Source: Nitrospirota bacterium (GTDB taxonomy: Bacteria; Nitrospirota; Thermodesulfovibrionia; Thermodesulfovibrionales; Dissulfurispiraceae). From it: 64,000 nucleotides of DNA. Under the pieces are notes generated by a model that was given only the letters and a program-made list of their open reading frames with translations, made no database searches and had not been told where the DNA came from. Where the stretch lies: contig JBFMCP010000013.1 in NCBI GenBank assembly GCA_040754455.1, positions 1-64,000 on the forward strand, read 5' to 3'. A program made the translations under genes and the position numbers. Below, in pieces: positions 1 through 64,000 of this stretch (position 1 is its first letter; the number at the start of each line of letters is the position of its first letter).

Positions 1-24
1 CTTTGATTTATTGAGCTTTTACCT

Positions 25-41
25 TAGGCATGTCATATGCA
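25..41 (+). promoter_or_regulatory. Putative sigma-54 (-24/-12) promoter
   Basis: TAGGCATGTCATATGCA has GG(27-28)-N10-GC(39-40) spacing, upstream of the SD (AGGAGG) of the 87..902 ORF. Confidence 0.5.
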
Positions 42-86
42 ATATAGAAAGCAAGAAATGATAACTATATAAGGAGGACCGGCACG

Positions 87-902
87 ATGCTTCGATGGAA
101 AAAGGTCATAATAATTTTGGTGATAGCTTTCTTGTCAGCGGGGACTGCATCTGCATCACCGCAGTGGGAGGGCGGTGCAGCCGGCGGATTGATCGGCGGC
201 ATTGCGGGGGCGCTTCTCGATCATAAGAATCCGTGGCGGGGAGGCGTTATTGGTGCGGGACTCGGCGCTATAATGGGGGCGACCATTGCTGACATTTCAG
301 CCCGCGGAGCACAAGAGGCAGCTCAAGCAGGAAAGCCGGTGGAGTACAGAACCGAGCGCGGGCGGGAGTGCTATCGTGCCGAGCCGGTGAGCGATGTATA
401 TTACCCAAATGAGTACACGAGATGCAGAAAGGTTCGCGAACGGATATGGGAAGACGACCGTCTCGTAAAAGATACAGTCAGAGAGATTTGTGAAAGCGAG
501 AAAACAGAGGGATACGGAAGGGCGCCGTATGACCTCCCTCCATCTTATACAACGTCTGTTCCGCCTTCAGTGGTTTTAATCCCCGGGACATATGTGTATG
601 CTGTCCCTGATAGGGAGGTAACACTTTTATTTTATGATGGCTACTGGTGGCGCCCGGTAAGAGGCAATTGGTACAGATCCGGGCATCATAACGGCCCCTG
701 GAAACATGTCCGATTTGAGAGGGTTCCTCGTGCCCTCACTGAGCTGCCGCCCCATTACTCACGTATGCTGCACGGACGGGAGAGGGTGGTCTATAGAGAA
801 GCTCGGGATAACCGGAACAGATGGAATCGAGAGTGGCACGGGGATAGGCATGAAGGGTGGCGTGAAGGTCGCGGGGATCGGTGGGAAAAACGCTGGGACT
901 AG
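87..902 (+). CDS. Exported glycine-zipper protein with a C-terminal Pro/Trp/Arg-rich domain
   Basis: SD AGGAGG; signal-peptide-like N-terminus; GGAAGGLIGGIAGA...GGVIGAGLGAIMGA glycine zipper. Confidence 0.75.
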   Translation: MLRWKKVIIILVIAFLSAGTASASPQWEGGAAGGLIGGIAGALLDHKNPWRGGVIGAGLGAIMGATIADISARGAQEAAQAGKPVEYRTERGRECYRAEPVSDVYYPNEYTRCRKVRERIWEDDRLVKDTVREICESEKTEGYGRAPYDLPPSYTTSVPPSVVLIPGTYVYAVPDREVTLLFYDGYWWRPVRGNWYRSGHHNGPWKHVRFERVPRALTELPPHYSRMLHGRERVVYREARDNRNRWNREWHGDRHEGWREGRGDRWEKRWD

Positions 903-986
903 AGAGGAAGAGATTAACACTTAGGCCCGCTAACTGATCTGGTTTACCAATCCTTACGTGAGCAACGGGTCTTTGAGAGTGTTACA

Positions 987-1154
987 GTGAAAATATGGGT
1001 AATCTCTGACCTTTATGTGCTGGAAGGATCTCCCGTGGATATAAACGGCACTGCCGTCTCCGTGCTCGGAGCGGCACAAGTTGTAGGGGCAATGGATATT
1101 CCTATCTCTGCTGAAGGTGATACCGAACTGCTTCTGGTCGATGTCGCGCTCTGA
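987..1154 (+). pseudogene. Probable C-terminal remnant of a pirin-family (cupin) gene
   Basis: Frame 1011-1154 reads LYVLEGSPVDINGTAVSVLGAAQVVGAMDIPISAEGDTELLLVDVAL*, resembling pirin C-termini; in-frame stop at 915, no N-terminal domain. Confidence 0.45.
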
Positions 1155-1168
1155 TGGAGCAGCCGTTG

Positions 1169-2266
1169 CTATCCTCGGTAGCGCTGCCCGTTGATTGCCG
1201 CGCTTCTGGAGAGCAGCTGGATCATGCTGTCGGGCGAGGGTGAGCAGTTGATGGCGTCATCGGAGGAGATGAATCCCTTTATGTAGAGGTCATAGAGCGA
1301 TTGGTTCATGGTCTGCATTCCCGAGCGTCCCTGCGCAGCCTCCATTACCGACTGGATTTGATGGAGCTTATCTTCCCGTATCAGGCTTCTGATGGCCGGT
1401 GTCATAATAAGTACTTCAAGGGCGAGCACCCTTCCGTTGCCGTCCTGCCGCGAGATCAGGCGCTGCGAGATAATCCCTTCAAGAACGCAGGAGAGCTGTA
1501 CGCGGATATGCTCCTGCTGATGCGGGGGAAATGCATCAATGATCCTGCTGATCGTCTGTATGCCCGAATTGGTGAGCAGTGTGCCGAGGGTTAGGTGACC
1601 TGTTTCTGCAATGGTGATTGCCGCTTCGATGGTATCAATATCATGCATTTCTCCGATGAAGACGATATCGGGGTCCTGGCGCATGATGTTCTTCAGAGCG
1701 CTCTTGAATGACGAGGTGTCGGAATTGATCTCCCGCTGGTTGATCAGGCATTTCTTGTGATTGTGGAGAAACTCGATAGGGTCCTCGACCGTGACGATGT
1801 GCGCTTCTTTTTCAGTATTGATGAGATCGATGATTGAGGCCATGGTCGTCGACTTCCCGCTTCCGGCAGGACCGGTGACGAGGATGAGCCCCTGCGGTTT
1901 CTTGATGAGCTCTTCTACGGTATCGGGCAGGCCGAGCTCTTTATAGGACTTTATCTCAAAGGGAATGGCCCTGAACGCGCCGGCGACCGCCCCACGCTGC
2001 AGGAAGATATTCGCCCTGAAGCGACTCAAGCCTTTAATGCCGAACGAGAAATCAATGTCGCTGTTCTCTTCGAATTTCTTTCTCTGCAGATCGGTCATGA
2101 TGCTGTAGCAGAGGGTCTGTGTAGCCTCGGGAGTAAGAGGGGGACAGCAGTCTACCGGAATCAGTTTGCCCGAAACCCGAAGTTTCGGGGTGCTGCCGGT
2201 GGTGATGTGCAGGTCGGAAGCGCCGCGTTCTATCATTAATTTCAAAAGCTCTTCAAGCGTGGTCAT
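1169..2266 (-). CDS. pilT: Type IV pilus retraction ATPase PilT family (variant catalytic motifs)
   Basis: ASDLH, Walker A GPAGSGKST, EDPIE Asp box, RQDPD, AIRSLIRE motif, GMQTM. Confidence 0.88.
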   Translation of the reverse strand: MTTLEELLKLMIERGASDLHITTGSTPKLRVSGKLIPVDCCPPLTPEATQTLCYSIMTDLQRKKFEENSDIDFSFGIKGLSRFRANIFLQRGAVAGAFRAIPFEIKSYKELGLPDTVEELIKKPQGLILVTGPAGSGKSTTMASIIDLINTEKEAHIVTVEDPIEFLHNHKKCLINQREINSDTSSFKSALKNIMRQDPDIVFIGEMHDIDTIEAAITIAETGHLTLGTLLTNSGIQTISRIIDAFPPHQQEHIRVQLSCVLEGIISQRLISRQDGNGRVLALEVLIMTPAIRSLIREDKLHQIQSVMEAAQGRSGMQTMNQSLYDLYIKGFISSDDAINCSPSPDSMIQLLSRSAAINGQRYRG

Positions 2267-2415
2267 TCGTCAACTCCTTTGTTAACGGTTAACGTTGTAG
2301 CGATGAGTAGTACCGAGAACGTCATAATTCTATACTATATCGGCGTCATAATGGTAGGGGTATTTTTAAGAAATAAAAAGCAAAAAGAAAAATTGAGTTC
2401 TTGTTGAAAGTGCCG

Positions 2416-4161
2416 TTAATCTTCGAAGGTGACTCTGAGCACTTCATCAAAGGAGGTGACGCCTTCGAGCATCTTCTTGATGCCGCTCTGGCGCAGGGTG
2501 GACATGCCGAGCCGTATTGCCTCTTTTTTTATCTCTGCAGAAGAGGCACCCTGGAGGATCAACTCTTTCAACTCGTCCTTTACCGGCATGATTTCATAGA
2601 GTGCAATCCTGCCCTTGTAGCCGGTATTATTGCATTCGGGGCAGCCGAGCCCTATATAGCACTTTGCATCAGCTGCTTGTTCGGGGCTAAGGCCGATTTT
2701 GGTCAGGACGTTTTCGGCCACCTTCTGTTCTTCCTTGCAGCTCTGGCAAATCTTTCGGGCGAGGCGCTGGGCAACGACCAGTATGACTGACGAGGAGACC
2801 ATGAGCGGTTCTATCCCCATATTGATCAATCGCGTAATCGTGCTGGGCGCGTCGTTGGTGTGGAGCGTGCTCAATACCAGATGGCCGGTGAGCGCGGCCT
2901 TGACAGCAATTTCCGCGGTCTCGAAATCCCGTATCTCACCCACCATGATCACATCAGGGTCCTGCCTCAGAAAGGACCGCAGCGCCGCGGCAAAGTTGAG
3001 GCCGATGTCATCCCGTATCTGCACCTGGTTGATGCCGAAGAAGTTGTACTCGACAGGGTCTTCAGCAGTCATGATATTGACGCCGGGCTTGTTCAGCTGG
3101 GAGAGCGCTGAATAGAGTGTTGTCGTTTTACCGCTCCCCGTAGGACCGGTGACAAGGATCATGCCGTAGGGTTTCTCGATGGCCTCCATGAAGTCCTGCA
3201 GCGGCTTCTCATCGAACCCCAGTTTGGTGAGATCGAGCTGCAGGTTGGATTTGTCGAGGAGCCGCAGAACGATCTTTTCTCCCCATAGGGTAGGCAGCGT
3301 CGAAACTCTGAAATCTATCTCGCGGTCATCGCCGAATTTGAGCTTTATCCTTCCGTCCTGAGGCAGCCGCCGCTCTGAAATATCGAGATGGGACATGATC
3401 TTTATCCGGGATGTCAGGGCATTCTTAATTTTTATCGGCAGCTTCAATACCGGCTGCAGTACGCCGTCGGTCCGGTAACGCACCCTCAAGAGCGTTTCAG
3501 CGGGCTCTATATGGATATCACTCGTCCGGGACTTTATCGCATTCATCAGGATGCCGTTGGCGAGCTTGACGATAGGGGCATCTATCTCTTTCGGAATATC
3601 CTTGTCATCCTTTTCCTCGACAAAAGTAATGTCATCGAGGGCGCTGCCGATGACCTTGTTCAGGTCCTCCATCTCCAGCATATCTTTTTCGCCGCCTTTT
3701 GCACCAGAGAGCGTTACCTTCGATTCTTTTTTAGGGTAATACTTTTCGATCGCCTCCATGATGGCGGATTCGGCAGCGACATGCACCGATACCTTCATGC
3801 CGGTGAGGAATCGCACTTCATCAATGGCGAAGTTGTTGGAAGGGTCCACGACAGCGATGCGCAGTGCAGCGCCGTCCTTCGAGATGGGAATGATCTGGTA
3901 TTTTTTTGCGGTTTCGTAAGGAATCGTTTTGAGCAGCGAGGTGTCAATTTTATGGTCGGAGAGATTAATGGCCGGGGCGTTGTACTGTCTGCTCAAGAAG
4001 GTGATGAGGCTCTCCTCGTTGATGTATCCCAGCTTCAGGAGGACAGAACCGAGCCGTTTGCCCTCCAGCTTCTGAACGCGGACAGCCTCATTCAACTGCT
4101 CTTCGGTGATGAGTTTGGCCTTGAGTAAGAGTTGGCCTAATAACGATGTCCCTACAGTCAC
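2416..4161 (-). CDS. pilB: Type IV-A pilus assembly ATPase PilB
   Basis: MshEN-like LLGQLL/RLGSVLL repeats, GPTGSGKTT, GEIRD, LSTLHTND, CxxC...CxxC Zn motif, GYKGR. Confidence 0.95.
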   Translation of the reverse strand: MTVGTSLLGQLLLKAKLITEEQLNEAVRVQKLEGKRLGSVLLKLGYINEESLITFLSRQYNAPAINLSDHKIDTSLLKTIPYETAKKYQIIPISKDGAALRIAVVDPSNNFAIDEVRFLTGMKVSVHVAAESAIMEAIEKYYPKKESKVTLSGAKGGEKDMLEMEDLNKVIGSALDDITFVEEKDDKDIPKEIDAPIVKLANGILMNAIKSRTSDIHIEPAETLLRVRYRTDGVLQPVLKLPIKIKNALTSRIKIMSHLDISERRLPQDGRIKLKFGDDREIDFRVSTLPTLWGEKIVLRLLDKSNLQLDLTKLGFDEKPLQDFMEAIEKPYGMILVTGPTGSGKTTTLYSALSQLNKPGVNIMTAEDPVEYNFFGINQVQIRDDIGLNFAAALRSFLRQDPDVIMVGEIRDFETAEIAVKAALTGHLVLSTLHTNDAPSTITRLINMGIEPLMVSSSVILVVAQRLARKICQSCKEEQKVAENVLTKIGLSPEQAADAKCYIGLGCPECNNTGYKGRIALYEIMPVKDELKELILQGASSAEIKKEAIRLGMSTLRQSGIKKMLEGVTSFDEVLRVTFED

Positions 4162-4297
4162 AGATTAGGATACTGAAAAGAAAATGTGAATGTCAATTTT
4201 CCAACGACCGGAAAAGGTGCTCGTTATTGCAAGAGCGGCAAAAGTCTGTTTTCTGCAAAGGTTTTCTAAAACTATCCACAAAGGTGATTATCTGCTC

Positions 4298-4360
4298 TGT
4301 CATGCCGGACTTGATCCGGCATCCGGAATCTTCTGGATTCCCGCTTCCGAGGGAATGACA
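4298..4360. repeat. REP-like composite palindromic element with a dRS3-type ATTCCC-N8-GGGAAT hairpin
   Basis: TGTCAT...ATGACA ends; ATGCCGGA-CTTGA-TCCGGCAT hairpin; ATTCCC GCTTCCGA GGGAAT. Confidence 0.7.
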
Positions 4361-4381
4361 TATGAGAAGCTTGAAGAGGAT

Positions 4382-5440
4382 TCAGCCCTTTATGATTTTC
4401 AAAAAACGCTCGGTATCGAACTCGGTGTCGACGAGCTCTTTTGCGCGGAGGATCTTCCCCTTTTCCGTAATCCGTGTCTTTCCCATAATCGCTTCGATCT
4501 TATCGACGGTCGAGAAGGTGTCCAGGGCAACAGAGATCATCGGAATGCCTTTTGCAACGGCCTTGCCCAGCACAACGTCGTTCGGGTAGAGGCCGCCGGT
4601 CAGGATGATGCATTTTGTCGAGGTCTCCATGGCGACGAGCTGTATATCGGAGCGGTTGGCGCCGGTGATGACCGCCTTGTTCTGGATTCTCCTGAAGTGG
4701 TTGAGGGCGCTGTCCACATCCATGGCGCCGATCGAGAAGTTTTCGACCAGCTCGTTCAAACGGTCTTCGCAGCAGAGCACCTTCCCGTTGAGCAGCTCGC
4801 TCAGCTCCTTGACGGTAAAGGACTCGAGGATGCTGTCCTTTCTGAATATGCCGAGGATGTTGACGCCTTCCCGCTCGAGAAAGGGGCGTATCGTATCCCG
4901 CACATAGGTATAGGTATTGGCAGGGATCTTGTTGATAACGCCTCCTGCAAACCGTTTGCCGGTGAGCTTGTAGCCGCCGAAGAGGGTATCGATCGACTTA
5001 TCACCCCTCCATGCCTCCACCATGATGACCCGCGCATCCATCTCCTCGATGAGACTGAGCGCATCGATATCGAGGATCGAGCCTTCGAAAAAGTCGCCTG
5101 CGCCACCGACGAGGATGAAGTCCTTGTCTTTTAGAGAATCGAAGGCATCCATGATACGCCTCCTCACCTCTCTCAACCTTCCTTCGTACAACTGGTGCTG
5201 TGTCTCATAGCTGAGCACAAAGGGAGAAATCACCTCGAGGGGATCGGTGAGTGAGAGCGCCTCCTTGGCGATCATGGCATCCGCATCGAATACCTCCCGC
5301 CCTCTTTTCACCGGCGTTTTGCCGAGGGGCTTTATATACCCCACCTTGTAGCCCATTTCCTTGAGCTTCTGTGCAAGGCCGAGGGCAAAGAAGGTCTTGC
5401 CGGTATAGGTCCTGTTGGATGCGATGAAAATCGGGATCAT
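4382..5440 (-). CDS. Phosphotransacetylase N-terminal-like protein (BioD-like P-loop plus DRTGG domain)
   Basis: YTGKT P-loop, VGYIKPLG, ITGANRSDI and ILTGG DRTGG motifs; no catalytic Pta C-terminal domain. Confidence 0.85.
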   Translation of the reverse strand: MIPIFIASNRTYTGKTFFALGLAQKLKEMGYKVGYIKPLGKTPVKRGREVFDADAMIAKEALSLTDPLEVISPFVLSYETQHQLYEGRLREVRRRIMDAFDSLKDKDFILVGGAGDFFEGSILDIDALSLIEEMDARVIMVEAWRGDKSIDTLFGGYKLTGKRFAGGVINKIPANTYTYVRDTIRPFLEREGVNILGIFRKDSILESFTVKELSELLNGKVLCCEDRLNELVENFSIGAMDVDSALNHFRRIQNKAVITGANRSDIQLVAMETSTKCIILTGGLYPNDVVLGKAVAKGIPMISVALDTFSTVDKIEAIMGKTRITEKGKILRAKELVDTEFDTERFLKIIKG

Positions 5441-5469
5441 GGTGTTCTCTCCTTTATTCTTTATATCTT

Positions 5470-7563
5470 TTACGTATATCCGAAGATAATGCGTGCGTCG
5501 ATGGCAAAGGTACCCCGGTTCATTACCATCAGGGGGTTGATGTCGAGCTCACGGATGATCGGAAAATCGGTGATGAGCGCCGATACCCTCAATATCCCGT
5601 CGACAATCCCCTCGATGTCGGCAGGTTTTTCCCCCCGCGCTCCTTTCAAAAGCGCGCTGGTCTTGATTTCATTGACCATTGCGAGGGCCTCGGTGCCCGA
5701 TACCGGCGCTATCCTGAAAGAGACATCTTTGAGCACTTCGACATAGATACCGCCGAGCCCGAACATGATCATATGCCCGAAGGTGCGGTCGTAGGTGACG
5801 CCGATGATGACCTCCTTGCCGCCTTTGATCATCTCATACAGCATCACACCGTTGATGAAGGCATCGGGCATGAACCGGTGCGCATTGGTGACGATCTCGG
5901 TAAAGGCGTCTTCGGCAGCAAGCTCGGAGTTGATATTAAGTTTTACCCCGCCGACATCGGTCTTGTGGAGAATGTCGGGAGAGGATATCTTCATGACGAG
6001 CGGGAATCCGATCCTCTCTGCAATCGCCGAGGCCTCCTTGGCGCTCCGCGCCAGCCCCCGTTCGGGAAACGTGAAGCCGTAGTGCCCGAGAATGGTCATT
6101 GCGACATCATCCCCTACTTCGTGTGTGCCCTCTTTCAGCAAGGTATCGATGATCGTCCTGACTGCGTCTCTGTTTATGTTTTTGAGCGATGGCTGCTCTT
6201 CCTCCTTTTTGCATCTCCAGAGCGTGAAATCGTAGAGTCTTCTGAAGGCCCTCACCGCTGCCTCAGGGTAGGAGAACGAGGGGACTGTATGGGCCTTGAG
6301 CCTTTCGATCGAATCCCTGACCTTCACCTCTCCGATGAAAGAGGCAATGACCGGTTTGTCCGTTTTCTCAGATGTATCGATGACGACAGCGGCGGTGTTT
6401 TCCACATCCGTCATTGCCTGCGGCGTCAGCACCACGAGAATGCCGTCGACATTGGGGTCCTTGATCGCCTGATTGAGCACGACCGCGTAACGTTCCGATG
6501 TTGCGTCACCGATGATGTCGACAGGATTATACAACGATGCCGTAGGGGGCAGCTTCTTTGCAATAGCGTCGATGTTCTCTTTTGTCATATAGGGCAGCGC
6601 AATGTTGAGCTGCTCGGACATGTCCGCTGCGAGGATGCCGGGGCCGCCGGCGTTGGTGACGATGAGCAGCCTGTTGCCTCCGGGAAACTTGTTTGCCGAA
6701 AAGGCGAGGGCGGTGTCGAACAGGTCCTGGATGCCCCGGGCGCGTATAATGCCGGTCTGGTTGAAGGCCGCATTGAAGGCGGTTTCGGAACCGGCCAGCG
6801 CGCCGGTATGCGACGAGGCGGCCCGCGCACCGGCTTCAGTGCCTCCTGATTTGATCAGGATGATCGGTTTGATCTTTGTGGCTTTGCCCGCCACGTCGAG
6901 GAACCGTTTGCCGTCAACGACGTCTTCGATATAGCCGAGGATGATATCCGTATCGGGATCATTGATGAAGTATTCGATGAAATCGATCTCGTTGAGATCG
7001 GCCTTGTTCCCGAGGCTGATGAATTTCGAAAACCCCATCTTGTTGCCGATCGCCCAGTCCAGGATGGCGATGCCGAGGGCCCCTGACTGGGAGAAAAAGG
7101 CGGTCCTTCCGCGTGGCAGCATATCACCGGCAAAGCTCGCATTCATATTATTGGTGGTATTGATGGCGCCGAGGCAGTTGGGGCCGAGCATTCTGATATG
7201 GTGATCGGCACCGATCCGTTTTATTGTTTCTTCCAGCTTCACCCCTTCATGTCCTGCCTCTCTGAACCCAGCGCTGAGGATAATGGCAGCCCTGGTGCCT
7301 GCATCGGCACAATCGAGCAGGGTGTCGGGGACAAAACGGGCAGGCACGGAAATGACGGCGAGGTCGACGGGTCTGCCCACGTCCGATATTTTCTTGTGTG
7401 TTTTAAGGCCAAGGATATCCTCAGGAGAGGGGTTGATAGGATAGAGCGAACCTTTGTAGTTGAACCGTATCAGATTGTTCAGGACCGCATAGCCGACTTT
7501 CTGTGGATCACGTGAAGCACCGACGACAGCAATAGAGTTGGGATAGAAAAGAGCATCGAGCAT
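5470..7563 (-). CDS. Acetate/acyl-CoA ligase (ADP-forming), fused alpha+beta
   Basis: IAVVGAS, GPNCLG, SQSGA, SHTGALAG (alpha His), ILHKTDVGGV (beta His), ELDINP. Confidence 0.92.
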   Translation of the reverse strand: MLDALFYPNSIAVVGASRDPQKVGYAVLNNLIRFNYKGSLYPINPSPEDILGLKTHKKISDVGRPVDLAVISVPARFVPDTLLDCADAGTRAAIILSAGFREAGHEGVKLEETIKRIGADHHIRMLGPNCLGAINTTNNMNASFAGDMLPRGRTAFFSQSGALGIAILDWAIGNKMGFSKFISLGNKADLNEIDFIEYFINDPDTDIILGYIEDVVDGKRFLDVAGKATKIKPIILIKSGGTEAGARAASSHTGALAGSETAFNAAFNQTGIIRARGIQDLFDTALAFSANKFPGGNRLLIVTNAGGPGILAADMSEQLNIALPYMTKENIDAIAKKLPPTASLYNPVDIIGDATSERYAVVLNQAIKDPNVDGILVVLTPQAMTDVENTAAVVIDTSEKTDKPVIASFIGEVKVRDSIERLKAHTVPSFSYPEAAVRAFRRLYDFTLWRCKKEEEQPSLKNINRDAVRTIIDTLLKEGTHEVGDDVAMTILGHYGFTFPERGLARSAKEASAIAERIGFPLVMKISSPDILHKTDVGGVKLNINSELAAEDAFTEIVTNAHRFMPDAFINGVMLYEMIKGGKEVIIGVTYDRTFGHMIMFGLGGIYVEVLKDVSFRIAPVSGTEALAMVNEIKTSALLKGARGEKPADIEGIVDGILRVSALITDFPIIRELDINPLMVMNRGTFAIDARIIFGYT

Positions 7564-7704
7564 GAGATAAGTTTACTGCGGGAAGCATTTAGAATCAAGT
7601 ATAATAACTTTAAATTCATGAGTGTGCGGGCAAAGGCAGGGATGGGTCGGGAAAGAATCTTTCTCATGCGCAATTTATTTTGAATTTTTATAAGCAGCTA
7701 TGAA

Positions 7705-9603
7705 TTACGAATTGTTAAAGGCCATCTCCATTTCGTAAACCCCGGCTTCTGCCTTTCGTTCGATGGTGAATCCCATTTTTTCGAAGAGCCTGAGCATCGG
7801 CTTGTTGTCAATGAGCACCTCTGCGGTAAAGCCGTGGAGCCCGCTCTTCTTCGCCAGATACGTGAGATAGGAGAGCAGCTCGGTGCCGATCCCCTGGTTC
7901 TGGTAGTCGTCATGCACCACGAGGGCGACTTCGGCAGTGTTCGATTCCTTGTCGATGGAGTATTGTCCCATGCCGACGATCTCCTCCCGGTCCTCTTTTT
8001 GGACAACGGCGAGGATGACCATTTCTCTTGAGTAGTCGACAACAACGAATCTCTGCAAACGTTCATGTGGCATATCGGTCCTGGTCGAGATGAACCGGTG
8101 GTACATGCAGTCGGAAGAGAGGGTGTAGAAAAAGTCCTTGAGCAGATGCTCGTCGTTCAGCTTTACCGGGCGAAGAAGGATTTCCATCCCTTTTTCGGTG
8201 GTTCTGCGGGTCTCGAGCGCTTCGGGATAGATACCTTGTTCTCCCGGGATAAATGCCTGGTCTCGGTAAATCAGATTAAGATTCTTTGCCTCTTCAATGA
8301 GCCAGGGCCTGAATTTCGGATGGGCGATGGCGATGAGGTCCATTGCACGGTCGCGGATGTTTTTGCCATGGAGATAGGCGATGCCGTACTCGGTCACGAC
8401 GTAATGGACATCTCCCCGCGTGAGGGTGATTCCGGCTCCTTCTTTGAGAAAGGGAACGATTCTCGACACTGAACCGTCCTCGGCAGTGGATTGGAGGGCG
8501 AGGATGGTCTTGCCGTTTTGCGACAGGGTCGCCCCCCTCATGAAATCCGCCTGTCCCCCGATGCCGCTGAAGAAATATTTTCCCAGCGATTCTGCGGTCG
8601 CCTGTCCGGTGAGGTCTATTTCAAGCGCGCTGTTGATAGCGGTCATGCTTTTGTTTCGGGCGATTACCAGGGGGTTGTTGGTGTAATCAACGGGCCTGAA
8701 TTCGATGCCCGGGTTGTCGTGAATATACTCATAGGTTGCCCTCTTCCCCATGGAGAAGGCTGCAACCGTTTTGCCACGGTTGATCTCTTTTCTCGAATTA
8801 TCGATGACGCCTCTCCTCATCAGCTCTACAATGCCGTCGGAAAGCAGCTCCGTATGCACGCCGAGATGTCTCTTATTATGGAAGTGGGCGAGTATGGCAT
8901 TGGGGATGCCGCCATACCCCACCTGTATGGTGTCGCCGTCCCGGACGAGCTGCGATACATACTTCCCGATCCGCTGAGCAATTTCATCGGGCACCGGGGC
9001 CTCAAACTCGAGGAGCGGTTCATCGCAATGGATTATGAAATGCACGTCCCTGATGTGGATGAAGGTTTCGCCGTGAATGCGCGGCATATGCGCGTTGGCC
9101 TGCGCAATGACCAGTGCTGCATTCTCCGAAGCCGCCTTGACGATATCGACGCTGATGCCGAGGCTCATGTAGCCGTGGGCATCGGGAAGCGAGGTCTGGA
9201 TCAGGGCGACATCAATAGGGATCCGCTTCCTGCGGAACAGATCGGGCACTGCCGACAGGAATATGGGCGTATAGTCGGCAACCCCCCTGTTTACCGCATC
9301 CCGCATGTTTTTTCCGATGAAGAAGGCATTGTATCTGAAATTATCTTTGAACCGCTCATCGGTATAGGGAGAGACGCCGAGATTCCATACCTGGAGCAGT
9401 TCGGCATCGAAAAAGGCCTTGGGGTGCGATTGCACATACCTGAGGAGCGCCCGGACGAGGCATTGGGGCTCGCCGCATCCGGTACCGATGAAAATATGGT
9501 GACCGGGGTGGATATGAGAAAATATCTTATCTTCGGGCGCGAACTTTTCCGGAAAGCGCTGCCGCATTGCGTCGAGATATTTGAGTCTTCGTTCTGAGCT
9601 CAT
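7705..9603 (-). CDS. Acetyl-CoA hydrolase/CoA-transferase fused to a C-terminal GNAT acetyltransferase
   Basis: GVHTE, EIDLTGQ, GGQADF, VVTEYGIA; C-terminal YQNQGIGTELL GNAT motif A and N..MLRLFEKMGF. Confidence 0.9.
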   Translation of the reverse strand: MSSERRLKYLDAMRQRFPEKFAPEDKIFSHIHPGHHIFIGTGCGEPQCLVRALLRYVQSHPKAFFDAELLQVWNLGVSPYTDERFKDNFRYNAFFIGKNMRDAVNRGVADYTPIFLSAVPDLFRRKRIPIDVALIQTSLPDAHGYMSLGISVDIVKAASENAALVIAQANAHMPRIHGETFIHIRDVHFIIHCDEPLLEFEAPVPDEIAQRIGKYVSQLVRDGDTIQVGYGGIPNAILAHFHNKRHLGVHTELLSDGIVELMRRGVIDNSRKEINRGKTVAAFSMGKRATYEYIHDNPGIEFRPVDYTNNPLVIARNKSMTAINSALEIDLTGQATAESLGKYFFSGIGGQADFMRGATLSQNGKTILALQSTAEDGSVSRIVPFLKEGAGITLTRGDVHYVVTEYGIAYLHGKNIRDRAMDLIAIAHPKFRPWLIEEAKNLNLIYRDQAFIPGEQGIYPEALETRRTTEKGMEILLRPVKLNDEHLLKDFFYTLSSDCMYHRFISTRTDMPHERLQRFVVVDYSREMVILAVVQKEDREEIVGMGQYSIDKESNTAEVALVVHDDYQNQGIGTELLSYLTYLAKKSGLHGFTAEVLIDNKPMLRLFEKMGFTIERKAEAGVYEMEMAFNNS

Positions 9604-9647
9604 GAGATGCTCCTTCTGCTCTACTGTATATAAACGGCGAGTAGCAG

Positions 9648-10385
9648 CTACGCCGGAAGAGGATCTTTCAAGCCTGCTTCTTTAAAACCCTTTGCTCTGA
9701 TGAGGCAGCTGTCGCACCGGCCACAGGGAACGAAATCACCCCATCCCCCCTTTACTAAAGGGAGGATTATCGGTTGCGGATCGTAGCAGCTCCATGTCAG
9801 AGAGTAATCCAGTCCCAGCTCGGTTCCTTTTTTGATGATCTCCGATTTCGTTAGATAGAGAAGCGGGGCCTTAATAGCAAACTTTACCTTGCCCTCTGTC
9901 GAGACCTTCGTCGAGAGGTTTGCCATCGTCTCAAAGGCCTTGAGATATTCCGGCCTGCAGTCAGGATAGCCGCTGTAATCTATGGCGTTCGCACCGATAA
10001 AGATGTCCGGTGCTTCGAGCACCTCGGCCCAGGACAGGCCGAAGGAAAGAAAGATGGTGTTGCGTGCAGGAACATAGGTGATGGGAATTTCGGATTTTTC
10101 TGTATCCCGGCTTCCGGCTTCTGAATTCCGGATTCTGTTTTTCGGCACGTCAATGTCCGACGTCAGCGCTGACCCGCCGATCTCGCGGAGATCGAATTTT
10201 ATGATAAGCTGTTTCTTCACGCCGAGGCTTTCTGCCACCCTTCTGGCAGATTCCAGCTCGACCCGGTGGCGCTGGGCGTAGTCAAAGCTCAGTGCATAGA
10301 TCTCATACCCCTCTGCTTTTGCAATTGCAGCGGTGGTTGAGGAATCGACCCCGCCACTTAATAGAACTACCGCTCTCTTAGACAT
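9648..10385 (-). CDS. queC: 7-cyano-7-deazaguanine synthase
   Basis: [28 protein letters not shown]...CGRCDSC; carries two repeat-derived insertions. Confidence 0.95.
9733..9768. repeat. 36-bp palindromic element inserted in-frame in queC
   Basis: AAATC-N13-TTTACTAAAG-N5-ATT with a CCTTTACTAAAGG core; 26/36 identical to 54528-54563. Confidence 0.75.
10107..10137 (-). repeat. Heptamer-periodic repeat inserted in-frame in queC
   Basis: Coding strand CAGAATCCGGAATTCAGAAGCCGGAAGCCGG, 28/31 identical to 54484-54514. Confidence 0.8.
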
Positions 10386-10394
10386 ATCTTTCCA

Positions 10395-10526
10395 AAATCC
10401 TAAATTCTAATATCGAAATCCTGAGCACCAAATCCTAAACAAATTTGAAATTCCAATTCCCAAAACATATTTTGAATTTTGATCATCGGGACTTGTTGAG
10501 GATTTCGATATTAGAACTTAGGATTT
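10395..10526. repeat. 132-bp MITE-like element with 28-bp terminal inverted repeats
   Basis: AAATCCTAAATTCTAATATCGAAATCCT (10395-10422) vs reverse complement of 10499-10526: 27/28 match. Confidence 0.8.
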
Positions 10527-11176
10527 GTCTTTTCCCCTATTTTGCTTTCCGTTCCCCGGATAAGTCGCTTGATGTTGGCTCTATGCTTTATTAATATCAA
10601 AGTCATCATGGCCACTGCAACATAGACCTTCTCCAATGAATAATCGAGCATATAGAAGGTCAGCGGCAGAAGGGCAAAGGCAACCAGCGCGCTCAGAGAA
10701 GAGTAACGGGTCCGTTTGGCGGTCATGAGCCAGATCATTATGGTGAAGAGTCCTACGTAAGGGGAGAGGATGAGCAGAACGCCGAGGCTCGTGGCAACGC
10801 CTTTGCCGCCTTTCCCCTTGAGGAAGATCGAGAAATCATGTCCCAGGATGGCGGCAAGCCCGAGCAGGCCTTCGATTGCGGCAGGAGATGTTGCCATTGT
10901 CGCCGGCAAAATTCCTTCAGCGGAAACGGCGTATCCCCACTGCGCTATCTCTCTGTAGATGAGAAGAGGGAGTGCCCCTTTTGCCATGTCGCCCAACAAC
11001 GTAAGCAGCGCTGCTTCTTTGCCGACTGCCCTCATCACATTGGTGGCGCCGATATTGCCGCTGCCGACTTTTCTCAGATCGACGTTTTTGCTCTTTGCAA
11101 CCACCAGCCCTGTCGGGATCGAGCCGATTATAAAGGAGATGAGCAGGAGCGCGATAATCACTGGACTCTCTTCCAA
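10511..11176 (-). CDS. plsY: Glycerol-3-phosphate acyltransferase PlsY
   Basis: GSIP, GSGNIGATN, GH.FSIF.KGKGGKGVAT, KHRANIKRL..GTE. Confidence 0.95.
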   Translation of the reverse strand: MEESPVIIALLLISFIIGSIPTGLVVAKSKNVDLRKVGSGNIGATNVMRAVGKEAALLTLLGDMAKGALPLLIYREIAQWGYAVSAEGILPATMATSPAAIEGLLGLAAILGHDFSIFLKGKGGKGVATSLGVLLILSPYVGLFTIMIWLMTAKRTRYSSLSALVAFALLPLTFYMLDYSLEKVYVAVAMMTLILIKHRANIKRLIRGTESKIGEKTNPKF

Positions 11177-11694
11177 AAAGAGATGGTGTATTGGACACCT
11201 GAAACAATGGCGAGCACCAGGGCGATATACATCAGGAGCAGGCCCAGATCGTAAAAATCCACCGCTCCGATTCCGCCCGGCAGGAAAAGGAGCACGATGG
11301 AGGTCATCTGCGTTGCTGTCTTGATCTTTCCTCCCGCCTCAGCGGGTATGACAATATTTTTTGAGAGGGCAACGACTCTCAGTGCGGTCACTACGAATTC
11401 TCTCACGATAATGATAATGGCAATCCAGGCAGAGAGCCGTACCATGTCGACGAGCAGGATCAGGGCGGAAATGACGAGAAACTTGTCCGCTATAGGATCG
11501 AGGATGATGCCGAACTTCGTTATCTGCCCCGATCTCCGTGCAAGATAGCCGTCGAGAAAATCGGTGGCAGAGGCGATGAGGAAGATGCCTATTCCCCAGT
11601 AGGGGCTTCCCGGTGTTACCAGCAGGAAGAAGGGGATCAGGATGATCCTGCTGAAGGTGAGAATCGTGGGGAGGTTAAACTTGATGGTACTCAT
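11158..11694 (-). CDS. pgsA: CDP-diacylglycerol--glycerol-3-phosphate 3-phosphatidyltransferase
   Basis: NLPTILT..R, TDFLDGYLAR..GQIT.FG.ILDPIADK, GKIKT; ATG at 11694 chosen as start. Confidence 0.93.
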   Translation of the reverse strand: MSTIKFNLPTILTFSRIILIPFFLLVTPGSPYWGIGIFLIASATDFLDGYLARRSGQITKFGIILDPIADKFLVISALILLVDMVRLSAWIAIIIIVREFVVTALRVVALSKNIVIPAEAGGKIKTATQMTSIVLLFLPGGIGAVDFYDLGLLLMYIALVLAIVSGVQYTISFWKRVQ

Positions 11695-12247
11695 TGAGGA
11701 GTCTTTCCCACATGCCGTTTGCTTTGAGGAGGAGATCACAGATTTCCCGTACCGCTCCCCTGCCGCCGCGTGCCCTGGTAATCAGGAGCGCCGCTTCCTT
11801 TGCCTCTTCTGTTGCATCGGCAACCGCAACAGGAAGGCCGACGCGCCTGAAGAGGGGAATGTCCACCACATCATCGCCGATATAGGCGACCTCTTTATCG
11901 GAAATGCTGAACTTTTTAAGGAGCTCTTCATAAGCGGTCACTTTTTTATGGCACTTCTGATAGACCTCCGCGATCCCCAGTTCTCTGGCCCTTCTGTCGA
12001 CCACCTTTGAGTCTCTCCCTGTTATTATTGCCACAGGGATTCCCGCCTTCTTCAACATCACGATGCCGTGCCCGTCCCTTACATTGAATACCTTGAATTC
12101 GTTCCCCTTATTGTCAAGGATAATCCCCCCATCAGTGAGCACGCCGTCGACATCGAGGGCGAGGAGTTTGATACGCTTGGCGATCTCGGTTATTTTTTTG
12201 GAACCATTTTTGCTGTGTGCCGATGGGCCTTTTGCTTTCTGTGTCAT
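11675..12247 (-). CDS. kdsC: KDO-8-phosphate phosphatase (HAD family)
   Basis: LDVDGVLTDG, FNVRDGHG, YIGDDVVD, GGRGAVRE. Confidence 0.93.
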   Translation of the reverse strand: MTQKAKGPSAHSKNGSKKITEIAKRIKLLALDVDGVLTDGGIILDNKGNEFKVFNVRDGHGIVMLKKAGIPVAIITGRDSKVVDRRARELGIAEVYQKCHKKVTAYEELLKKFSISDKEVAYIGDDVVDIPLFRRVGLPVAVADATEEAKEAALLITRARGGRGAVREICDLLLKANGMWERLLNEYHQV

Positions 12248-13212
12248 GCGATGCCCTGCTTCAGTATGTCATGCATATGGATGATGCCCTTTGCCCTGCC
12301 TGCGGCATCGGGTACAACGAGCGAGGTGATCGTTTTCTCTTCCATGATGGAGAGGGCTTTTGCGGCAAGCTCATCCTCATGTATGGTCCGGGGATTTCTT
12401 GTCATGATCTCCTCAGCCTTCATATCGAAGAAGGACTTTCCCCATTTCTCGATGCCCCGGCGCAAGTCGCCGTCGGTAACAATGCCGAGTATCTTCATGT
12501 CGATATCCGTTACAACGGTAACACCGAGCCTCTTGGAAGATATTTCCATGAGCACCTTGGTCATGGGGGTGTCATTGAATACCATGGGCAGGGCGTCTCT
12601 CGTGTGCATAAGGTCCTTCACCCGTATCAGCAGCTTTTTCCCGAGACTGCCGCCGGGATGGAAGAAGGCGAAGTCCTCTTTTTTAAATCCCCGTTTCGTC
12701 AACAGAGCAACGGCGATCGCATCACCCATGGCAAGAGCAGCGGTGGTCGAAGCAGTCGGAACGATCCCGAGGGGACAAGCCTCCTCGGAGATGGAGACGT
12801 CGAGAGCGACATCGGCGTTTTTCGCGAGGGTCGAATCAGGTTTGCCCGACAGGGAGATCACGCTTACGTTGAACCGCTCGAAAAAGGGCAGCAATCCCAC
12901 GAGCTCTTCGGTCTCGCCGCTGTTCGAGATGGCGATGATGACATCATCCGAGGTGACCATGCCGAGATCGCCGTGGCCAGCCTCGGCAGGGTGCATGAAG
13001 AAGGCGGGGGTGCCGGTAGAGGTCAGTGTGGCCGCGATCTTTTTCCCTACAAGCCCCGACTTGCCCATACCGGTAACGATGACCCTGCCCTTGCTGTGGT
13101 AAATGAGGTCAATCGCCCTCTCGAAACCGTCATCGAGTTTGTCGATCAGGGCAGCAACGGCCTCCGCCTCTATTTTTAAAACCTTTTTTGCAACATCTGA
13201 GATATTTTCCAT
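12244..13212 (-). CDS. kdsD: Arabinose-5-phosphate isomerase, KpsF/GutQ family (SIS plus CBS domains)
   Basis: GMGKSG, HGDLG, SNSGET, PTASTT, HPGGSLG, TDGDLRR. Confidence 0.95.
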   Translation of the reverse strand: MENISDVAKKVLKIEAEAVAALIDKLDDGFERAIDLIYHSKGRVIVTGMGKSGLVGKKIAATLTSTGTPAFFMHPAEAGHGDLGMVTSDDVIIAISNSGETEELVGLLPFFERFNVSVISLSGKPDSTLAKNADVALDVSISEEACPLGIVPTASTTAALAMGDAIAVALLTKRGFKKEDFAFFHPGGSLGKKLLIRVKDLMHTRDALPMVFNDTPMTKVLMEISSKRLGVTVVTDIDMKILGIVTDGDLRRGIEKWGKSFFDMKAEEIMTRNPRTIHEDELAAKALSIMEEKTITSLVVPDAAGRAKGIIHMHDILKQGIA

Positions 13213-13247
13213 CGCATACCCTTTACATCCTCTTGTTCACGATACAT

Positions 13248-13712
13248 CTACCAGATGAACTGGCACCGCAGCCATCCCGGAGGGATACCCTTGCGATGTG
13301 CTTCTTCCTCAAGATCACTTAAATCTCTCTCCCGCATCCTCAGCTCTTTTCTGGCACGTTCCAGATTTTTTTGAGCCTGGCTGATCTTCTTCTTGTCTTT
13401 GGGCTTCAATCCGGAAAGTTTGTTTTCCGCCTCTTTAACATTGTCTTCTGCCTCTTCGATCCCTTTCCTGTACGCAGTGGCCTTTTTGCACCAGTAGTCC
13501 TTCTCCTTCTGGCTTTCCGCACCTTTTGCCTGTTCCTTTAGCTCTCTTGCTACAGGAGCTTTCGCATCCCGTGCTATCTTGTCAGAGGGTTTGCGGTACT
13601 TCTCGATGTCCTCATTGGTATAGACGACGCTTTCCCCTCTCCCGGTGCTTCCCGTAAAGAACAGACCGACCAAAACGCATGCCGCAAAAGCGATGAATCC
13701 CCTGGAAACCAT
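13248..13712 (-). CDS. Hypothetical exported coiled-coil protein
   Basis: Signal-like N-terminus, YTNEDI motif, Lys/Glu-rich helix, C-terminal GIPPGWLR; located inside the kds operon. Confidence 0.7.
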   Translation of the reverse strand: MVSRGFIAFAACVLVGLFFTGSTGRGESVVYTNEDIEKYRKPSDKIARDAKAPVARELKEQAKGAESQKEKDYWCKKATAYRKGIEEAEDNVKEAENKLSGLKPKDKKKISQAQKNLERARKELRMRERDLSDLEEEAHRKGIPPGWLRCQFIW

Positions 13713-13736
13713 TTTCAATACCCCCCCTGTATTGAT

Positions 13737-14552
13737 TTATCGAGATAAAAGCATGTAGATATCCTTTATTGTCTGCAGCAGACGGGGCAGGGTATCGAGC
13801 GGTATCATATTCGGCCCGTCGCATAATGCCCTGTCGGGGTCAGGATGGACCTCCATGAACAACCCGTCAATCCCTACAGCTACCGCAGCCCGTGCAAAAG
13901 CTTCGGCGAATTCTCTCTGCCCTCCTGATGAGCTGCCCTGTCCGCCCGGGAGCTGAAGGCTATGGGTGACGTCGAAGATCACGGGAAAGCCGAACGATCT
14001 CATAATGGGCAGGCCCCTGAAATCGACTACAAGGTTGTTATAACCGAAAGAGGTACCTCGCTCGGTGAGGAGCAGGCTTCTGTTTCCTGTTGAGGTGAAC
14101 TTCTCGATGATGTTTTTTACATCCCAAGGAGCGAGGAACTGTCCTTTTTTGATATTCACCGGCTTGCCGGTATTCGAAGCAGCCAGGATCAGATCCGTCT
14201 GCCTGCAGAGGAACGCCGGAAGCTGTAGGACATCGAGGACTTCCGAGGCAATCTTAATCTCCTCCACGGAATGGCTGTCGGAGAGCACGGGAACGCCGAA
14301 CCTGCTTTTTACGTCCGCCAGTATCCTTAGACCCTTTTCGATCCCCGGCCCTCTATAGGAAGCGACCGAGGTGCGGTTGGCTTTGTCATAGGAGCTCTTG
14401 AAGACAAAAGGCAATCCGGCAGCGCTGCACATCGCTTTGAGCTTTTCCGCAGTATGGAAAGTAACCTCAGCGCTCTCGATCACGCAGGGGCCTGCAATGA
14501 TGAGCGGGAGTCGATTATCGCCGATGGTTATGTCATGTATCTTTACTGCCAT
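13737..14552 (-). CDS. kdsA: KDO-8-phosphate synthase
   Basis: IAGPCVIES, KSSYDKANRTS, PAFLCRQT, KKGQF, DVTHSLQ, CDGP. Confidence 0.97.
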   Translation of the reverse strand: MAVKIHDITIGDNRLPLIIAGPCVIESAEVTFHTAEKLKAMCSAAGLPFVFKSSYDKANRTSVASYRGPGIEKGLRILADVKSRFGVPVLSDSHSVEEIKIASEVLDVLQLPAFLCRQTDLILAASNTGKPVNIKKGQFLAPWDVKNIIEKFTSTGNRSLLLTERGTSFGYNNLVVDFRGLPIMRSFGFPVIFDVTHSLQLPGGQGSSSGGQREFAEAFARAAVAVGIDGLFMEVHPDPDRALCDGPNMIPLDTLPRLLQTIKDIYMLLSR

Positions 14553-14691
14553 TGAAGTTCCTGCAAATTTACCGTGTATTATATCACTAAGGTAGTATTA
14601 TTTGCAGGAGGGGAGTAAGCGCTTTTTATATGATATAATTTTGAAGGATTGACGGCTGTTTGGGGTAACCTGACATGCTACGGAGGCGATA

Positions 14692-15594
14692 ATGAACCGT
14701 AGGGATTTTTTGAAAGCCGCAGCAATAGCCGGTGCCGGGCTCTCGCTTCCCCACACGTTTAACGCTCTCATCGGATCGGCAGAAGCGGCAGGCAGCATTG
14801 ATCTTGCCGTTGTTTCCGGAGCATCCCCTGCGAGGATCGTTGCCGCTGCTATCGATGCCATGGGAGGGATAAAGCGATTTGTAGCAAGAGGCGATATCGT
14901 TGTCGTTAAACCCAATATGGGGTTTGACAGGACGCCCGAGTATGCGGCAACGACCAATCCGGATGTGGTTGCCGCGGTGGTCAAGCTTTGCTTTGAGGCG
15001 GGCGCAAAAAAGGTGAAGATATTTGACCGTTCGGTGAACGATCCGCGGAGGTGCTATGTGCAGAGCGGCATTGCGGGTGCAGCTGGGGCATTGGGAGCGG
15101 AGGTGAGCTATATTGATGAGAGGAAATTCAAGGATTTCTCCATAAAGGGAGAAGCGCTCAAGACATGGCCCCTCTACACCGAACTCTTCGAGGCGGACAA
15201 AGTCATCAACATCCCCATTGCGAAGCACCACAGTCGCGCAAAGCTCACGATGTCGATGAAAAACTGGATGGGGGTGATGGGAGGCTCACGGAGCATGATC
15301 CATCAGAAGCTCGATGAGAGCCTCGTCGATCTCGCCCTGGTCATCAAGCCTACACTGACCATTCTCGATGCGGTGCGTATCATGACCGCAAACGGTCCCC
15401 AGGGAGGCAGTCTGGAGGATGTAAAGCGGCTCGATACCGTGATCGTCGGTATCGATCAGGTTGCGGTAGATTCCTATGGCGCCACCCTCTTTGGTATGAG
15501 GGGCGGCGATCTCGGATATGTGAAAAAGGCTGCCGGCCGCGGGCTCGGGGTAATGGATCTTTCGAAGTTGAATGTTCAGAAGATAGCTGTTTAG
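14692..15594 (+). CDS. Tat-exported DUF362-family protein
   Basis: MNRRDFLK twin-arginine signal; VVVKPN, TTNPDVV, INIPIAKHH, KNWMG, GPQGG, DQVAVD. Confidence 0.85.
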   Translation: MNRRDFLKAAAIAGAGLSLPHTFNALIGSAEAAGSIDLAVVSGASPARIVAAAIDAMGGIKRFVARGDIVVVKPNMGFDRTPEYAATTNPDVVAAVVKLCFEAGAKKVKIFDRSVNDPRRCYVQSGIAGAAGALGAEVSYIDERKFKDFSIKGEALKTWPLYTELFEADKVINIPIAKHHSRAKLTMSMKNWMGVMGGSRSMIHQKLDESLVDLALVIKPTLTILDAVRIMTANGPQGGSLEDVKRLDTVIVGIDQVAVDSYGATLFGMRGGDLGYVKKAAGRGLGVMDLSKLNVQKIAV

Positions 15595-15598
15595 ACCG

Positions 15599-17164
15599 AT
15601 GCGGAATCTCCGGCGCATAGTGCAGGGACTGTTCCTGCTGCTCTTTCTTTTTCTTTTTATTCAGACCGAATCAAAAGGGGTGGACGAGCTCGGCTACCCG
15701 GTGAAGCTCTTCCTCGATTTCGACCCCCTGATTTTTCTGACCACGGTCCTCTCTGCCCATGCGGTGGCAAAAGCCTTCTATCTCTCGATAGTCGTTATTG
15801 CCCTCACCATCCTCTTAGGACGGGTATTCTGCGGATGGATCTGTCCGCTGGGGACGCTCAACAATATCGTCAGCTCTTTGAGAAAGAAGCGCACCCCCGC
15901 GGTGAGCAGAAACTGGCACAAAGCGAAATATTATATTCTCATCTTCCTTTTGGCATCTTCTCTTTTTACGCTCCAGCTCGTCGGAATCATGGACCCGCTC
16001 TCGCTCCTCATCAGATCGCTCTCACTCAGTATCTATCCCGCATTCAACGGCGCGGCGAGAGCGGTGTTCGATACGATCTATAGCTCAAATGTAAAAGGGC
16101 TCGTCGATGTTTCTGAATTTTTCTATACGCTGTTCAAGAAGAGTATTCTCGCCTTTCAGCAGCCACTCTATTACCAGGGTGCATTGATCGGCGCCCTCTT
16201 CCTCGGCATTCTGGCGCTGAACCTTGTTGAAAAGAGGTTCTGGTGCAGATATCTCTGTCCTCTCGGCGCGCTGCTTGGCGTCTTCTCCCGCTCCTCTCTC
16301 CTCAAAAGATCGGTCAGCGAGGGCTGCACATCGTGTGGCGCCTGCGATGCGGTCTGTCAGGGAGGCGCCGCTCCTGACAAGAAAGAGGAATGGCGGGATG
16401 CGGAGTGCTTCTACTGCCTGAATTGTGACGATGTCTGTCCGGAGAATGCCATCAGCTTCGGCTTTGCCGGGAAAAAAACCGCTGCAGTGATGGACCTCGG
16501 AAGGAGAAGGGTGGTGACCTCAATGGCTGCCGGTGCTATCGCCGTACCATTGCTCAGGACCAGCCCGCTCTTGAAACCGGGTGGCCCCGATCAGAAGCTC
16601 TTAAGGCCGCCGGGCTCGCTCGATGAAAAGGAATTCCTGAAGCGGTGCGTCAAGTGCGGCGAGTGCATGAAGGTCTGCATCACCAACGGTCTCCAGCCGA
16701 CACTGCTGGAGGCAGGACTCGAGGGCATCTGGTCCCCTCTGCTGGTACCGCGGATCGGCTACTGCGAATACCGCTGCACTCTCTGCGGCCAGGTCTGCCC
16801 TACAGGGGCGATAAGAAGGCTGGAGCAGAAAGAAAAGGCAAAGGTACGGATCGGGACGGCGATGGTCGACCGAAGCAGGTGCCTCCCCCATGCGCATGCG
16901 ACGCCCTGCATCGTCTGCGAAGAGGTATGCCCGACGCCGAAAAAAGCGATATGGCTGGACAAGGTAACGGTAAAGGACCGAGAGGGAAAAGAGGTCATCG
17001 TAGAGCAGCCACGCGTGGACCTCGAACTCTGCATCGGCTGCGGTATCTGCGAGACAAAGTGCCCTGTGCTCGGCCAACCCGCGATCCATGTAACGAGCAT
17101 CGGCGAATCGCGCTCAAAGGAAAATCAGCTTTTGATGAATTCTGGGATTGATAAGGTATACTAA
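15599..17164 (+). CDS. Membrane polyferredoxin (NapH/MauN-like fused to NapG/MauM-like)
   Basis: GRVFCGWICPLG and RFWCRYLCPLG motifs, TM helices, LRPPG, multiple CxxCxxCxxxCP motifs. Confidence 0.88.
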   Translation: MRNLRRIVQGLFLLLFLFLFIQTESKGVDELGYPVKLFLDFDPLIFLTTVLSAHAVAKAFYLSIVVIALTILLGRVFCGWICPLGTLNNIVSSLRKKRTPAVSRNWHKAKYYILIFLLASSLFTLQLVGIMDPLSLLIRSLSLSIYPAFNGAARAVFDTIYSSNVKGLVDVSEFFYTLFKKSILAFQQPLYYQGALIGALFLGILALNLVEKRFWCRYLCPLGALLGVFSRSSLLKRSVSEGCTSCGACDAVCQGGAAPDKKEEWRDAECFYCLNCDDVCPENAISFGFAGKKTAAVMDLGRRRVVTSMAAGAIAVPLLRTSPLLKPGGPDQKLLRPPGSLDEKEFLKRCVKCGECMKVCITNGLQPTLLEAGLEGIWSPLLVPRIGYCEYRCTLCGQVCPTGAIRRLEQKEKAKVRIGTAMVDRSRCLPHAHATPCIVCEEVCPTPKKAIWLDKVTVKDREGKEVIVEQPRVDLELCIGCGICETKCPVLGQPAIHVTSIGESRSKENQLLMNSGIDKVY

Positions 17165-17168
17165 CCAT

Positions 17169-17324
17169 ATGAAGATGGAGAAACACGAAACATTCGGGAT
17201 GGTGGGAAATCCATCGAAGCTCCCAAAGAAGCCGGGCAAATGGCAGTCCAGCTTTTTCATTGTTGCGGTACTTGTGCTTGCGTTAATTGCGGGGGTAGGG
17301 GTAGCGCTTCGATTCCTCCTGTAG
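17169..17324 (+). CDS. Small (51 aa) protein with a C-terminal transmembrane helix; not in the ORF track
   Basis: MKMEKHETFGMVGNPSKLPKKPGKWQSSFFIVAVLVLALIAGVGVALRFLL*; starts 4 nt after the upstream stop, with AAGGT upstream. Confidence 0.6.
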   Translation: MKMEKHETFGMVGNPSKLPKKPGKWQSSFFIVAVLVLALIAGVGVALRFLL

Positions 17325-17404
17325 CTTCGCGGAAGACGACACCGGACCGGGATAGTTGCCCGACGGTTCTCCTGTCGCGTGCTGCAGTTTCTGTATAATA
17401 GAAC

Positions 17405-18004
17405 ATGGCTATAGGTGAGGAAAATGTATGGGAAACCCTTGCGGGCCTTGCGCCGGAAGAGGTCTGCAGGAGAACGGATGTGACGTTCGACGCTGCATCA
17501 GGCAGGTATGCCCTCAAGATATTCGGCATAGAATTCTTTGTTGCTCCCCTGGAGAGAGAGATTTCGAGCCGCTCTCCTCAAGGAGATGCCCTCCTCAAAA
17601 AGCTGGGATTCTTTCTCAGGTCCTCAGCTCTCGGTTATCTTACTGTTGCAAAAGACATCGGCCTCACCGGTCGCCTTGTGAGTCCTCTGAGCATGAAGAG
17701 CGGACAGCTCTTCTTCCGGGGGGCCCACGAGCTTCCGCTCGAGCAGGTCGCCGAAAAATATGGAAGCAATAGAGAGGCGTTTCTGGGAAAGGGCAGAGAG
17801 CTTGGCGGCACGTATCTTGCGCATGGCGATGCTTCTTTTGAACTATTCCCTCTATCAGGTGTCCCTGCCGTGATGATCCTCTGGCTCGGGGATGAGGAGT
17901 TCCCTCCGCGGGTCGATCTGCTCTTTGACGCGGCGAGCGAGATCCGGTTCCCTATCGACGCGATCTGGGCGATCGCCATGATGTGTACGCTGGCGGTTCT
18001 TTAG
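17405..18004 (+). CDS. DUF3786-family protein
   Basis: GQLFFRGAH, GDAS...P, LWLGDEEFPPRV.LLFD pattern. Confidence 0.75.
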   Translation: MAIGEENVWETLAGLAPEEVCRRTDVTFDAASGRYALKIFGIEFFVAPLEREISSRSPQGDALLKKLGFFLRSSALGYLTVAKDIGLTGRLVSPLSMKSGQLFFRGAHELPLEQVAEKYGSNREAFLGKGRELGGTYLAHGDASFELFPLSGVPAVMILWLGDEEFPPRVDLLFDAASEIRFPIDAIWAIAMMCTLAVL

Positions 18005-18013
18005 ATGTCTCGC

Positions 18014-18349
18014 TTATTTGATGATCGGTTCGACCTCAAAGGCCAGCACGCCGTGCGGCGGCTCTTCGTGGAGTCCTATCGAGAGCAGCTTCTTCAATAC
18101 CTCGTCAGCACTCTTCGCACCAGGAACAATTCTCCGGTAATCCTCATGATGGATTAAATCAACGAGGCCCGGATACGCGCGGATATGCTTCACTATAACT
18201 TCAAGCGAGCGATAGCGGATCGTATCGCCTTTCCTCACATCGGCATAGCTCTCCGCATTTTCACGCACGTCTATATTTTTTTTGCCCTCCCTGATCGCTG
18301 CCTCCCATTCAGGCTCGATATTGAAATGAAAAGAAATTTTGGCTGTCAT
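18014..18349 (-). CDS. ASCH/PUA-like domain protein
   Basis: AIREGKKNIDVR, GDTIRY, C-terminal GVLAFEV. Confidence 0.7.
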   Translation of the reverse strand: MTAKISFHFNIEPEWEAAIREGKKNIDVRENAESYADVRKGDTIRYRSLEVIVKHIRAYPGLVDLIHHEDYRRIVPGAKSADEVLKKLLSIGLHEEPPHGVLAFEVEPIIK

Positions 18350-18615
18350 GGATGCCCCCTTTCACTGAGATGTCTATTTAAATTGTATTAAGAAACGGGC
18401 CAAATGTCTCTTTCTATTTACCGTCCGATTCCATAGACAAACGAGTACAAGGGCCCATGTTGAATTTTGAATATTTCTGTGCTCAAATTTAAGTAGAGAC
18501 TGTTCCTCATAGTACTTCAACGAAGATGCTTCTGCGATCACCTGTGCGCGTTGTCTGAGCGGGACTGCAACCGCCATTTACTCATACCGGAAAAAATGAT
18601 GCTGCAAAGGAGGTA

Positions 18616-19194
18616 ATGGACATGATAAGACGCTCTATCTTGATGTTGATGACCGTTGTGCTGTTGTTTCTGCTTGCCGGCGCAGCCTGGGCAGCGCCCA
18701 TCACATTCTCTGTGGGGAGTGAATCGCTCTGGACTGACACGGAGATTTCTGTACGGCCGAATGACCGGGTCACCATCGATTATCTGTCCGGCGGCTTTAC
18801 CTGGGCGGATTGGCACAGGGGAGGGCAGCTGTTCGGCCCTCAGGGAGATTTCCAGCCGACGCTCGCCTTTGATGAATGGATCACCAACGGTCGACATGGC
18901 CAGATAATAGGGTTCATCGGTGCGGAAGACCCGAATGCTTTTCCGAGGACGGTACGACAAAATAGTCCGGGCCTCTTTGTGATCGGCGATGGAGTCGACT
19001 TTCTCAGCAGGCTCAACGGCAGTCTGTGGCTGGGCATCAACGATGATTTTACGCATACCGCGTGGGTTGCCGACAACCGCGGGTCTGCACTCCTCTCTGT
19101 TGATGTTGCCCCTGTTCCGGAGCCTTCAACCATGCTGCTCCTCGGTGCAGGGCTCATAAGCATCGGCGTGTTTACGCGGCGGTTCAGAAGATAA
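18616..19194 (+). CDS. PEP-CTERM-sorted surface protein with a LecA/PA-IL-like domain
   Basis: Signal peptide; C-terminal PVPEPSTMLLLGAGL...RRFRR; WTDT...GPQG...IIGFIG...LWLGINDD...DNRG. Confidence 0.85.
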   Translation: MDMIRRSILMLMTVVLLFLLAGAAWAAPITFSVGSESLWTDTEISVRPNDRVTIDYLSGGFTWADWHRGGQLFGPQGDFQPTLAFDEWITNGRHGQIIGFIGAEDPNAFPRTVRQNSPGLFVIGDGVDFLSRLNGSLWLGINDDFTHTAWVADNRGSALLSVDVAPVPEPSTMLLLGAGLISIGVFTRRFRR

Positions 19195-19214
19195 GCTGGT
19201 TACTACCTGTATTT

Positions 19215-19255
19215 GCAAAAAAGGGATGTTCTCCGAAAAGAACATTCCTTTTTGC
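19215..19255. terminator. Bidirectional intrinsic terminator
   Basis: GCAAAAAAGGGATGTTC / GAACATTCCTTTTTGC hairpin between convergent genes. Confidence 0.7.
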
Positions 19256-19310
19256 CTGTCCTCTCCCTGAAAATGCCCTTAAAACCCGTATAAAGGAACG
19301 GGATAGTCAT

Positions 19311-20843
19311 CTACACCTGTCCTCTGTCCATCGTCCTGTACTGAATGGCCTCGGAGATGTGAGGGCTTTGAATGGGATCGGAGCGGTCGAGGTCGGCGAT
19401 AGTCCGTGCTACCTTGAGTATCCTCGAATACGCCCGTGCGCTCAAGCCGAGTTTTTGCATGGCCAGGTCCAGGATGGTGTGTGCGTCTTCGGAAAGGATG
19501 CAATATTTCTTTATATGGCGGGTCTTCATCTGGCCGTTTGAGAATATCTTGTCATCCCTGAACCGCTTCAATTGTCGCTCGCGCGCTGCAGCGACTCTCT
19601 GGCGTATAGTTGCTGATTTTTCTCCTGCAAAATCATTGGATAATTCTTTATAAGGGACAGCAGGCACATCAATATGGATATCGATCCGGTCCATGAGCGG
19701 GCCGGAAACCTTCGACCGGTAGCGGTTAATCATACTGGAGGTACACGTGCATTGGTGCCGTGTATCGCCGAAATAGCCGCAGGGGCAGGGATTCATAGCT
19801 GAGACGAGGACGAATTGTGCGGGATAGACGACGGTCGCTACTGCACGTGAAACGGTGACCATACCATTCTCAAGGGGCTGGCGTAGTACTTCCAGAACAT
19901 TTCTCTTGAATTCGGGGAGCTCATCAAGAAAGAGTATCCCATTATGCGCCAGCGATACTTCACCTGGCCGTGGCATCTGTCCTCCGCCTATCAATGCAAC
20001 ATCAGAGATTGTATGGTGCGGTGATCTGAAAGGCCGTGTTGCCGAAAGGGATTGCCCGTTTTTGAGCAGGCCTGCGACGCTATGGATCTTGGTGGTCTCG
20101 AGCGCCTCTTCAAAGGTCATCGGCGGCAAGATTGAAGGGATGCGTTTCGCCAGCATCGTCTTGCCGCTGCCCGGAGGGCCGACCATCAGTATGTTATGCC
20201 CTCCTGCCGCAGCGACTTCGAGGGCCCTTTTTGCATGCTCCTGTCCCTTCACGTCGCAGAAGTCGTCTTCATAGAGGGAGTTCTCTGCCATTGCGTCGGT
20301 GATGTTGATAGCAAAGGGTTCTTTCTGTGAGATGTTCCCAAGAAATTCGATGGTTTCGGGAAGGCTCGTCATGCTGTAGACTTCAATGCCCGCCACCACC
20401 GCAGCCTCGGCAGCATTCTCTTTCGGCAGGAGGATGCCTTTGAGCCCGCGCCGTTTTGCTTCGAGCGCCATGGGGAGCGCTCCCCTGATCGGCTTTATCG
20501 AACCGTCGAGCGAGAGCTCTCCGGCGAGGAGATAATCGTTGAGCGTTGCTGTCGAAATGATCTCTTCTGCGGCAACGATGCCGACGGCGATGGGGAGGTC
20601 GAAGGACGAGCCCTCTTTCTTGAGGTCTGCAGGGGCCAAATTTACGGTTATTTGTTTCAGAGGAAAGCTGAATCCGATATTCTTCAGCGCAGCCTTGATT
20701 CTATCCTTGCTCTCTTTGACCGCAGCATCGGGGAGCCCCACCATCGAGAAGTGGGGAAGGCCCTTTGAGGTGATATCGACCTCAACCTCGACGAGGTGTG
20801 CATCAATGCCGACAACATACGCACTGAGAGCCCTGGACAGCAT
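19311..20843 (-). CDS. comM: YifB/ComM Mg-chelatase-like AAA+ ATPase
   Basis: VGLPD, NLAPADLKKEG..FDL, GPPGSGKT, PGEVSLAHNG.LFLDE, MNPCPCG, ARTIADL; ATG at 20843. Confidence 0.93.
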   Translation of the reverse strand: MLSRALSAYVVGIDAHLVEVEVDITSKGLPHFSMVGLPDAAVKESKDRIKAALKNIGFSFPLKQITVNLAPADLKKEGSSFDLPIAVGIVAAEEIISTATLNDYLLAGELSLDGSIKPIRGALPMALEAKRRGLKGILLPKENAAEAAVVAGIEVYSMTSLPETIEFLGNISQKEPFAINITDAMAENSLYEDDFCDVKGQEHAKRALEVAAAGGHNILMVGPPGSGKTMLAKRIPSILPPMTFEEALETTKIHSVAGLLKNGQSLSATRPFRSPHHTISDVALIGGGQMPRPGEVSLAHNGILFLDELPEFKRNVLEVLRQPLENGMVTVSRAVATVVYPAQFVLVSAMNPCPCGYFGDTRHQCTCTSSMINRYRSKVSGPLMDRIDIHIDVPAVPYKELSNDFAGEKSATIRQRVAAARERQLKRFRDDKIFSNGQMKTRHIKKYCILSEDAHTILDLAMQKLGLSARAYSRILKVARTIADLDRSDPIQSPHISEAIQYRTMDRGQV

Positions 20844-20940
20844 GGACCGATGATCCCCCCACCAGCATATTTGAATAAATGAACAGCTTTGATTATTACT
20901 TATTGCGGCGGCGATGTCAATGAAACAACGGGGAGAGGAG

Positions 20941-21867
20941 TCACCCCCGCACGCAGCCGCCGCATTTCGCCCCCTGCGAGGCATTACGCTCCTCGAATCG
21001 CCTTTCTATGTCGCGTGTGATCTCCTGCCTGCTTCTGCCCCAGTTGGGCGCAATCAGGATATCATCGGGCGAGGTGGCGAAGAGTCGCTGCAGCACGATG
21101 TCGGGAGAGAGGCGTTCGATGAAATCGACGATGAAATCGAGGTATTCCTCATAGCCGAAGGTAGGGAACGGCTCTCTTTGGTACAGCTCTCCGAGGGGCG
21201 TGTTCTTCACGATCTGCAATTGATGGATCTTCAAAAACTCGACTGGCAGACTCGAAATCTCATCGGCCATGGCGAGCATCTCTTCCCGTGTCTCGGTCGG
21301 GAAGCCGACGATAAGGTGTGCGCCGATGCGGATACCTCTCCCTTTAGTAAGGTTCACAGCATCAATAAAAGTCTGATAGTCATGTCCCCTCAGCATAAAG
21401 TCGAGGGACTTATCGTAGGTCGACTGCACGCCGTACTCGACGAGAATAAAGTAATCCTTTGCCAGAGTCTGGAGCAGCTCTATCTTTTCCGCATCGATGC
21501 AGTCCGGTCTCGTGCCGATGGCGAGACCGACCACCGAGGGATGTGAGAGCGCCTCGCGGTAGATCTTGTCGAGCTCCGCAACCGGGGCGTAGGTATTGGT
21601 GAAGGGTTGAAAATAGACGAGGAATTTTTTCGCCTTGTAGCGGACCGAGAGATACCCCATCCCGTTTCTAATCTGGCCGGCCAGGGAGATATCCGGTTTG
21701 CAACTCGAAGGCCTGAAGCTGTCGTTGTTGCAGTAGATGCAGCCGGTGACGCCCAGGGTGCCGTCTCTGTTGGGGCAGGTGAACCCCGCATCGACATTTA
21801 CCTTGTAGACAGTGGTTCCGAACAGCTTCTTGAGGTAAGGACCGAAGGCGTTATATCTGCTTGCCAT
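20941..21867 (-). CDS. TIGR01212 (YhcC/YtqA) radical SAM protein
   Basis: GFTCPNRDG..G..GCIYC, YFQPFTNTY, IGTRPDC. Confidence 0.92.
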   Translation of the reverse strand: MASRYNAFGPYLKKLFGTTVYKVNVDAGFTCPNRDGTLGVTGCIYCNNDSFRPSSCKPDISLAGQIRNGMGYLSVRYKAKKFLVYFQPFTNTYAPVAELDKIYREALSHPSVVGLAIGTRPDCIDAEKIELLQTLAKDYFILVEYGVQSTYDKSLDFMLRGHDYQTFIDAVNLTKGRGIRIGAHLIVGFPTETREEMLAMADEISSLPVEFLKIHQLQIVKNTPLGELYQREPFPTFGYEEYLDFIVDFIERLSPDIVLQRLFATSPDDILIAPNWGRSRQEITRDIERRFEERNASQGAKCGGCVRG

Positions 21868-22095
21868 TAATAATTATTTCTGTTTGGTCGTTCTAATGTC
21901 AAACGCATGACGCAGCAGGTCAGCATAGTTATTATTTGTTATATAGGTTGTTTACTGTATTAATGATTGTAAGTGGGGTGTCCGTAGCGAAGTGGTGAAT
22001 TGAGAGAGCTTCCCTTATAGCTATAATAACAATCAATAACCAGGAATTACTGCTCCTTTTTGTACCCATTCTTGTCTGTACCCACATTTGCGGGT

Positions 22096-22605
22096 TCAGG
22101 GCCGTATTTCTATTGGCGTGCCGTCAGGCACCAGCTCCCAGATTTCCTGCATCTCCCTGTTAGTGACGGCGATGCAGCCGGCGGTCCAGTCCCAGGTCAG
22201 CGGGATATCTCGGTCAGCGATGCCGTTGGGAAGGCCATGGATCATGATGTCGGCACCGGGAGCAACGCCCTGCGACCCGGCATTCAGCAGATCGGCAGCA
22301 TTCGGATAGGAGATATGCAGTGACCGGTAGTATCTGCTCTTCTCGTTGCGGTAATCGATGATGTAGGCACCCTCGGGCGTCCTCTTGTCTCCCTGCTTTG
22401 TTTTATGTCCCTTCGGGTTTCTGCCGAGGGTAATGTTGTAGGCCCTGAGGACCTGGTCGTTCCGGAACAACACCATCAGCCGCTTGCTTTTGATCACCAG
22501 TATTTTATCGACCTTTTCGAAGGACGCGCCTGCGCTTTTGAGAAGAAGGGCGAGATAGAAGAGACCGAAGAGCAGCAGAAAGGAAACCGGGGCTATCCGC
22601 TTCAA
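22096..22605 (-). CDS. L,D-transpeptidase (YkuD) family protein
   Basis: GDKRTPEG.Y, ISYPN, IMIHG...DWTAGCIAV; TTG start at 22605 preceded by GGGAGG. Confidence 0.88.
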   Translation of the reverse strand: MKRIAPVSFLLLFGLFYLALLLKSAGASFEKVDKILVIKSKRLMVLFRNDQVLRAYNITLGRNPKGHKTKQGDKRTPEGAYIIDYRNEKSRYYRSLHISYPNAADLLNAGSQGVAPGADIMIHGLPNGIADRDIPLTWDWTAGCIAVTNREMQEIWELVPDGTPIEIRP

Positions 22606-22765
22606 CGCAGGATGCCTCCCGTCGCAGTGCACGCGGCTTCCGGTGTCGATACCTCTTCGGTGAAAGGCAAAAAACATGTTTGCTTTCAAGATGAAAAAAT
22701 TTTTTGCGGTTATTTTAACATTTGCTATAATTGTAGTGATATTTAAAATTCTTATGGGAGGCTAC

Positions 22766-24136
22766 ATGGCAATACAAGGCTTGCTACAAGAGGTCAGGGA
22801 TGCAGTCGAGATTAAAGCTGGTGTAGTGACGGTAAAAGACAAAAAAGCGGTACGGGCCATGATGGATTCACTTATCTATGACGCGGTCTTCGAGCCTGAC
22901 GAGGAGATGAGGAAAGCGCTCTTCATTCTGGTGAAGGAAATCGCAAAGGCCTGCGGCGCCATTCCCGCTTCTATACAGGGGCTCTACGAAGAGATGGGGA
23001 GAAACTATCCGGGTTTCACGGTCCCAGCCATGAATATAAGAGGTCTCACGTATGATACGGTGCGCGCCGCTTTCAGGAAGGCCCAGCAGATGAAGGTGGG
23101 GCCGATGATCTTCGAAATCGCGCGGTCCGAGATCGGCTACACGAAGCAGCGGCCGCTCGAATATGCGGCGGTTGTTCTTGCCGCTGCGGTGAGGGAGGGC
23201 TATGAAGGGCCGGTATTCATCCAGGGAGACCATTTCCAGCTCGTGAGAAAAAACTATCTGAGTGGCCCGGACCTCGAACTGAATTATGTCAAAGGGCTTA
23301 TTGCCGAGGCGATCGAGGCCGAATTCTATAACATTGATATCGATACCTCTACGATTGTCGATCTCGATCGTCCCACGGTGAAGGAGCAGCAGCGTCCCAA
23401 CTTTGAGAAGACCGCCGAACTGGCGGAGTATGTGCGGCATATCCAGCCCCCCGGCGTCGATGTTTCTATCGGCGGCGAGATCGGCGAGATCGGCAGCAAG
23501 AACAGCACGCCTGATGAGCTGGAGGCGTATCTCGACGGCTTCAAAGAGACCTTCAAGGGGACCAAGGGATTGAGCAAGCTGAGCGTCCAGACCGGCACGA
23601 GCCACGGCGGCGTGGTTCTCCCCGACGGAACACTTGCGAAGGTGAAGATCGATTTCGAGACGCTGAGGATACTCTCTGATCTGGCACGGAAAAAGTACGG
23701 CCTGTCAGGATGCGTGCAGCACGGTGCCTCGACGCTCCCTGAGGATGCCTTCACGATGTTCCCCGAGACCGGCACCTCCGAGGTCCATCTCGCTACAGGG
23801 TTCCAGAACATCGTCTACGACAGCAAGCACCTCCCCAAAGAGTTCAGGGAGGAGGTCTATAATTTCATCAAGACTGAATATGCAAAAGAGAAGAAAGAGG
23901 GCCAGACCGCCGAGCAGTTCATCTACAGCACCAGAAAAAAGGGATTCGGCCCGATAAAGAAGAAGTGGTGGGATCTGCCGGCGAACGTAAAAGACCCCAT
24001 CATGAAAGAGCTGGAGGACAAGTTCGGCCTGCTCTTTGAGCGGCTCAAGGTCGCCAACACCACCGATATCGTAAAGAAGACCGTCACCCCGGTGCTTGTT
24101 AAGAAAGAGGTCGATACGGCGCTTTTGGGCTTATAA
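22766..24136 (+). CDS. Class II fructose-bisphosphate aldolase family
   Basis: VPAMN, IQGDHFQ, GEIG, GTSHGG, VQHGAS; SD GGGAGG before ATG 22766. Confidence 0.88.
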   Translation: MAIQGLLQEVRDAVEIKAGVVTVKDKKAVRAMMDSLIYDAVFEPDEEMRKALFILVKEIAKACGAIPASIQGLYEEMGRNYPGFTVPAMNIRGLTYDTVRAAFRKAQQMKVGPMIFEIARSEIGYTKQRPLEYAAVVLAAAVREGYEGPVFIQGDHFQLVRKNYLSGPDLELNYVKGLIAEAIEAEFYNIDIDTSTIVDLDRPTVKEQQRPNFEKTAELAEYVRHIQPPGVDVSIGGEIGEIGSKNSTPDELEAYLDGFKETFKGTKGLSKLSVQTGTSHGGVVLPDGTLAKVKIDFETLRILSDLARKKYGLSGCVQHGASTLPEDAFTMFPETGTSEVHLATGFQNIVYDSKHLPKEFREEVYNFIKTEYAKEKKEGQTAEQFIYSTRKKGFGPIKKKWWDLPANVKDPIMKELEDKFGLLFERLKVANTTDIVKKTVTPVLVKKEVDTALLGL

Positions 24137-24246
24137 CTATCGTATTACCCTAGGGTGATTGAACGACTACTGAACGAATCGAACCGTTTAAGCTGTTATG
24201 CTCGCTGAGAGGAAAGACGCTTAAACGGTTTGAGCATTTCGGAGGC

Positions 24247-25572
24247 ATGGAGATGCAACAGCAGCAGCTGGACCCGAGGCTCCCCCTGATACAAGAGGCT
24301 GATCTGAACGGCAAGGTCGTCCTCGTCAGGTTCGACCATAATGTCGTCAAAGACGGTGAGATCAAGGACCCGTACCGTATCGATCGTACCATCGGCACGC
24401 TTTATAAGATTGTAGAGTGCGGCGGCAGACCGGTCCTGATGACCCATGTCGGACGGCCGAAAGATAAAAAGACCGGTGCCATCAAATGCCGGGAGAGCGA
24501 GTCGGTAAGGCCTATTGTCGACTACCTCGAACATAAGCTGCATACGAAATTCCATATCCCCGAATTTCCTATTGACCCGGCACTCGGCATCACCGGCATT
24601 GATACATCGATCAATCTCGCCATCCGCAGCCTCCGTGAGCGGAGGATCGGCGGCATTTATCTGCCTAATACACGCTGGTTCCAGGGTGAGGAGGCGAAGG
24701 GCGAGATGCGGGAAAAGCTTGCGCTCCAGCTCGCGGGTCTTGCCGATATCTATGTCAATGACGCCTTCGGCTCTTGGCAGGCCCATGCCTCGACCTATGA
24801 TGTCACGAAGTACCTTCCCTCCTATGCGGGGTTCCTGATGCAGCAGGAGATCGAGAAGCTGAATGCCGTCATCGATCCCGAACGCCCTTTCGTCGCGGTG
24901 GTTGCCGGCGCCAAATACGACACCAAGATAGGGCCGCTCTACGCAATCTATGACAAGGTTGATAGGCTTATCCTGGGCGGCGTAATATATAACGCATTTC
25001 TTTGTGCAAAATATGGTATAAAGATACAGGGAGTTTCTGAGAGCGATATTAATGCGGCAAAGGACCTTGTCGAAAAGGACAGCACGAATCGGAAAATCGT
25101 CGAGCTTCCTTTTCTCGTCGAATCCGATACGCTCGAAGGCAAGATCGAGGGCAAATACCGGACAGTATCGATCCGGGACTTTAAGGAGGGCGCAAGCTAT
25201 AAATATGTGCTCGATATCGATCCCCGATCCTTCGAGGACAGGAGCGTAGCAGAGAGCATCCTGAGCGCAAAGACGATCTTTGTAAATGCCGTTATGGGGT
25301 TTACTCCCCATTTTACCGCAGGTTCTGCGGCGCTGGACGGCACAATCGATCAGAACAGGATTGCGCTCAAAATGTACGGCGGCGGCGATACGCTCCAGGA
25401 ATTCAAGAACCTCTGCCCCGGCCTCTATCTCTCGGTGCTGGATAATACGCAGTACTATTTCTTCACCGGCGGCGGCACGGTGTTGACCGCCATAGAGCAG
25501 GGGAGTCCCTACGGGCTCAAGCCGGTGGAGGCACTGATGGAAAACAAGGCAGTTATGGGCAGGCAGCTTTAA
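24247..25572 (+). CDS. pgk: Phosphoglycerate kinase (divergent type)
   Basis: VLVRFDHNV, THVGRP, NTRW, YVNDAFG, GAK, GGGDT, TGGG. Confidence 0.9.
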   Translation: MEMQQQQLDPRLPLIQEADLNGKVVLVRFDHNVVKDGEIKDPYRIDRTIGTLYKIVECGGRPVLMTHVGRPKDKKTGAIKCRESESVRPIVDYLEHKLHTKFHIPEFPIDPALGITGIDTSINLAIRSLRERRIGGIYLPNTRWFQGEEAKGEMREKLALQLAGLADIYVNDAFGSWQAHASTYDVTKYLPSYAGFLMQQEIEKLNAVIDPERPFVAVVAGAKYDTKIGPLYAIYDKVDRLILGGVIYNAFLCAKYGIKIQGVSESDINAAKDLVEKDSTNRKIVELPFLVESDTLEGKIEGKYRTVSIRDFKEGASYKYVLDIDPRSFEDRSVAESILSAKTIFVNAVMGFTPHFTAGSAALDGTIDQNRIALKMYGGGDTLQEFKNLCPGLYLSVLDNTQYYFFTGGGTVLTAIEQGSPYGLKPVEALMENKAVMGRQL

Positions 25573-25624
25573 GCGGTTACGGAGAATTAACAGTATAAAT
25601 ATAAGCGAGGAGGATTCAACGGTC

Positions 25625-26839
25625 ATGGCCAGCATCAAAAGGATTGGAGTTATCACCAGCGGTGGTGATTGCGGGGGGCTTAACGCTGTCATTAAAGGGG
25701 TTGCGCGCGAAGCATACCACTTGGGGATCGAATCGGTCGTCATCCCCAACGGCTATGCGGGGCTTTACAATCTTGTGGACCTTGAGGACGTTGTCCTGCT
25801 CAACGCGGAGAGGGTAAGCCGCATCGAAGCCTCTCTCGCTGGTTCGGAAGCGGGCCATTCACGGGTAAAGATCAGCAAGATAGCAGACCCCGAAAAATAC
25901 AACCGCATCAAGGCAGGGCTCAAGAAGTTCGGGATCGATGCCCTGGTCATCAGCGGCGGCGATGACACCGGCAGCGTCGTCGTAGATCTCAACGCGCAGG
26001 GCATCCCCTGCATCCATGTGCCCAAGACCATGGACCTCGATCTGCAGCCCTACAGCGTCGGCGGCGACTCGTCGGTCAACAGGATCGCCACATTTACGAA
26101 GGAACTCAAAACCACGGGTCTGAGCCATAACCGCATTTTAGTTGTCGAGGTGTTCGGGCGGTATGTGGGACATACGGCACTCAGGGGCGGGGTCGGCGCC
26201 GAAGCGGATTGCATTCTGATACCCGAAATCCCGGTCGATTTCGAAGTCGTCTATGATCATATGAAAATGACCTACTGCAACAGAGTGCTGAGGAGCGATG
26301 TGAAGGCCGGGACCTATATGATCGTCGTCGCAGAGGGCATGAAGAACGCCAGCGGCGAAATGCTCTATGACGAGTCGGCGGGTGTCGATGCCTTCGGCCA
26401 TAAGAAACTCGCCGGTGCCGGAAAATATGTGCGCCAGCAGCTCGAAAAGAGATTGAAGGCCGATCCAGAGATCAAAGAATTCATGAAGAGCACCGGCATG
26501 TATGCTCCCGGCGTTTATGAAATCCCCGAAGTGAGGGAGGTAACCCCCGGCCACCTGGTGCGGTGCGGCGGCTCTTCTGCCTACGATGTGAATTTCGGCT
26601 ACAAGGCAGGCGCTGCAGCAGTTCTGCTCCTGCTCGAAGGGAAAACAGGCATCACTGTTGCCGATGTCAACGGACATAAGATTTGCTACATGCCGACGGC
26701 GGCGGCGATCAAGCGGCGCGAGGTCGATCTCAATGAAATAGCGCTCTACGAGAGCCTCGGCACCTGTTTCGGCAGGAAACCGCAGAAATTCAGCTATGAA
26801 CTTATAGAGGAGCAGCGGACAATAGATCGACATCTCTAA
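25625..26839 (+). CDS. Phosphofructokinase family with the PPi-type signature
   Basis: TSGGDCGGLN, GGDDT, PKTMD, EVFGR, VAEG. Confidence 0.88.
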   Translation: MASIKRIGVITSGGDCGGLNAVIKGVAREAYHLGIESVVIPNGYAGLYNLVDLEDVVLLNAERVSRIEASLAGSEAGHSRVKISKIADPEKYNRIKAGLKKFGIDALVISGGDDTGSVVVDLNAQGIPCIHVPKTMDLDLQPYSVGGDSSVNRIATFTKELKTTGLSHNRILVVEVFGRYVGHTALRGGVGAEADCILIPEIPVDFEVVYDHMKMTYCNRVLRSDVKAGTYMIVVAEGMKNASGEMLYDESAGVDAFGHKKLAGAGKYVRQQLEKRLKADPEIKEFMKSTGMYAPGVYEIPEVREVTPGHLVRCGGSSAYDVNFGYKAGAAAVLLLLEGKTGITVADVNGHKICYMPTAAAIKRREVDLNEIALYESLGTCFGRKPQKFSYELIEEQRTIDRHL

Positions 26840-26852
26840 AGCGAGGGAGTGA

Positions 26853-28142
26853 ATGGCCAACCATAACAATAAGGAAAACGGCACGCTCGGCATCATTGTC
26901 GGCGGAGGCCCTGCGCCGGGGATTAACGGTGTTATCAGCTCGGCGACAATCGAGGCAATCAATCAGGGCAAGAAGGTCATCGGCATCAAGGGGGGGTTCA
27001 AGCCTCTCTTCGAGGGGAATACCGACTGTGCAATGCCGCTTACCATACAGGATGTCTCGAGGATCCATACCAAGGGTGGTTCTCTCCTGAGGACCTCCCG
27101 TGAATACCCTGACAAGGTCAAGCAGAAATTCAAAACGCTCATGGCCACGCTCAAGCAACTCGGCATCAACCATCTCGTGACCGTCGGCGGAGAAGGCACC
27201 CTCTTCATGGCAAACTGGATCGAACGCGAAGCACGGGGCTCGATGAATGTGGTCCATGTCCCGAAGACCATTGATAACGATATCCCCCTTCCGGGCGGTA
27301 TTGCCACCTTCGGCTATCAGACCGCACGCCACTGGGGCGTCAAGATCGTCCAGAATATCATGGAAGACGCAAAATCGACCGGCAGGTGGTATTTCATTAC
27401 CACCATGGGCAGGCATGCCGGACACCTCGCCCTCGGCATCGGAAAGGCGGCCGGTGTCACCCTGACGCTCATTGCAGAGGAGTTCAACAATGAGGAGAAG
27501 CTCTCATTGAAGAGGGTCTCCGATATCATCGTGGGGACCATTATCAGACGGCTCACCTATGGCATTGATCACGGCGTCGTCGTGCTCGCAGAGGGGATAT
27601 CCGAAAAGTTCGATACCGAAGAGCTGAGCCAGTATGAGCAGTTGGAAAAAGACGAGACCGGCAGGATACGCCTCTCCGAAATCCAGCTCGGCAGGGTCCT
27701 GAAGAACTTTGTACTGCAGACGCTCGAGTCTCTCGGGATCAAGCTTACCATTGTCGATAAGAACATCGGCTATGAATTGAGGGCTGCCGATCCCATTCCC
27801 TACGACCTCGAATACACCCGTGATCTCGGCTACGGTGCGGTGCGCTACCTTCTGAAAGGCGGCACCGGCTCGATGATCGTGCTCTACGACGGCCACTTGA
27901 GACCGATTCCGTTTGTCGAGCTGGTGGATTATGCTACAGGGAGAGTGAAGGTCAGAACCGTCGATATTACCTCTGAGACCTATGAGGTCGCCCGAAAATA
28001 CATGATCCGCCTCAGGAAGGAAGATTTCGAAGGGGAGAACCTGGAGCGCCTCTCAAAGACCGTGAGCATGAAGCCCGAGGAATTCAAAAGCCGTTTCGGC
28101 TATCTTGTCGGCATTACCAGCACTGTCGCCTTCGGATCATAA
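26853..28142 (+). CDS. pfp: Pfp-like phosphofructokinase (short clade) with an atypical GGEG motif
   Basis: GGGPAPGIN, GGEGT, PKTIDND, MGR.AGHLA, GYELR. Confidence 0.85.
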   Translation: MANHNNKENGTLGIIVGGGPAPGINGVISSATIEAINQGKKVIGIKGGFKPLFEGNTDCAMPLTIQDVSRIHTKGGSLLRTSREYPDKVKQKFKTLMATLKQLGINHLVTVGGEGTLFMANWIEREARGSMNVVHVPKTIDNDIPLPGGIATFGYQTARHWGVKIVQNIMEDAKSTGRWYFITTMGRHAGHLALGIGKAAGVTLTLIAEEFNNEEKLSLKRVSDIIVGTIIRRLTYGIDHGVVVLAEGISEKFDTEELSQYEQLEKDETGRIRLSEIQLGRVLKNFVLQTLESLGIKLTIVDKNIGYELRAADPIPYDLEYTRDLGYGAVRYLLKGGTGSMIVLYDGHLRPIPFVELVDYATGRVKVRTVDITSETYEVARKYMIRLRKEDFEGENLERLSKTVSMKPEEFKSRFGYLVGITSTVAFGS

Positions 28143-28147
28143 TAAAC

Positions 28148-28184
28148 GACAGATCCTCATGCTCTCAGGACATGGGGATCTGTC
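28148..28184 (+). terminator. Stem-loop after the glycolytic operon
   Basis: GACAGATCCTCATG / CATGGGGATCTGTC; no clear U-tract. Confidence 0.5.
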
Positions 28185-28574
28185 ATCCCCGGCTATTCTC
28201 TACTTCTACAGAGTCCAATTCTGAAAGACGTGCCATTATAACCTGAAGCAGCGAGTTTGCCTTGGAAATATCGCGCAAAAACCCACCCCGGCAAGCACCA
28301 CTCCTACAGAACTTTTGAGAAACAACTTATCCCCCCACCTCCGCCCTGAGAAGGCAAAGGGCCTTCTCAGGGTGGAGAGAGTTTTAAAGCTAAATACTTT
28401 TCCGTATGTTCTCATTGTATCAGGTATCATGATCCTCTTCGATCAGAGGCACGAGGTCAGAACAGGCAGACGCTATGTCAAAATCGACTGGATCGCTCAA
28501 AATCAGCAACTCGAATTGGCCCGCCGCCGTATAAATATTCAAAAAAAATTAATCGAATCAAACATTGTAGGTAA

Positions 28575-28590
28575 TGGCACTCTTCTTGCT
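28575..28590 (+). promoter_or_regulatory. Sigma-54 promoter of the multicopper oxidase locus
   Basis: TGGCAC-TCTTC-TTGCT matches the TGGCAC-N5-TTGCW consensus; A-tract upstream. Confidence 0.75.
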
Positions 28591-28729
28591 GCCGTTAAAC
28601 AAGATCGAAATTGTCTTTCAAAGAAGTAGGGTAGTGAAATTGCTGCCCTCCTCGGATGTGCTGTAGTTGTAAAGGTGAGGGTCTGAATGCATTCTTAAAT
28701 AACAGTAAAAAATTCAAGGAGGAGCATTT

Positions 28730-31063
28730 ATGAAGCACCGTCGAAGATGGAACGCGTTCATCGGAACATGTGCCGGTCTGCTGCTCATCATTGTATCAAC
28801 TGCAGCATTTGCAGCACCCCTGCCGGGTGGTACGTTGGACCCCCTTACCATCCCTAAATATGTCACGCCGCTCGTTATCCCGCCGGTGATGAATAGCGCA
28901 GGGCCGAACAACTATGACATTGCAGTGCGGCAGTTCTATCAGCAGATACTGCCGGGTGGAATATGGAACACGCTCAACGGTCGGGCTGATGCGTTCCCGG
29001 CGACGCTCGTTTGGAGCTACGGCCCTGCAGCCGATCCGGTGCCTGCGGTTGCACCCGATCCAGGCTCCCAATTCAATTATCCGGCCTACACGATCGAGAC
29101 TGTATCGATGATGCCGGTCAATGTCAGATGGCGCAACGAGTTGGTGGCGATCGATCCTGCAACGGGCTACCCCTATCCCGAAGGTTCTCCATCCCGCACT
29201 TTCCTGCCTCATCTGCTCCCTGTCGATCAGACACTCCACTGGGCCAATCCGCCTGCTACAGGCTGTGTGGACGGCATGGATATGAATCGCACGGATTGCC
29301 GGACGGCAAATCCTGCTCCCTACATGGGCCCTGTTCCTATTGTTACCCATGTGCATGGTGCTCATGTCGATTCTCATAGCGACGGATACCCTGAGGCGTG
29401 GTGGCTGCCGGTCGCCAGCAATATAGCCGGCTATACTCCCAAGGGATCGCTCTTTGATGACGTCAGTGGAACTAATTCCGGCAATCTCGGGTTTGCTGAC
29501 TACTACTACCGCAATGATCAGCCCGCGACGACGCTCTGGTACCACGACCACGCCCTCGGCATGACCCGCTCGAATGTCTATGCCGGCCCTGCGGGCTTCT
29601 GGCTGGTGAGGGGCGGCGTTTACGATGGTGCTAAGAATGGCATCACAGGTCTTCCGGCTGTGCTTCCGGGACCTGCGCCAGCAGCAGGACAGACTGTTCT
29701 TCAGCTCAATGTTCCGGGGGATCCGGTCAGGAACTCGATTCGCGAGATACCGATAGTAATCCAGGACCGGTCGTTCAACACTGATGGATCGCTTTTCTAT
29801 CCGGACACGAGGGCCTTCTTTGACGGATTTGCCGGACCTTATGTTCCTGATCCGGTCCCTAATTTTATAAGTATCTTCAGCGATATTTCACCTATCTGGA
29901 ACCCTGAGGCTTTTTTCAATACCATAGTCGTCAACGGCACCACCTGGCCAAAGCTGGAGGTTGCCCCGGCGCTCTACCGCTTCCGTCTCCTGAACGGCTG
30001 CAACTCCCGGTTCCTGAACCTGGCCTTGTACAAGGTGCATAAGAAGAAAGGTACACTTACAGGCCAGTTGCCCTTCTTCCAAATCGGTGCTGAGCAGGGA
30101 TTCCTGCCGCAGGTGGTGAGGATCGCAGCGGGCGAAGCCACGCCACTGCCGGGTGACGGTACTGTTCCTGCTCCTGTGCCGACCAATAAACAGCAGGCCC
30201 TCCTCATGGGTCTTGCCGAGAGAGCAGACGTGATTGTGGACTTCCGCAATCTTCCCAACGGTACAATTGTCCAGATGGTCAACACGGCGCCGGACGCTCC
30301 CTTTGGCGGATTCCCGGATATTCCGGCTGATCCCGCGACCACCGGACAGGTGATGCAGTTTGTGGTGAACTATGCGTTGGCCGGTGCGAGCCCCACTGAC
30401 CCTGTCTTGGCGGATGGGGTGACGCCGAACCCTCACGCCGCAACCGATCCCTACAGCCTGGTGCCGAATGCCGAGCCTCGCCTCGGGGCATCTGTCGTGA
30501 CGCGGCAGGTTTCGCTTAATGAAGAGGAGTCAGCGACGGTATGCGTAGATGTCAACAACATCGTGATCCCCGATGCCCTGCCGCCCCTTTGCAACGGCCT
30601 TGGCGTGCCTGCTGCTCCTAAGGCGGCCAAGTTGGGTCTTGTTGACCTGACAAATCCGGCCATGCCGCTCGGCATTCCGCTGAGCTGGATGGACATGAGC
30701 GGTGCGAGCACCCCGGTATCGGTGACCCTCCAGAGCGGCGTTACCATGACGGTCAACGTCACTGAAAATCCGATGTTGAATAACACGGAGACATGGGAAA
30801 TCTATAACTTTACCGTCGACGCGCATCCGATCCATCTGCACCTCGTGCGGTTCGAGGTGGTGAACCGCGAAGTGATCGGCGTTCCCGGTGCGATACCGCC
30901 TGAGGCATGGGAGAGAGGCTACAAGGACACCGTAATCGCGTATCCGGGCCAGATCACGCGCGTCAAGGCGAAATTCGACATCGCCGGCCTCTATGTCTGG
31001 CACTGTCATATCGTGGAGCACGAGGATAACGAAATGATGAGACCCTACGTGGTTTCACCATAA
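28730..31063 (+). CDS. Multicopper oxidase, CotA/bilirubin-oxidase-like, exported
   Basis: THVHG, WYHDH, HPIHLH, WHCHIVEHEDNEMM copper motifs; signal peptide. Confidence 0.92.
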   Translation: MKHRRRWNAFIGTCAGLLLIIVSTAAFAAPLPGGTLDPLTIPKYVTPLVIPPVMNSAGPNNYDIAVRQFYQQILPGGIWNTLNGRADAFPATLVWSYGPAADPVPAVAPDPGSQFNYPAYTIETVSMMPVNVRWRNELVAIDPATGYPYPEGSPSRTFLPHLLPVDQTLHWANPPATGCVDGMDMNRTDCRTANPAPYMGPVPIVTHVHGAHVDSHSDGYPEAWWLPVASNIAGYTPKGSLFDDVSGTNSGNLGFADYYYRNDQPATTLWYHDHALGMTRSNVYAGPAGFWLVRGGVYDGAKNGITGLPAVLPGPAPAAGQTVLQLNVPGDPVRNSIREIPIVIQDRSFNTDGSLFYPDTRAFFDGFAGPYVPDPVPNFISIFSDISPIWNPEAFFNTIVVNGTTWPKLEVAPALYRFRLLNGCNSRFLNLALYKVHKKKGTLTGQLPFFQIGAEQGFLPQVVRIAAGEATPLPGDGTVPAPVPTNKQQALLMGLAERADVIVDFRNLPNGTIVQMVNTAPDAPFGGFPDIPADPATTGQVMQFVVNYALAGASPTDPVLADGVTPNPHAATDPYSLVPNAEPRLGASVVTRQVSLNEEESATVCVDVNNIVIPDALPPLCNGLGVPAAPKAAKLGLVDLTNPAMPLGIPLSWMDMSGASTPVSVTLQSGVTMTVNVTENPMLNNTETWEIYNFTVDAHPIHLHLVRFEVVNREVIGVPGAIPPEAWERGYKDTVIAYPGQITRVKAKFDIAGLYVWHCHIVEHEDNEMMRPYVVSP

Positions 31064-31083
31064 TGAATAATAGAAACTTTTGT

Positions 31084-31119
31084 CAGAAGAGAGGGCCGCA
31101 TATGCGGCCCTCTCTTCTG
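31084..31119. terminator. Perfect 36-bp palindrome between the two oxidase genes
   Basis: CAGAAGAGAGGGCCGCAT|ATGCGGCCCTCTCTTCTG. Confidence 0.6.
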
Positions 31120-31194
31120 CTTCAAATCTAAATTTGTGGTTATTATTGTGCTTAAAATTAAAGATTTGATGGCGAGGTATAAGGAGATATTCAT

Positions 31195-32751
31195 ATGAAA
31201 AAAATTACCAGAAGGGAATTCTTCAAACGGGCTTCCGTCGCGGCAATAGGCGGCTATATGGCCCTTAAGGCCCTGCCGTCCCACGCCGGAATGATGGGAG
31301 GCAGTGGCGGCGGCATGGGCGGCGGTGGAACGAGCATCATCGATCCGCCTGTGGGAGAGCTGTTCCGCGACCCGTATGTCCTCCCCAATCTTAGTCAGGA
31401 GACGGGCGTCGTCGAGGTCAGTTTGAAGGCGATGCGGGCGCCTGCCGATATTAACGGCGTGACAGCCAACCTTCTTACCTACAACGGCTTGTTCCCTGGA
31501 GGAACGATCAGGGCGCGCACGAGTGACCTTCTGCGGATCAGATTCCATAATGGGCTGCCGGATAATGGAGCTCTCAATTTCCTCGGGCATCCGATGTACG
31601 TCACCAACCTGCATACGCACGGGCTGCATGTCACACCGGGAGATAACGAAAACGGCACCCACGGGGACAACATGCTTGTGATGCTGAATCCCGGCGAGAG
31701 CACTATCTACGAGTACGATTTGTCGAAGCACTATCCCGGCACGCTCAATTTCTATCATCCTCATATCCATGGTTCGGTAACCGACCAGATGTGGGGAGGG
31801 ATGGCCGGCTGTCTTGTTGTCGAGGACGAGGTGAGCTCGCTTGCCCCATACGAAACGCATATAATGGTGCTGAAGGACATCACGCTTGCAGGCTCTGAAC
31901 CCGCGCCGCACACTTCCATGATGCAGTATATGCACGGCCTGGAAGGCGATACCGTCATGGTGAACGGCCAGGTCAATCCCCGCCTGTATATCAAGGCCGG
32001 TCAGGTGCAGCGGTGGAGGATCGTCAATTCCTGCACCGCACGCTTCTTCCGGCTCAGCCTTGCGAACCATACTATGTATCTGGTGGGCACCGAAGGCGGA
32101 CTGCTCGATAAGCCGTATGCTGTCACCGAACTGCTCGTCTCGCCCGGTGAGCGAGTTGATATCCTGGTCAAGGCAAGCAGAAGCTCGGGCTCGTACAAGT
32201 TCCTGTCGCTTCCCTATAGCCGAATTGGCAATATGGGCGGTCAGCAGGTGACCCTATTGACGCTGACCTACAGCGGCAGGCAAGACCAATCCCTGCCTGC
32301 ATCGGTCGACCCGGCAGCTAAACGAGTCGCGATGGACACGAGCGGGCTGCCACGAAAGACCATGACCCTGTCCATGGGGCAGGGCGCCGGCTATATCAAC
32401 GGCATTACCTACGTCGACCACGAGCATTGTTACACAGCTATGTCCCATCTGGGCACCTGGGAGGTATGGGAGATCATCAATCAGAGCGGGATGGACCATC
32501 CCTTCCACCATCACACCAATTCTGCGCAGGTCCTCTCCATTACGGGTGGTGATGCCAAATACGCTTCCCTCTATACGACCACTCCTGCCTGGAAAGATGT
32601 TACTATTGTGCCGAAGTGGGGGAAAATAGAGCTGCTTATGCCGGTGATGGATTACGAAGGTATGGCCATGTTCCACTGCCACATTATCGAGCATGAAGAT
32701 ATCGGCATGATGGGAATGTGGCATATCATGGGAATGATGGGAGGGTTGTGA
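31195..32751 (+). CDS. Tat-exported multicopper oxidase (CueO/SufI-like, Met-rich)
   Basis: TRREFFK signal; NLHTHG, FYHPH, HPFHHH, FHCHIIEHEDIGMM. Confidence 0.92.
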   Translation: MKKITRREFFKRASVAAIGGYMALKALPSHAGMMGGSGGGMGGGGTSIIDPPVGELFRDPYVLPNLSQETGVVEVSLKAMRAPADINGVTANLLTYNGLFPGGTIRARTSDLLRIRFHNGLPDNGALNFLGHPMYVTNLHTHGLHVTPGDNENGTHGDNMLVMLNPGESTIYEYDLSKHYPGTLNFYHPHIHGSVTDQMWGGMAGCLVVEDEVSSLAPYETHIMVLKDITLAGSEPAPHTSMMQYMHGLEGDTVMVNGQVNPRLYIKAGQVQRWRIVNSCTARFFRLSLANHTMYLVGTEGGLLDKPYAVTELLVSPGERVDILVKASRSSGSYKFLSLPYSRIGNMGGQQVTLLTLTYSGRQDQSLPASVDPAAKRVAMDTSGLPRKTMTLSMGQGAGYINGITYVDHEHCYTAMSHLGTWEVWEIINQSGMDHPFHHHTNSAQVLSITGGDAKYASLYTTTPAWKDVTIVPKWGKIELLMPVMDYEGMAMFHCHIIEHEDIGMMGMWHIMGMMGGL

Positions 32752-32923
32752 AAGAAAGCAGGGGATTGCTCAAATATCGATAAAATATATTCGCGAGATT
32801 ACAGGCTGACGAAGAGGGAAAGCATGACCGCTTTCCCTTTTTTTGCGACCGAAGGAATATTCTCTTTTGTAGTGTTTACCAAAAATGCGTATAATTTTAA
32901 ATAACATTAGATCGGAGGCACTT

Positions 32924-33154
32924 ATGGCACGCGCGTACTTGCTGATCAATGTCTTGCCGGGAAGGGATGTAGCCATCAGGGATACGTTGAGAGGGACGAA
33001 AGGTGTGGTGAATGCCGACGTGGTCACCGGGCCGTACGACATCGTTGCCGTGCTCGAGAGCGGCGCATCAGAGGACATTTACAATAATATTATTAAAAAG
33101 ATAAGAAGGTTGAAGGGAATAAACCGCACCGAGACCTTTGTTGCGATAGAATAA
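32924..33154 (+). CDS. Stand-alone Lrp/AsnC ligand-binding domain protein
   Basis: AYLLINV.PG, VTGPYDIV, GINRTET; no HTH; SD GGAGG. Confidence 0.85.
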   Translation: MARAYLLINVLPGRDVAIRDTLRGTKGVVNADVVTGPYDIVAVLESGASEDIYNNIIKKIRRLKGINRTETFVAIE

Positions 33155-33604
33155 ATGCAGCCTCCGGGCACCGATATAGAGCGGGCAGAGCGGCTGAAAG
33201 AGGTTTTCCAGAATCTCTATGAGGTCAACAAGAGAATCCCCATCATCGTCGAGGGGAAAAGGGATGTCCGCGCCCTGCGGAGGATAGGCCTTATCGGTGA
33301 TATTATCGCCCTCCACGGCGGCAAGGGAATATACGATTTCTGCGAGGAGATTGCCGAGCGCTATAACCGTGTGCTTTTGCTCATGGATTGGGATGACAGG
33401 GGGGAAAAGCTCTTCAAGGCCCTGTCGGAACATTTGAAGGGACATTGGGAGGAGTTCTCTGCGTTCAGGGAGATCATCAAGATCCTCTGCCAGAAGGACG
33501 TCAAGGATATCGAGGGAGTCCCGGTGCTGCTTGAGCGACTGGCCGGTGCAGAGGTTACGGTGTGCGAGCCGGAAGAGAGCGAAGGATTTTGGGGAGATAT
33601 ATGA
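33155..33604 (+). CDS. Small Toprim-domain protein (RNase M5/primase-like)
   Basis: IIVEGKRD and LMDWDDRGE Toprim motifs; KDIEG. Confidence 0.85.
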   Translation: MQPPGTDIERAERLKEVFQNLYEVNKRIPIIVEGKRDVRALRRIGLIGDIIALHGGKGIYDFCEEIAERYNRVLLLMDWDDRGEKLFKALSEHLKGHWEEFSAFREIIKILCQKDVKDIEGVPVLLERLAGAEVTVCEPEESEGFWGDI

Positions 33605-33945
33605 TACAATCCTTTGGCCGGCATGGAGAGGACATCGCCGTCGATTATCTGAAGGAGAAAGGCTATCTCCTTCTGCATCGCAACTACCGGACTCCCCTCG
33701 GTGAAGCGGATATCATTGCAAGGGACAACGATGCAGTCGTGTTTGTAGAGGTGAAGAGCAGAACCAGCACGGCCTTTGGCCAGCCCTTCGAGGCAGTGAA
33801 TTTCAGAAAACAGGAGAAGCTGAAGAAGATTGCACTTTATTATCTAAAGCATAATAATATCCAGGCGCCGGTGCGCTTCGATGTCATAAGCATCATATCC
33901 AGAAACGGAAAAGAAGAGATCAATCATATAGTAGAAGCGTTCTAA
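33601..33945 (+). CDS. yraN: YraN (UPF0102) putative nuclease
   Basis: G..GE..A..YL, RNYR...GEADII, FVEVKSR, RFDVI. Confidence 0.92.
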   Translation: MIQSFGRHGEDIAVDYLKEKGYLLLHRNYRTPLGEADIIARDNDAVVFVEVKSRTSTAFGQPFEAVNFRKQEKLKKIALYYLKHNNIQAPVRFDVISIISRNGKEEINHIVEAF

Positions 33946-33949
33946 GAGG

Positions 33950-34018
33950 CAAATTCTGAACTCCAAGCACTACATCCGAAATAATTTGGACTTGGTTTTG
34001 TTTAGAGGTTAGGATTTG
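33950..34018. repeat. Short member of the heptamer inverted-repeat family
   Basis: AAATTCTGAACTCCAAGCAC...TTTGTTTAGAGGTTAGGATTT; right end matches the TTAGGATTT end of the 10395-10526 element. Confidence 0.45.
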
Positions 34019-34027
34019 AGGTTGATT

Positions 34028-34912
34028 ATGTTGGTTTATCTGAACGATAAGATCATTCCTGCAGCAGAGGCGAAGATCTCGATCTTCGACCACGGGTTCC
34101 TCTACGGCGACGGCATCTATGAGACGCTGCGCGTCTACGACGGCGTGGTCTTCCTGCTCGATGAGCACCTTGAGCGGCTCTATCGGTCAGCCATGCTCAT
34201 CGGACTCGACATTCCCAAGGATGTGGCAGGCATCAAATCGGCAATTTATGATACCCTCCAGGCAAATAAGCTCAGGAATGCCTATGTGCGTCTGACGGTT
34301 TCGAGGGGTGAGGGGGAGATAGGGCTCGATCCCGCTCTCTGCCGGAAGCCCACCTTTATCGTCGTCACCAAGGAACTCGCCGAATATCCCCGCGCCTACT
34401 ACGAAGAGGGTGTACGTATTATTATCCCCGTGGTAAAGAGGAACTGCCGCGAGGCGCTCAATCCACAGATCAAATCGCTCAATTTCCTGAACAACATTCT
34501 CGCCAAGATCGAAGCGAAAAAGGCAGATGCCTATGAGGCGGTAATGACCAATGTCGCGGGCCATCTCGCGGAAGGCACAATCTGCAATATCTTCTTTGTT
34601 AAAGACGGCATCCTGTGCACTCCCTCGATAGAGTGCGGCATTTTGGACGGCATCACGAGGTCGCTGGTGCTTGATCTCGCATTTCGGAACGATATAACGA
34701 TTAAGGAAGGAGAATTCACCCCTGCCGAGCTGTACAAGGCCTCCGAGGTCTTTATTACGAACACGACGATGGAGGTCATGCCGGTAAGCAGGGTGGATGA
34801 CGTGCATTATAAGGTTGGCGAGATTGCGAAACTGCTTCATACAAAATACCGACAAGAGGTGAACGGGTATGTCAGAGAGAAAAAAGGAGAAAGCCCCTCG
34901 CTATGGCAGTAA
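34028..34912 (+). CDS. Aminotransferase class IV (branched-chain aminotransferase/PabC-like)
   Basis: DHGFLYGDGIYE, HLERL, IKSLNFL, EGTICNIF, ILDGITR. Confidence 0.9.
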   Translation: MLVYLNDKIIPAAEAKISIFDHGFLYGDGIYETLRVYDGVVFLLDEHLERLYRSAMLIGLDIPKDVAGIKSAIYDTLQANKLRNAYVRLTVSRGEGEIGLDPALCRKPTFIVVTKELAEYPRAYYEEGVRIIIPVVKRNCREALNPQIKSLNFLNNILAKIEAKKADAYEAVMTNVAGHLAEGTICNIFFVKDGILCTPSIECGILDGITRSLVLDLAFRNDITIKEGEFTPAELYKASEVFITNTTMEVMPVSRVDDVHYKVGEIAKLLHTKYRQEVNGYVREKKGESPSLWQ

Positions 34913-35579
34913 AAAGCTCGCTCCTGGAGAGCTGGCGCGGTACATCGACCACAGCCTTTTGAATCCTTTCGCTACCGAAGCGGACATCATCAGGCTCTGC
35001 AAGGGGGCGATAAAGTATAACTTCTACGCTGTCTGCGTGCATCCCTATTATGTTCCCCTCTGCAAAGCCATCCTGACCGGCTATGATACAAAAGTAGCCA
35101 CGGTCATCGGTTTCCCCCATGGCATGACCATGAAGAATGCGAAGGTTTATGAAGCGACACAGGCGGTGCTGTACGGCGCTCAGGAGCTCGATATCGTCAT
35201 CAATATAGGAGCGGTGAAATCAGGGAACTTCGATTTCATAACCGGAGAGATCACTGAAATCGTGAGCGCGACCAAATCGGCCGCTCACAAGATCATCATA
35301 GAGACCTGCTACCTCAATGACAAGGAAAAGCGCGCAGTTGCCGAGATCGCGGCGGGATGCGGCGCACGGTTTGTCAAGACGTCGACCGGCTTCGGCACCA
35401 AAGGAGCAACGATCAAGGATGTGCAGCTGCTCAAAGAAGTCGTTAAAGACAGGGCGGGAGTCAAGGCCTCGGGCGGCATCAGGACGCTTGCGCAGGTGCT
35501 GAAGTTCATCAATGCCGGGGCATCGAGAATCGGGACGAGTTCTGGCATGGAGATCATGAAAGAGGCATTGATCGCGTAA
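34869..35579 (+). CDS. deoC: Deoxyribose-phosphate aldolase
   Basis: IDHSLL, VIGFPHG, KIIIET, FVKTSTGF, KASGGIR, RIGTS. Confidence 0.95.
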   Translation: MSERKKEKAPRYGSKKLAPGELARYIDHSLLNPFATEADIIRLCKGAIKYNFYAVCVHPYYVPLCKAILTGYDTKVATVIGFPHGMTMKNAKVYEATQAVLYGAQELDIVINIGAVKSGNFDFITGEITEIVSATKSAAHKIIIETCYLNDKEKRAVAEIAAGCGARFVKTSTGFGTKGATIKDVQLLKEVVKDRAGVKASGGIRTLAQVLKFINAGASRIGTSSGMEIMKEALIA

Positions 35580-35588
35580 GGCCTGCCG

Positions 35589-35942
35589 TTACTCTCGTTG
35601 CTTCAAATGACAGCTCAAGCAGAGCTCGTCGTGCCGTTCTCTGAGGAGCTTCGGAAAGCCGCTCTTTTCATGCTGATCGTGACAGGTAATGCAGGTGATC
35701 TTTCCCCCGGAGCTCAACGGCAGTTTCTCCACTTTCATCTTGGGGACAATATCAACTTTGTGCTCACGCGCACCGCTCCGGTCGGAATGGCATTCGAGGC
35801 ATAAGGCAGAGAGAGGACTTTTGAGTGGGAATGGGGTTTTGCCGTCCAAAATATGGCAGAAGCTGCAATCGTGCTTCTCTGCCGGAAAGGCAGCTCCTGC
35901 AGTTAAGAGGCTCAAAACCAATAGCAGAGATACTGTCTTCAA
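35589..35942 (-). CDS. Small periplasmic tetraheme c-type cytochrome (doubled-CXXCH type)
   Basis: Signal peptide; CSFCH, CLECH, CITCH, CLSCH. Confidence 0.85.
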   Translation of the reverse strand: MKTVSLLLVLSLLTAGAAFPAEKHDCSFCHILDGKTPFPLKSPLSALCLECHSDRSGAREHKVDIVPKMKVEKLPLSSGGKITCITCHDQHEKSGFPKLLRERHDELCLSCHLKQRE

Positions 35943-35996
35943 TCTGTTCCCCTGTTATTGATATAGTTTACCATGTGCATCGCGGTAAATGGAAAA

Positions 35997-37100
35997 TTAC
36001 TCAGGGATCCGGCTGTAGAGATAGACCGATATGACCGCAAAGAGCGCGGGGACAATCCAGGGCGCAATGATCGGCGGTAGTGCCCCGGCATACCCGAGGG
36101 AGAGAAAGAGCGAATAACTGAACCAGTAGATCAGGCTGATGAGGAGTCCCAGTCCTGCGGCGATGATGCCGCCATGGGTGCTGAACCGTGCGGGGATAAG
36201 GCTTTTAAGCGCCTTCTGCTCGCCGCCGACCGAAAGGGCGATGCCAAGGAGCAGCATGAAGAGGTTAATCAGCGGATAAGAAAGGCGCGAGCTGATGTCA
36301 ACGGTGAGTTTCTGGTTCTTGAACCCCGCTGTAGTGAGGCGTTTCTGGTACTGTATAAGTTCAGGCATGGTCATCTCGCTGATCTCCCACATATCCTCCT
36401 GGAATATCTTCGGTGATTCGATGGAGGGGTAGAGCAGCTCAACCATCGTAGTGACTTTACCGCTCGTGACATCCAGAAGGGCGACGTTCTTGAGTTTCCA
36501 TGTGCTCCCGGCCCATTCGGCGGTCTCTGCATCGATCCGCTCTTTCAGCCCCCCGGCATCGAACTTGAAGATGCTTACCTCCTGCGAGATGTTCTGCTCA
36601 GGCAGGTAGAGGCCGATCCTGACGATCGAGCCGTCCTTGGCCCTCATGTAAAGGCTCCCTTCCTTAAAGGTGACCCCTTTCTTCTTTTTGGTAATCTGGT
36701 TTCTGACCGCCCGCACCTCTTTTGAGGTGAGGGGAACGATGATCTCCCCGAGCACGAAGCCGAAGAGCGTGAGCGCAATGCCGATGCCGACAAAGGGGAG
36801 CAGTATTTTTTTCATCCTCCCCGCGGCGGCTTTGATCACAACAATCTCTTTTCGCTTGATCGCTTGTGAAAAAATGAAGAGGCTGCTCAGGAGCGTTGCC
36901 ATGGCCATAAGATAGTTGAGGTACTTGGGGATTGTGAGGCCGATATATTTCAGCAGCAGGACCGCCGACGGCCGGTGCGGCATGAAATCATCGATCTTGT
37001 CGATGAAGCCCATGATGCTGAAGATGAGGGCAATGCCCAGCCCCAGCACCACCAATGACTTCAGGAATTCCTTGATGTATAATCGCTGTATTAGAAGCAT
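35997..37100 (-). CDS. lptG: LPS export permease, LptF/LptG family (LptG-like)
   Basis: RLYIKE N-terminus, EIVVIKAA, periplasmic domain, IIAPWIVP; tandem with an lptF-like gene. Confidence 0.85.
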   Translation of the reverse strand: MLLIQRLYIKEFLKSLVVLGLGIALIFSIMGFIDKIDDFMPHRPSAVLLLKYIGLTIPKYLNYLMAMATLLSSLFIFSQAIKRKEIVVIKAAAGRMKKILLPFVGIGIALTLFGFVLGEIIVPLTSKEVRAVRNQITKKKKGVTFKEGSLYMRAKDGSIVRIGLYLPEQNISQEVSIFKFDAGGLKERIDAETAEWAGSTWKLKNVALLDVTSGKVTTMVELLYPSIESPKIFQEDMWEISEMTMPELIQYQKRLTTAGFKNQKLTVDISSRLSYPLINLFMLLLGIALSVGGEQKALKSLIPARFSTHGGIIAAGLGLLISLIYWFSYSLFLSLGYAGALPPIIAPWIVPALFAVISVYLYSRIPE

Positions 37101-37107
37101 ACTCGTT

Positions 37108-37225
37108 AAATGTAACGTTTAAAAATAAAAAATACAGATTAAAATTCAAAATTAAATGTATGAACGTCGAGAGATTTTGAATTTTGAATTGAAATTTTTC
37201 ATTTTGCTTTTTAAATTTATAATTA
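37108..37225. repeat. AT-rich heptamer inverted-repeat hairpin between lptF and lptG
   Basis: A-rich arm (AAAATTCAAAAT) facing a T-rich arm (ATTTTGAATTTT). Confidence 0.55.
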
Positions 37226-38287
37226 TTTCCTGTTCACTTTTTCGAATACGATCACTGAAAAGATCGCCAATATGATAAACGAAAGCCAGGCCCCTATAAA
37301 ATGGGGCAGTCTCTCCGATCTCGCCAGATTTTCGCCGTACAGCAGGAGCGTATAGTAGAGCACGAAGACTGACAGGCCCACGGTCAACCCCCCGAGTCTT
37401 CCCGACTTTCCTGCCATAAGGGACAGGGCCGGACCGAGAAGAATCAGAATGAGACATATGGCGGGCATCGAGAGCCTCCGGTGGAATTCCAGGAGGAGGG
37501 GCATTCTCTTGTCCGGGGCTGCTGCCGATGCCTCGGCAAGTAGCTCCATCGGCGTCATCTCGCTGTTCTTCTTGTCCGAAGGTTCGACCGAGGGGGTGAG
37601 CTTGAAATGATAGGTGCCGAAGCGTATTTCGGTAAAAATGTCTTTTTTTGTGATATAGATGTGGCCGCTGCTCAGCGAGAAGCTCAGGGTATCATTTTCG
37701 GGGATCAGCTTGCCCTCTTTTGCGATGATCACCTTCTGCTCATCCTTCTTGCGCTCGTCGACAATGAAGATACCCGACAGCTTGTCCGGAGCGGGCTTCT
37801 CCTTGACGAGAATCACGATGTTCTTGAAAGCGGTATTGAAAATGCCTTCCTCTATAGTCATGGGCGCCCGTTTGGTCAGGATCTCGACAAGGTTTTTCCT
37901 TACCGCACTGCTGCTCAAGGGGCTGAGATAAAAACTCATGATAATGCCGATGAAGAAGCAGGCGACGCCGACATAGACGACCGGGGCTGCAATGCCTTTA
38001 AAAGACATTCCGCTGTTTCTGAGGATAATGAGTTCATTATCGGCGTTCATCCTGCCGTAGGCAAGGAGCACGGAGAGCAGCATCGCCATTGGGATCGTCA
38101 GGATCAGGATTTGTGGTTGCAGGTAGAGAATGACTTTCGTAACATCGACAAGGGACGCCCCGACGCCCGAGAGCACCCTGCTCAGACGCAGCAGCTTTTC
38201 CATCATGAGCGTGAAGTTGAGGAAAAGGATGGAGAGCAGGAACGACGTGAGCAGTTCCCTGAGTATGGAACGGTGAATTAAGAGCAT
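37223..38287 (-). CDS. lptF: LPS export permease, LptF/LptG family (LptF-like)
   Basis: LTIPMA, GRMNADNEL..LRNSGMS, EEGIFN, EFHRRLS. Confidence 0.88.
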   Translation of the reverse strand: MLLIHRSILRELLTSFLLSILFLNFTLMMEKLLRLSRVLSGVGASLVDVTKVILYLQPQILILTIPMAMLLSVLLAYGRMNADNELIILRNSGMSFKGIAAPVVYVGVACFFIGIIMSFYLSPLSSSAVRKNLVEILTKRAPMTIEEGIFNTAFKNIVILVKEKPAPDKLSGIFIVDERKKDEQKVIIAKEGKLIPENDTLSFSLSSGHIYITKKDIFTEIRFGTYHFKLTPSVEPSDKKNSEMTPMELLAEASAAAPDKRMPLLLEFHRRLSMPAICLILILLGPALSLMAGKSGRLGGLTVGLSVFVLYYTLLLYGENLARSERLPHFIGAWLSFIILAIFSVIVFEKVNRK

Positions 38288-38335
38288 ATCAGGTTATTAT
38301 AAATCATTTCCGCTCGGAATGAGAGCGATGCGGCG

Positions 38336-38704
38336 TTATTCTTCCAGTTTTGCTGCCAGACGGGCAACGTGGATGACGAGGTTCCTGGAGCTCTTGCTCT
38401 TAATCCTTTTGAAGTATCTGAGCAGCTTGCTCTCGGCGGGGGTGGCATACTGGGGCTGCTCCTCTGCGATCATCGATGCGGCAGAGGGTTCGAAAAAACA
38501 CGACAGCGGCACTGAAAGGGCATCGGCGATGACCTGAATGTTTTCGACATTGAGCTTGTTCTTCCCGTTCTCATAGCGCTGCACCTGCTGGTAGGTGACG
38601 CCGAGGATATCGGCAAGCTCTTGCTGTGACAACTTGAGTGCGCTCCGCCGTTTCTTGATCTTTTCGCCTATTTCCCTGCTCGTGATGAGCTTTCTTTTCC
38701 GCAT
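38336..38704 (-). CDS. XRE-family helix-turn-helix regulator
   Basis: IG.KIK.RR..LKLSQQELA..LGVTYQQVQRYE.G. Confidence 0.9.
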   Translation of the reverse strand: MRKRKLITSREIGEKIKKRRSALKLSQQELADILGVTYQQVQRYENGKNKLNVENIQVIADALSVPLSCFFEPSAASMIAEEQPQYATPAESKLLRYFKRIKSKSSRNLVIHVARLAAKLEE

Positions 38705-38956
38705 GCAGTTCACTATAACAACCGGTCAAATTGGTTTACTACTAACTATAAGGTGCATTGACTTTTACTATTCAAAATGAGTATAAATATGAGACCCGAT
38801 CCAAAAGACGTTGAAGAGATGCGGAAGCGGAAAGCAGCACCGATAGCATGCAAAGAGGAAATGATGAGGCCGGAAGCATCGGCTGTACTTTTTATATTGA
38901 ATCAGTAGCAGTTGCAGCGATACAGTAGTTCCAAAAAGAAGGGGGGCTTTTTGGAT

Positions 38957-39325
38957 TTGCCCACAAGAAAGGCCGTAGTCGTTGATGATGACCAAGATGT
39001 GCTGTCAGTGATTGTTGAAATCATGACGCTCCTTGGATTTGACGTTGAAGGCTTTTTATGTCCTGTTGCTGCATTGGAGCATATAAAAGGCAATGAGGTG
39101 GACATCGTCCTTACTGATTTTAAAATGCCTGAGATGGACGGGTTTGAGTTCGTGAAAAATATCCGGGAAATCAACAACAGCGTTCCCATCGTGATGGTTA
39201 CCGGAGAGGAGGATACCACAGTGTTCAGACAGAAGGCGTTCAGAGAAGGGGTGACCGAGATGTTCAGCAAGCCCTTTGATTTTCTCGAATTCGGCATGGC
39301 CATCAGACGTCTCGTGAAGCGATGA
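38957..39325 (+). CDS. Single-domain response regulator (CheY-like); start uncertain
   Basis: VVDDD, LTDFKMPEMDG, MVTG, KPF. Confidence 0.85.
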   Translation: MPTRKAVVVDDDQDVLSVIVEIMTLLGFDVEGFLCPVAALEHIKGNEVDIVLTDFKMPEMDGFEFVKNIREINNSVPIVMVTGEEDTTVFRQKAFREGVTEMFSKPFDFLEFGMAIRRLVKR

Positions 39326-39496
39326 TAGCGTTACTGCCTGCACGGTTTTAAAGAGACTTCACCCATCGCCTCCACGCCCAGAGGAGCTGTTGAAGAGGTA
39401 ATATTAAAGGACTTGTTCCCGGGGAAGTCGGCCTCCCTGTTTGCTTTTTGGGCCGTTTTCTTTTATGCTAAAGGTATCAAACTTTTGGAGGTAAGG

Positions 39497-39841
39497 ATGC
39501 TTACAATTACTGATAAGGCTGCCGCAAAGGCAAAGACCATATTGGCTGCCGAGGGGAAAGACAGCTGGGGTCTCAGGATCTATAGTGCCGGAGGAGGCTG
39601 CTGCGGGCCCTCATATGGTCTTGATATAGATGAGAGATCCCAGCCTGACGATGAGGTCCTCGAGAAGGACGGGCTCAGGGTCTTTATTGACAAGAACACG
39701 ATTGGGAACCTTGCCGGCATGCAGCTCGATTATTATGAGGACGGCGAGCAGGAAGGCTTTATCCTCACCGGCGGTCAGGCGCCTTCGTGCGGCCCCCAGA
39801 GCGGCGGCGGTTGCGGATCAGGCTGCAGCAGCTGCGGATAA
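39497..39841 (+). CDS. HesB/IscA-family Fe-S assembly accessory protein
   Basis: MLTITDKA, LRI..GGGCCGPSYGL.ID, Cys-rich tail. Confidence 0.85.
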   Translation: MLTITDKAAAKAKTILAAEGKDSWGLRIYSAGGGCCGPSYGLDIDERSQPDDEVLEKDGLRVFIDKNTIGNLAGMQLDYYEDGEQEGFILTGGQAPSCGPQSGGGCGSGCSSCG

Positions 39842-39842
39842 A

Positions 39843-39925
39843 GAAAAAATGAAAATGTAAAATGAAAAAAAGTGAAATTGAGGAGTTCCTTAATTTTGCA
39901 TTTTGATTTTTGCATTTTAAATTGC
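39843..39925. repeat. AT-rich heptamer inverted-repeat hairpin between the hesB-like gene and hemB
   Basis: AAAATGA/AAATGTA/AAATGAA arm facing TTTTGCA/TTTTGAT/TTTTGCA arm. Confidence 0.55.
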
Positions 39926-39931
39926 TGAGCT

Positions 39932-40903
39932 ATGTTCCCTGTACATAGATACAGAAGACTCAGGAAGGACGATGTCATCAGGAGGATGGTCCGGGAGACC
40001 GCCATCTCTCCTGATGATTTTATTTATCCCCTCTTTGTGACCTTCGGCAAGGGTGTGAGGAAAGAGATAGCCTCGATGCCCGGCTGCTACCAGGAATCGG
40101 TCGACGAGATTGTGAAGAACGCAAAAGAAATTCATTCCCTCGGCATTCCTTCGGTCATCCTCTTCGGCATCCCGCAGCAAAAGGATGAGCTGGGTACTTC
40201 TGCCTACAATGACCAGGGTGAGGTGCAGCAGGCGATCAAGGCTATCAAGGATGCGGTCCCCGGGCTGTATGTCATTACCGATGTCTGCATGTGCGAATAC
40301 ACGAGCCACGGTCATTGCGGCGTGATCGAAAAGGGGGAGGTCCAGAATGACAAGACCCTCAATCTCCTCGCCATGGAGGCGCTGTCCCATGCACGGGCGG
40401 GCGCTGACATGGTCGCTCCCTCGGACATGATGGACGGCAGGGTCGATGCAATCAGAAAGGCGCTCGACGGTGAGGGGTTTTCGGGCATCCCAATAATGTC
40501 GTATGCCGCCAAATACGCTTCGGCATTTTATGGCCCTTTCCGGGAGGCTGCGGAATCAACTCCCCAATTCGGAGACCGTCGCTCCTACCAGATGGATCCT
40601 GCCAACAGACGCGAGGCGATCAAAGAGGTCGCCCTCGATGTGGCTGAAGGCGCCGATATCGTCATGGTAAAACCGGCGCTCTCCTATCTCGACATCATCT
40701 CCGATGTGAAAGCTTCCTTCGGAGTCCCGGTTGCTGCATACAATGTCAGCGGCGAATACTCGATGGTCAAAGCTGCCGGCAGGATGGGATGGATCGATGA
40801 GACGAGGGTAATGATGGAGATACTGCTCTCGATCAAGCGCGCCGGTGCCGACCTGATCCTCACCTACTTCGCCAAAGACGCAGCAAAAATCCTGAACGGC
40901 TAA
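39932..40903 (+). CDS. hemB: Porphobilinogen synthase
   Basis: [43 protein letters not shown]. Confidence 0.97.
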
Positions 40904-41066
40904 TCTCTTGCCTTCATATTTCAAATTTAAATCAGGCCTCCTCCTCAAGTAAGAGATTGAAGCCCTGGAGCAAGCCGGATGCCTTGCGAGAATGAAGAGG
41001 AGGCCCTGTGTCTTGCCTCCTCCCGCACCATGTATGAACTACTTAGACTAAACTGGCAGAGTAAAC

Positions 41067-42245
41067 TTACAATATCTTTTTGACCTTGTCGAACGCCTCT
41101 TCTATTATGTGCGGCTCCGGCAGAAACGTGGTCCGGAAATAGACACCGTCTTCCTGTCTTCCGAACCCTGAACCGGGGACGAAAACAACTCCTTCCTTGA
41201 GAGCGGCGCGTACGAACTGTACATCTTTCTTCCACTTTGGCGTCTCGATCTTTATGAACGCGTAGAACGCGCCGTTCGGCGTCGGGAATGAAAGCGGCAG
41301 CCGCTTCGTCATATTCATAAAGGTATCTCTTCTCTCAATGAGCTTCCTCTTCATATCGGAGATGTAGTCAGGATAGGCGAGGTCTATGAGCGCCGCCGCC
41401 GCCGCCTTCTGGTACTCCCAGTTTACCGAAAGGCGCTGGTTGCAGAGCAGGAAGAACGCATTTTTGACATCTTCCCATCTCTCACCGTGGAACGCGACCC
41501 AGCCGATCCGGGCGCCGGGGTAGCTGAAGTCCTTCGAAAGCGAGCTCCCGTAAATGAACGGCACTTTCCCCCTGGCGATCTTCCTGAAATCAATCTGCCT
41601 GCCTTCGTAGATGAGCTGGTCATAGGACCCGTCGTAGAATATCGGGACATCATACTCGGCGCAGAGCTTTACGACCTCTTCGAGGTTCTTTTTGGAGTAG
41701 ACCGAGCCGAGGGGATTGTTCGGATTGATGATCACCATCGCCTTGGCGCCCTCGATCTTCCGTGCCAGATGTTCTACATCGATCTGGCCGTCCGCAGTAT
41801 GCCGGTAGAAGACGCTGTCGCCCTCGAACTGCTTTGCCTTGCTGATATAGAGCGGATAGGTCGGGTTGGGAAGGAGCACCTTCTCCCCGAAGCCGATGAA
41901 CGAATGAAAGAAGAAGTCTATGCCTTCGGTGAGGCCCGCGACAACGAAGACGTCCTCTGGCGCGCACTTCTCGATCTTCGCCACGGTCTTCCTGAGCTGT
42001 TCGTCGCCCTCGGAGGGTGCGTAGCCCCTGCAGTTCTCGTCGAGCGCGCTCTTTACCCGCTCGGCAATCGCCCTGAACGGCGTGAATCCGTACTGGGGGG
42101 GGTCACCGATGTTGAGATAGATCATCCGCTTGCCCTTCGCCTCTTCGCGCTTGGCTTCCATCACTATATCACGTATCGGGTAGCTTACAACGTTCATTCG
42201 TTCTGTCGGCCTGAACGGCAGCTGCCGCCTCAAATGTAGCATCAT
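41067..42245 (-). CDS. PLP aminotransferase class I/II (AlaA-like)
   Basis: LNIGDP, INPNNPLG, D.SY, SLSK....G.RIGW, GAFY, VPGSGF. Confidence 0.9.
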   Translation of the reverse strand: MMLHLRRQLPFRPTERMNVVSYPIRDIVMEAKREEAKGKRMIYLNIGDPPQYGFTPFRAIAERVKSALDENCRGYAPSEGDEQLRKTVAKIEKCAPEDVFVVAGLTEGIDFFFHSFIGFGEKVLLPNPTYPLYISKAKQFEGDSVFYRHTADGQIDVEHLARKIEGAKAMVIINPNNPLGSVYSKKNLEEVVKLCAEYDVPIFYDGSYDQLIYEGRQIDFRKIARGKVPFIYGSSLSKDFSYPGARIGWVAFHGERWEDVKNAFFLLCNQRLSVNWEYQKAAAAALIDLAYPDYISDMKRKLIERRDTFMNMTKRLPLSFPTPNGAFYAFIKIETPKWKKDVQFVRAALKEGVVFVPGSGFGRQEDGVYFRTTFLPEPHIIEEAFDKVKKIL

Positions 42246-42499
42246 ATCATCGTCTCCTCGTCCTTACGGCGCTCCTCTTTGTTTGTCACGAGGGAGCATC
42301 AAACCAAATTGCACTGGCAATTACCAGCCTTATGAGCATTCGTAAGAATAACACTCGCCGGGGGAAATTGACAAGGGAGAGATGCAGAAGTCGGCAGAGG
42401 GTAGACAGACGCACAGCGCGGGAACAGTTGACTACTCTTTGAAATTAACCCCTCTAGAAATGACCGTCAGGAGCCATCGCAGGCCGGCCCCAGGACGTG

Positions 42500-42850
42500 C
42501 TATTCGGCATTTTTCAGGAATTTGGCCATGCCGGCCCGCTCGGATAGCAGCTCGGAGAGCACCTCTTTCATGAGGCTGCATACCTCGATGATTTTCGGAT
42601 GGGCGATGCTGTAATGGACGCTGACCCCGTCCCTTCTGCTCTTCAATATCCCTTTCATCTTCATCACCGAAAGGTGTTGTGATATGTTTGTTTTGGGCAT
42701 ATCGAGCGCTTCAACGAGCTCGGCAACCGTCTTCTCTCCGTCCTTCAGGACGGTGAGTATCTCGATCCTCACAGGACTTGCCAGTATCTTGCAGATCTCC
42801 GCCTGAAGCTCATAAACCGATGTCGCTCTCTTCCTGTTGGCCAAGTTCAA
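42500..42850 (-). CDS. ArsR/SmtB-family regulator; start uncertain
   Basis: QAEICK.LA.PVR..IL, ISQHL, RRDG..V.Y; GGAGGAGG before TTG. Confidence 0.88.
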   Translation of the reverse strand: MNLANRKRATSVYELQAEICKILASPVRIEILTVLKDGEKTVAELVEALDMPKTNISQHLSVMKMKGILKSRRDGVSVHYSIAHPKIIEVCSLMKEVLSELLSERAGMAKFLKNAE

Positions 42851-42993
42851 ACACCCTCCTCCATGCGGACGCCCTTTGTGCCCATTCATTCCGGAGCAGC
42901 CGATGCTCCTCGCATGACTATAATATTATGATTATCATGGATCGGGCGCGGTGCTGTCTTTTGAAATCTTGCCGGAAATATCGGAAAATTGCT

Positions 42994-43887
42994 CTAACAG
43001 CTTTTACGATACTTGAGAGGTGTTATGGAGGTAAACTTTCGAAATGTGTCAGTGAAATGGCTCTGGCTCTGGAAGCCCACGGAATAAGCAATGACGGCCA
43101 GAGGCAAGTCGGTCTCCCTTAAAAGCGTCTTGGCCCGCTCGATTCTCTGCTCTATGAGATAGCGATGAGGAGTACGGCCCGTTGTATGCTTGAACGACCG
43201 GGCAAAGTAGTAGGGACTCATGCCCAGCTCCTGTGCCACCTCGGTAAGGGTAATGTCTTTTTCCAAATTATCATGTATAAACTCGATGGCTCTCTCTAGT
43301 TTTCTTTGAGGCAGGGCACCCTTCATGGTCTCCGGCAATTTTCCATCGGCTGAATATTTGCTCAAGAGAAGAGCTGCCAGGGCGTAAGCAAGCGATTCGC
43401 CGTAAAGACGACCCGCATGACCTCCTGTCTCCACCTCTGTTTTGAATGCCATAACTATCTGCCGTATCTGTTCATCGAAGATGCCTACGCGCTGCACGAT
43501 CTGAATACGGTCCTCATATGTCAGTTCGTGTGCGGCCCGTGCCATGATATGCGGAGCGAGGGAGAGCACTAAAAGATCCGCATCCTCAGTCAGACGGACC
43601 TTGCGTGATGCATTAAGGGGATGAATACCCAACGAGCCGGGGGCCGTTATTCCGCGCTTGAACCGTCCATTCTCTTTGTATTCAAGCAGGGCGGGACTGC
43701 TCAGCTGGCAGACGATCATATAGGTTTGGCATACGCCCTCCGGCAATTCCTGTGCAGGCAGGCGGTGCCGTTCGAGAATAATCCCGTCCCACGGCGCTTT
43801 CCGGCTCGTAAGCACCGGCGCCCCTGGATAGACGGGGCGGCATTTTTTTGTGGTGATGTCGGTTTGAAAAATATTGCTCTGAGCCAT
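42994..43887 (-). CDS. AraC-family transcriptional regulator
   Basis: MSPYYFARSFK..TG.TP, IAYSVGFQSQSHFT..FRK. Confidence 0.92.
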   Translation of the reverse strand: MAQSNIFQTDITTKKCRPVYPGAPVLTSRKAPWDGIILERHRLPAQELPEGVCQTYMIVCQLSSPALLEYKENGRFKRGITAPGSLGIHPLNASRKVRLTEDADLLVLSLAPHIMARAAHELTYEDRIQIVQRVGIFDEQIRQIVMAFKTEVETGGHAGRLYGESLAYALAALLLSKYSADGKLPETMKGALPQRKLERAIEFIHDNLEKDITLTEVAQELGMSPYYFARSFKHTTGRTPHRYLIEQRIERAKTLLRETDLPLAVIAYSVGFQSQSHFTDTFRKFTSITPLKYRKSC

Positions 43888-44020
43888 CGCTGCCTCGTGA
43901 GAGCGTCGTGCCCTTGAAGTCTATATAATAACCGAAGCCACCGGTAAATTAAAATTCACCTTAGCCCTGAAGATTGTCCCATGAAGACCGTTTTCTAATA
44001 ACTGGTTGGACAACAAAAAA

Positions 44021-44596
44021 ATGACTGAAAAATCTCTAGAACAAATTCTTCAAGAACAACGTAAGTATGCTGCTTTCTTCGAATGGCCTGACAAGCAGAG
44101 CAAGGAATGTGGCATCGTACAGTGCCTTTTGGAGAGCATGGAAAATCACGGCTTAGCTCCTTTCACAGGTTTGAGGCCAGGCCCTTCTCCAAATCACGCG
44201 CCTGACTGCATTGCTGAGGATAAATCTGGAGAAACGGTCGCCATAGAAGTCACCGAATTTGTGTCTCGAAAAGCCATTGAAATGAATCAAAGAGGCAAGA
44301 ACGTCTACCACTACTGGAAGCCCGATGAAGTCATCAACGAAGTAAAGAAAATCATCACCCAAAAGGATGGAGTTACATATAGAGGGGGACCATACTCCAA
44401 GATTGTCCTTGTAATCCACACAGATGAAATTGCTCTGGATCATGAAACATACAGCACCGTTCTGTCAGGGGCGGCATTTGAGGCGCAGACTATAGATGGG
44501 GCTTTTTTCCTGTTTTCATACCGTCCTCAGGTGAAAAGTTATCCACATGTGCAGCTCAATTTAATGTCCAACAAGCCTCTGGAGCCGATTCGCTGA
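44021..44596 (+). CDS. Cassette-encoded hypothetical protein, possibly PD-(D/E)XK nuclease-like
   Basis: ATG 10 nt after the core site; E...APDCIAEDKSGETVAIEVTE pattern; stop codon lies inside attC. Confidence 0.75.
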   Translation: MTEKSLEQILQEQRKYAAFFEWPDKQSKECGIVQCLLESMENHGLAPFTGLRPGPSPNHAPDCIAEDKSGETVAIEVTEFVSRKAIEMNQRGKNVYHYWKPDEVINEVKKIITQKDGVTYRGGPYSKIVLVIHTDEIALDHETYSTVLSGAAFEAQTIDGAFFLFSYRPQVKSYPHVQLNLMSNKPLEPIR

Positions 44597-44627
44597 CGCC
44601 CACGGCTCAGCGGCGAAACCGTTAATG
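44566..44627 (+). other. attC recombination site (62 bp)
   Basis: GTCCAAC-AA-GCC-T-CTG(G)AGCCG...CGGCTCAG-C-GGC-GAAACC-GTTAATG: imperfect hairpin with one extra base in L''. Confidence 0.8.
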
Positions 44628-44843
44628 ATGTAAGTTTCTACCACAAGTCCGTTCGCTTCAAGGTCTCCCAGCTCCGCGATGTCGCAGGTGGAGCCCTCAA
44701 TCATAACACGCAAAAAAAGTGAGTCTTTCAGAAAGAAGAGTATACGTCGTATTTCTAAATGAAAGAATTAGTGCTGGGAAGGATATCGGAAAAAGCTGAT
44801 GATCGACTTGCTCCGGGATTACTCGTAATAAGAACCTTAATCT

Positions 44844-46202
44844 CTACACGCCGAAGATTTTTCCGGGATTTATCATTCCCCTCGGATCGAAGACTTTTTT
44901 GATGCTTCTCATAAGCTCCATTTCCCGCTCTCTGATCTCCATGCCGAGGTAGGGCGCTTTAGTCACGCCGATACCGTGCTCTCCTGAGAGCGAGCCGCCG
45001 AGCCTGAGGGTGATCTCGAAGATCTTTTTTATCAGTTCCTGGCCTTTTGCATATTCTTCCCTGTTGTTCTTATCGACCATGATGTTGACGTGGAGGTTGC
45101 CGTCGCCGGCGTGGCCGAAGCTGACGATGGGGATGCGGCTCTCCTCGGACATCTTTCTCATCGCTATCAACATCGCGGGGATCTTGTCTCGAGGGACTAC
45201 AATATCTTCATTCAGCTTTGCCGGCTTGATGTGGTAGAGCGCCGGCGAAATCGAGCGCCGCGCTTCCCACAGCCGCTCGCGCGCGAGCGTGTCTTCTGCG
45301 ATGATCGCCTCGCCGCCGAGAGTGGTGCAGATGTCGACGACGCGCTCCGCTTCTTTTTTGATTGTCGCCGGGTAGCCGTCGAGCTCGATGAGGAGCAGGG
45401 CCTCGACATCGGTCGGCAGGCCGATAGGTTTGTAGTGCTCGATCGCCTCAATGGAAGAGCGGTCCATCAGTTCCATGGTCCTCGGTATTATCTTCGAAGT
45501 GATGATCTTCGATACCGCTGTCCCCGAGGCTTCAAGGTTGTCGAAGAGCACGAGGAGGGTTATGATGTCTTCAGGCATCGGGAGCATCTTGAGCCGTATT
45601 TTCGTCGTGAGCGCGAGCGTGCCTTCAGAGCCGACGATGAGATCTTTAAGATCATAGCCGACAACCCGCTTGTGGGTCCTTCCGCCCGTCTTTATCACCG
45701 AGCTGTCGGCGAGGACCGCTTCGATCTCCATGACGTAGTCACGGGTAACGCCGTATTTGACCGCTCTCGGGCCGCCGGCATTGGTCGCCACATTCCCGCC
45801 GATGGTGCTGATGTTCATGCTCGCGGGATCGGGCGGGTAGAAGTAGCCCAGGCATTCGAGCTCCTTCTGAAGCCGGCTGTTGACCACGCCCGGCTCTACG
45901 GTGGCGGTCATGTTCTTCGTGTCGATATCGAGAATCTTCTTCATCTTCTCGAAGCTGAGGACGATGCAGCTGCCGTAGGGGATTGCGGCGCCGGTCATGC
46001 CGGTGCCTGCGCCCCTCGCGACGATATGCAGGTTGTTTCCCCTGGCGTAGGTGACGAGTCTGGCGACTTCGTCAGTGTTCCTCGGCCACGCGACCGCCTG
46101 CGGCAGGGCGGCCTCTGCTTTCGATGCATCGAAGCTGTAGCAGATGAGATCTTCCTTTGCAGTAGAGATTTCGATGCCGGGGATGAGCGAGGTGTTTTTC
46201 AT
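44844..46202 (-). CDS. FAD-linked oxidase, GlcD/D-lactate dehydrogenase family
   Basis: RGAGTG, YPPDPAS, GGNVATNAGG, GSEGTL, FGHAGDGNLH, SGEHGIG, NPGK. Confidence 0.92.
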   Translation of the reverse strand: MKNTSLIPGIEISTAKEDLICYSFDASKAEAALPQAVAWPRNTDEVARLVTYARGNNLHIVARGAGTGMTGAAIPYGSCIVLSFEKMKKILDIDTKNMTATVEPGVVNSRLQKELECLGYFYPPDPASMNISTIGGNVATNAGGPRAVKYGVTRDYVMEIEAVLADSSVIKTGGRTHKRVVGYDLKDLIVGSEGTLALTTKIRLKMLPMPEDIITLLVLFDNLEASGTAVSKIITSKIIPRTMELMDRSSIEAIEHYKPIGLPTDVEALLLIELDGYPATIKKEAERVVDICTTLGGEAIIAEDTLARERLWEARRSISPALYHIKPAKLNEDIVVPRDKIPAMLIAMRKMSEESRIPIVSFGHAGDGNLHVNIMVDKNNREEYAKGQELIKKIFEITLRLGGSLSGEHGIGVTKAPYLGMEIREREMELMRSIKKVFDPRGMINPGKIFGV

Positions 46203-46339
46203 ATCCGGAAATTATACTAATTGTTCCGCAATTCTGTAAAACACTCAGAGAGGAATAGAGGTGCACGGTGTCCTTCTTGAGGGACTGCTCTCCGGGGAAG
46301 ATGAACTGAGGGCAACCACAACGTGCATTGCCCTGTTAT

Positions 46340-46555
46340 TCACGATGGTCTTCTGTTGGCTGAGCGGGCGCTTTTAAGCCGCTGGGCCCTGAGCCTCTTT
46401 CTCTTCGCTTCCCGCTGCTTCTGCTTTTCCTTCTCAGAGGGCTTCAGGTAGAAGCTTCTCTTCTTGAGCTCTTTAAGAAGCCCCTCTTTTTGCAACTGGC
46501 GCTTAAGGTCCTTAAGCGCTTTCTCGACATTGTTTCCATGAACGGTTATCTGCAA
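46340..46555 (-). CDS. rpsU: 30S ribosomal protein S21
   Basis: TTG start after AAGGAG; NVEKAL..LKR...KEG...E.KKR.FY.KPSE. Confidence 0.9.
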   Translation of the reverse strand: MQITVHGNNVEKALKDLKRQLQKEGLLKELKKRSFYLKPSEKEKQKQREAKRKRLRAQRLKSARSANRRPS

Positions 46556-46556
46556 G

Positions 46557-46877
46557 TTATCTCCTTCCTCCTCTTCCCATGCCTCCGCCTCTACCGCCGA
46601 AGCCGCCTCTTCCGCTCCTCTCGCGAGGCTGCTGGGGCTTTGCCTCTGCAACGGAGAGCGTCCGCTCCATAAAGGACGAGCCGTTAAGGGATGCTATTGC
46701 CTTTTGTGCGGCCTCTTCTGATTCCATCTCGACAAAGCCGAAGCCCTTGGCCTGCCCGGTGTAGCTGTCGGTGATCATGTTCACCGAGGCAACAGCGCCG
46801 AACTGCTCAAAGAGCGTCTTGATGTCATCCGGGGTCGCTTTGTACGATACATTGCCTACATAGATCTTTTTGCCCAT
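46557..46877 (-). CDS. RRM RNA-binding protein with Gly/Arg-rich tail
   Basis: RNP2 IYVGNV, RNP1 KGFGFVEM, RGG tail. Confidence 0.93.
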   Translation of the reverse strand: MGKKIYVGNVSYKATPDDIKTLFEQFGAVASVNMITDSYTGQAKGFGFVEMESEEAAQKAIASLNGSSFMERTLSVAEAKPQQPRERSGRGGFGGRGGGMGRGGRR

Positions 46878-46897
46878 ACGTGTTCTCCTTTCAGAAC

Positions 46898-46933
46898 AAA
46901 AAGTCCAGGGAGCTTTTTGTAAAGTCCCTGGAC
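46898..46933 (-). terminator. Terminator-like hairpin with U-run just upstream of the RRM gene SD
   Basis: GTCCAGGGA / TCCCTGGAC stem followed on the minus strand by TTTTT. Confidence 0.55.
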
Positions 46934-46993
46934 CTTTAAAAGCTGCTAATATTTAGGATACCTGAGAGAGCCAGTATTGTAAAGGCGACCGGG

Positions 46994-49900
46994 CTAGCCT
47001 ACGCTCTCGATCTCGGCAAACTGCAGGGAAATCGCTTTTGAAACGCCGGGCTCTTCCATGGTGATGCCGTAGAGGTAATCAGCAACCTCCATTGTCGTCT
47101 TATTGTGGGTGATGACGACGAACTGCGTATCCCGGGAAAGCTCCTTTATCATCTGGGCAAAGCGCACGGTGTTCGACTCGTCGAGCGGGGCATCTACCTC
47201 GTCGAGGATGCAGAGCGGACTCGGCTTGATCAGAAAGCCCGCAAAGAGCAGCGCGAGCGAGGTGAGTGCTTTTTCTCCTCCTGAAAGGAGGTTCAGGTTC
47301 TGGAGCTTCTTGCCCGGCGGCTGCGCAATGATCTCAAGGCCCGAGTCGAGGATGTTCTCCTCGTCGGTAAGCAGGATATCGGCCTTGCCGCCGCCGAAGA
47401 TGGTGGTAAAGACTTCGGCAAATTTCGTCCTGAGCGCATCATACGCTTCGCGGAGCTTTCTCCTCGTCGAAGCATTGATCCTGCTGATCGCCTCCTCCAG
47501 CTCGGCAATGGACATGGTCAGGTCCTGCTGCTGTTTGGCAAGAAAGTCGTAGCGGGTCTTGAGCTCTTCATATTCCTCGATGGTGCCGAGGTTCACCGGG
47601 CCCAGGTCGCGGATCTTTTCATTCAATTCATTGGTCCTGCTCTCATCCTCGGCAGGCTCGAAGCCCTCTGTCTCGATCTGCTCCTGCTTGATCTCCAAAC
47701 CGTATTTCTGCATGATGCCGGTTTCGATGTTCTCCAATCTAAGGCGGTGCTCAACCGATTTTGCGTTGGCATCGGTCAGCTCCTGCGCGAGAAGATCGAT
47801 ATCGCTGCGGATCTGCCGAAGCGCGGCATTTTCTTCGATCAGCAACTGACTCTCGGCCTCGATCGCCTCTTTCCGGATAGCCCGTTCCTGCCGCATCGCA
47901 TCGACTTCATTGACCAGGACCTTTATCGCTTCCTCACGGGTCTGGAGCTCGGCAAGCGACGTCTCGAGCCGCTGCTCCGCTTCCTGAATCCCCCGTGCAG
48001 CGTTCTCCTTGGCGATTTCGAGGTCGCTGATCGCCCGGTGTGCCATTCCCTCTTCGCGTTGCAGACCCTCGATCTTCTCTTTGTACGAGGCGATGGTCAG
48101 TTGCATATCGGTGAGACGGGCACGGGCCGCTTCGTATTCGGCCTTGATCGAAACGAGGGCGTTCTGATAGGTCGTGATCTCTTCGCTGATAACGGTTTTC
48201 TCCTGTTCTGCGAGGTTGATCTCTTCGGTCTTTATGCTGATGTAGCTCTTCAGCGATTCCTTGTCCTCGGCAATGGCGGCGAGCTCGGTATCCAGGAAGG
48301 AGAGCTTCCTCCGTTTTCTCTCGATCTCCTCTTTTTGTCCGGCCAGCGAATGTTCGGCAAGGGATATCTCTTTTTCGACATCCACGAGAGAGCTTTCGAG
48401 GGACTTTAACGCCTCTTTCCGGCTCGCGAGAGAGGCGGCAGCGTCATTGAGTTCATACTCGGTCCTCTCTATGGTTTCCTGCTGCGCCTGGATGGTTCTC
48501 TGGAGCTCTTTGATCTCTCTCTTCCGCTTCAGGATATCTTTGCCCTGTCCGACGAGGATAACGCCGTCCCTGCCGATGAACTCGCCGTCGAGCGTGACCA
48601 GTGCGACATTGCTGAAGGGTTCGAGTGCCTTGAGCGAGAGGGCACGGGCGAGGTCTTTTACAATATAGGTGTTCTCCAGTATCCTTGCGATGATCGTGCC
48701 CTGGATATCGTTCTTGTCATACGAAATGAAATCCGAGGCTTTTCCAATGATCGCCTCATGTGAGAGTGCCGGAGCGCCGGAAGCGGCATCCGGGAAGGCG
48801 GTCCTGAATCCGGTATAGAGCAGAGCCGTTCTGCCGAGCTGCTTTTCCTTTATGATAGCGACTGCGGCGATGATCTGGTCGACGCTGTTCAGAATGATGG
48901 TGTTGACCTTCTCTGCGAGCGCAGCCTCGATTGCACGCTCATAATCGCTGTCCGCGTTGATGATGTCCGAAAGCACGAGGCAGTTCGCCGACAGGTCGCT
49001 CCCTGCGACCGGCTGTGCCGCCGGCATCTCGCCTTCGCCGCAGGCAGCCGGGTGAACATCAACGGCCTTTGAAAGCACATCGTGCAGAGAAGTATCGATG
49101 GTGAGCTCTTTGAGCGAGGCGAGACGGGAATTGTTCGATGCGAGTGTCTCGCGCTCCCGGGCAAGCAGTAGTTTCCTCTCTTCAATCTCGTTGCTCAACT
49201 GCTCCAGCTCATCAACGAGCATATCACGGTCCATCTGCAGTGAGGTGTGATGTGCTTTGGAAGCCTGAATGCTCTCCTCAGCCTCTGCAATGGCCTTTTC
49301 GAGTGCGGCGATTCCTTCGGTAATGGTGGCGCGGTCGCTGATAGACGTTGATTCCCTGTAGTTCAGTGTCTCAAGAGATGATTGGAACTTGTGCAGGTCA
49401 TTGCGCTTCTGACTGATCGTTTCCGAAGCCCTGAAGAGGTCTCTCCGTTTCTCCTCGATCGCCGATTCCCTCTCGGCAATGGTCGCTTCGATATCGCTCA
49501 GGGCGTCTCTCTTCTCCCGCAGCTCATCAGCGATGCCCGCCATGCTGGTGGAGAGGTCGCTGATGTTGTCGCTGACCTCGGCGATCCTTTTTCGGAGCTC
49601 CTCTTTCTTGATATCGAACTCATGCTGTTGCTGGGCGAGGCGGGCGATCTCCTGCTTCGTGTTCTCGATGCTGTTTTTCAGGACTGCGATCTGCTTTTCC
49701 GTTTCCGAGATGTCCCGCTCTCTTGCATAGAGTGTTGTTTCGAGTTCTGCGAGCTCCTTTTCTTTGCCGACGAGCTCGAGCCGCTTCACCTCCAGCTGGT
49801 TTTCGAGGGTGAAGAGCTCGCTCCGTTTCGAGGAATCGACCTCCCTGAGGCGTTCGAGGGTGGAGAGGAGCTCCGTCAGCGCCTCGGCGAGCCGCAGGTG

Positions 49901-50617
49901 CTCCCGCTTCGCGATCCTCAGTTCAAGACTTTTCAGTTCTTCGATGAGGCGTTTGTAGCGCTCTGCCTTTTTCACCTGGCGGTCGAGGCTGTTGATCTGG
50001 CGCTTAACTTCATACACAATATCATTGATTCTCTGGAGGTTTTGCTTCGATGACTCGAGCTTCGAGAGGGCCTCGTTTTTCCTTATCTTATATTTCATTA
50101 CCCCCGCGACTTCTTCGATCAAAAACCTCCTGTCCTGGGGCTTCGTATTGATGATTTCCGAAACCTTGCCCTGGTCCAGTATCGAGTAGCTCTTTACATC
50201 GAGGCCGGTATCGAGAAAGATATCCTTGATATCCTTCAGCCGGCACTGCTTTTTGTTTAAATAGTATTCACTCTCTCCCGAACGGTAGAGCCTGCGGGCG
50301 ACGATGATACTGTCGCCGTGGGAGTCGCCATTGCCGTTTTCCGCGGGACCCGCCTCGCCTTGGGAAAGGATCAGCATGACCTCTGCCATTCCCTTTTGCT
50401 TGACGTTTGACGAACCCTGGAAGATGACTTCCTCCATTCTCTCGCCGCGAAGGCTCTTGACGCTCTGCTCGCCGAGCACCCACTTGAAGGCGTCGACGAC
50501 ATTGCTTTTTCCGCATCCGTTGGGTCCCACGATGCAGGTGATGCCGCGATGGAGCTTAAGGGGTGTCTTTTCTGCAAATGATTTAAAACCGGTGAGTTCG
50601 ATCTGTTTGATTCTCAT
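46994..50617 (-). CDS. smc: Chromosome segregation protein SMC
   Basis: GFKSF, GPNGCGKSN, coiled coils, hinge VTLDG, LSGGE, CILDEVDAPLD. Confidence 0.96.
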   Translation of the reverse strand: MRIKQIELTGFKSFAEKTPLKLHRGITCIVGPNGCGKSNVVDAFKWVLGEQSVKSLRGERMEEVIFQGSSNVKQKGMAEVMLILSQGEAGPAENGNGDSHGDSIIVARRLYRSGESEYYLNKKQCRLKDIKDIFLDTGLDVKSYSILDQGKVSEIINTKPQDRRFLIEEVAGVMKYKIRKNEALSKLESSKQNLQRINDIVYEVKRQINSLDRQVKKAERYKRLIEELKSLELRIAKREHLRLAEALTELLSTLERLREVDSSKRSELFTLENQLEVKRLELVGKEKELAELETTLYARERDISETEKQIAVLKNSIENTKQEIARLAQQQHEFDIKKEELRKRIAEVSDNISDLSTSMAGIADELREKRDALSDIEATIAERESAIEEKRRDLFRASETISQKRNDLHKFQSSLETLNYRESTSISDRATITEGIAALEKAIAEAEESIQASKAHHTSLQMDRDMLVDELEQLSNEIEERKLLLARERETLASNNSRLASLKELTIDTSLHDVLSKAVDVHPAACGEGEMPAAQPVAGSDLSANCLVLSDIINADSDYERAIEAALAEKVNTIILNSVDQIIAAVAIIKEKQLGRTALLYTGFRTAFPDAASGAPALSHEAIIGKASDFISYDKNDIQGTIIARILENTYIVKDLARALSLKALEPFSNVALVTLDGEFIGRDGVILVGQGKDILKRKREIKELQRTIQAQQETIERTEYELNDAAASLASRKEALKSLESSLVDVEKEISLAEHSLAGQKEEIERKRRKLSFLDTELAAIAEDKESLKSYISIKTEEINLAEQEKTVISEEITTYQNALVSIKAEYEAARARLTDMQLTIASYKEKIEGLQREEGMAHRAISDLEIAKENAARGIQEAEQRLETSLAELQTREEAIKVLVNEVDAMRQERAIRKEAIEAESQLLIEENAALRQIRSDIDLLAQELTDANAKSVEHRLRLENIETGIMQKYGLEIKQEQIETEGFEPAEDESRTNELNEKIRDLGPVNLGTIEEYEELKTRYDFLAKQQQDLTMSIAELEEAISRINASTRRKLREAYDALRTKFAEVFTTIFGGGKADILLTDEENILDSGLEIIAQPPGKKLQNLNLLSGGEKALTSLALLFAGFLIKPSPLCILDEVDAPLDESNTVRFAQMIKELSRDTQFVVITHNKTTMEVADYLYGITMEEPGVSKAISLQFAEIESVG

Positions 50618-50841
50618 AACCGTTAATTGTACGGCGGATGGACTGAAAGGGTCAAGTGAAAAAGGCCTCTCATATATATTCTTGTTTCTATTGGTTTTCA
50701 GTTCTCATTAATATTTCAATTAATTTTTTTTATTTGACGATTGCTATGCTAAAATATTAGCCTGTATATTAGACTGAAAAGTCAACCGAAGTTTTAAGCA
50801 GACCACTAGGCGCTTAAAATCCAAATAAGAAGGAGGAATTT

Positions 50842-52026
50842 ATGCCAAAGAAGTATGAGACTCCCCTGTTGGACGAGCTGGAAAAAGGCCCTTTTCCAAG
50901 CTTCGTGACAGAGATCAAGAAGGCAGCGGCAAAAAACGACATGGCTGCTGACGAGCTTGGGCAGCTCGAAAAGTCATACCGTGACAAACGCGGTTACTGG
51001 AAGCACGGCGGCATCGTCGGCGTCCGGGGATACGGCGGTGGCGTTATCGGCAGATACTCTTCGCTTCCCGAGCAGTTCCCGAATGTTGCAAACTTCCATA
51101 CCGTCCGAATCAATTCCACCTCAGCATTCTTTTATACCTCCAAGTTTCTGAATGAAATGTGCGATATCTGGGATAAATACGGCAGCGGTCTTACCAATAT
51201 GCATGGTTCGACCGGCGACCTGGTCCTCCTTGGCACTACCACTGAGAACCTTGAGCCTGTTTTTGCCGAGTTTTCCTCCCGCGGTTGGGACCTCGGCGGC
51301 TCCGGTTCTGCACTGAGAACGCCGAGTTGCTGCGTCGGCCCGGCTCGCTGCGAGTGGTCGAATATCGACACCCTTGCCATCAATTATGCTATCACCCAAG
51401 AGTGGCAGGATGAGATGCACCGGCCCGCATTTCCCTACAAATTCAAATTCAAGACTGCAGGCTGCGCCGTTGACTGTATTGCCTCCATCGCGCGTGCAGA
51501 CTGCTCCATCATCGGCACCTGGAAGGGCAAGATCGCCGTTGACCAGGCCGAAGTCGCCAACTATGCGAAGAATGGTATGGACATCAAGGACGAGATCGTC
51601 GACCGTTGCCCCAGCAAATGCATGAGCTATGACGGCAAAGAGCTGAAGATCAAAGATGAAGATTGCGTGCGCTGCATGCACTGTATCGCAAAGATGACCA
51701 AGGCATTGAAGCCTACCGGCGAGAGGGGTGCTACCATCCTCATCGGCAGCAAGGCCCCGTTCGTTATCGGTGCAACCCTCTCATGGGTCATCGTTCCGTT
51801 CATGAAGATGGAGCCGCCCTACGATGAGTTCAAAGACCTCATCAGAAAGATGTGGGAGTTCTGGGATGAGCACGGAAAGAACAGGGAGAGAATCGGCGAA
51901 CTCATCATCAGAAAGGGCATGAGGGAGTTCCTCGAGTACATCGGTATTGATCCTCAGCCGCAGCAGGTGAAAGAGCCGAGAAGAGATCCCTTCTTCTTCT
52001 GGACCGAAGCTGACTTGCAGAAATAA
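50842..52026 (+). CDS. dsrA: Dissimilatory sulfite reductase alpha subunit
   Basis: [57 protein letters not shown]. Confidence 0.98.
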
Positions 52027-52056
52027 CATTTAAAATACAACGTAAGGAGGAATGTT

Positions 52057-53127
52057 ATGGCATTACCACAGAGAAGAACCGATATAGGACCACCCCATTA
52101 CAAAGATTTCCTGCCGCCCGTCATCCAGAAAAACTACGGAGATTGGAAGTATCACGAGATTCTCAGCCCCGGCGTGATGGTTCACGTAGCGAACAGCGGC
52201 GATAAAATATGGTCGGTGAGGGTTGCTACCCCCCGACTTCTCAGCACCGATACCATCAGGGAGTTTGCCAAGATTGCCGAGAAATACACCGGCGGCTATC
52301 TCAGGTTTACCACCAGGCACAACGTCGAGTTCCTCGTTTCCGACGAGAAGAACCTCGAGCCGCTCCAGAAAGAGCTCAAGGACAAGAAGTTCATGGTCGG
52401 CGGCATCGGCCCGAGGATAAGCAACATCGTTCACACCCAGGGCTGGGTCCACTGCCATTCGGCAGCATCGGATGCCTCCGGTCTGGTTAAAGTTCTGATG
52501 GATGAGTTCGCCGATTACTTCACCACAAAGTCGACCCCGAACAAGGTGAGACTGGCGGTCGCCTGCTGCGTGAACATGTGCGGTGCGGTCCACTGCTCCG
52601 ATATCGCCGTTGTGGCAATCCACAGAAAGGTACCGACCATTGATCATGAAAAGGTCAAGAACATGTGCGAGGTCCCTTCGACCATCGCTGCATGCCCGAC
52701 CGGCGCGATCAGCCCGGATCCCGCAAAGAAGAGCGTAAAAATCAAAGAGGACAAATGCATGTACTGCGGAAACTGCTTTACCGTATGTCCGCCGATCGAA
52801 ATCCACGATCCCAATTATGATGGCGTGGCGATCGTGGTGGGCGGTAAAGTCGGTAACCTTAGAACCGCTCCGAAGTTCTCCAAGCTTGCTATCCCCTTCA
52901 TCAAGAACAATCCTCCGAGATGGCCTGAAGTCACCTCTGCTGTCAGGAAGATCCTTGATGCATATGTTGCTGATGCGAAGAAGCACGAGAGGGTCGGCGA
53001 GTGGATTGAAAGGATCGGCTGGGAGAAGTTCTTCAAGGTCACCGGACTGCCCTTCACCTTCCAGCACATCGACGACTTCGTGATCGCAAGGGAGACCTTC
53101 AGAACGGCAGCTACATTTAAGTGGTAA
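52057..53127 (+). CDS. dsrB: Dissimilatory sulfite reductase beta subunit
   Basis: [40 protein letters not shown]. Confidence 0.98.
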
Positions 53128-53160
53128 TTTTTGTATAATAGAAACTAGATGCATTAAGCG

Positions 53161-53199
53161 GTTGGCAGGTGGGGAGCCCCTCACCTGCCAGCTCCTTTT
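53161..53199 (+). terminator. Stem-loop between dsrB and dsrD
   Basis: TGGCAGGTG / CACCTGCCA stem followed by a short T-run. Confidence 0.5.
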
Positions 53200-53237
53200 A
53201 CCACCGATATACTAAAAATCCAAGGAAGGGGTGCGCT

Positions 53238-53453
53238 ATGGAAAAAGAAGAAGTGAAACAGAAGATTTACGAGCTGGTCGAGAAATCCATGGGTAAGAAG
53301 AAACTGAAATCGAGCGACATCCAGAAGACCATCTCTGCTGAAGCTGGTATCTCAAGGGATGAAGTGAAAGACGCACTGAAAGATTTAGTCGACGAGGGAA
53401 AGCTTATCTATACCTATTTTGGCGGAAGCTTCGTCGAGATACCTCCCAAGTAG
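53238..53453 (+). CDS. dsrD: Dissimilatory sulfite reductase D-family protein
   Basis: 71-aa basic winged-helix-like protein directly after dsrB; VK.ALK.LVDEGKL.Y. Confidence 0.85.
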   Translation: MEKEEVKQKIYELVEKSMGKKKLKSSDIQKTISAEAGISRDEVKDALKDLVDEGKLIYTYFGGSFVEIPPK

Positions 53454-53476
53454 AACTTTTTACATTGCTTTTTATT

Positions 53477-53520
53477 AAAGGCAGACCACGGCAACGTGCC
53501 ATCTGCCTTTTTGTTTTTTT
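53477..53520 (+). terminator. Intrinsic terminator after dsrD
   Basis: AAAGGCAGA / TCTGCCTTT stem with a long T-run. Confidence 0.75.
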
Positions 53521-53566
53521 CAGGTTCTGCCAGGGAATTGCGTGAGTAAAAGGATGAGGCATAATA

Positions 53567-53734
53567 AACCGTAAAGGCACAGAGGTGAAAATCCTCAATT
53601 CGAATTTCGAAATACTAAACAAATTCGAATACTCAAAATCCGAAACATATGTATCTGTTTCGAATTTTATATTTATTTATGATTTAATGCTTAGGATTTC
53701 GAATCTATTCTCTGTGTCTCCGTGCCTCTGTGGT
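53567..53734. repeat. Nested inverted-repeat element between dsrD and dsrN
   Basis: Outer arms ACCGTAAAGGCACAGAG / CTCCGTGCCTCTGTGGT; inner heptamer element similar to 10395-10526. Confidence 0.65.
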
Positions 53735-53777
53735 GATATTCCACTATTGTCTGCCTGATTGGTTATAATTAAAGACT

Positions 53778-55211
53778 ATGAGTACGTATCCACGATTGAC
53801 CATTGCCGGAATCAGGGGCGGCGGCGGCAAGACTACCCTTGCGCTTTCGCTGATTGCCGTCCTGAGACGACAGAAAGGATTGAAGGTCGTTCCCTTCAAG
53901 AAGGGCCCCGATTACATCGACGCGGGCTGGATGTCGGTGGCGGCACAGCACCCCTGCTACAACCTTGACCCGTTCCTGATTTCAAAAGAAAGAATTGTAG
54001 ATTCCTTTCTTGCCCATGCCAGTGGAGATATAGCAGTCATTGAGGGCAACAGAGGATTGTACGACGGCATGGATGCCGACGGGTCATACAGTACGGCAGA
54101 GCTCGCGAAACTCCTGAAGTCGCCGGTTGTCCTTATTGTCGATTGCACCAAAGTCACAAGGACAACGGCAGCGCTGGTATTGGGCTGCATGCTCATGGAC
54201 AGGGAGGTTGATCTCAAAGGCGTGGTCCTCAATCAGATCGCCGGCAGCCGCCACGAATCGGTCATTCGGGCATCGATCGAGAAATACTGTTCGGTGCCGG
54301 TGCTCGGCGCCATCCCGAAGCTCTCCGCAGGAGACCTCCCCGAGCGCCACATGGGCCTGACCCCGTATCATGAATACCCCGACACAGAGAAAGCAATGGC
54401 GCTCCTTGAAGATATCGCGAAGAATTACCTGGATATAGAGAAGGTGTTGGGGATTGCGAGCGGGGCAGAACCGCTACATAAGTCAGAATCCGGAAGTCAG
54501 AATCCGGAAGTCGGTAAGTACACCATAAAATCCCCTTCCCTCTCCTTTACTAAAGGTGGAATTGCAGTAAGAATCGGTGTCATCAGGGATGCGGCGTTCC
54601 AGTTTTATTATCCTGAGAACCTTGAAGAATTGGAGAAGAGCGGCGCAGAAGTCGTTGATATCAACGCCCTCGCCGATTCCCATATTCCTGATATCGATGC
54701 GCTCTACATCGGCGGTGGCTTCCCCGAGACCAATGCCATCGACCTCGCTGAAAACACACGGTTAAGGGAGGCGGTGCGCACTGCTGCTGAAGAGGGGCTC
54801 CCCATTTATGCTGAGTGCGGCGGGCTTATGTTTTTGGGAGATGCTATTGTTGTGGATGGTGTGCGCTATCCTATGGTCGGCATCTTTCCGATTACCTTTG
54901 AGATGCGGAAAAAGCCCCAGGCGCATGGATATACCATTGTCGAAGTAGAGCGGGAAAATCCCTTTTATCCCGTAGGCACTATACTTCAGGGCCACGAATT
55001 CCACTATTCGGCGGTTGTGAGCATGGAGGAGCGGAAGGATATTCGGACTGCTTTCCTCATGCAGCGGGGTGCCGGCATACGGGATAAGCGGGACGGTATT
55101 TTTTATAAAAATGTTTTTGCCACCTATACACACCTCCACGCCCTCGGCTCTCCTGCCTGGTCGGAAGGTCTTATTGCAGCGGCGAAACATTTTAAAGAGA
55201 GCAAGGGCTGA
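53778..55211 (+). CDS. dsrN: Siroheme amidase DsrN (cobyrinate a,c-diamide synthase family)
   Basis: GGGKT, FKKGPDYID, EGNRGLYDG, PERHMGL, YIGGGFPE, YAECGG, GHEFHYS; dsr context. Confidence 0.92.
   Translation: MSTYPRLTIAGIRGGGGKTTLALSLIAVLRRQKGLKVVPFKKGPDYIDAGWMSVAAQHPCYNLDPFLISKERIVDSFLAHASGDIAVIEGNRGLYDGMDADGSYSTAELAKLLKSPVVLIVDCTKVTRTTAALVLGCMLMDREVDLKGVVLNQIAGSRHESVIRASIEKYCSVPVLGAIPKLSAGDLPERHMGLTPYHEYPDTEKAMALLEDIAKNYLDIEKVLGIASGAEPLHKSESGSQNPEVGKYTIKSPSLSFTKGGIAVRIGVIRDAAFQFYYPENLEELEKSGAEVVDINALADSHIPDIDALYIGGGFPETNAIDLAENTRLREAVRTAAEEGLPIYAECGGLMFLGDAIVVDGVRYPMVGIFPITFEMRKKPQAHGYTIVEVERENPFYPVGTILQGHEFHYSAVVSMEERKDIRTAFLMQRGAGIRDKRDGIFYKNVFATYTHLHALGSPAWSEGLIAAAKHFKESKG
54484..54563 (+). 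repeat. Composite in-frame repeat insertion in dsrN (heptamer repeat plus 36-bp palindrome)
   Basis: 54484-54514 matches queC 10107-10137 (28/31); 54528-54563 matches queC 9733-9768 (26/36). Confidence 0.8.
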
Positions 55212-55251
55212 ACCCTCGCTCTATTCCCGAAAGAAATGAGGAGAAGAGACC

Positions 55252-56286
55252 ATGAATAAATATCCGCCAGAGTGCCATTTCTGCGGGCGTGTCGTCGACC
55301 GTCCGGAATCCATAAAGACCGAGTTTGGAGAAGTGCTGGGCGGCAGATGCCGCTGCGGAGCGGTCTATGTCTGCGATCCGACAGGGCACAATACCGGCGA
55401 GGCATACATGGAAGCTCTTGCCCTGGCTAAAGGCGACTGGCAGATCGGAAGTATTGACCAGGATGTGGACTACCAGGCGGAAGACGTGGATTATGACCTG
55501 AAGACTCATCAGCGGATCTATACCAAAGGCTTCAGCAGCATGTCGGGAAAACTCGTCTTTGTGAAACTTGCGGTCCCCGGTACCGAAAGCGCTCCTGCCC
55601 CGGTTGCAGCACCGGTGAGCGCCGGTGAGGCGCCGGAGGAGAAAGGGGGTGGCAGAAAGCTCAAGAAGAGAGTACGGGCGCTCTTGGAAACCGCCTCCTT
55701 CGATGAGGTCGCCGCGCTTGCCCTCCAGGACAAAGGAGTCATCCGGTGGCTCATCTCGTCAGCCTATGACAAAGAGGATGTGGTCAGCTGGCGGGCGATC
55801 GAAGCAGTAGGGCTTGTTTCCCGTGCATACGCCGCGGGGAGCGTTGAGGTTATTCGTGACACGGTCCGCCGCCTCTTGTGGTCGATGGGCGAAGAGTCGG
55901 GAGGGATCGGCTGGAGCGCTGCCGAAATGCTGGGAGAGATCATCGCCAACAACCCTGATGAATTCGGTGATATTGCACCTATTGTCTGGTCGTTCAGAGA
56001 CGAAGAGATGTTCAGGGCAGGTGTTGTCTGGGCAATGGGGCGCATCGCAGCAGTGCGGCCCGACCTTGTGCCATTCACGGCTGAAGCATTGCCGCAGTTC
56101 TTGGAGGACAAGAACCCCGTCGTCAGGGGATACGCGGCGTGGACGGCTGGCATACTGGCCGAAGAGACTGCCGGTATCGAAAAGTTATTGAGCGACAACA
56201 GTGAAATACTCTTTTATGATCAGCACTGTTTGCAGAGGAGAACCGTTGCTGATATTGCCCGAGAAGCATTGCATAAACGGGTCTAA
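55252..56286 (+). CDS. Uncharacterised protein: Cys-rich N-terminal domain plus HEAT/ARM-repeat domain
   Basis: CHFC...CRC...VC; Pro/Ala linker; WRAIEAVG, RRLLWSMGEESGGIGW, VWAMGRI, VRGYAAW repeats. Confidence 0.85.
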   Translation: MNKYPPECHFCGRVVDRPESIKTEFGEVLGGRCRCGAVYVCDPTGHNTGEAYMEALALAKGDWQIGSIDQDVDYQAEDVDYDLKTHQRIYTKGFSSMSGKLVFVKLAVPGTESAPAPVAAPVSAGEAPEEKGGGRKLKKRVRALLETASFDEVAALALQDKGVIRWLISSAYDKEDVVSWRAIEAVGLVSRAYAAGSVEVIRDTVRRLLWSMGEESGGIGWSAAEMLGEIIANNPDEFGDIAPIVWSFRDEEMFRAGVVWAMGRIAAVRPDLVPFTAEALPQFLEDKNPVVRGYAAWTAGILAEETAGIEKLLSDNSEILFYDQHCLQRRTVADIAREALHKRV

Positions 56287-56334
56287 TAAGACTATAATAT
56301 TATTCTATTTGATTCGACCCGCGGTTCTATATTA

Positions 56335-56354
56335 ATGTGATAGTTATATCACAT
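56335..56354. promoter_or_regulatory. Palindromic putative operator upstream of dsrC
   Basis: ATGTGATA-GTTA-TATCACAT, perfect 8-bp arms. Confidence 0.55.
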
Positions 56355-56416
56355 AAACGTAATGCATTTATGATTCAATGTATTAAACATTGATCTCAAA
56401 AAAAGGAGGATGTATC

Positions 56417-56752
56417 ATGCCACACATTGAAGTAGCAGGCAAACAGATCGAAGTGGATGAAGATGGTTACATGGTTAACCTTGACGATTGGACCAAGGAG
56501 ATTGGTGAATCGATGGCAAAGGCCGACGGCCTTGAGCTCACCGACTCCCACTGGGAAATAATCAACTTCCTCAGGGACTACTATCAGAAGTACCAGATCG
56601 CTCCCATGATCAAGATCCTCGTCAAAGAGGTCGGTAAGGTCATGGGCCCTGACAAGGGCAACACCAAGTATCTGTATGAGCTGTTCCCGGATGGACCTGC
56701 AAAGCAGGCATGCCGCTATGCCGGACTGCCAAAGCCGACGGGGTGCGTCTAA
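56417..56752 (+). CDS. dsrC: Sulfur carrier DsrC
   Basis: DEDGY, HWEII, LFPDGPAKQACRYAGLPKPTGCV with both C-terminal Cys. Confidence 0.97.
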   Translation: MPHIEVAGKQIEVDEDGYMVNLDDWTKEIGESMAKADGLELTDSHWEIINFLRDYYQKYQIAPMIKILVKEVGKVMGPDKGNTKYLYELFPDGPAKQACRYAGLPKPTGCV

Positions 56753-56765
56753 GAGGAGATGAAGG

Positions 56766-56801
56766 AGAAAGGCAGGAAGCATGTTCCTGCCTTTCTTTTT
56801 T
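56766..56801 (+). terminator. Intrinsic terminator after dsrC
   Basis: AGAAAGGCAGGAA / TTCCTGCCTTTCT with a T-run. Confidence 0.8.
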
Positions 56802-56879
56802 GCCATAAGGGGCGGGGCGCTGAAGGATTTCTCCGTAGAGGTCGGGGAGGTTAAATCAAATGATGGCAACTGTTGTACA

Positions 56880-57422
56880 ATGGGCTTAGCAGAGCATTTA
56901 TCAGGAAGAAAAAAAGCGGTAGTAAAACGCTGGTTTGACATTGCAGTAGCAACATATCCTGCCGAAACACAGGCTTTTTTTACGACACAAAAGGATCAGT
57001 TCGCCAATCCGGTGGGGTATACCTTTTCCCAGGGTCTTGAAGCCATCTTTGACGAGCTGCTCGGCACCACCGACTTTGACAAGATTACTCCCTTCCTCGA
57101 TGACCTCATGCGTATTCGTGCACTGCAGGACACGCCTCCTTCACAGGCGGTCGCTTTTATTTTCGACCTGAAGGGCGTTGTGCGGGCGGAGCTGAGGCAG
57201 GCGAAGACCGACCTTCGCTCCCTCGATGAAGAGTTTGAATCGCTCGAAGCAAAGATCGATTATATCGCCCTCCTGGCGTTTGATGGTTACATGAAGTGCC
57301 GCGAAAAGATTTACGATATCAAGGCGACCGAATTCAGGAATATGACGTCGAAGCTTGTCGAGCGTGCGAACGCTCTCTTCGAGCGGCACTATAGAGAAGC
57401 TGGTGACAAGGAAAAAGAGTAA
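56880..57422 (+). CDS. dsrT: DsrT (RsbRD N-terminal-like)
   Basis: TYP, KDQFANPVG, RIRALQD..PSQAVAF, AFD.YM.CRE; immediately upstream of dsrM. Confidence 0.9.
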   Translation: MGLAEHLSGRKKAVVKRWFDIAVATYPAETQAFFTTQKDQFANPVGYTFSQGLEAIFDELLGTTDFDKITPFLDDLMRIRALQDTPPSQAVAFIFDLKGVVRAELRQAKTDLRSLDEEFESLEAKIDYIALLAFDGYMKCREKIYDIKATEFRNMTSKLVERANALFERHYREAGDKEKE

Positions 57423-57451
57423 CGGTATAAACCATAGAAAGAGGTGATTAA

Positions 57452-58444
57452 ATGAGAATTTTGTTTCCACTCGTTGCGGTAGTAGTGCTCATCGTAATCG
57501 GAGTGCTGGGCGTAGGCGGGGCGCACCTGAATGTCTTTTTCGGAGTGATCATTCCCTATGCCGCTCTCATTACGTTCCTCGCGGGTGTTGTGTACCGTGT
57601 CGTTACGTGGGCCCGTTCGCCTCAGCCCTTCTGTATACCGACGACGGCCGGGCAGCAAAAGTCACTCCCGTGGATCAAACAAGACAAGCTCGAAAACCCT
57701 TCGAGTACCATGCACGTGATCGGCAGAATGTTTCTCGAAGTCTTCTTCTTCAGGTCGCTGTTCAGGAACCTGAAGACCGAGATGACCTCCGACAACAAGG
57801 TTGTCTACGGCTCCGCAAAATGGCTATGGCTCGCCGGACTGGCATTCCATTATTCCTTTCTCGTTGTCCTGCTCAGGCATATCCGGTTTTTCGCCCAGCC
57901 TGCACCGTTTTTCCTCCCGGTGCTTGAGGCACTGGACGGTTTCCTGCAGATCGGGGTACCCCGGCTTTTTCTGACCGGTGTCGTGCTGCTGGCAGCAGTG
58001 ACCTATCTTCTCCTTCGACGACTTTATATCCCTCAGGTACGATATATCTCCCTTGCCGCCGATTATTTCCCCCTCTTTCTGATCATGGCGATTGCGTCAA
58101 CAGGCATCCTGATGCGGTATTTCCTCAAGACCGATGTCGTCGGCATTAAGACGCTAACCATGGGACTGGTGACCTTCCACCCTGTTATCCCTGAAGGAGT
58201 GGGCACGATCTTTTATGTGCATCTGCTGCTGGTGAGCGTGTTGTTTGCTTACTTCCCCTTCAGCAAGCTGGTGCACATGGGCGGCGTCTTCCTCAGCCCC
58301 ACCAGGAACCTCCAGGCAAACAGCCGCGAGTTCCGGTATGTCAATCCCTGGAACTATCCTGTCCACGTTCATACCTATGAAGAGTACGAAAATGATTTCA
58401 GGGATAAAATGAAAATGGCCGAAATACCGGTAGAAAAGGAGTAA
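57452..58444 (+). CDS. dsrM: DsrMKJOP complex cytochrome b subunit
   Basis: PF.IPTT.GQQKSL, FFRSLFRN, AFHY...RH.R, YFPFSKL.H, SPTRN. Confidence 0.96.
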   Translation: MRILFPLVAVVVLIVIGVLGVGGAHLNVFFGVIIPYAALITFLAGVVYRVVTWARSPQPFCIPTTAGQQKSLPWIKQDKLENPSSTMHVIGRMFLEVFFFRSLFRNLKTEMTSDNKVVYGSAKWLWLAGLAFHYSFLVVLLRHIRFFAQPAPFFLPVLEALDGFLQIGVPRLFLTGVVLLAAVTYLLLRRLYIPQVRYISLAADYFPLFLIMAIASTGILMRYFLKTDVVGIKTLTMGLVTFHPVIPEGVGTIFYVHLLLVSVLFAYFPFSKLVHMGGVFLSPTRNLQANSREFRYVNPWNYPVHVHTYEEYENDFRDKMKMAEIPVEKE

Positions 58445-58446
58445 CT

Positions 58447-60060
58447 ATGGCAAAGTTTACTGCTAAACCTGCTGACCTTTCAAAAATCAATTTCAAACCG
58501 CCCAAGACGGATTGGATGAATACTCCTGTCACTATCAGGGAGCATATGTTTTGTCATCCTGCCAAGGCAAAGGATCTTGAGACGGTCGGATTCCCGAATA
58601 TCCACGAGTGGAAGCCTACGGATGCAGACTGGAAACTGCCCGAAGGCTGGAAAGAGACGGTGCTGAACGGCATCAAGGAGAGGCTCGAAAGGTTCCGCTC
58701 TTTCCATGTGTTCATGGATATCTGTGTCCGCTGCGGTGCCTGCGCCGATAAATGCCATTTTTATATCGGTACCGGCGATCCCAAGAACATGCCGGTGCTC
58801 AGGGCGGAGCTGCTGAGGTCGATCTATAGAAAATACTTCACCCCTTCGGGCAAAATCTTCGGCAAGGCCGCGGGAGCACGCGAACTGACCGAAGATGTGA
58901 TCAAGGAGCTCTGGTATTACTATTACCAATGCACCGAATGCCGACGCTGCTCTCTTTTTTGCCCCTACGGCATCGACCAGGCGGAGATCACCATTATCGG
59001 TCGCGAGTTGCTGAACCTCCTCGGCCTGCAACTCGGCTGGATCGGCGGGCCGGTCGCTGCCTGCTATATGAAGGGCAACCACCTCGGTCTTGAGCCGCAT
59101 ACCGTCAAGAGCAACATCGACTTCATGATCGACGATATAGAGACCATTACCGGCATCAGGGTCAATCCCACCTATAACCGGAAGGGTGCCGAGATCCTCT
59201 TCGTTACTCCTTCGGGAGACCTCTTCGGCGTTCCCGGCATCTACACCGCCATGGGATACCTCATGCTCTTCCACGAGCTCGGTCTCGACTATACCTGGAG
59301 CACCTATGCCTCAGAAGGCGGCAACTTCGGGTTCTTCACCTCGATGGAAATGGCGAAACGGCTTAACTCCAAGATCTACGCCGAGGCGAAGCGCCTGGGC
59401 GTCAAGTATATCATCGGCGGCGAGTGTGGCCATATGTGGCGTGTGATGCACCAGTACATGGATACCTGGAACGGCCCGGCGGATTTCATGGAGACCCCGA
59501 AATCGCCGATCACCGGGACGGTGTTCGAGAATGCAAAATCCACGAAGATGATCCATGTGGTCGAGTTTACCGCTGACCTGATCAGGAACGGCAAGCTGAA
59601 GCTCGATCCGAGGCGGAACGACCACCTCATAACGACGTTCCATGACTCCTGCAACACGTCCCGAGGCATGGGCTTCTTTGAAGAGCCCCGTTACGTCCTC
59701 AAGAGCGTCTGCAGGAACTTCCACGAAATGCCTGAAAACACGATCAGGGAGAAGACCTTCTGCTGCGGCAGCGGATCGGGCCTGAACGCATCGGAGAATA
59801 TGGAACTCAGGATGAGGGGAGGCTTCCCCAGGGCGAACGCCGTCCGCCATGTGCGCGACAAATACGGCGTGAACATGCTTGCCAACATCTGTGCGATCGA
59901 CCGGGCCTCTCTGCCGCCGCTCATGGACTACTGGGTTCCCGGCGTACAGGTTGCCGGCCTGCATGAGCTGGTCGCCAACGCGCTCGTGATGAAGGGCGAG
60001 AAGGAGCGGACCACCGACCTGCGCGGCGACGATCTCCCGGAGAAGGAGGGAAATGAGTAA
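58447..60060 (+). CDS. dsrK: DsrMKJOP complex Fe-S subunit (HdrD-like)
   Basis: CVRCGACADKCH, CTECRRC..FCP, GECGH, HDSC, CCG. Confidence 0.97.
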   Translation: MAKFTAKPADLSKINFKPPKTDWMNTPVTIREHMFCHPAKAKDLETVGFPNIHEWKPTDADWKLPEGWKETVLNGIKERLERFRSFHVFMDICVRCGACADKCHFYIGTGDPKNMPVLRAELLRSIYRKYFTPSGKIFGKAAGARELTEDVIKELWYYYYQCTECRRCSLFCPYGIDQAEITIIGRELLNLLGLQLGWIGGPVAACYMKGNHLGLEPHTVKSNIDFMIDDIETITGIRVNPTYNRKGAEILFVTPSGDLFGVPGIYTAMGYLMLFHELGLDYTWSTYASEGGNFGFFTSMEMAKRLNSKIYAEAKRLGVKYIIGGECGHMWRVMHQYMDTWNGPADFMETPKSPITGTVFENAKSTKMIHVVEFTADLIRNGKLKLDPRRNDHLITTFHDSCNTSRGMGFFEEPRYVLKSVCRNFHEMPENTIREKTFCCGSGSGLNASENMELRMRGGFPRANAVRHVRDKYGVNMLANICAIDRASLPPLMDYWVPGVQVAGLHELVANALVMKGEKERTTDLRGDDLPEKEGNE

Positions 60061-60479
60061 TGTATAACAGCGGAAAAATCATCGTTGGGATCATCATCTT
60101 TCTGCTTTTTGCCACATTCCCTTTTTACAACAGCATCGGCAAGGCCACTGCCAAGCCGGAGCCCAAGATCGATACGCCGGCTATTAAAGAAGCGCAGGCA
60201 AAACTGGGCAAGAAGGATGTGTGCGTCGAGCCGAAGGAGTTCATGAAGGCCGAGCATATGCAGCTCCTCAATGACTGGAGAGACGCGGCACTCAGAGAGG
60301 GAAACCGGCTGTACAGGGCATCCGACGGGAGGACCCATGATATCAATCTCCAGAACACCTGCATGAACTGTCACTCCAACAAAAAGAAGTTCTGCGATGA
60401 GTGCCACAACTATGCGGCAGTGAAACCGTACTGCTGGACCTGCCACATAGAGCCGAAGGAGGAGAGGACGAATGAGTAA
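60060..60479 (+). CDS. dsrJ: DsrMKJOP complex triheme cytochrome c
   Basis: CVE..M..HM.LL..WRD, CMNCH, CDECH, CWTCH. Confidence 0.96.
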   Translation: MYNSGKIIVGIIIFLLFATFPFYNSIGKATAKPEPKIDTPAIKEAQAKLGKKDVCVEPKEFMKAEHMQLLNDWRDAALREGNRLYRASDGRTHDINLQNTCMNCHSNKKKFCDECHNYAAVKPYCWTCHIEPKEERTNE

Positions 60480-61275
60480 TATTGACAGAAGACAATTCCT
60501 TAAGATAATGGGTGTATCAACGATCTTTGGCATGGGCATGGCATCCACGAACACTTTTCTCGAAAAACTCGAGGCGTCTACTTTCGACAAAACCCCCGGC
60601 AGATTGGCTGCGAAGCGGTGGGGAATGTATATCGACATGGATAAAATCAGTGAAGCGGACATCCCGCGAATCGTCGGCGCCTGCCACCGTGCCCATAACG
60701 TCCCCGCTCACGGGAACCCGAAGCATGAGGTCAAATGGATATGGGCGGAGGAGTTCAAGCACGCCTTCCCCGAACAGGAAGGTGAATTCCTTTCAGAAAA
60801 GTATGAGCACCAGAAGATCCTTGTGCTCTGCAACCACTGCGAGAAGCCGGCATGCACCAGGGTCTGTCCGACCAAGGCGACCTACAAACGGAAAGAGGAC
60901 GGCCTTGTGCTGATGGATTACCACCGCTGCATCGGCTGCAGGTTCTGCATGGCCGCATGTCCCTATGGCGCGCGGAGCTTCAACTACACCAACCCGAGGG
61001 CCGCGCTCAACAAGAATGAGATTAATCCCAAGTTCCCGACCCGTATGATCGGTGTCGTGGAAAAGTGCACGTTCTGTTCCGAACGGCTCGATAAAGGGCT
61101 GAAACCGGCGTGTGTCGAGGCCTCCAACGGCGGCATGGTCTTCGGCGACCTGAACGACCCTCATTCGGAGCTCAGGAAATTACTCAGGGAGCAGTTCACC
61201 ATGCGGCGGAAACCGGAGCTCGGGACTAATCCCGGCTTGTACTACAAAATAGGAGGTGCTCAGCATGCTGGATAA
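60472..61275 (+). CDS. dsrO: DsrMKJOP complex periplasmic Fe-S protein
   Basis: Tat signal RRQFLK; CNHC..PAC..VCP, CIGCRFC..ACP, KCTFC. Confidence 0.95.
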   Translation: MSNIDRRQFLKIMGVSTIFGMGMASTNTFLEKLEASTFDKTPGRLAAKRWGMYIDMDKISEADIPRIVGACHRAHNVPAHGNPKHEVKWIWAEEFKHAFPEQEGEFLSEKYEHQKILVLCNHCEKPACTRVCPTKATYKRKEDGLVLMDYHRCIGCRFCMAACPYGARSFNYTNPRAALNKNEINPKFPTRMIGVVEKCTFCSERLDKGLKPACVEASNGGMVFGDLNDPHSELRKLLREQFTMRRKPELGTNPGLYYKIGGAQHAG

Positions 61276-62422
61276 AGCGTTATCAGGGGGCATAAGATAC
61301 TGGTTGTGGCTGGGCTTTCTGGCCTTCCTTGCCGGTATCGGAACCATTGCCTATCTCTTTCAATTTAATATGGGGTTGGGGATAACGGGGCTGAGCAGGG
61401 ATGTATCGTGGGGCCTCTACATCGGACAGTTCACGTTCCTCGTCGGTGTGGCTGCGTCCGCCGTCATGCTCGTCATTCCCTACTACCTGCACAACTATAA
61501 AAAATACAGCAAGATCGTCATTCTCGGCGAGTTCCTGGCGATCTCTGCGGTCACGATGTGTATCCTCTTCATTTTCGTTGACATGGGACAGCCGATGAGA
61601 ATCTCGAATGTCATCCTGCACCCTACGCCGAATTCGATTATGTTCTGGGACAGCGTGGTGCTCATGGGCTACCTGACGCTGAACCTCGTCATCGGATGGA
61701 CGACGCTGCATGCCGATAAGAAAGGCGTCAAGCCGCCGCAGTGGGTGAAGCCGCTCATCTACCTTTCGGTACCCTGGGCAGTCAGCATCCATACTGTTAC
61801 GGCGTTCCTCTATGCGGGTCTGCCGGGCAGGCATTTCTGGCTCAGCGCCATCATGGCAGCCCGATTCCTTGCATCGGCATTCGCCGGTGGTCCGGCGCTC
61901 CTCATTATCCTGGCGCTTATTGTCAGAAGGGTGAGCAAATTCGATCCCGGAGACGACGCGATCAAATCACTCTCCAAGACTGTTACCTATGCGATGTTCG
62001 CCAATGTCTTCTTCCTTGGCCTCGAAATCTTCACCGCGACCTACAGCGGGATACCGGGACATGCGCATCCCTTCAAGTACCTCTACTTCGGGCTTGAGGG
62101 CCACACTACACTGGTTACGCTGATGTGGACGTCGGGCATCCTCGCATTGATATCACTCGTGCTCCTGATCATCCCGCAGCTACGGAACAATTTCAACATT
62201 CTCGTCATGGCATGCGTTGCGCTCTTCATATCGCTCTGGATCGACAAAGGCTTCGGCCTGGTCATCGGCGGATTCGTTCCCAATCCTTTCGAGACGGTAA
62301 CAGAATATTGGCCGACCTTCCCCGAGACCCTGATCACCATCGGCGTCTGGGCGATCGGCCTGATCGTGCTCACGGTACTGTATAAGATTGCGGTTTCAGT
62401 GCGAGAGGAAGAGATCGTGTAG
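61265..62422 (+). CDS. dsrP: DsrMKJOP complex NrfD-like membrane subunit
   Basis: SRDVSWGLYI.QFTF.VGVAA, D.G.P, IHTVTAF, RFLASAF. Confidence 0.96.
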   Translation: MLDKALSGGIRYWLWLGFLAFLAGIGTIAYLFQFNMGLGITGLSRDVSWGLYIGQFTFLVGVAASAVMLVIPYYLHNYKKYSKIVILGEFLAISAVTMCILFIFVDMGQPMRISNVILHPTPNSIMFWDSVVLMGYLTLNLVIGWTTLHADKKGVKPPQWVKPLIYLSVPWAVSIHTVTAFLYAGLPGRHFWLSAIMAARFLASAFAGGPALLIILALIVRRVSKFDPGDDAIKSLSKTVTYAMFANVFFLGLEIFTATYSGIPGHAHPFKYLYFGLEGHTTLVTLMWTSGILALISLVLLIIPQLRNNFNILVMACVALFISLWIDKGFGLVIGGFVPNPFETVTEYWPTFPETLITIGVWAIGLIVLTVLYKIAVSVREEEIV

Positions 62423-62453
62423 CAGCAGACAATAGATTACAGACTCAAATGAC

Positions 62454-62487
62454 AAAGGGCTCATCCCTCCGGGGATGGGCTCTTTTT
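62454..62487. terminator. Bidirectional terminator after dsrP
   Basis: AAAGGGCTCATCCC / GGGATGGGCTCTTT hairpin between convergent genes. Confidence 0.75.
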
Positions 62488-63214
62488 ATTGTCTGTAAGA
62501 GATAAATGTCATATTGCCCTTGATGCTGTACGTTACAGGTATGCCAAGTGCATCAAAGGCTGCGAAGAGCTGGCGTGCGCTTCTGGGAAACAATTCGCCG
62601 GCCCTGCCCAACATGCGGAGATAGGTGTCGGCGAGCCTGTCGTTCTCTATCATGGTAGTAAGAGAAATAGTTCCCCTGTCCGCCACTACTTTTTTCAGCT
62701 CACGTAATACCTTTGTAACATCTTCAAGAACATGCAGCAAGTTCAATGAAATGACTGTGCTGAAGCTAGCGGTCTTGAATGGTAAATGAAGGGCATCTCC
62801 GTGCAGGAAGATCATGTTGGCAGGAACATCTCCGTTTAGTTGCATCATCCTTGATTTAGCAAGCCTCAGCAACTTGAGAGATTGATCCAGGCACACAATG
62901 GGACGCTCGGAATAGGCGGCGTATGTTTTCGCAGTGAAGGCCAAAGACCCGCATCCAGCGTCCAATACCCATCCGTATGATGAAGATTCCAGTGCATCGA
63001 GACAGAAGGAATGATAGTCAGAGGTCTTATATCCCAACACAAAGCGATTGTAGAAACGGTTGCACGCCACCAGGTCGTAGATGGTCCCGAACGTTGTGTC
63101 GTAAGAGTTGGTGTTCTCACCACCGGGCTGATAAAGTGAGTAGATGTGCGGTTCGATTAACCTGATGCCCGCATCATTATGAAGCACTTCAGATAATCTT
63201 TTTTCATCAATCAT
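62486..63214 (-). CDS. Class I SAM-dependent methyltransferase
   Basis: VLDAGCGS, LDQS, GDALHLPF. Confidence 0.88.
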   Translation of the reverse strand: MIDEKRLSEVLHNDAGIRLIEPHIYSLYQPGGENTNSYDTTFGTIYDLVACNRFYNRFVLGYKTSDYHSFCLDALESSSYGWVLDAGCGSLAFTAKTYAAYSERPIVCLDQSLKLLRLAKSRMMQLNGDVPANMIFLHGDALHLPFKTASFSTVISLNLLHVLEDVTKVLRELKKVVADRGTISLTTMIENDRLADTYLRMLGRAGELFPRSARQLFAAFDALGIPVTYSIKGNMTFISYRQ

Positions 63215-63223
63215 GAGATCCTA

Positions 63224-64000
63224 TTATGAATCGACCGTATAATCTCGATCCAATGTGTTCAACCGCTCCATGAGATAGCCGTAGGTCCTGAAAAGCGACG
63301 GTATTTCCCGTAGGGGATATTTGCGCATGAGTTTGATCTGATTCCTCAGGGACCTCGAACGTTTGTACAGTAGAGCCAGCTCTCTGTAAAAATCTTTCAC
63401 CGGCAGTGTTGTCGGCAGGAGCGTATGAAAGAAGTCGAAATAGTCGTAATTGGATGTGAGAAGCCCGTCCTTAACGTCATTATAAAGGTCGGTTCCCGGA
63501 AGAGGGGTCAGAACTGAAAAGCCGATAAAATCGAAATCCAGCCCGAGGCAGTAGTTCCGTACATCCGCAAAGTCCCTCTTGTCGAACTCAGGCCTGACGA
63601 TAAACATGGGGAAGATATCGATCTCGAGGCCCTTGAGGACCTGCACAGCCCTTGTATTATTCTCGACGGTGGAACCCTTGCGAATCAATTTCAGATCAGC
63701 ATCCCGAATGGCCTCAAGCCCTACAAAAACGCGCTCCAGGCCTATCTCCTTCCACTGCTCGACCAGTTCCGGATGCCGTGCAATAGTATCGCTTCGCCCA
63801 TAAAGGAAATAGCGCTTTCTGATTCCTGACCGCTTGATAAGATCTGCAAGCGCTCTCATGCGTTCCGTATCAAGCAGGGATTCATCGTCGGAAAAAAAGA
63901 TATAGTTCTCCTTAATAGTGCCCAGCTCTTCAACAATACGTTCCGGCTTCCTTGTAAAGTAACGTCCTCCCGTTAATTTCCAGAGTGCACAGAACCGGCA
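63224..64000 (-). CDS. Radical SAM protein, probably B12-binding class; 5' end lies beyond the window
   Basis: Frame is open to the window edge, starting CRFCALW; FSDDE, VFVGLE, LTPLPGT. Confidence 0.82.
   Translation of the reverse strand, partial: CRFCALWKLTGGRYFTRKPERIVEELGTIKENYIFFSDDESLLDTERMRALADLIKRSGIRKRYFLYGRSDTIARHPELVEQWKEIGLERVFVGLEAIRDADLKLIRKGSTVENNTRAVQVLKGLEIDIFPMFIVRPEFDKRDFADVRNYCLGLDFDFIGFSVLTPLPGTDLYNDVKDGLLTSNYDYFDFFHTLLPTTLPVKDFYRELALLYKRSRSLRNQIKLMRKYPLREIPSLFRTYGYLMERLNTLDRDYTVDS

Follow-up and report, generated by a model that had tools for sequence, protein, structure and literature searches.

How did a single gene, bounded by two inverse heptamers and followed by a hairpin, come to lie by itself in a bacterial chromosome? 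The locus is found in a window of 64 kb, by which we mean the whole stretch of DNA that was analysed, on contig C13 of the source genome. A sequence-only reading of this window had proposed that the gene is a complete integron gene cassette, inserted at a secondary GTT site by an integrase acting in trans. Our analysis leads us to assign a probability of roughly 0.78 to the reading that positions 44006–44621 are an integron gene cassette standing alone in the chromosome, that is, a SALIN (a single attC without a nearby integrase). The route by which the cassette arrived is less certain than its identity, and direct insertion by an integron integrase (IntI) between the G and the TT of a chromosomal site is the simplest reading of it.

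The anatomy of the locus can be read directly from the letters. On the forward strand, the 5′ composite core site G^TTGGAC, of the form GTTRRRY, occupies 44005–44011; TTGGAC is its cassette part, and the layout of the core sites would place the crossover between 44005 and 44006. GTCCAAC, the exact reverse complement of GTTGGAC, follows at 44566–44572, and the next base pairs as well, which extends the complementarity to 8 bp. The bounds of the putative cassette (616 bp, 44006–44621, forward strand) were deduced from these two core sites. Between them lies one open reading frame (ORF) of 191 amino acids (44021–44596, forward strand), tightly framed by the core sites and oriented with the top strand of attC. 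Its ATG at 44021 is 16 nt past the left G (44005), an in-frame TTG is also present upstream at 44006, and its TGA stop codon (44594–44596) falls inside the loop of a 62-nt attC-like site (44566–44627, forward strand), with the result that the last nine codons (SNKPLEPIR) are encoded by attC. The imperfect hairpin of this site, in which CTG-G-AGCCG faces CGGCTCAG, carries one extra G and ends in GTTAATG (44621–44627); as integrated, this is the right junction, and only its G belongs to the cassette. The heptamers, the hairpin and its terminus had all been described correctly beforehand, and the integrated-cassette layout invoked for them is borne out both by this anatomy and by a homologue, discussed below, that is a bona fide cassette.

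The left target flank TAACTGG (43999–44005, forward strand) begins at a structural polymorphism located at 43998/43999. An AraC-family regulator of 297 amino acids (42994–43887, reverse strand) is divergent from the cassette ORF and lies head-to-head with it, the two start codons being 133 bp apart. On the other side, an intergenic right flank of 216 bp (44628–44843) reaches the stop codon of a gene for an FAD-linked oxidase (glcD-like; 44844–46202, reverse strand), which is convergent with the cassette ORF. The GC content is 0.44–0.47 over 43900–44950, compared with about 0.55 in the flanks on both sides. The sole sigma-70-like match in 43700–44950 is on the minus strand, within the cassette ORF.

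Is the hairpin an attC site? A scan of 43500–45100 against Rfam (E ≤ 10) returned three chance rows for snoRNAs or lncRNAs and none at the hairpin, and we therefore built attC covariance models of our own. Strict-consensus scanners, which demanded RYYYAAC...GTTRRRY together with a stable hairpin, gave almost no matches even in the arrays of relatives; because they missed nearly all of the attC sites there, we used a register-based scan instead, which looked for the canonical pairing register in the DNA beside 20 intI genes of relatives, on the side where the cassettes lie. Model R1 consists of 20 attC sites from the relatives' arrays, aligned with a hand-written structure, and model R2 of 17 short attC sites, four of them from the source genome; the scores given here come from these home-made models. 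Both models rank 44566–44627 first in the 64-kb window, at full length and with exact ends (R1, 13.7 bits, E 0.76; R2, 14.7 bits, E 0.42), and every other match in the window has an E value of 2.5 or worse. Both scores are low and lack significance genome-wide; the site is weaker and less canonical than the sequence-only reading implied, and it is absent from the genome-wide lists of both models at E ≤ 10. For comparison, 52 matches in the relatives' arrays score 14.9–82.5 bits, most of them above 30; the lowest-scoring ones, L073:4949 (16.2 bits) for instance, are regularly spaced inside the arrays and probably genuine.

The structure of the site was compared with the rules for canonical attC sites given by Nivina et al. 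2016 (PMC5027507), as set out in the portion of that article that deals with position 16, the 6-bp stem, the T at position 23/24, the spacers and the length of 57–141 nt. The candidate shares with the canonical sites described there the inverse cores RYYYAAC and GTTRRRY, an R″-arm spacer of 5 nt, extrahelical bases at positions 16 and 23, the 6-bp stem and, with its 62 nt, a length in the usual range. Its R″ (GTCCAAC, 44566–44572) fits RYYYAAC and is followed by the 5′ spacer (44573–44577), L″ (44578–44580), the first extrahelical base, a G (44581), and the stem, in which 44582–44587 pairs with 44603–44608 in the alignments of both R1 and R2. The second extrahelical base, A44588 at position 23, is unpaired and corresponds to a T on the bottom strand. 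The 5′ end of the cassette, G+TTGGAC, supplies an R′ that is the inverse of R″ at 7/7 positions, plus the one further base pair mentioned above.

In three respects, the candidate departs from the canonical form described in the same portion of PMC5027507. Beyond the second extrahelical base there is a single base pair, followed by the 12-nt loop (44590–44601) and the 3′ arm (44602–44611). The spacer before R′ is 9 nt long, where 5–6 nt is usual: an extra GGC (44612–44614), which lies within GCGGCG (44610–44615) and is treated as an insertion by R1 and R2 alike, precedes the spacer GAAACC (44615–44620) and R′ (GTTAATG, 44621–44627). In a model-fitted alignment of 48 distinct attC sites from relatives, this spacer is 6 nt long in 42 and 5 nt in 6, and longer in none. 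The extra GGC is apparently explained by duplication of a GCG triplet, judging from the repeat in which it sits. The first extrahelical base is at the right position (16), but it is a G on the top strand and thus a C on the bottom strand, where G is usual; at this position of the top strand, the 48 sites of the same model-fitted alignment have C (41 sites), A (5) or T (2), but no G. The other case of a G at position 16 is the attC site on contig C17 of the source genome, one of the 17 sites in the training alignment of R2.

Because the site is off-consensus in its 9-nt 3′ spacer and its bottom-strand C, the cassette may be poorly mobile or already fixed, and the spacer triplet may have crippled the attC. 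We also considered a more specific proposal, which we hold to be rather improbable: either the site is a working attC variant for the integrase of this clade, which has an N-terminal extension of about 140 residues, or the GCG duplication was a one-step 'locking' mutation.

Support independent of the hairpin is stronger, and much of it comes from homologues of the encoded protein. The 191-amino-acid protein has 57 homologues in a large protein collection, and one of them (L023, on a metagenome contig; 38% identity, E 1e-35) is a cassette within a textbook array. The L023 contig starts with GTTAGAC, and a 26-bit attC opens with the inverse of this heptamer, GTCTAAC, and ends in GTTATGC. The ATG of the homologue lies 10 nt past the G, and its stop codon is located within GCATAAC, the exact inverse core that opens the next attC, which is cut by the contig end. 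If R″ is read in frame, the letters YYYAAC are expected to leave an (S/P)N tail at the C-terminus; (S/P)N is found at the aligned C-terminus in 14 of the 24 close homologues (P0002–P0025), of which P0002–P0016 are 68–86% identical to the cassette protein. Tails of 0–9 residues come after it, and ten of these close homologues have the long form, SNxPLxxxx or something close to it. At the other end, the read-through N-termini of P0012 (..TALDGKKM) and P0015 (..RRWTTRKM) match the translation of the window from TTGGAC on and diverge upstream; this comparison of the 5′ boundary is a back-translation and hence weak. Another homologue (L024, 59% identity) has GTTGAAC 18 nt before its ATG, a distance similar to that in the window, and no attC was detected by R1 on this locus. 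Within L024:2200–4700, the homologue is truncated after about 96 residues and followed by a BrnT/BrnA-like pair; it is flanked on both sides by other toxin–antitoxin pairs, in a region that is rich in such pairs and array-like.

The association with attC is not a property of the whole family. An attC lies beside the gene in one of the eight homologue loci for which DNA was available (L019–L024, L076 and L077); on the other seven, R1 returned chance-level rows of at most 13.1 bits, most of them with the bulk of the model deleted. Three betaproteobacterial homologues show conserved synteny behind another gene. These two observations together indicate that the family is not confined to cassettes.

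Could an integrase have been available to the cassette? The statement that no integrase is present proved true of the window, since contig C13 has no match to TIGR02249 and no intI remnant, but not of the genome, which has an intI on C73 and an intI remnant on C17. The same division applies to the statement that there is no second attC: none better than E 2.5 occurs in the window, and further attC sites were found on C17, C21, C85 and C73. The cassette thus has neither an integrase nor another att site near it, as befits a SALIN, and the search for intI and similar attC sites elsewhere in the genome that had been suggested as a check was positive on both counts. The integrase encoded on C73 is full length, with 456 amino acids and about 370 bits to TIGR02249 (369.7–371; cut-off 265); the extension of about 140 residues precedes the TIGR02249 match (residues 143–455). 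On this 3.5-kb contig, the integron (C73:690–3473, locus L001) forms a complete platform: intI is accompanied by an attI-like junction that ends GTTGGGCGGC, by a first cassette and a 60-nt attC, and by a second ORF. The end of the contig resembles the start of a transposase gene. Because a cognate integrase is available in trans on C73, the insertion mechanism put forward by the sequence-only reading is plausible.

Other traces of integrons are dispersed through the genome. On the 66-kb contig C17, a degraded integron (38543–39288, locus L078) consists of an intI remnant of about 40 codons with a stop codon, beside a single cassette bounded by GTTAAAA and TTTTAAC. Its attC, of 72 nt (35.7 and 41.2 bits), is the one that resembles the candidate in having a G on the top strand as its first extrahelical base. 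The attC sites on C17, C21 and C85 score 22–55 bits. Two of them are located at the start of C21 (1–1300) around a small toxin–antitoxin-like gene pair, and C85 (1281 bp) is a whole cassette with both ends within attC sequence (loci L079 and L080 for C21 and C85, respectively), which suggests that a cassette array broke the assembly at C21/C85. An intergenic attC-like site on the minus strand of C5 (79482–79549) scores 22.6 bits with R2 (E 0.25 genome-wide), and GTTATGC, 146 nt upstream, is the inverse of its R″ ACATAAC at 6/7 bases; this site may be a second solitary cassette, one without an ORF. The source genome thus seems to contain several off-platform cassettes (on C13, C17 and perhaps C5).

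Might the resemblance to a cassette be accidental, the gene being an ordinary horizontally acquired one with an inverse heptamer and a weak hairpin beside it by coincidence? The hairpin alone is no more than chance. In its integrated form, it is no more stable than shuffled sequences (z −0.54, −0.70 and −0.86), and when it is closed with the cassette's own TTGGAC, as in the excised circle, z is −2.74; by this method, genuine attC sites, whether from the source genome or from relatives, have z values anywhere between −5.0 and +1.2, and fold stability therefore separates poorly. The E values of only 0.4–0.8 per window from the attC models mean that roughly 20–40 such matches are expected per genome, and the seven homologue loci on which no attC was detected are likewise what coincidence would predict. 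We scanned the whole genome for the composite, in which a loose attC-like stem is combined with the exact inverse heptamer 100–1500 nt upstream and with one ORF filling the interval, by criteria that were chosen after the candidate site had been seen. The abundance of the parts again fits an accident, with 807 loose sites in the genome, 55 of which have an inverse heptamer within 1.5 kb. However, four sites pass all three tests, and the RYYYAAC core is confined to two of these four, the candidate and the first cassette of the integron on C73; the frequency of the inverse heptamer is only 1.1e-5 per position. The full composite is more than chance. The cassette of the same layout in L023, the SN tails in 14 of 24 close homologues, and the agreement with the attC grammar of both extrahelical positions, 16 and 23, and of the 6-bp stem that separates them also speak against coincidence, to which we give very little credence.

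If the gene is a cassette, was it inserted at this place in this lineage? The empty site TAACTGG^TTAATG, which the sequence-only reading had predicted, was sought in 40 relatives and four metagenome runs and did not turn up in either. None of the 40 relatives has DNA matching the stretch from the araC gene to the cassette, or any matching DNA between the arsR-like and glcD-like genes, and none shares the flanks of the cassette at the DNA level. In the closest relative, the glcD-like gene has 74% identity and is adjoined by an arsR-like gene. In G001, of the same genus, an ArsR-family gene (L010:1013–1402) is the immediate neighbour of the glcD-like gene, whereas in the window an ArsR-family gene (42500–42889) is separated from it by the AraC gene and the cassette. 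A second arsR-like copy is present elsewhere in both the source genome and G001, so that the two neighbours may not be orthologous. Alignment of the locus DNA with G001 was uninformative except at the end of the FAD-linked oxidase (glcD-like) gene. Every relative inspected has a different synteny downstream of the glcD-like gene, which leaves no empty site to be read there. The idea that the insertion had disrupted a gene was also considered and rejected: a minus-strand frame is open across the reconstructed empty site, and the 50-amino-acid ORF at 44564–44713 on that strand matched, among 5.8 billion proteins, only the window's own 47-amino-acid copy.

The metagenomes contain the occupied form. 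Contigs of four runs from four studies (X4, X6, X8 and X10) were compared with the window over 42400–46400. Contigs of X4 span both junctions and those of X10 span the left one; in none of the four runs does a contig join across 44006–44621 in the manner of an empty site, and the stretches left uncovered in these runs prove nothing. At 43998/43999, 7 nt before the presumed crossover, the X4 contig is longer than the window by 47 letters, and the contigs of X6 and X8 break at this same point. To the left of it, 62 letters and 29 gap letters (42402–43998) separate the 32-kb contig of X4 from the window, and to the right 3 letters and 2 gap letters (43999–45409); a second X4 contig shows 2 differences over 45388–46400. 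From its position, this step in divergence suggests a recombination tract that ends beside the cassette.

Two other histories of a genuine cassette have to be weighed against these data. In one, insertion took place outside this lineage, and the cassette came together with its right flank by homologous recombination from a strain that already carried it at this site. The fall in X4 divergence from 62 + 29 to 3 + 2 letters, just 7 nt from the left end of the cassette, is what such a transfer would leave; metagenome contigs can, however, be chimeric, and the transfer would still be compatible with an earlier insertion by IntI in the strain from which the cassette came. We regard this history as possible but doubtful. 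In the other, a small array or a decayed integron has dwindled to this one cassette (a CALIN of which a single attC is left), the upstream attC or attI having been deleted, for example through replication slippage at the hairpin. The 47 extra letters of X4, which might be an unrelated indel, might instead be the completion of an upstream attC: TTCTAA (6), the 47 letters, TAACTG (6) and GTTGGAC add up to about 66 nt, a length typical of attC, by arithmetic from the lengths alone. The breaks of the X6 and X8 contigs at this point are in keeping with such a deletion, as are the presence in the same genome of the degraded integron on C17, with its intI remnant and one cassette, and the ease with which a folded attC is deleted by slippage according to the sections considered here of bioRxiv 10.1101/2022.09.11.507474. 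Yet neither R1 nor R2 gives a signal of an upstream attC or attI in the source genome, the upstream neighbour is the opposite-strand AraC gene of 297 amino acids, which is not cassette-like, and contig C13 yielded no intI remnant. Survival from an array therefore appears to us an improbable origin.

Direct insertion at a secondary site, which we prefer, fits signs of recent gain, namely the low GC content, the few carriers in the order (3/317 genomes, source genome included) and the lack of a DNA match in the 40 relatives. With no empty site found, we infer insertion at a secondary GTT from the occupied locus, and the insertion event, its empty site, the donor integrase, the expression of the gene and any loss of mobility all belong to the following model. 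The cassette would have existed as a free circle, the bottom strand of its attC folding into a hairpin, and an integron integrase would have recombined this folded strand with G^TT in the chromosome. The target GTT deduced in this way fits the GWT consensus. The enzyme was likely the intact C73 intI of the same genome, or else that of an earlier host, and replication would then have fixed the insertion. Such an event would leave G + TTGGAC as the left junction and, as the right, R″...L″...L′ followed by the G and the TT of the target. The cassette gene is promoterless by its nature, and its transcription would have to come from the divergent intergenic region next to the AraC-family gene.

Solitary cassettes and insertion at secondary sites are already known, and the present case is one ordinary example of them. 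In bioRxiv 10.1101/2022.09.11.507474, SALINs are reported together with IntI-mediated insertion at 5′-GWT-3′ sites of the genome (attG), and 3400 SALINs are counted in 2469 of 21,105 RefSeq genomes. Like the SALINs of that account, the cassette studied here consists of one ORF plus a single attC, neither intI nor a further att site lies near it, and its proposed target G^TT fits GWT. Unlike the attG hotspots of the same account, it lacks the CRGM motif at positions 6–9, where it has GATG. It also differs from the SALINs as described there in that its attC is below the strength accepted by a genome-wide scan, and in that a complete integron is present on another contig of the same genome; our case is, besides, known from its sequence alone. 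In its discussion, the preprint cites the aadB cassette at secondary sites in the plasmids RSF1010 and pRAY, which is likewise a lone cassette that lies at a non-att site and not in an integron. The cassettes in that case confer resistance and are carried by plasmids, just behind a promoter, whereas here a gene of unknown function lies in the chromosome of an environmental bacterium. As in a CALIN, an attC-bearing cassette is found away from an integrase, but a CALIN has at least two attC sites, and only one is detectable here.

Solitary cassettes show that integron integrases seed genes over chromosomes, away from the integron platform. The candidate also shows how weak or decaying attC sites can hide cassette-derived genes, its scores being too low for the genome-wide lists of R1 and R2, and it constitutes a natural test of the tolerance of integrases for spacer length and for the identity of the extrahelical base. 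If the site were a working variant, the grammar of attC would be looser than that built into current models, and solitary cassettes of this kind would systematically escape genome scans. If a 'locking' mutation had occurred, the locus would show a cassette gene turning into a fixed chromosomal gene, with strain polymorphism still visible in metagenomes. The example comes from an environmental lineage in whose order integrons are frequent: intI (TIGR02249, E ≤ 1e-60) was found in 57 of the 201 genomes searched, in 54 of them above the curated cut-off.

What might the cassette encode? The 191-amino-acid protein belongs to no Pfam, NCBIfam or PADLOC family, and its sequence found no match among 72,556 plasmids by tblastn. 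Its AlphaFold model has a pLDDT of 86 and a pTM of 0.82, the last six residues falling below a pLDDT of 50, and the C-terminal tail is predicted to be disordered, which, like the (S/P)N ends of the homologues, supports the cassette reading. The best structural match of the model is PA4535 of Pseudomonas aeruginosa (1y0k), with 135 residues aligned at an rmsd of 3.9 Å and a Z score of 8.9, which barely exceeds the Z of 7–8 that is typical of the best hit for unmatched models. The lower structural matches are mostly restriction-endonuclease-like folds of the PD-(D/E)xK type (SfsA, XisH, NucS, PaqCI and CdiA-CT nuclease domains). The predicted fold is thus like those of PA4535 and the PD-(D/E)xK nucleases; unlike in these, there is no match at the level of sequence to solved structures or to the families of the three collections named above, a profile search of PDB sequences having given nothing under E 0.07. 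A Foldseek search with the predicted fold returned no row at E 0.001 or better. With low confidence, we suggest from the model that the protein is nuclease-like, which would make the cassette gene a member of a widespread, uncharacterised family with a predicted nuclease-like fold. Among the named clusters of the ESM Atlas, DUF1780 comes closest (0.88), which we take as a lead only, and across the family the residues P-D-C and E-V-T-E are invariant.
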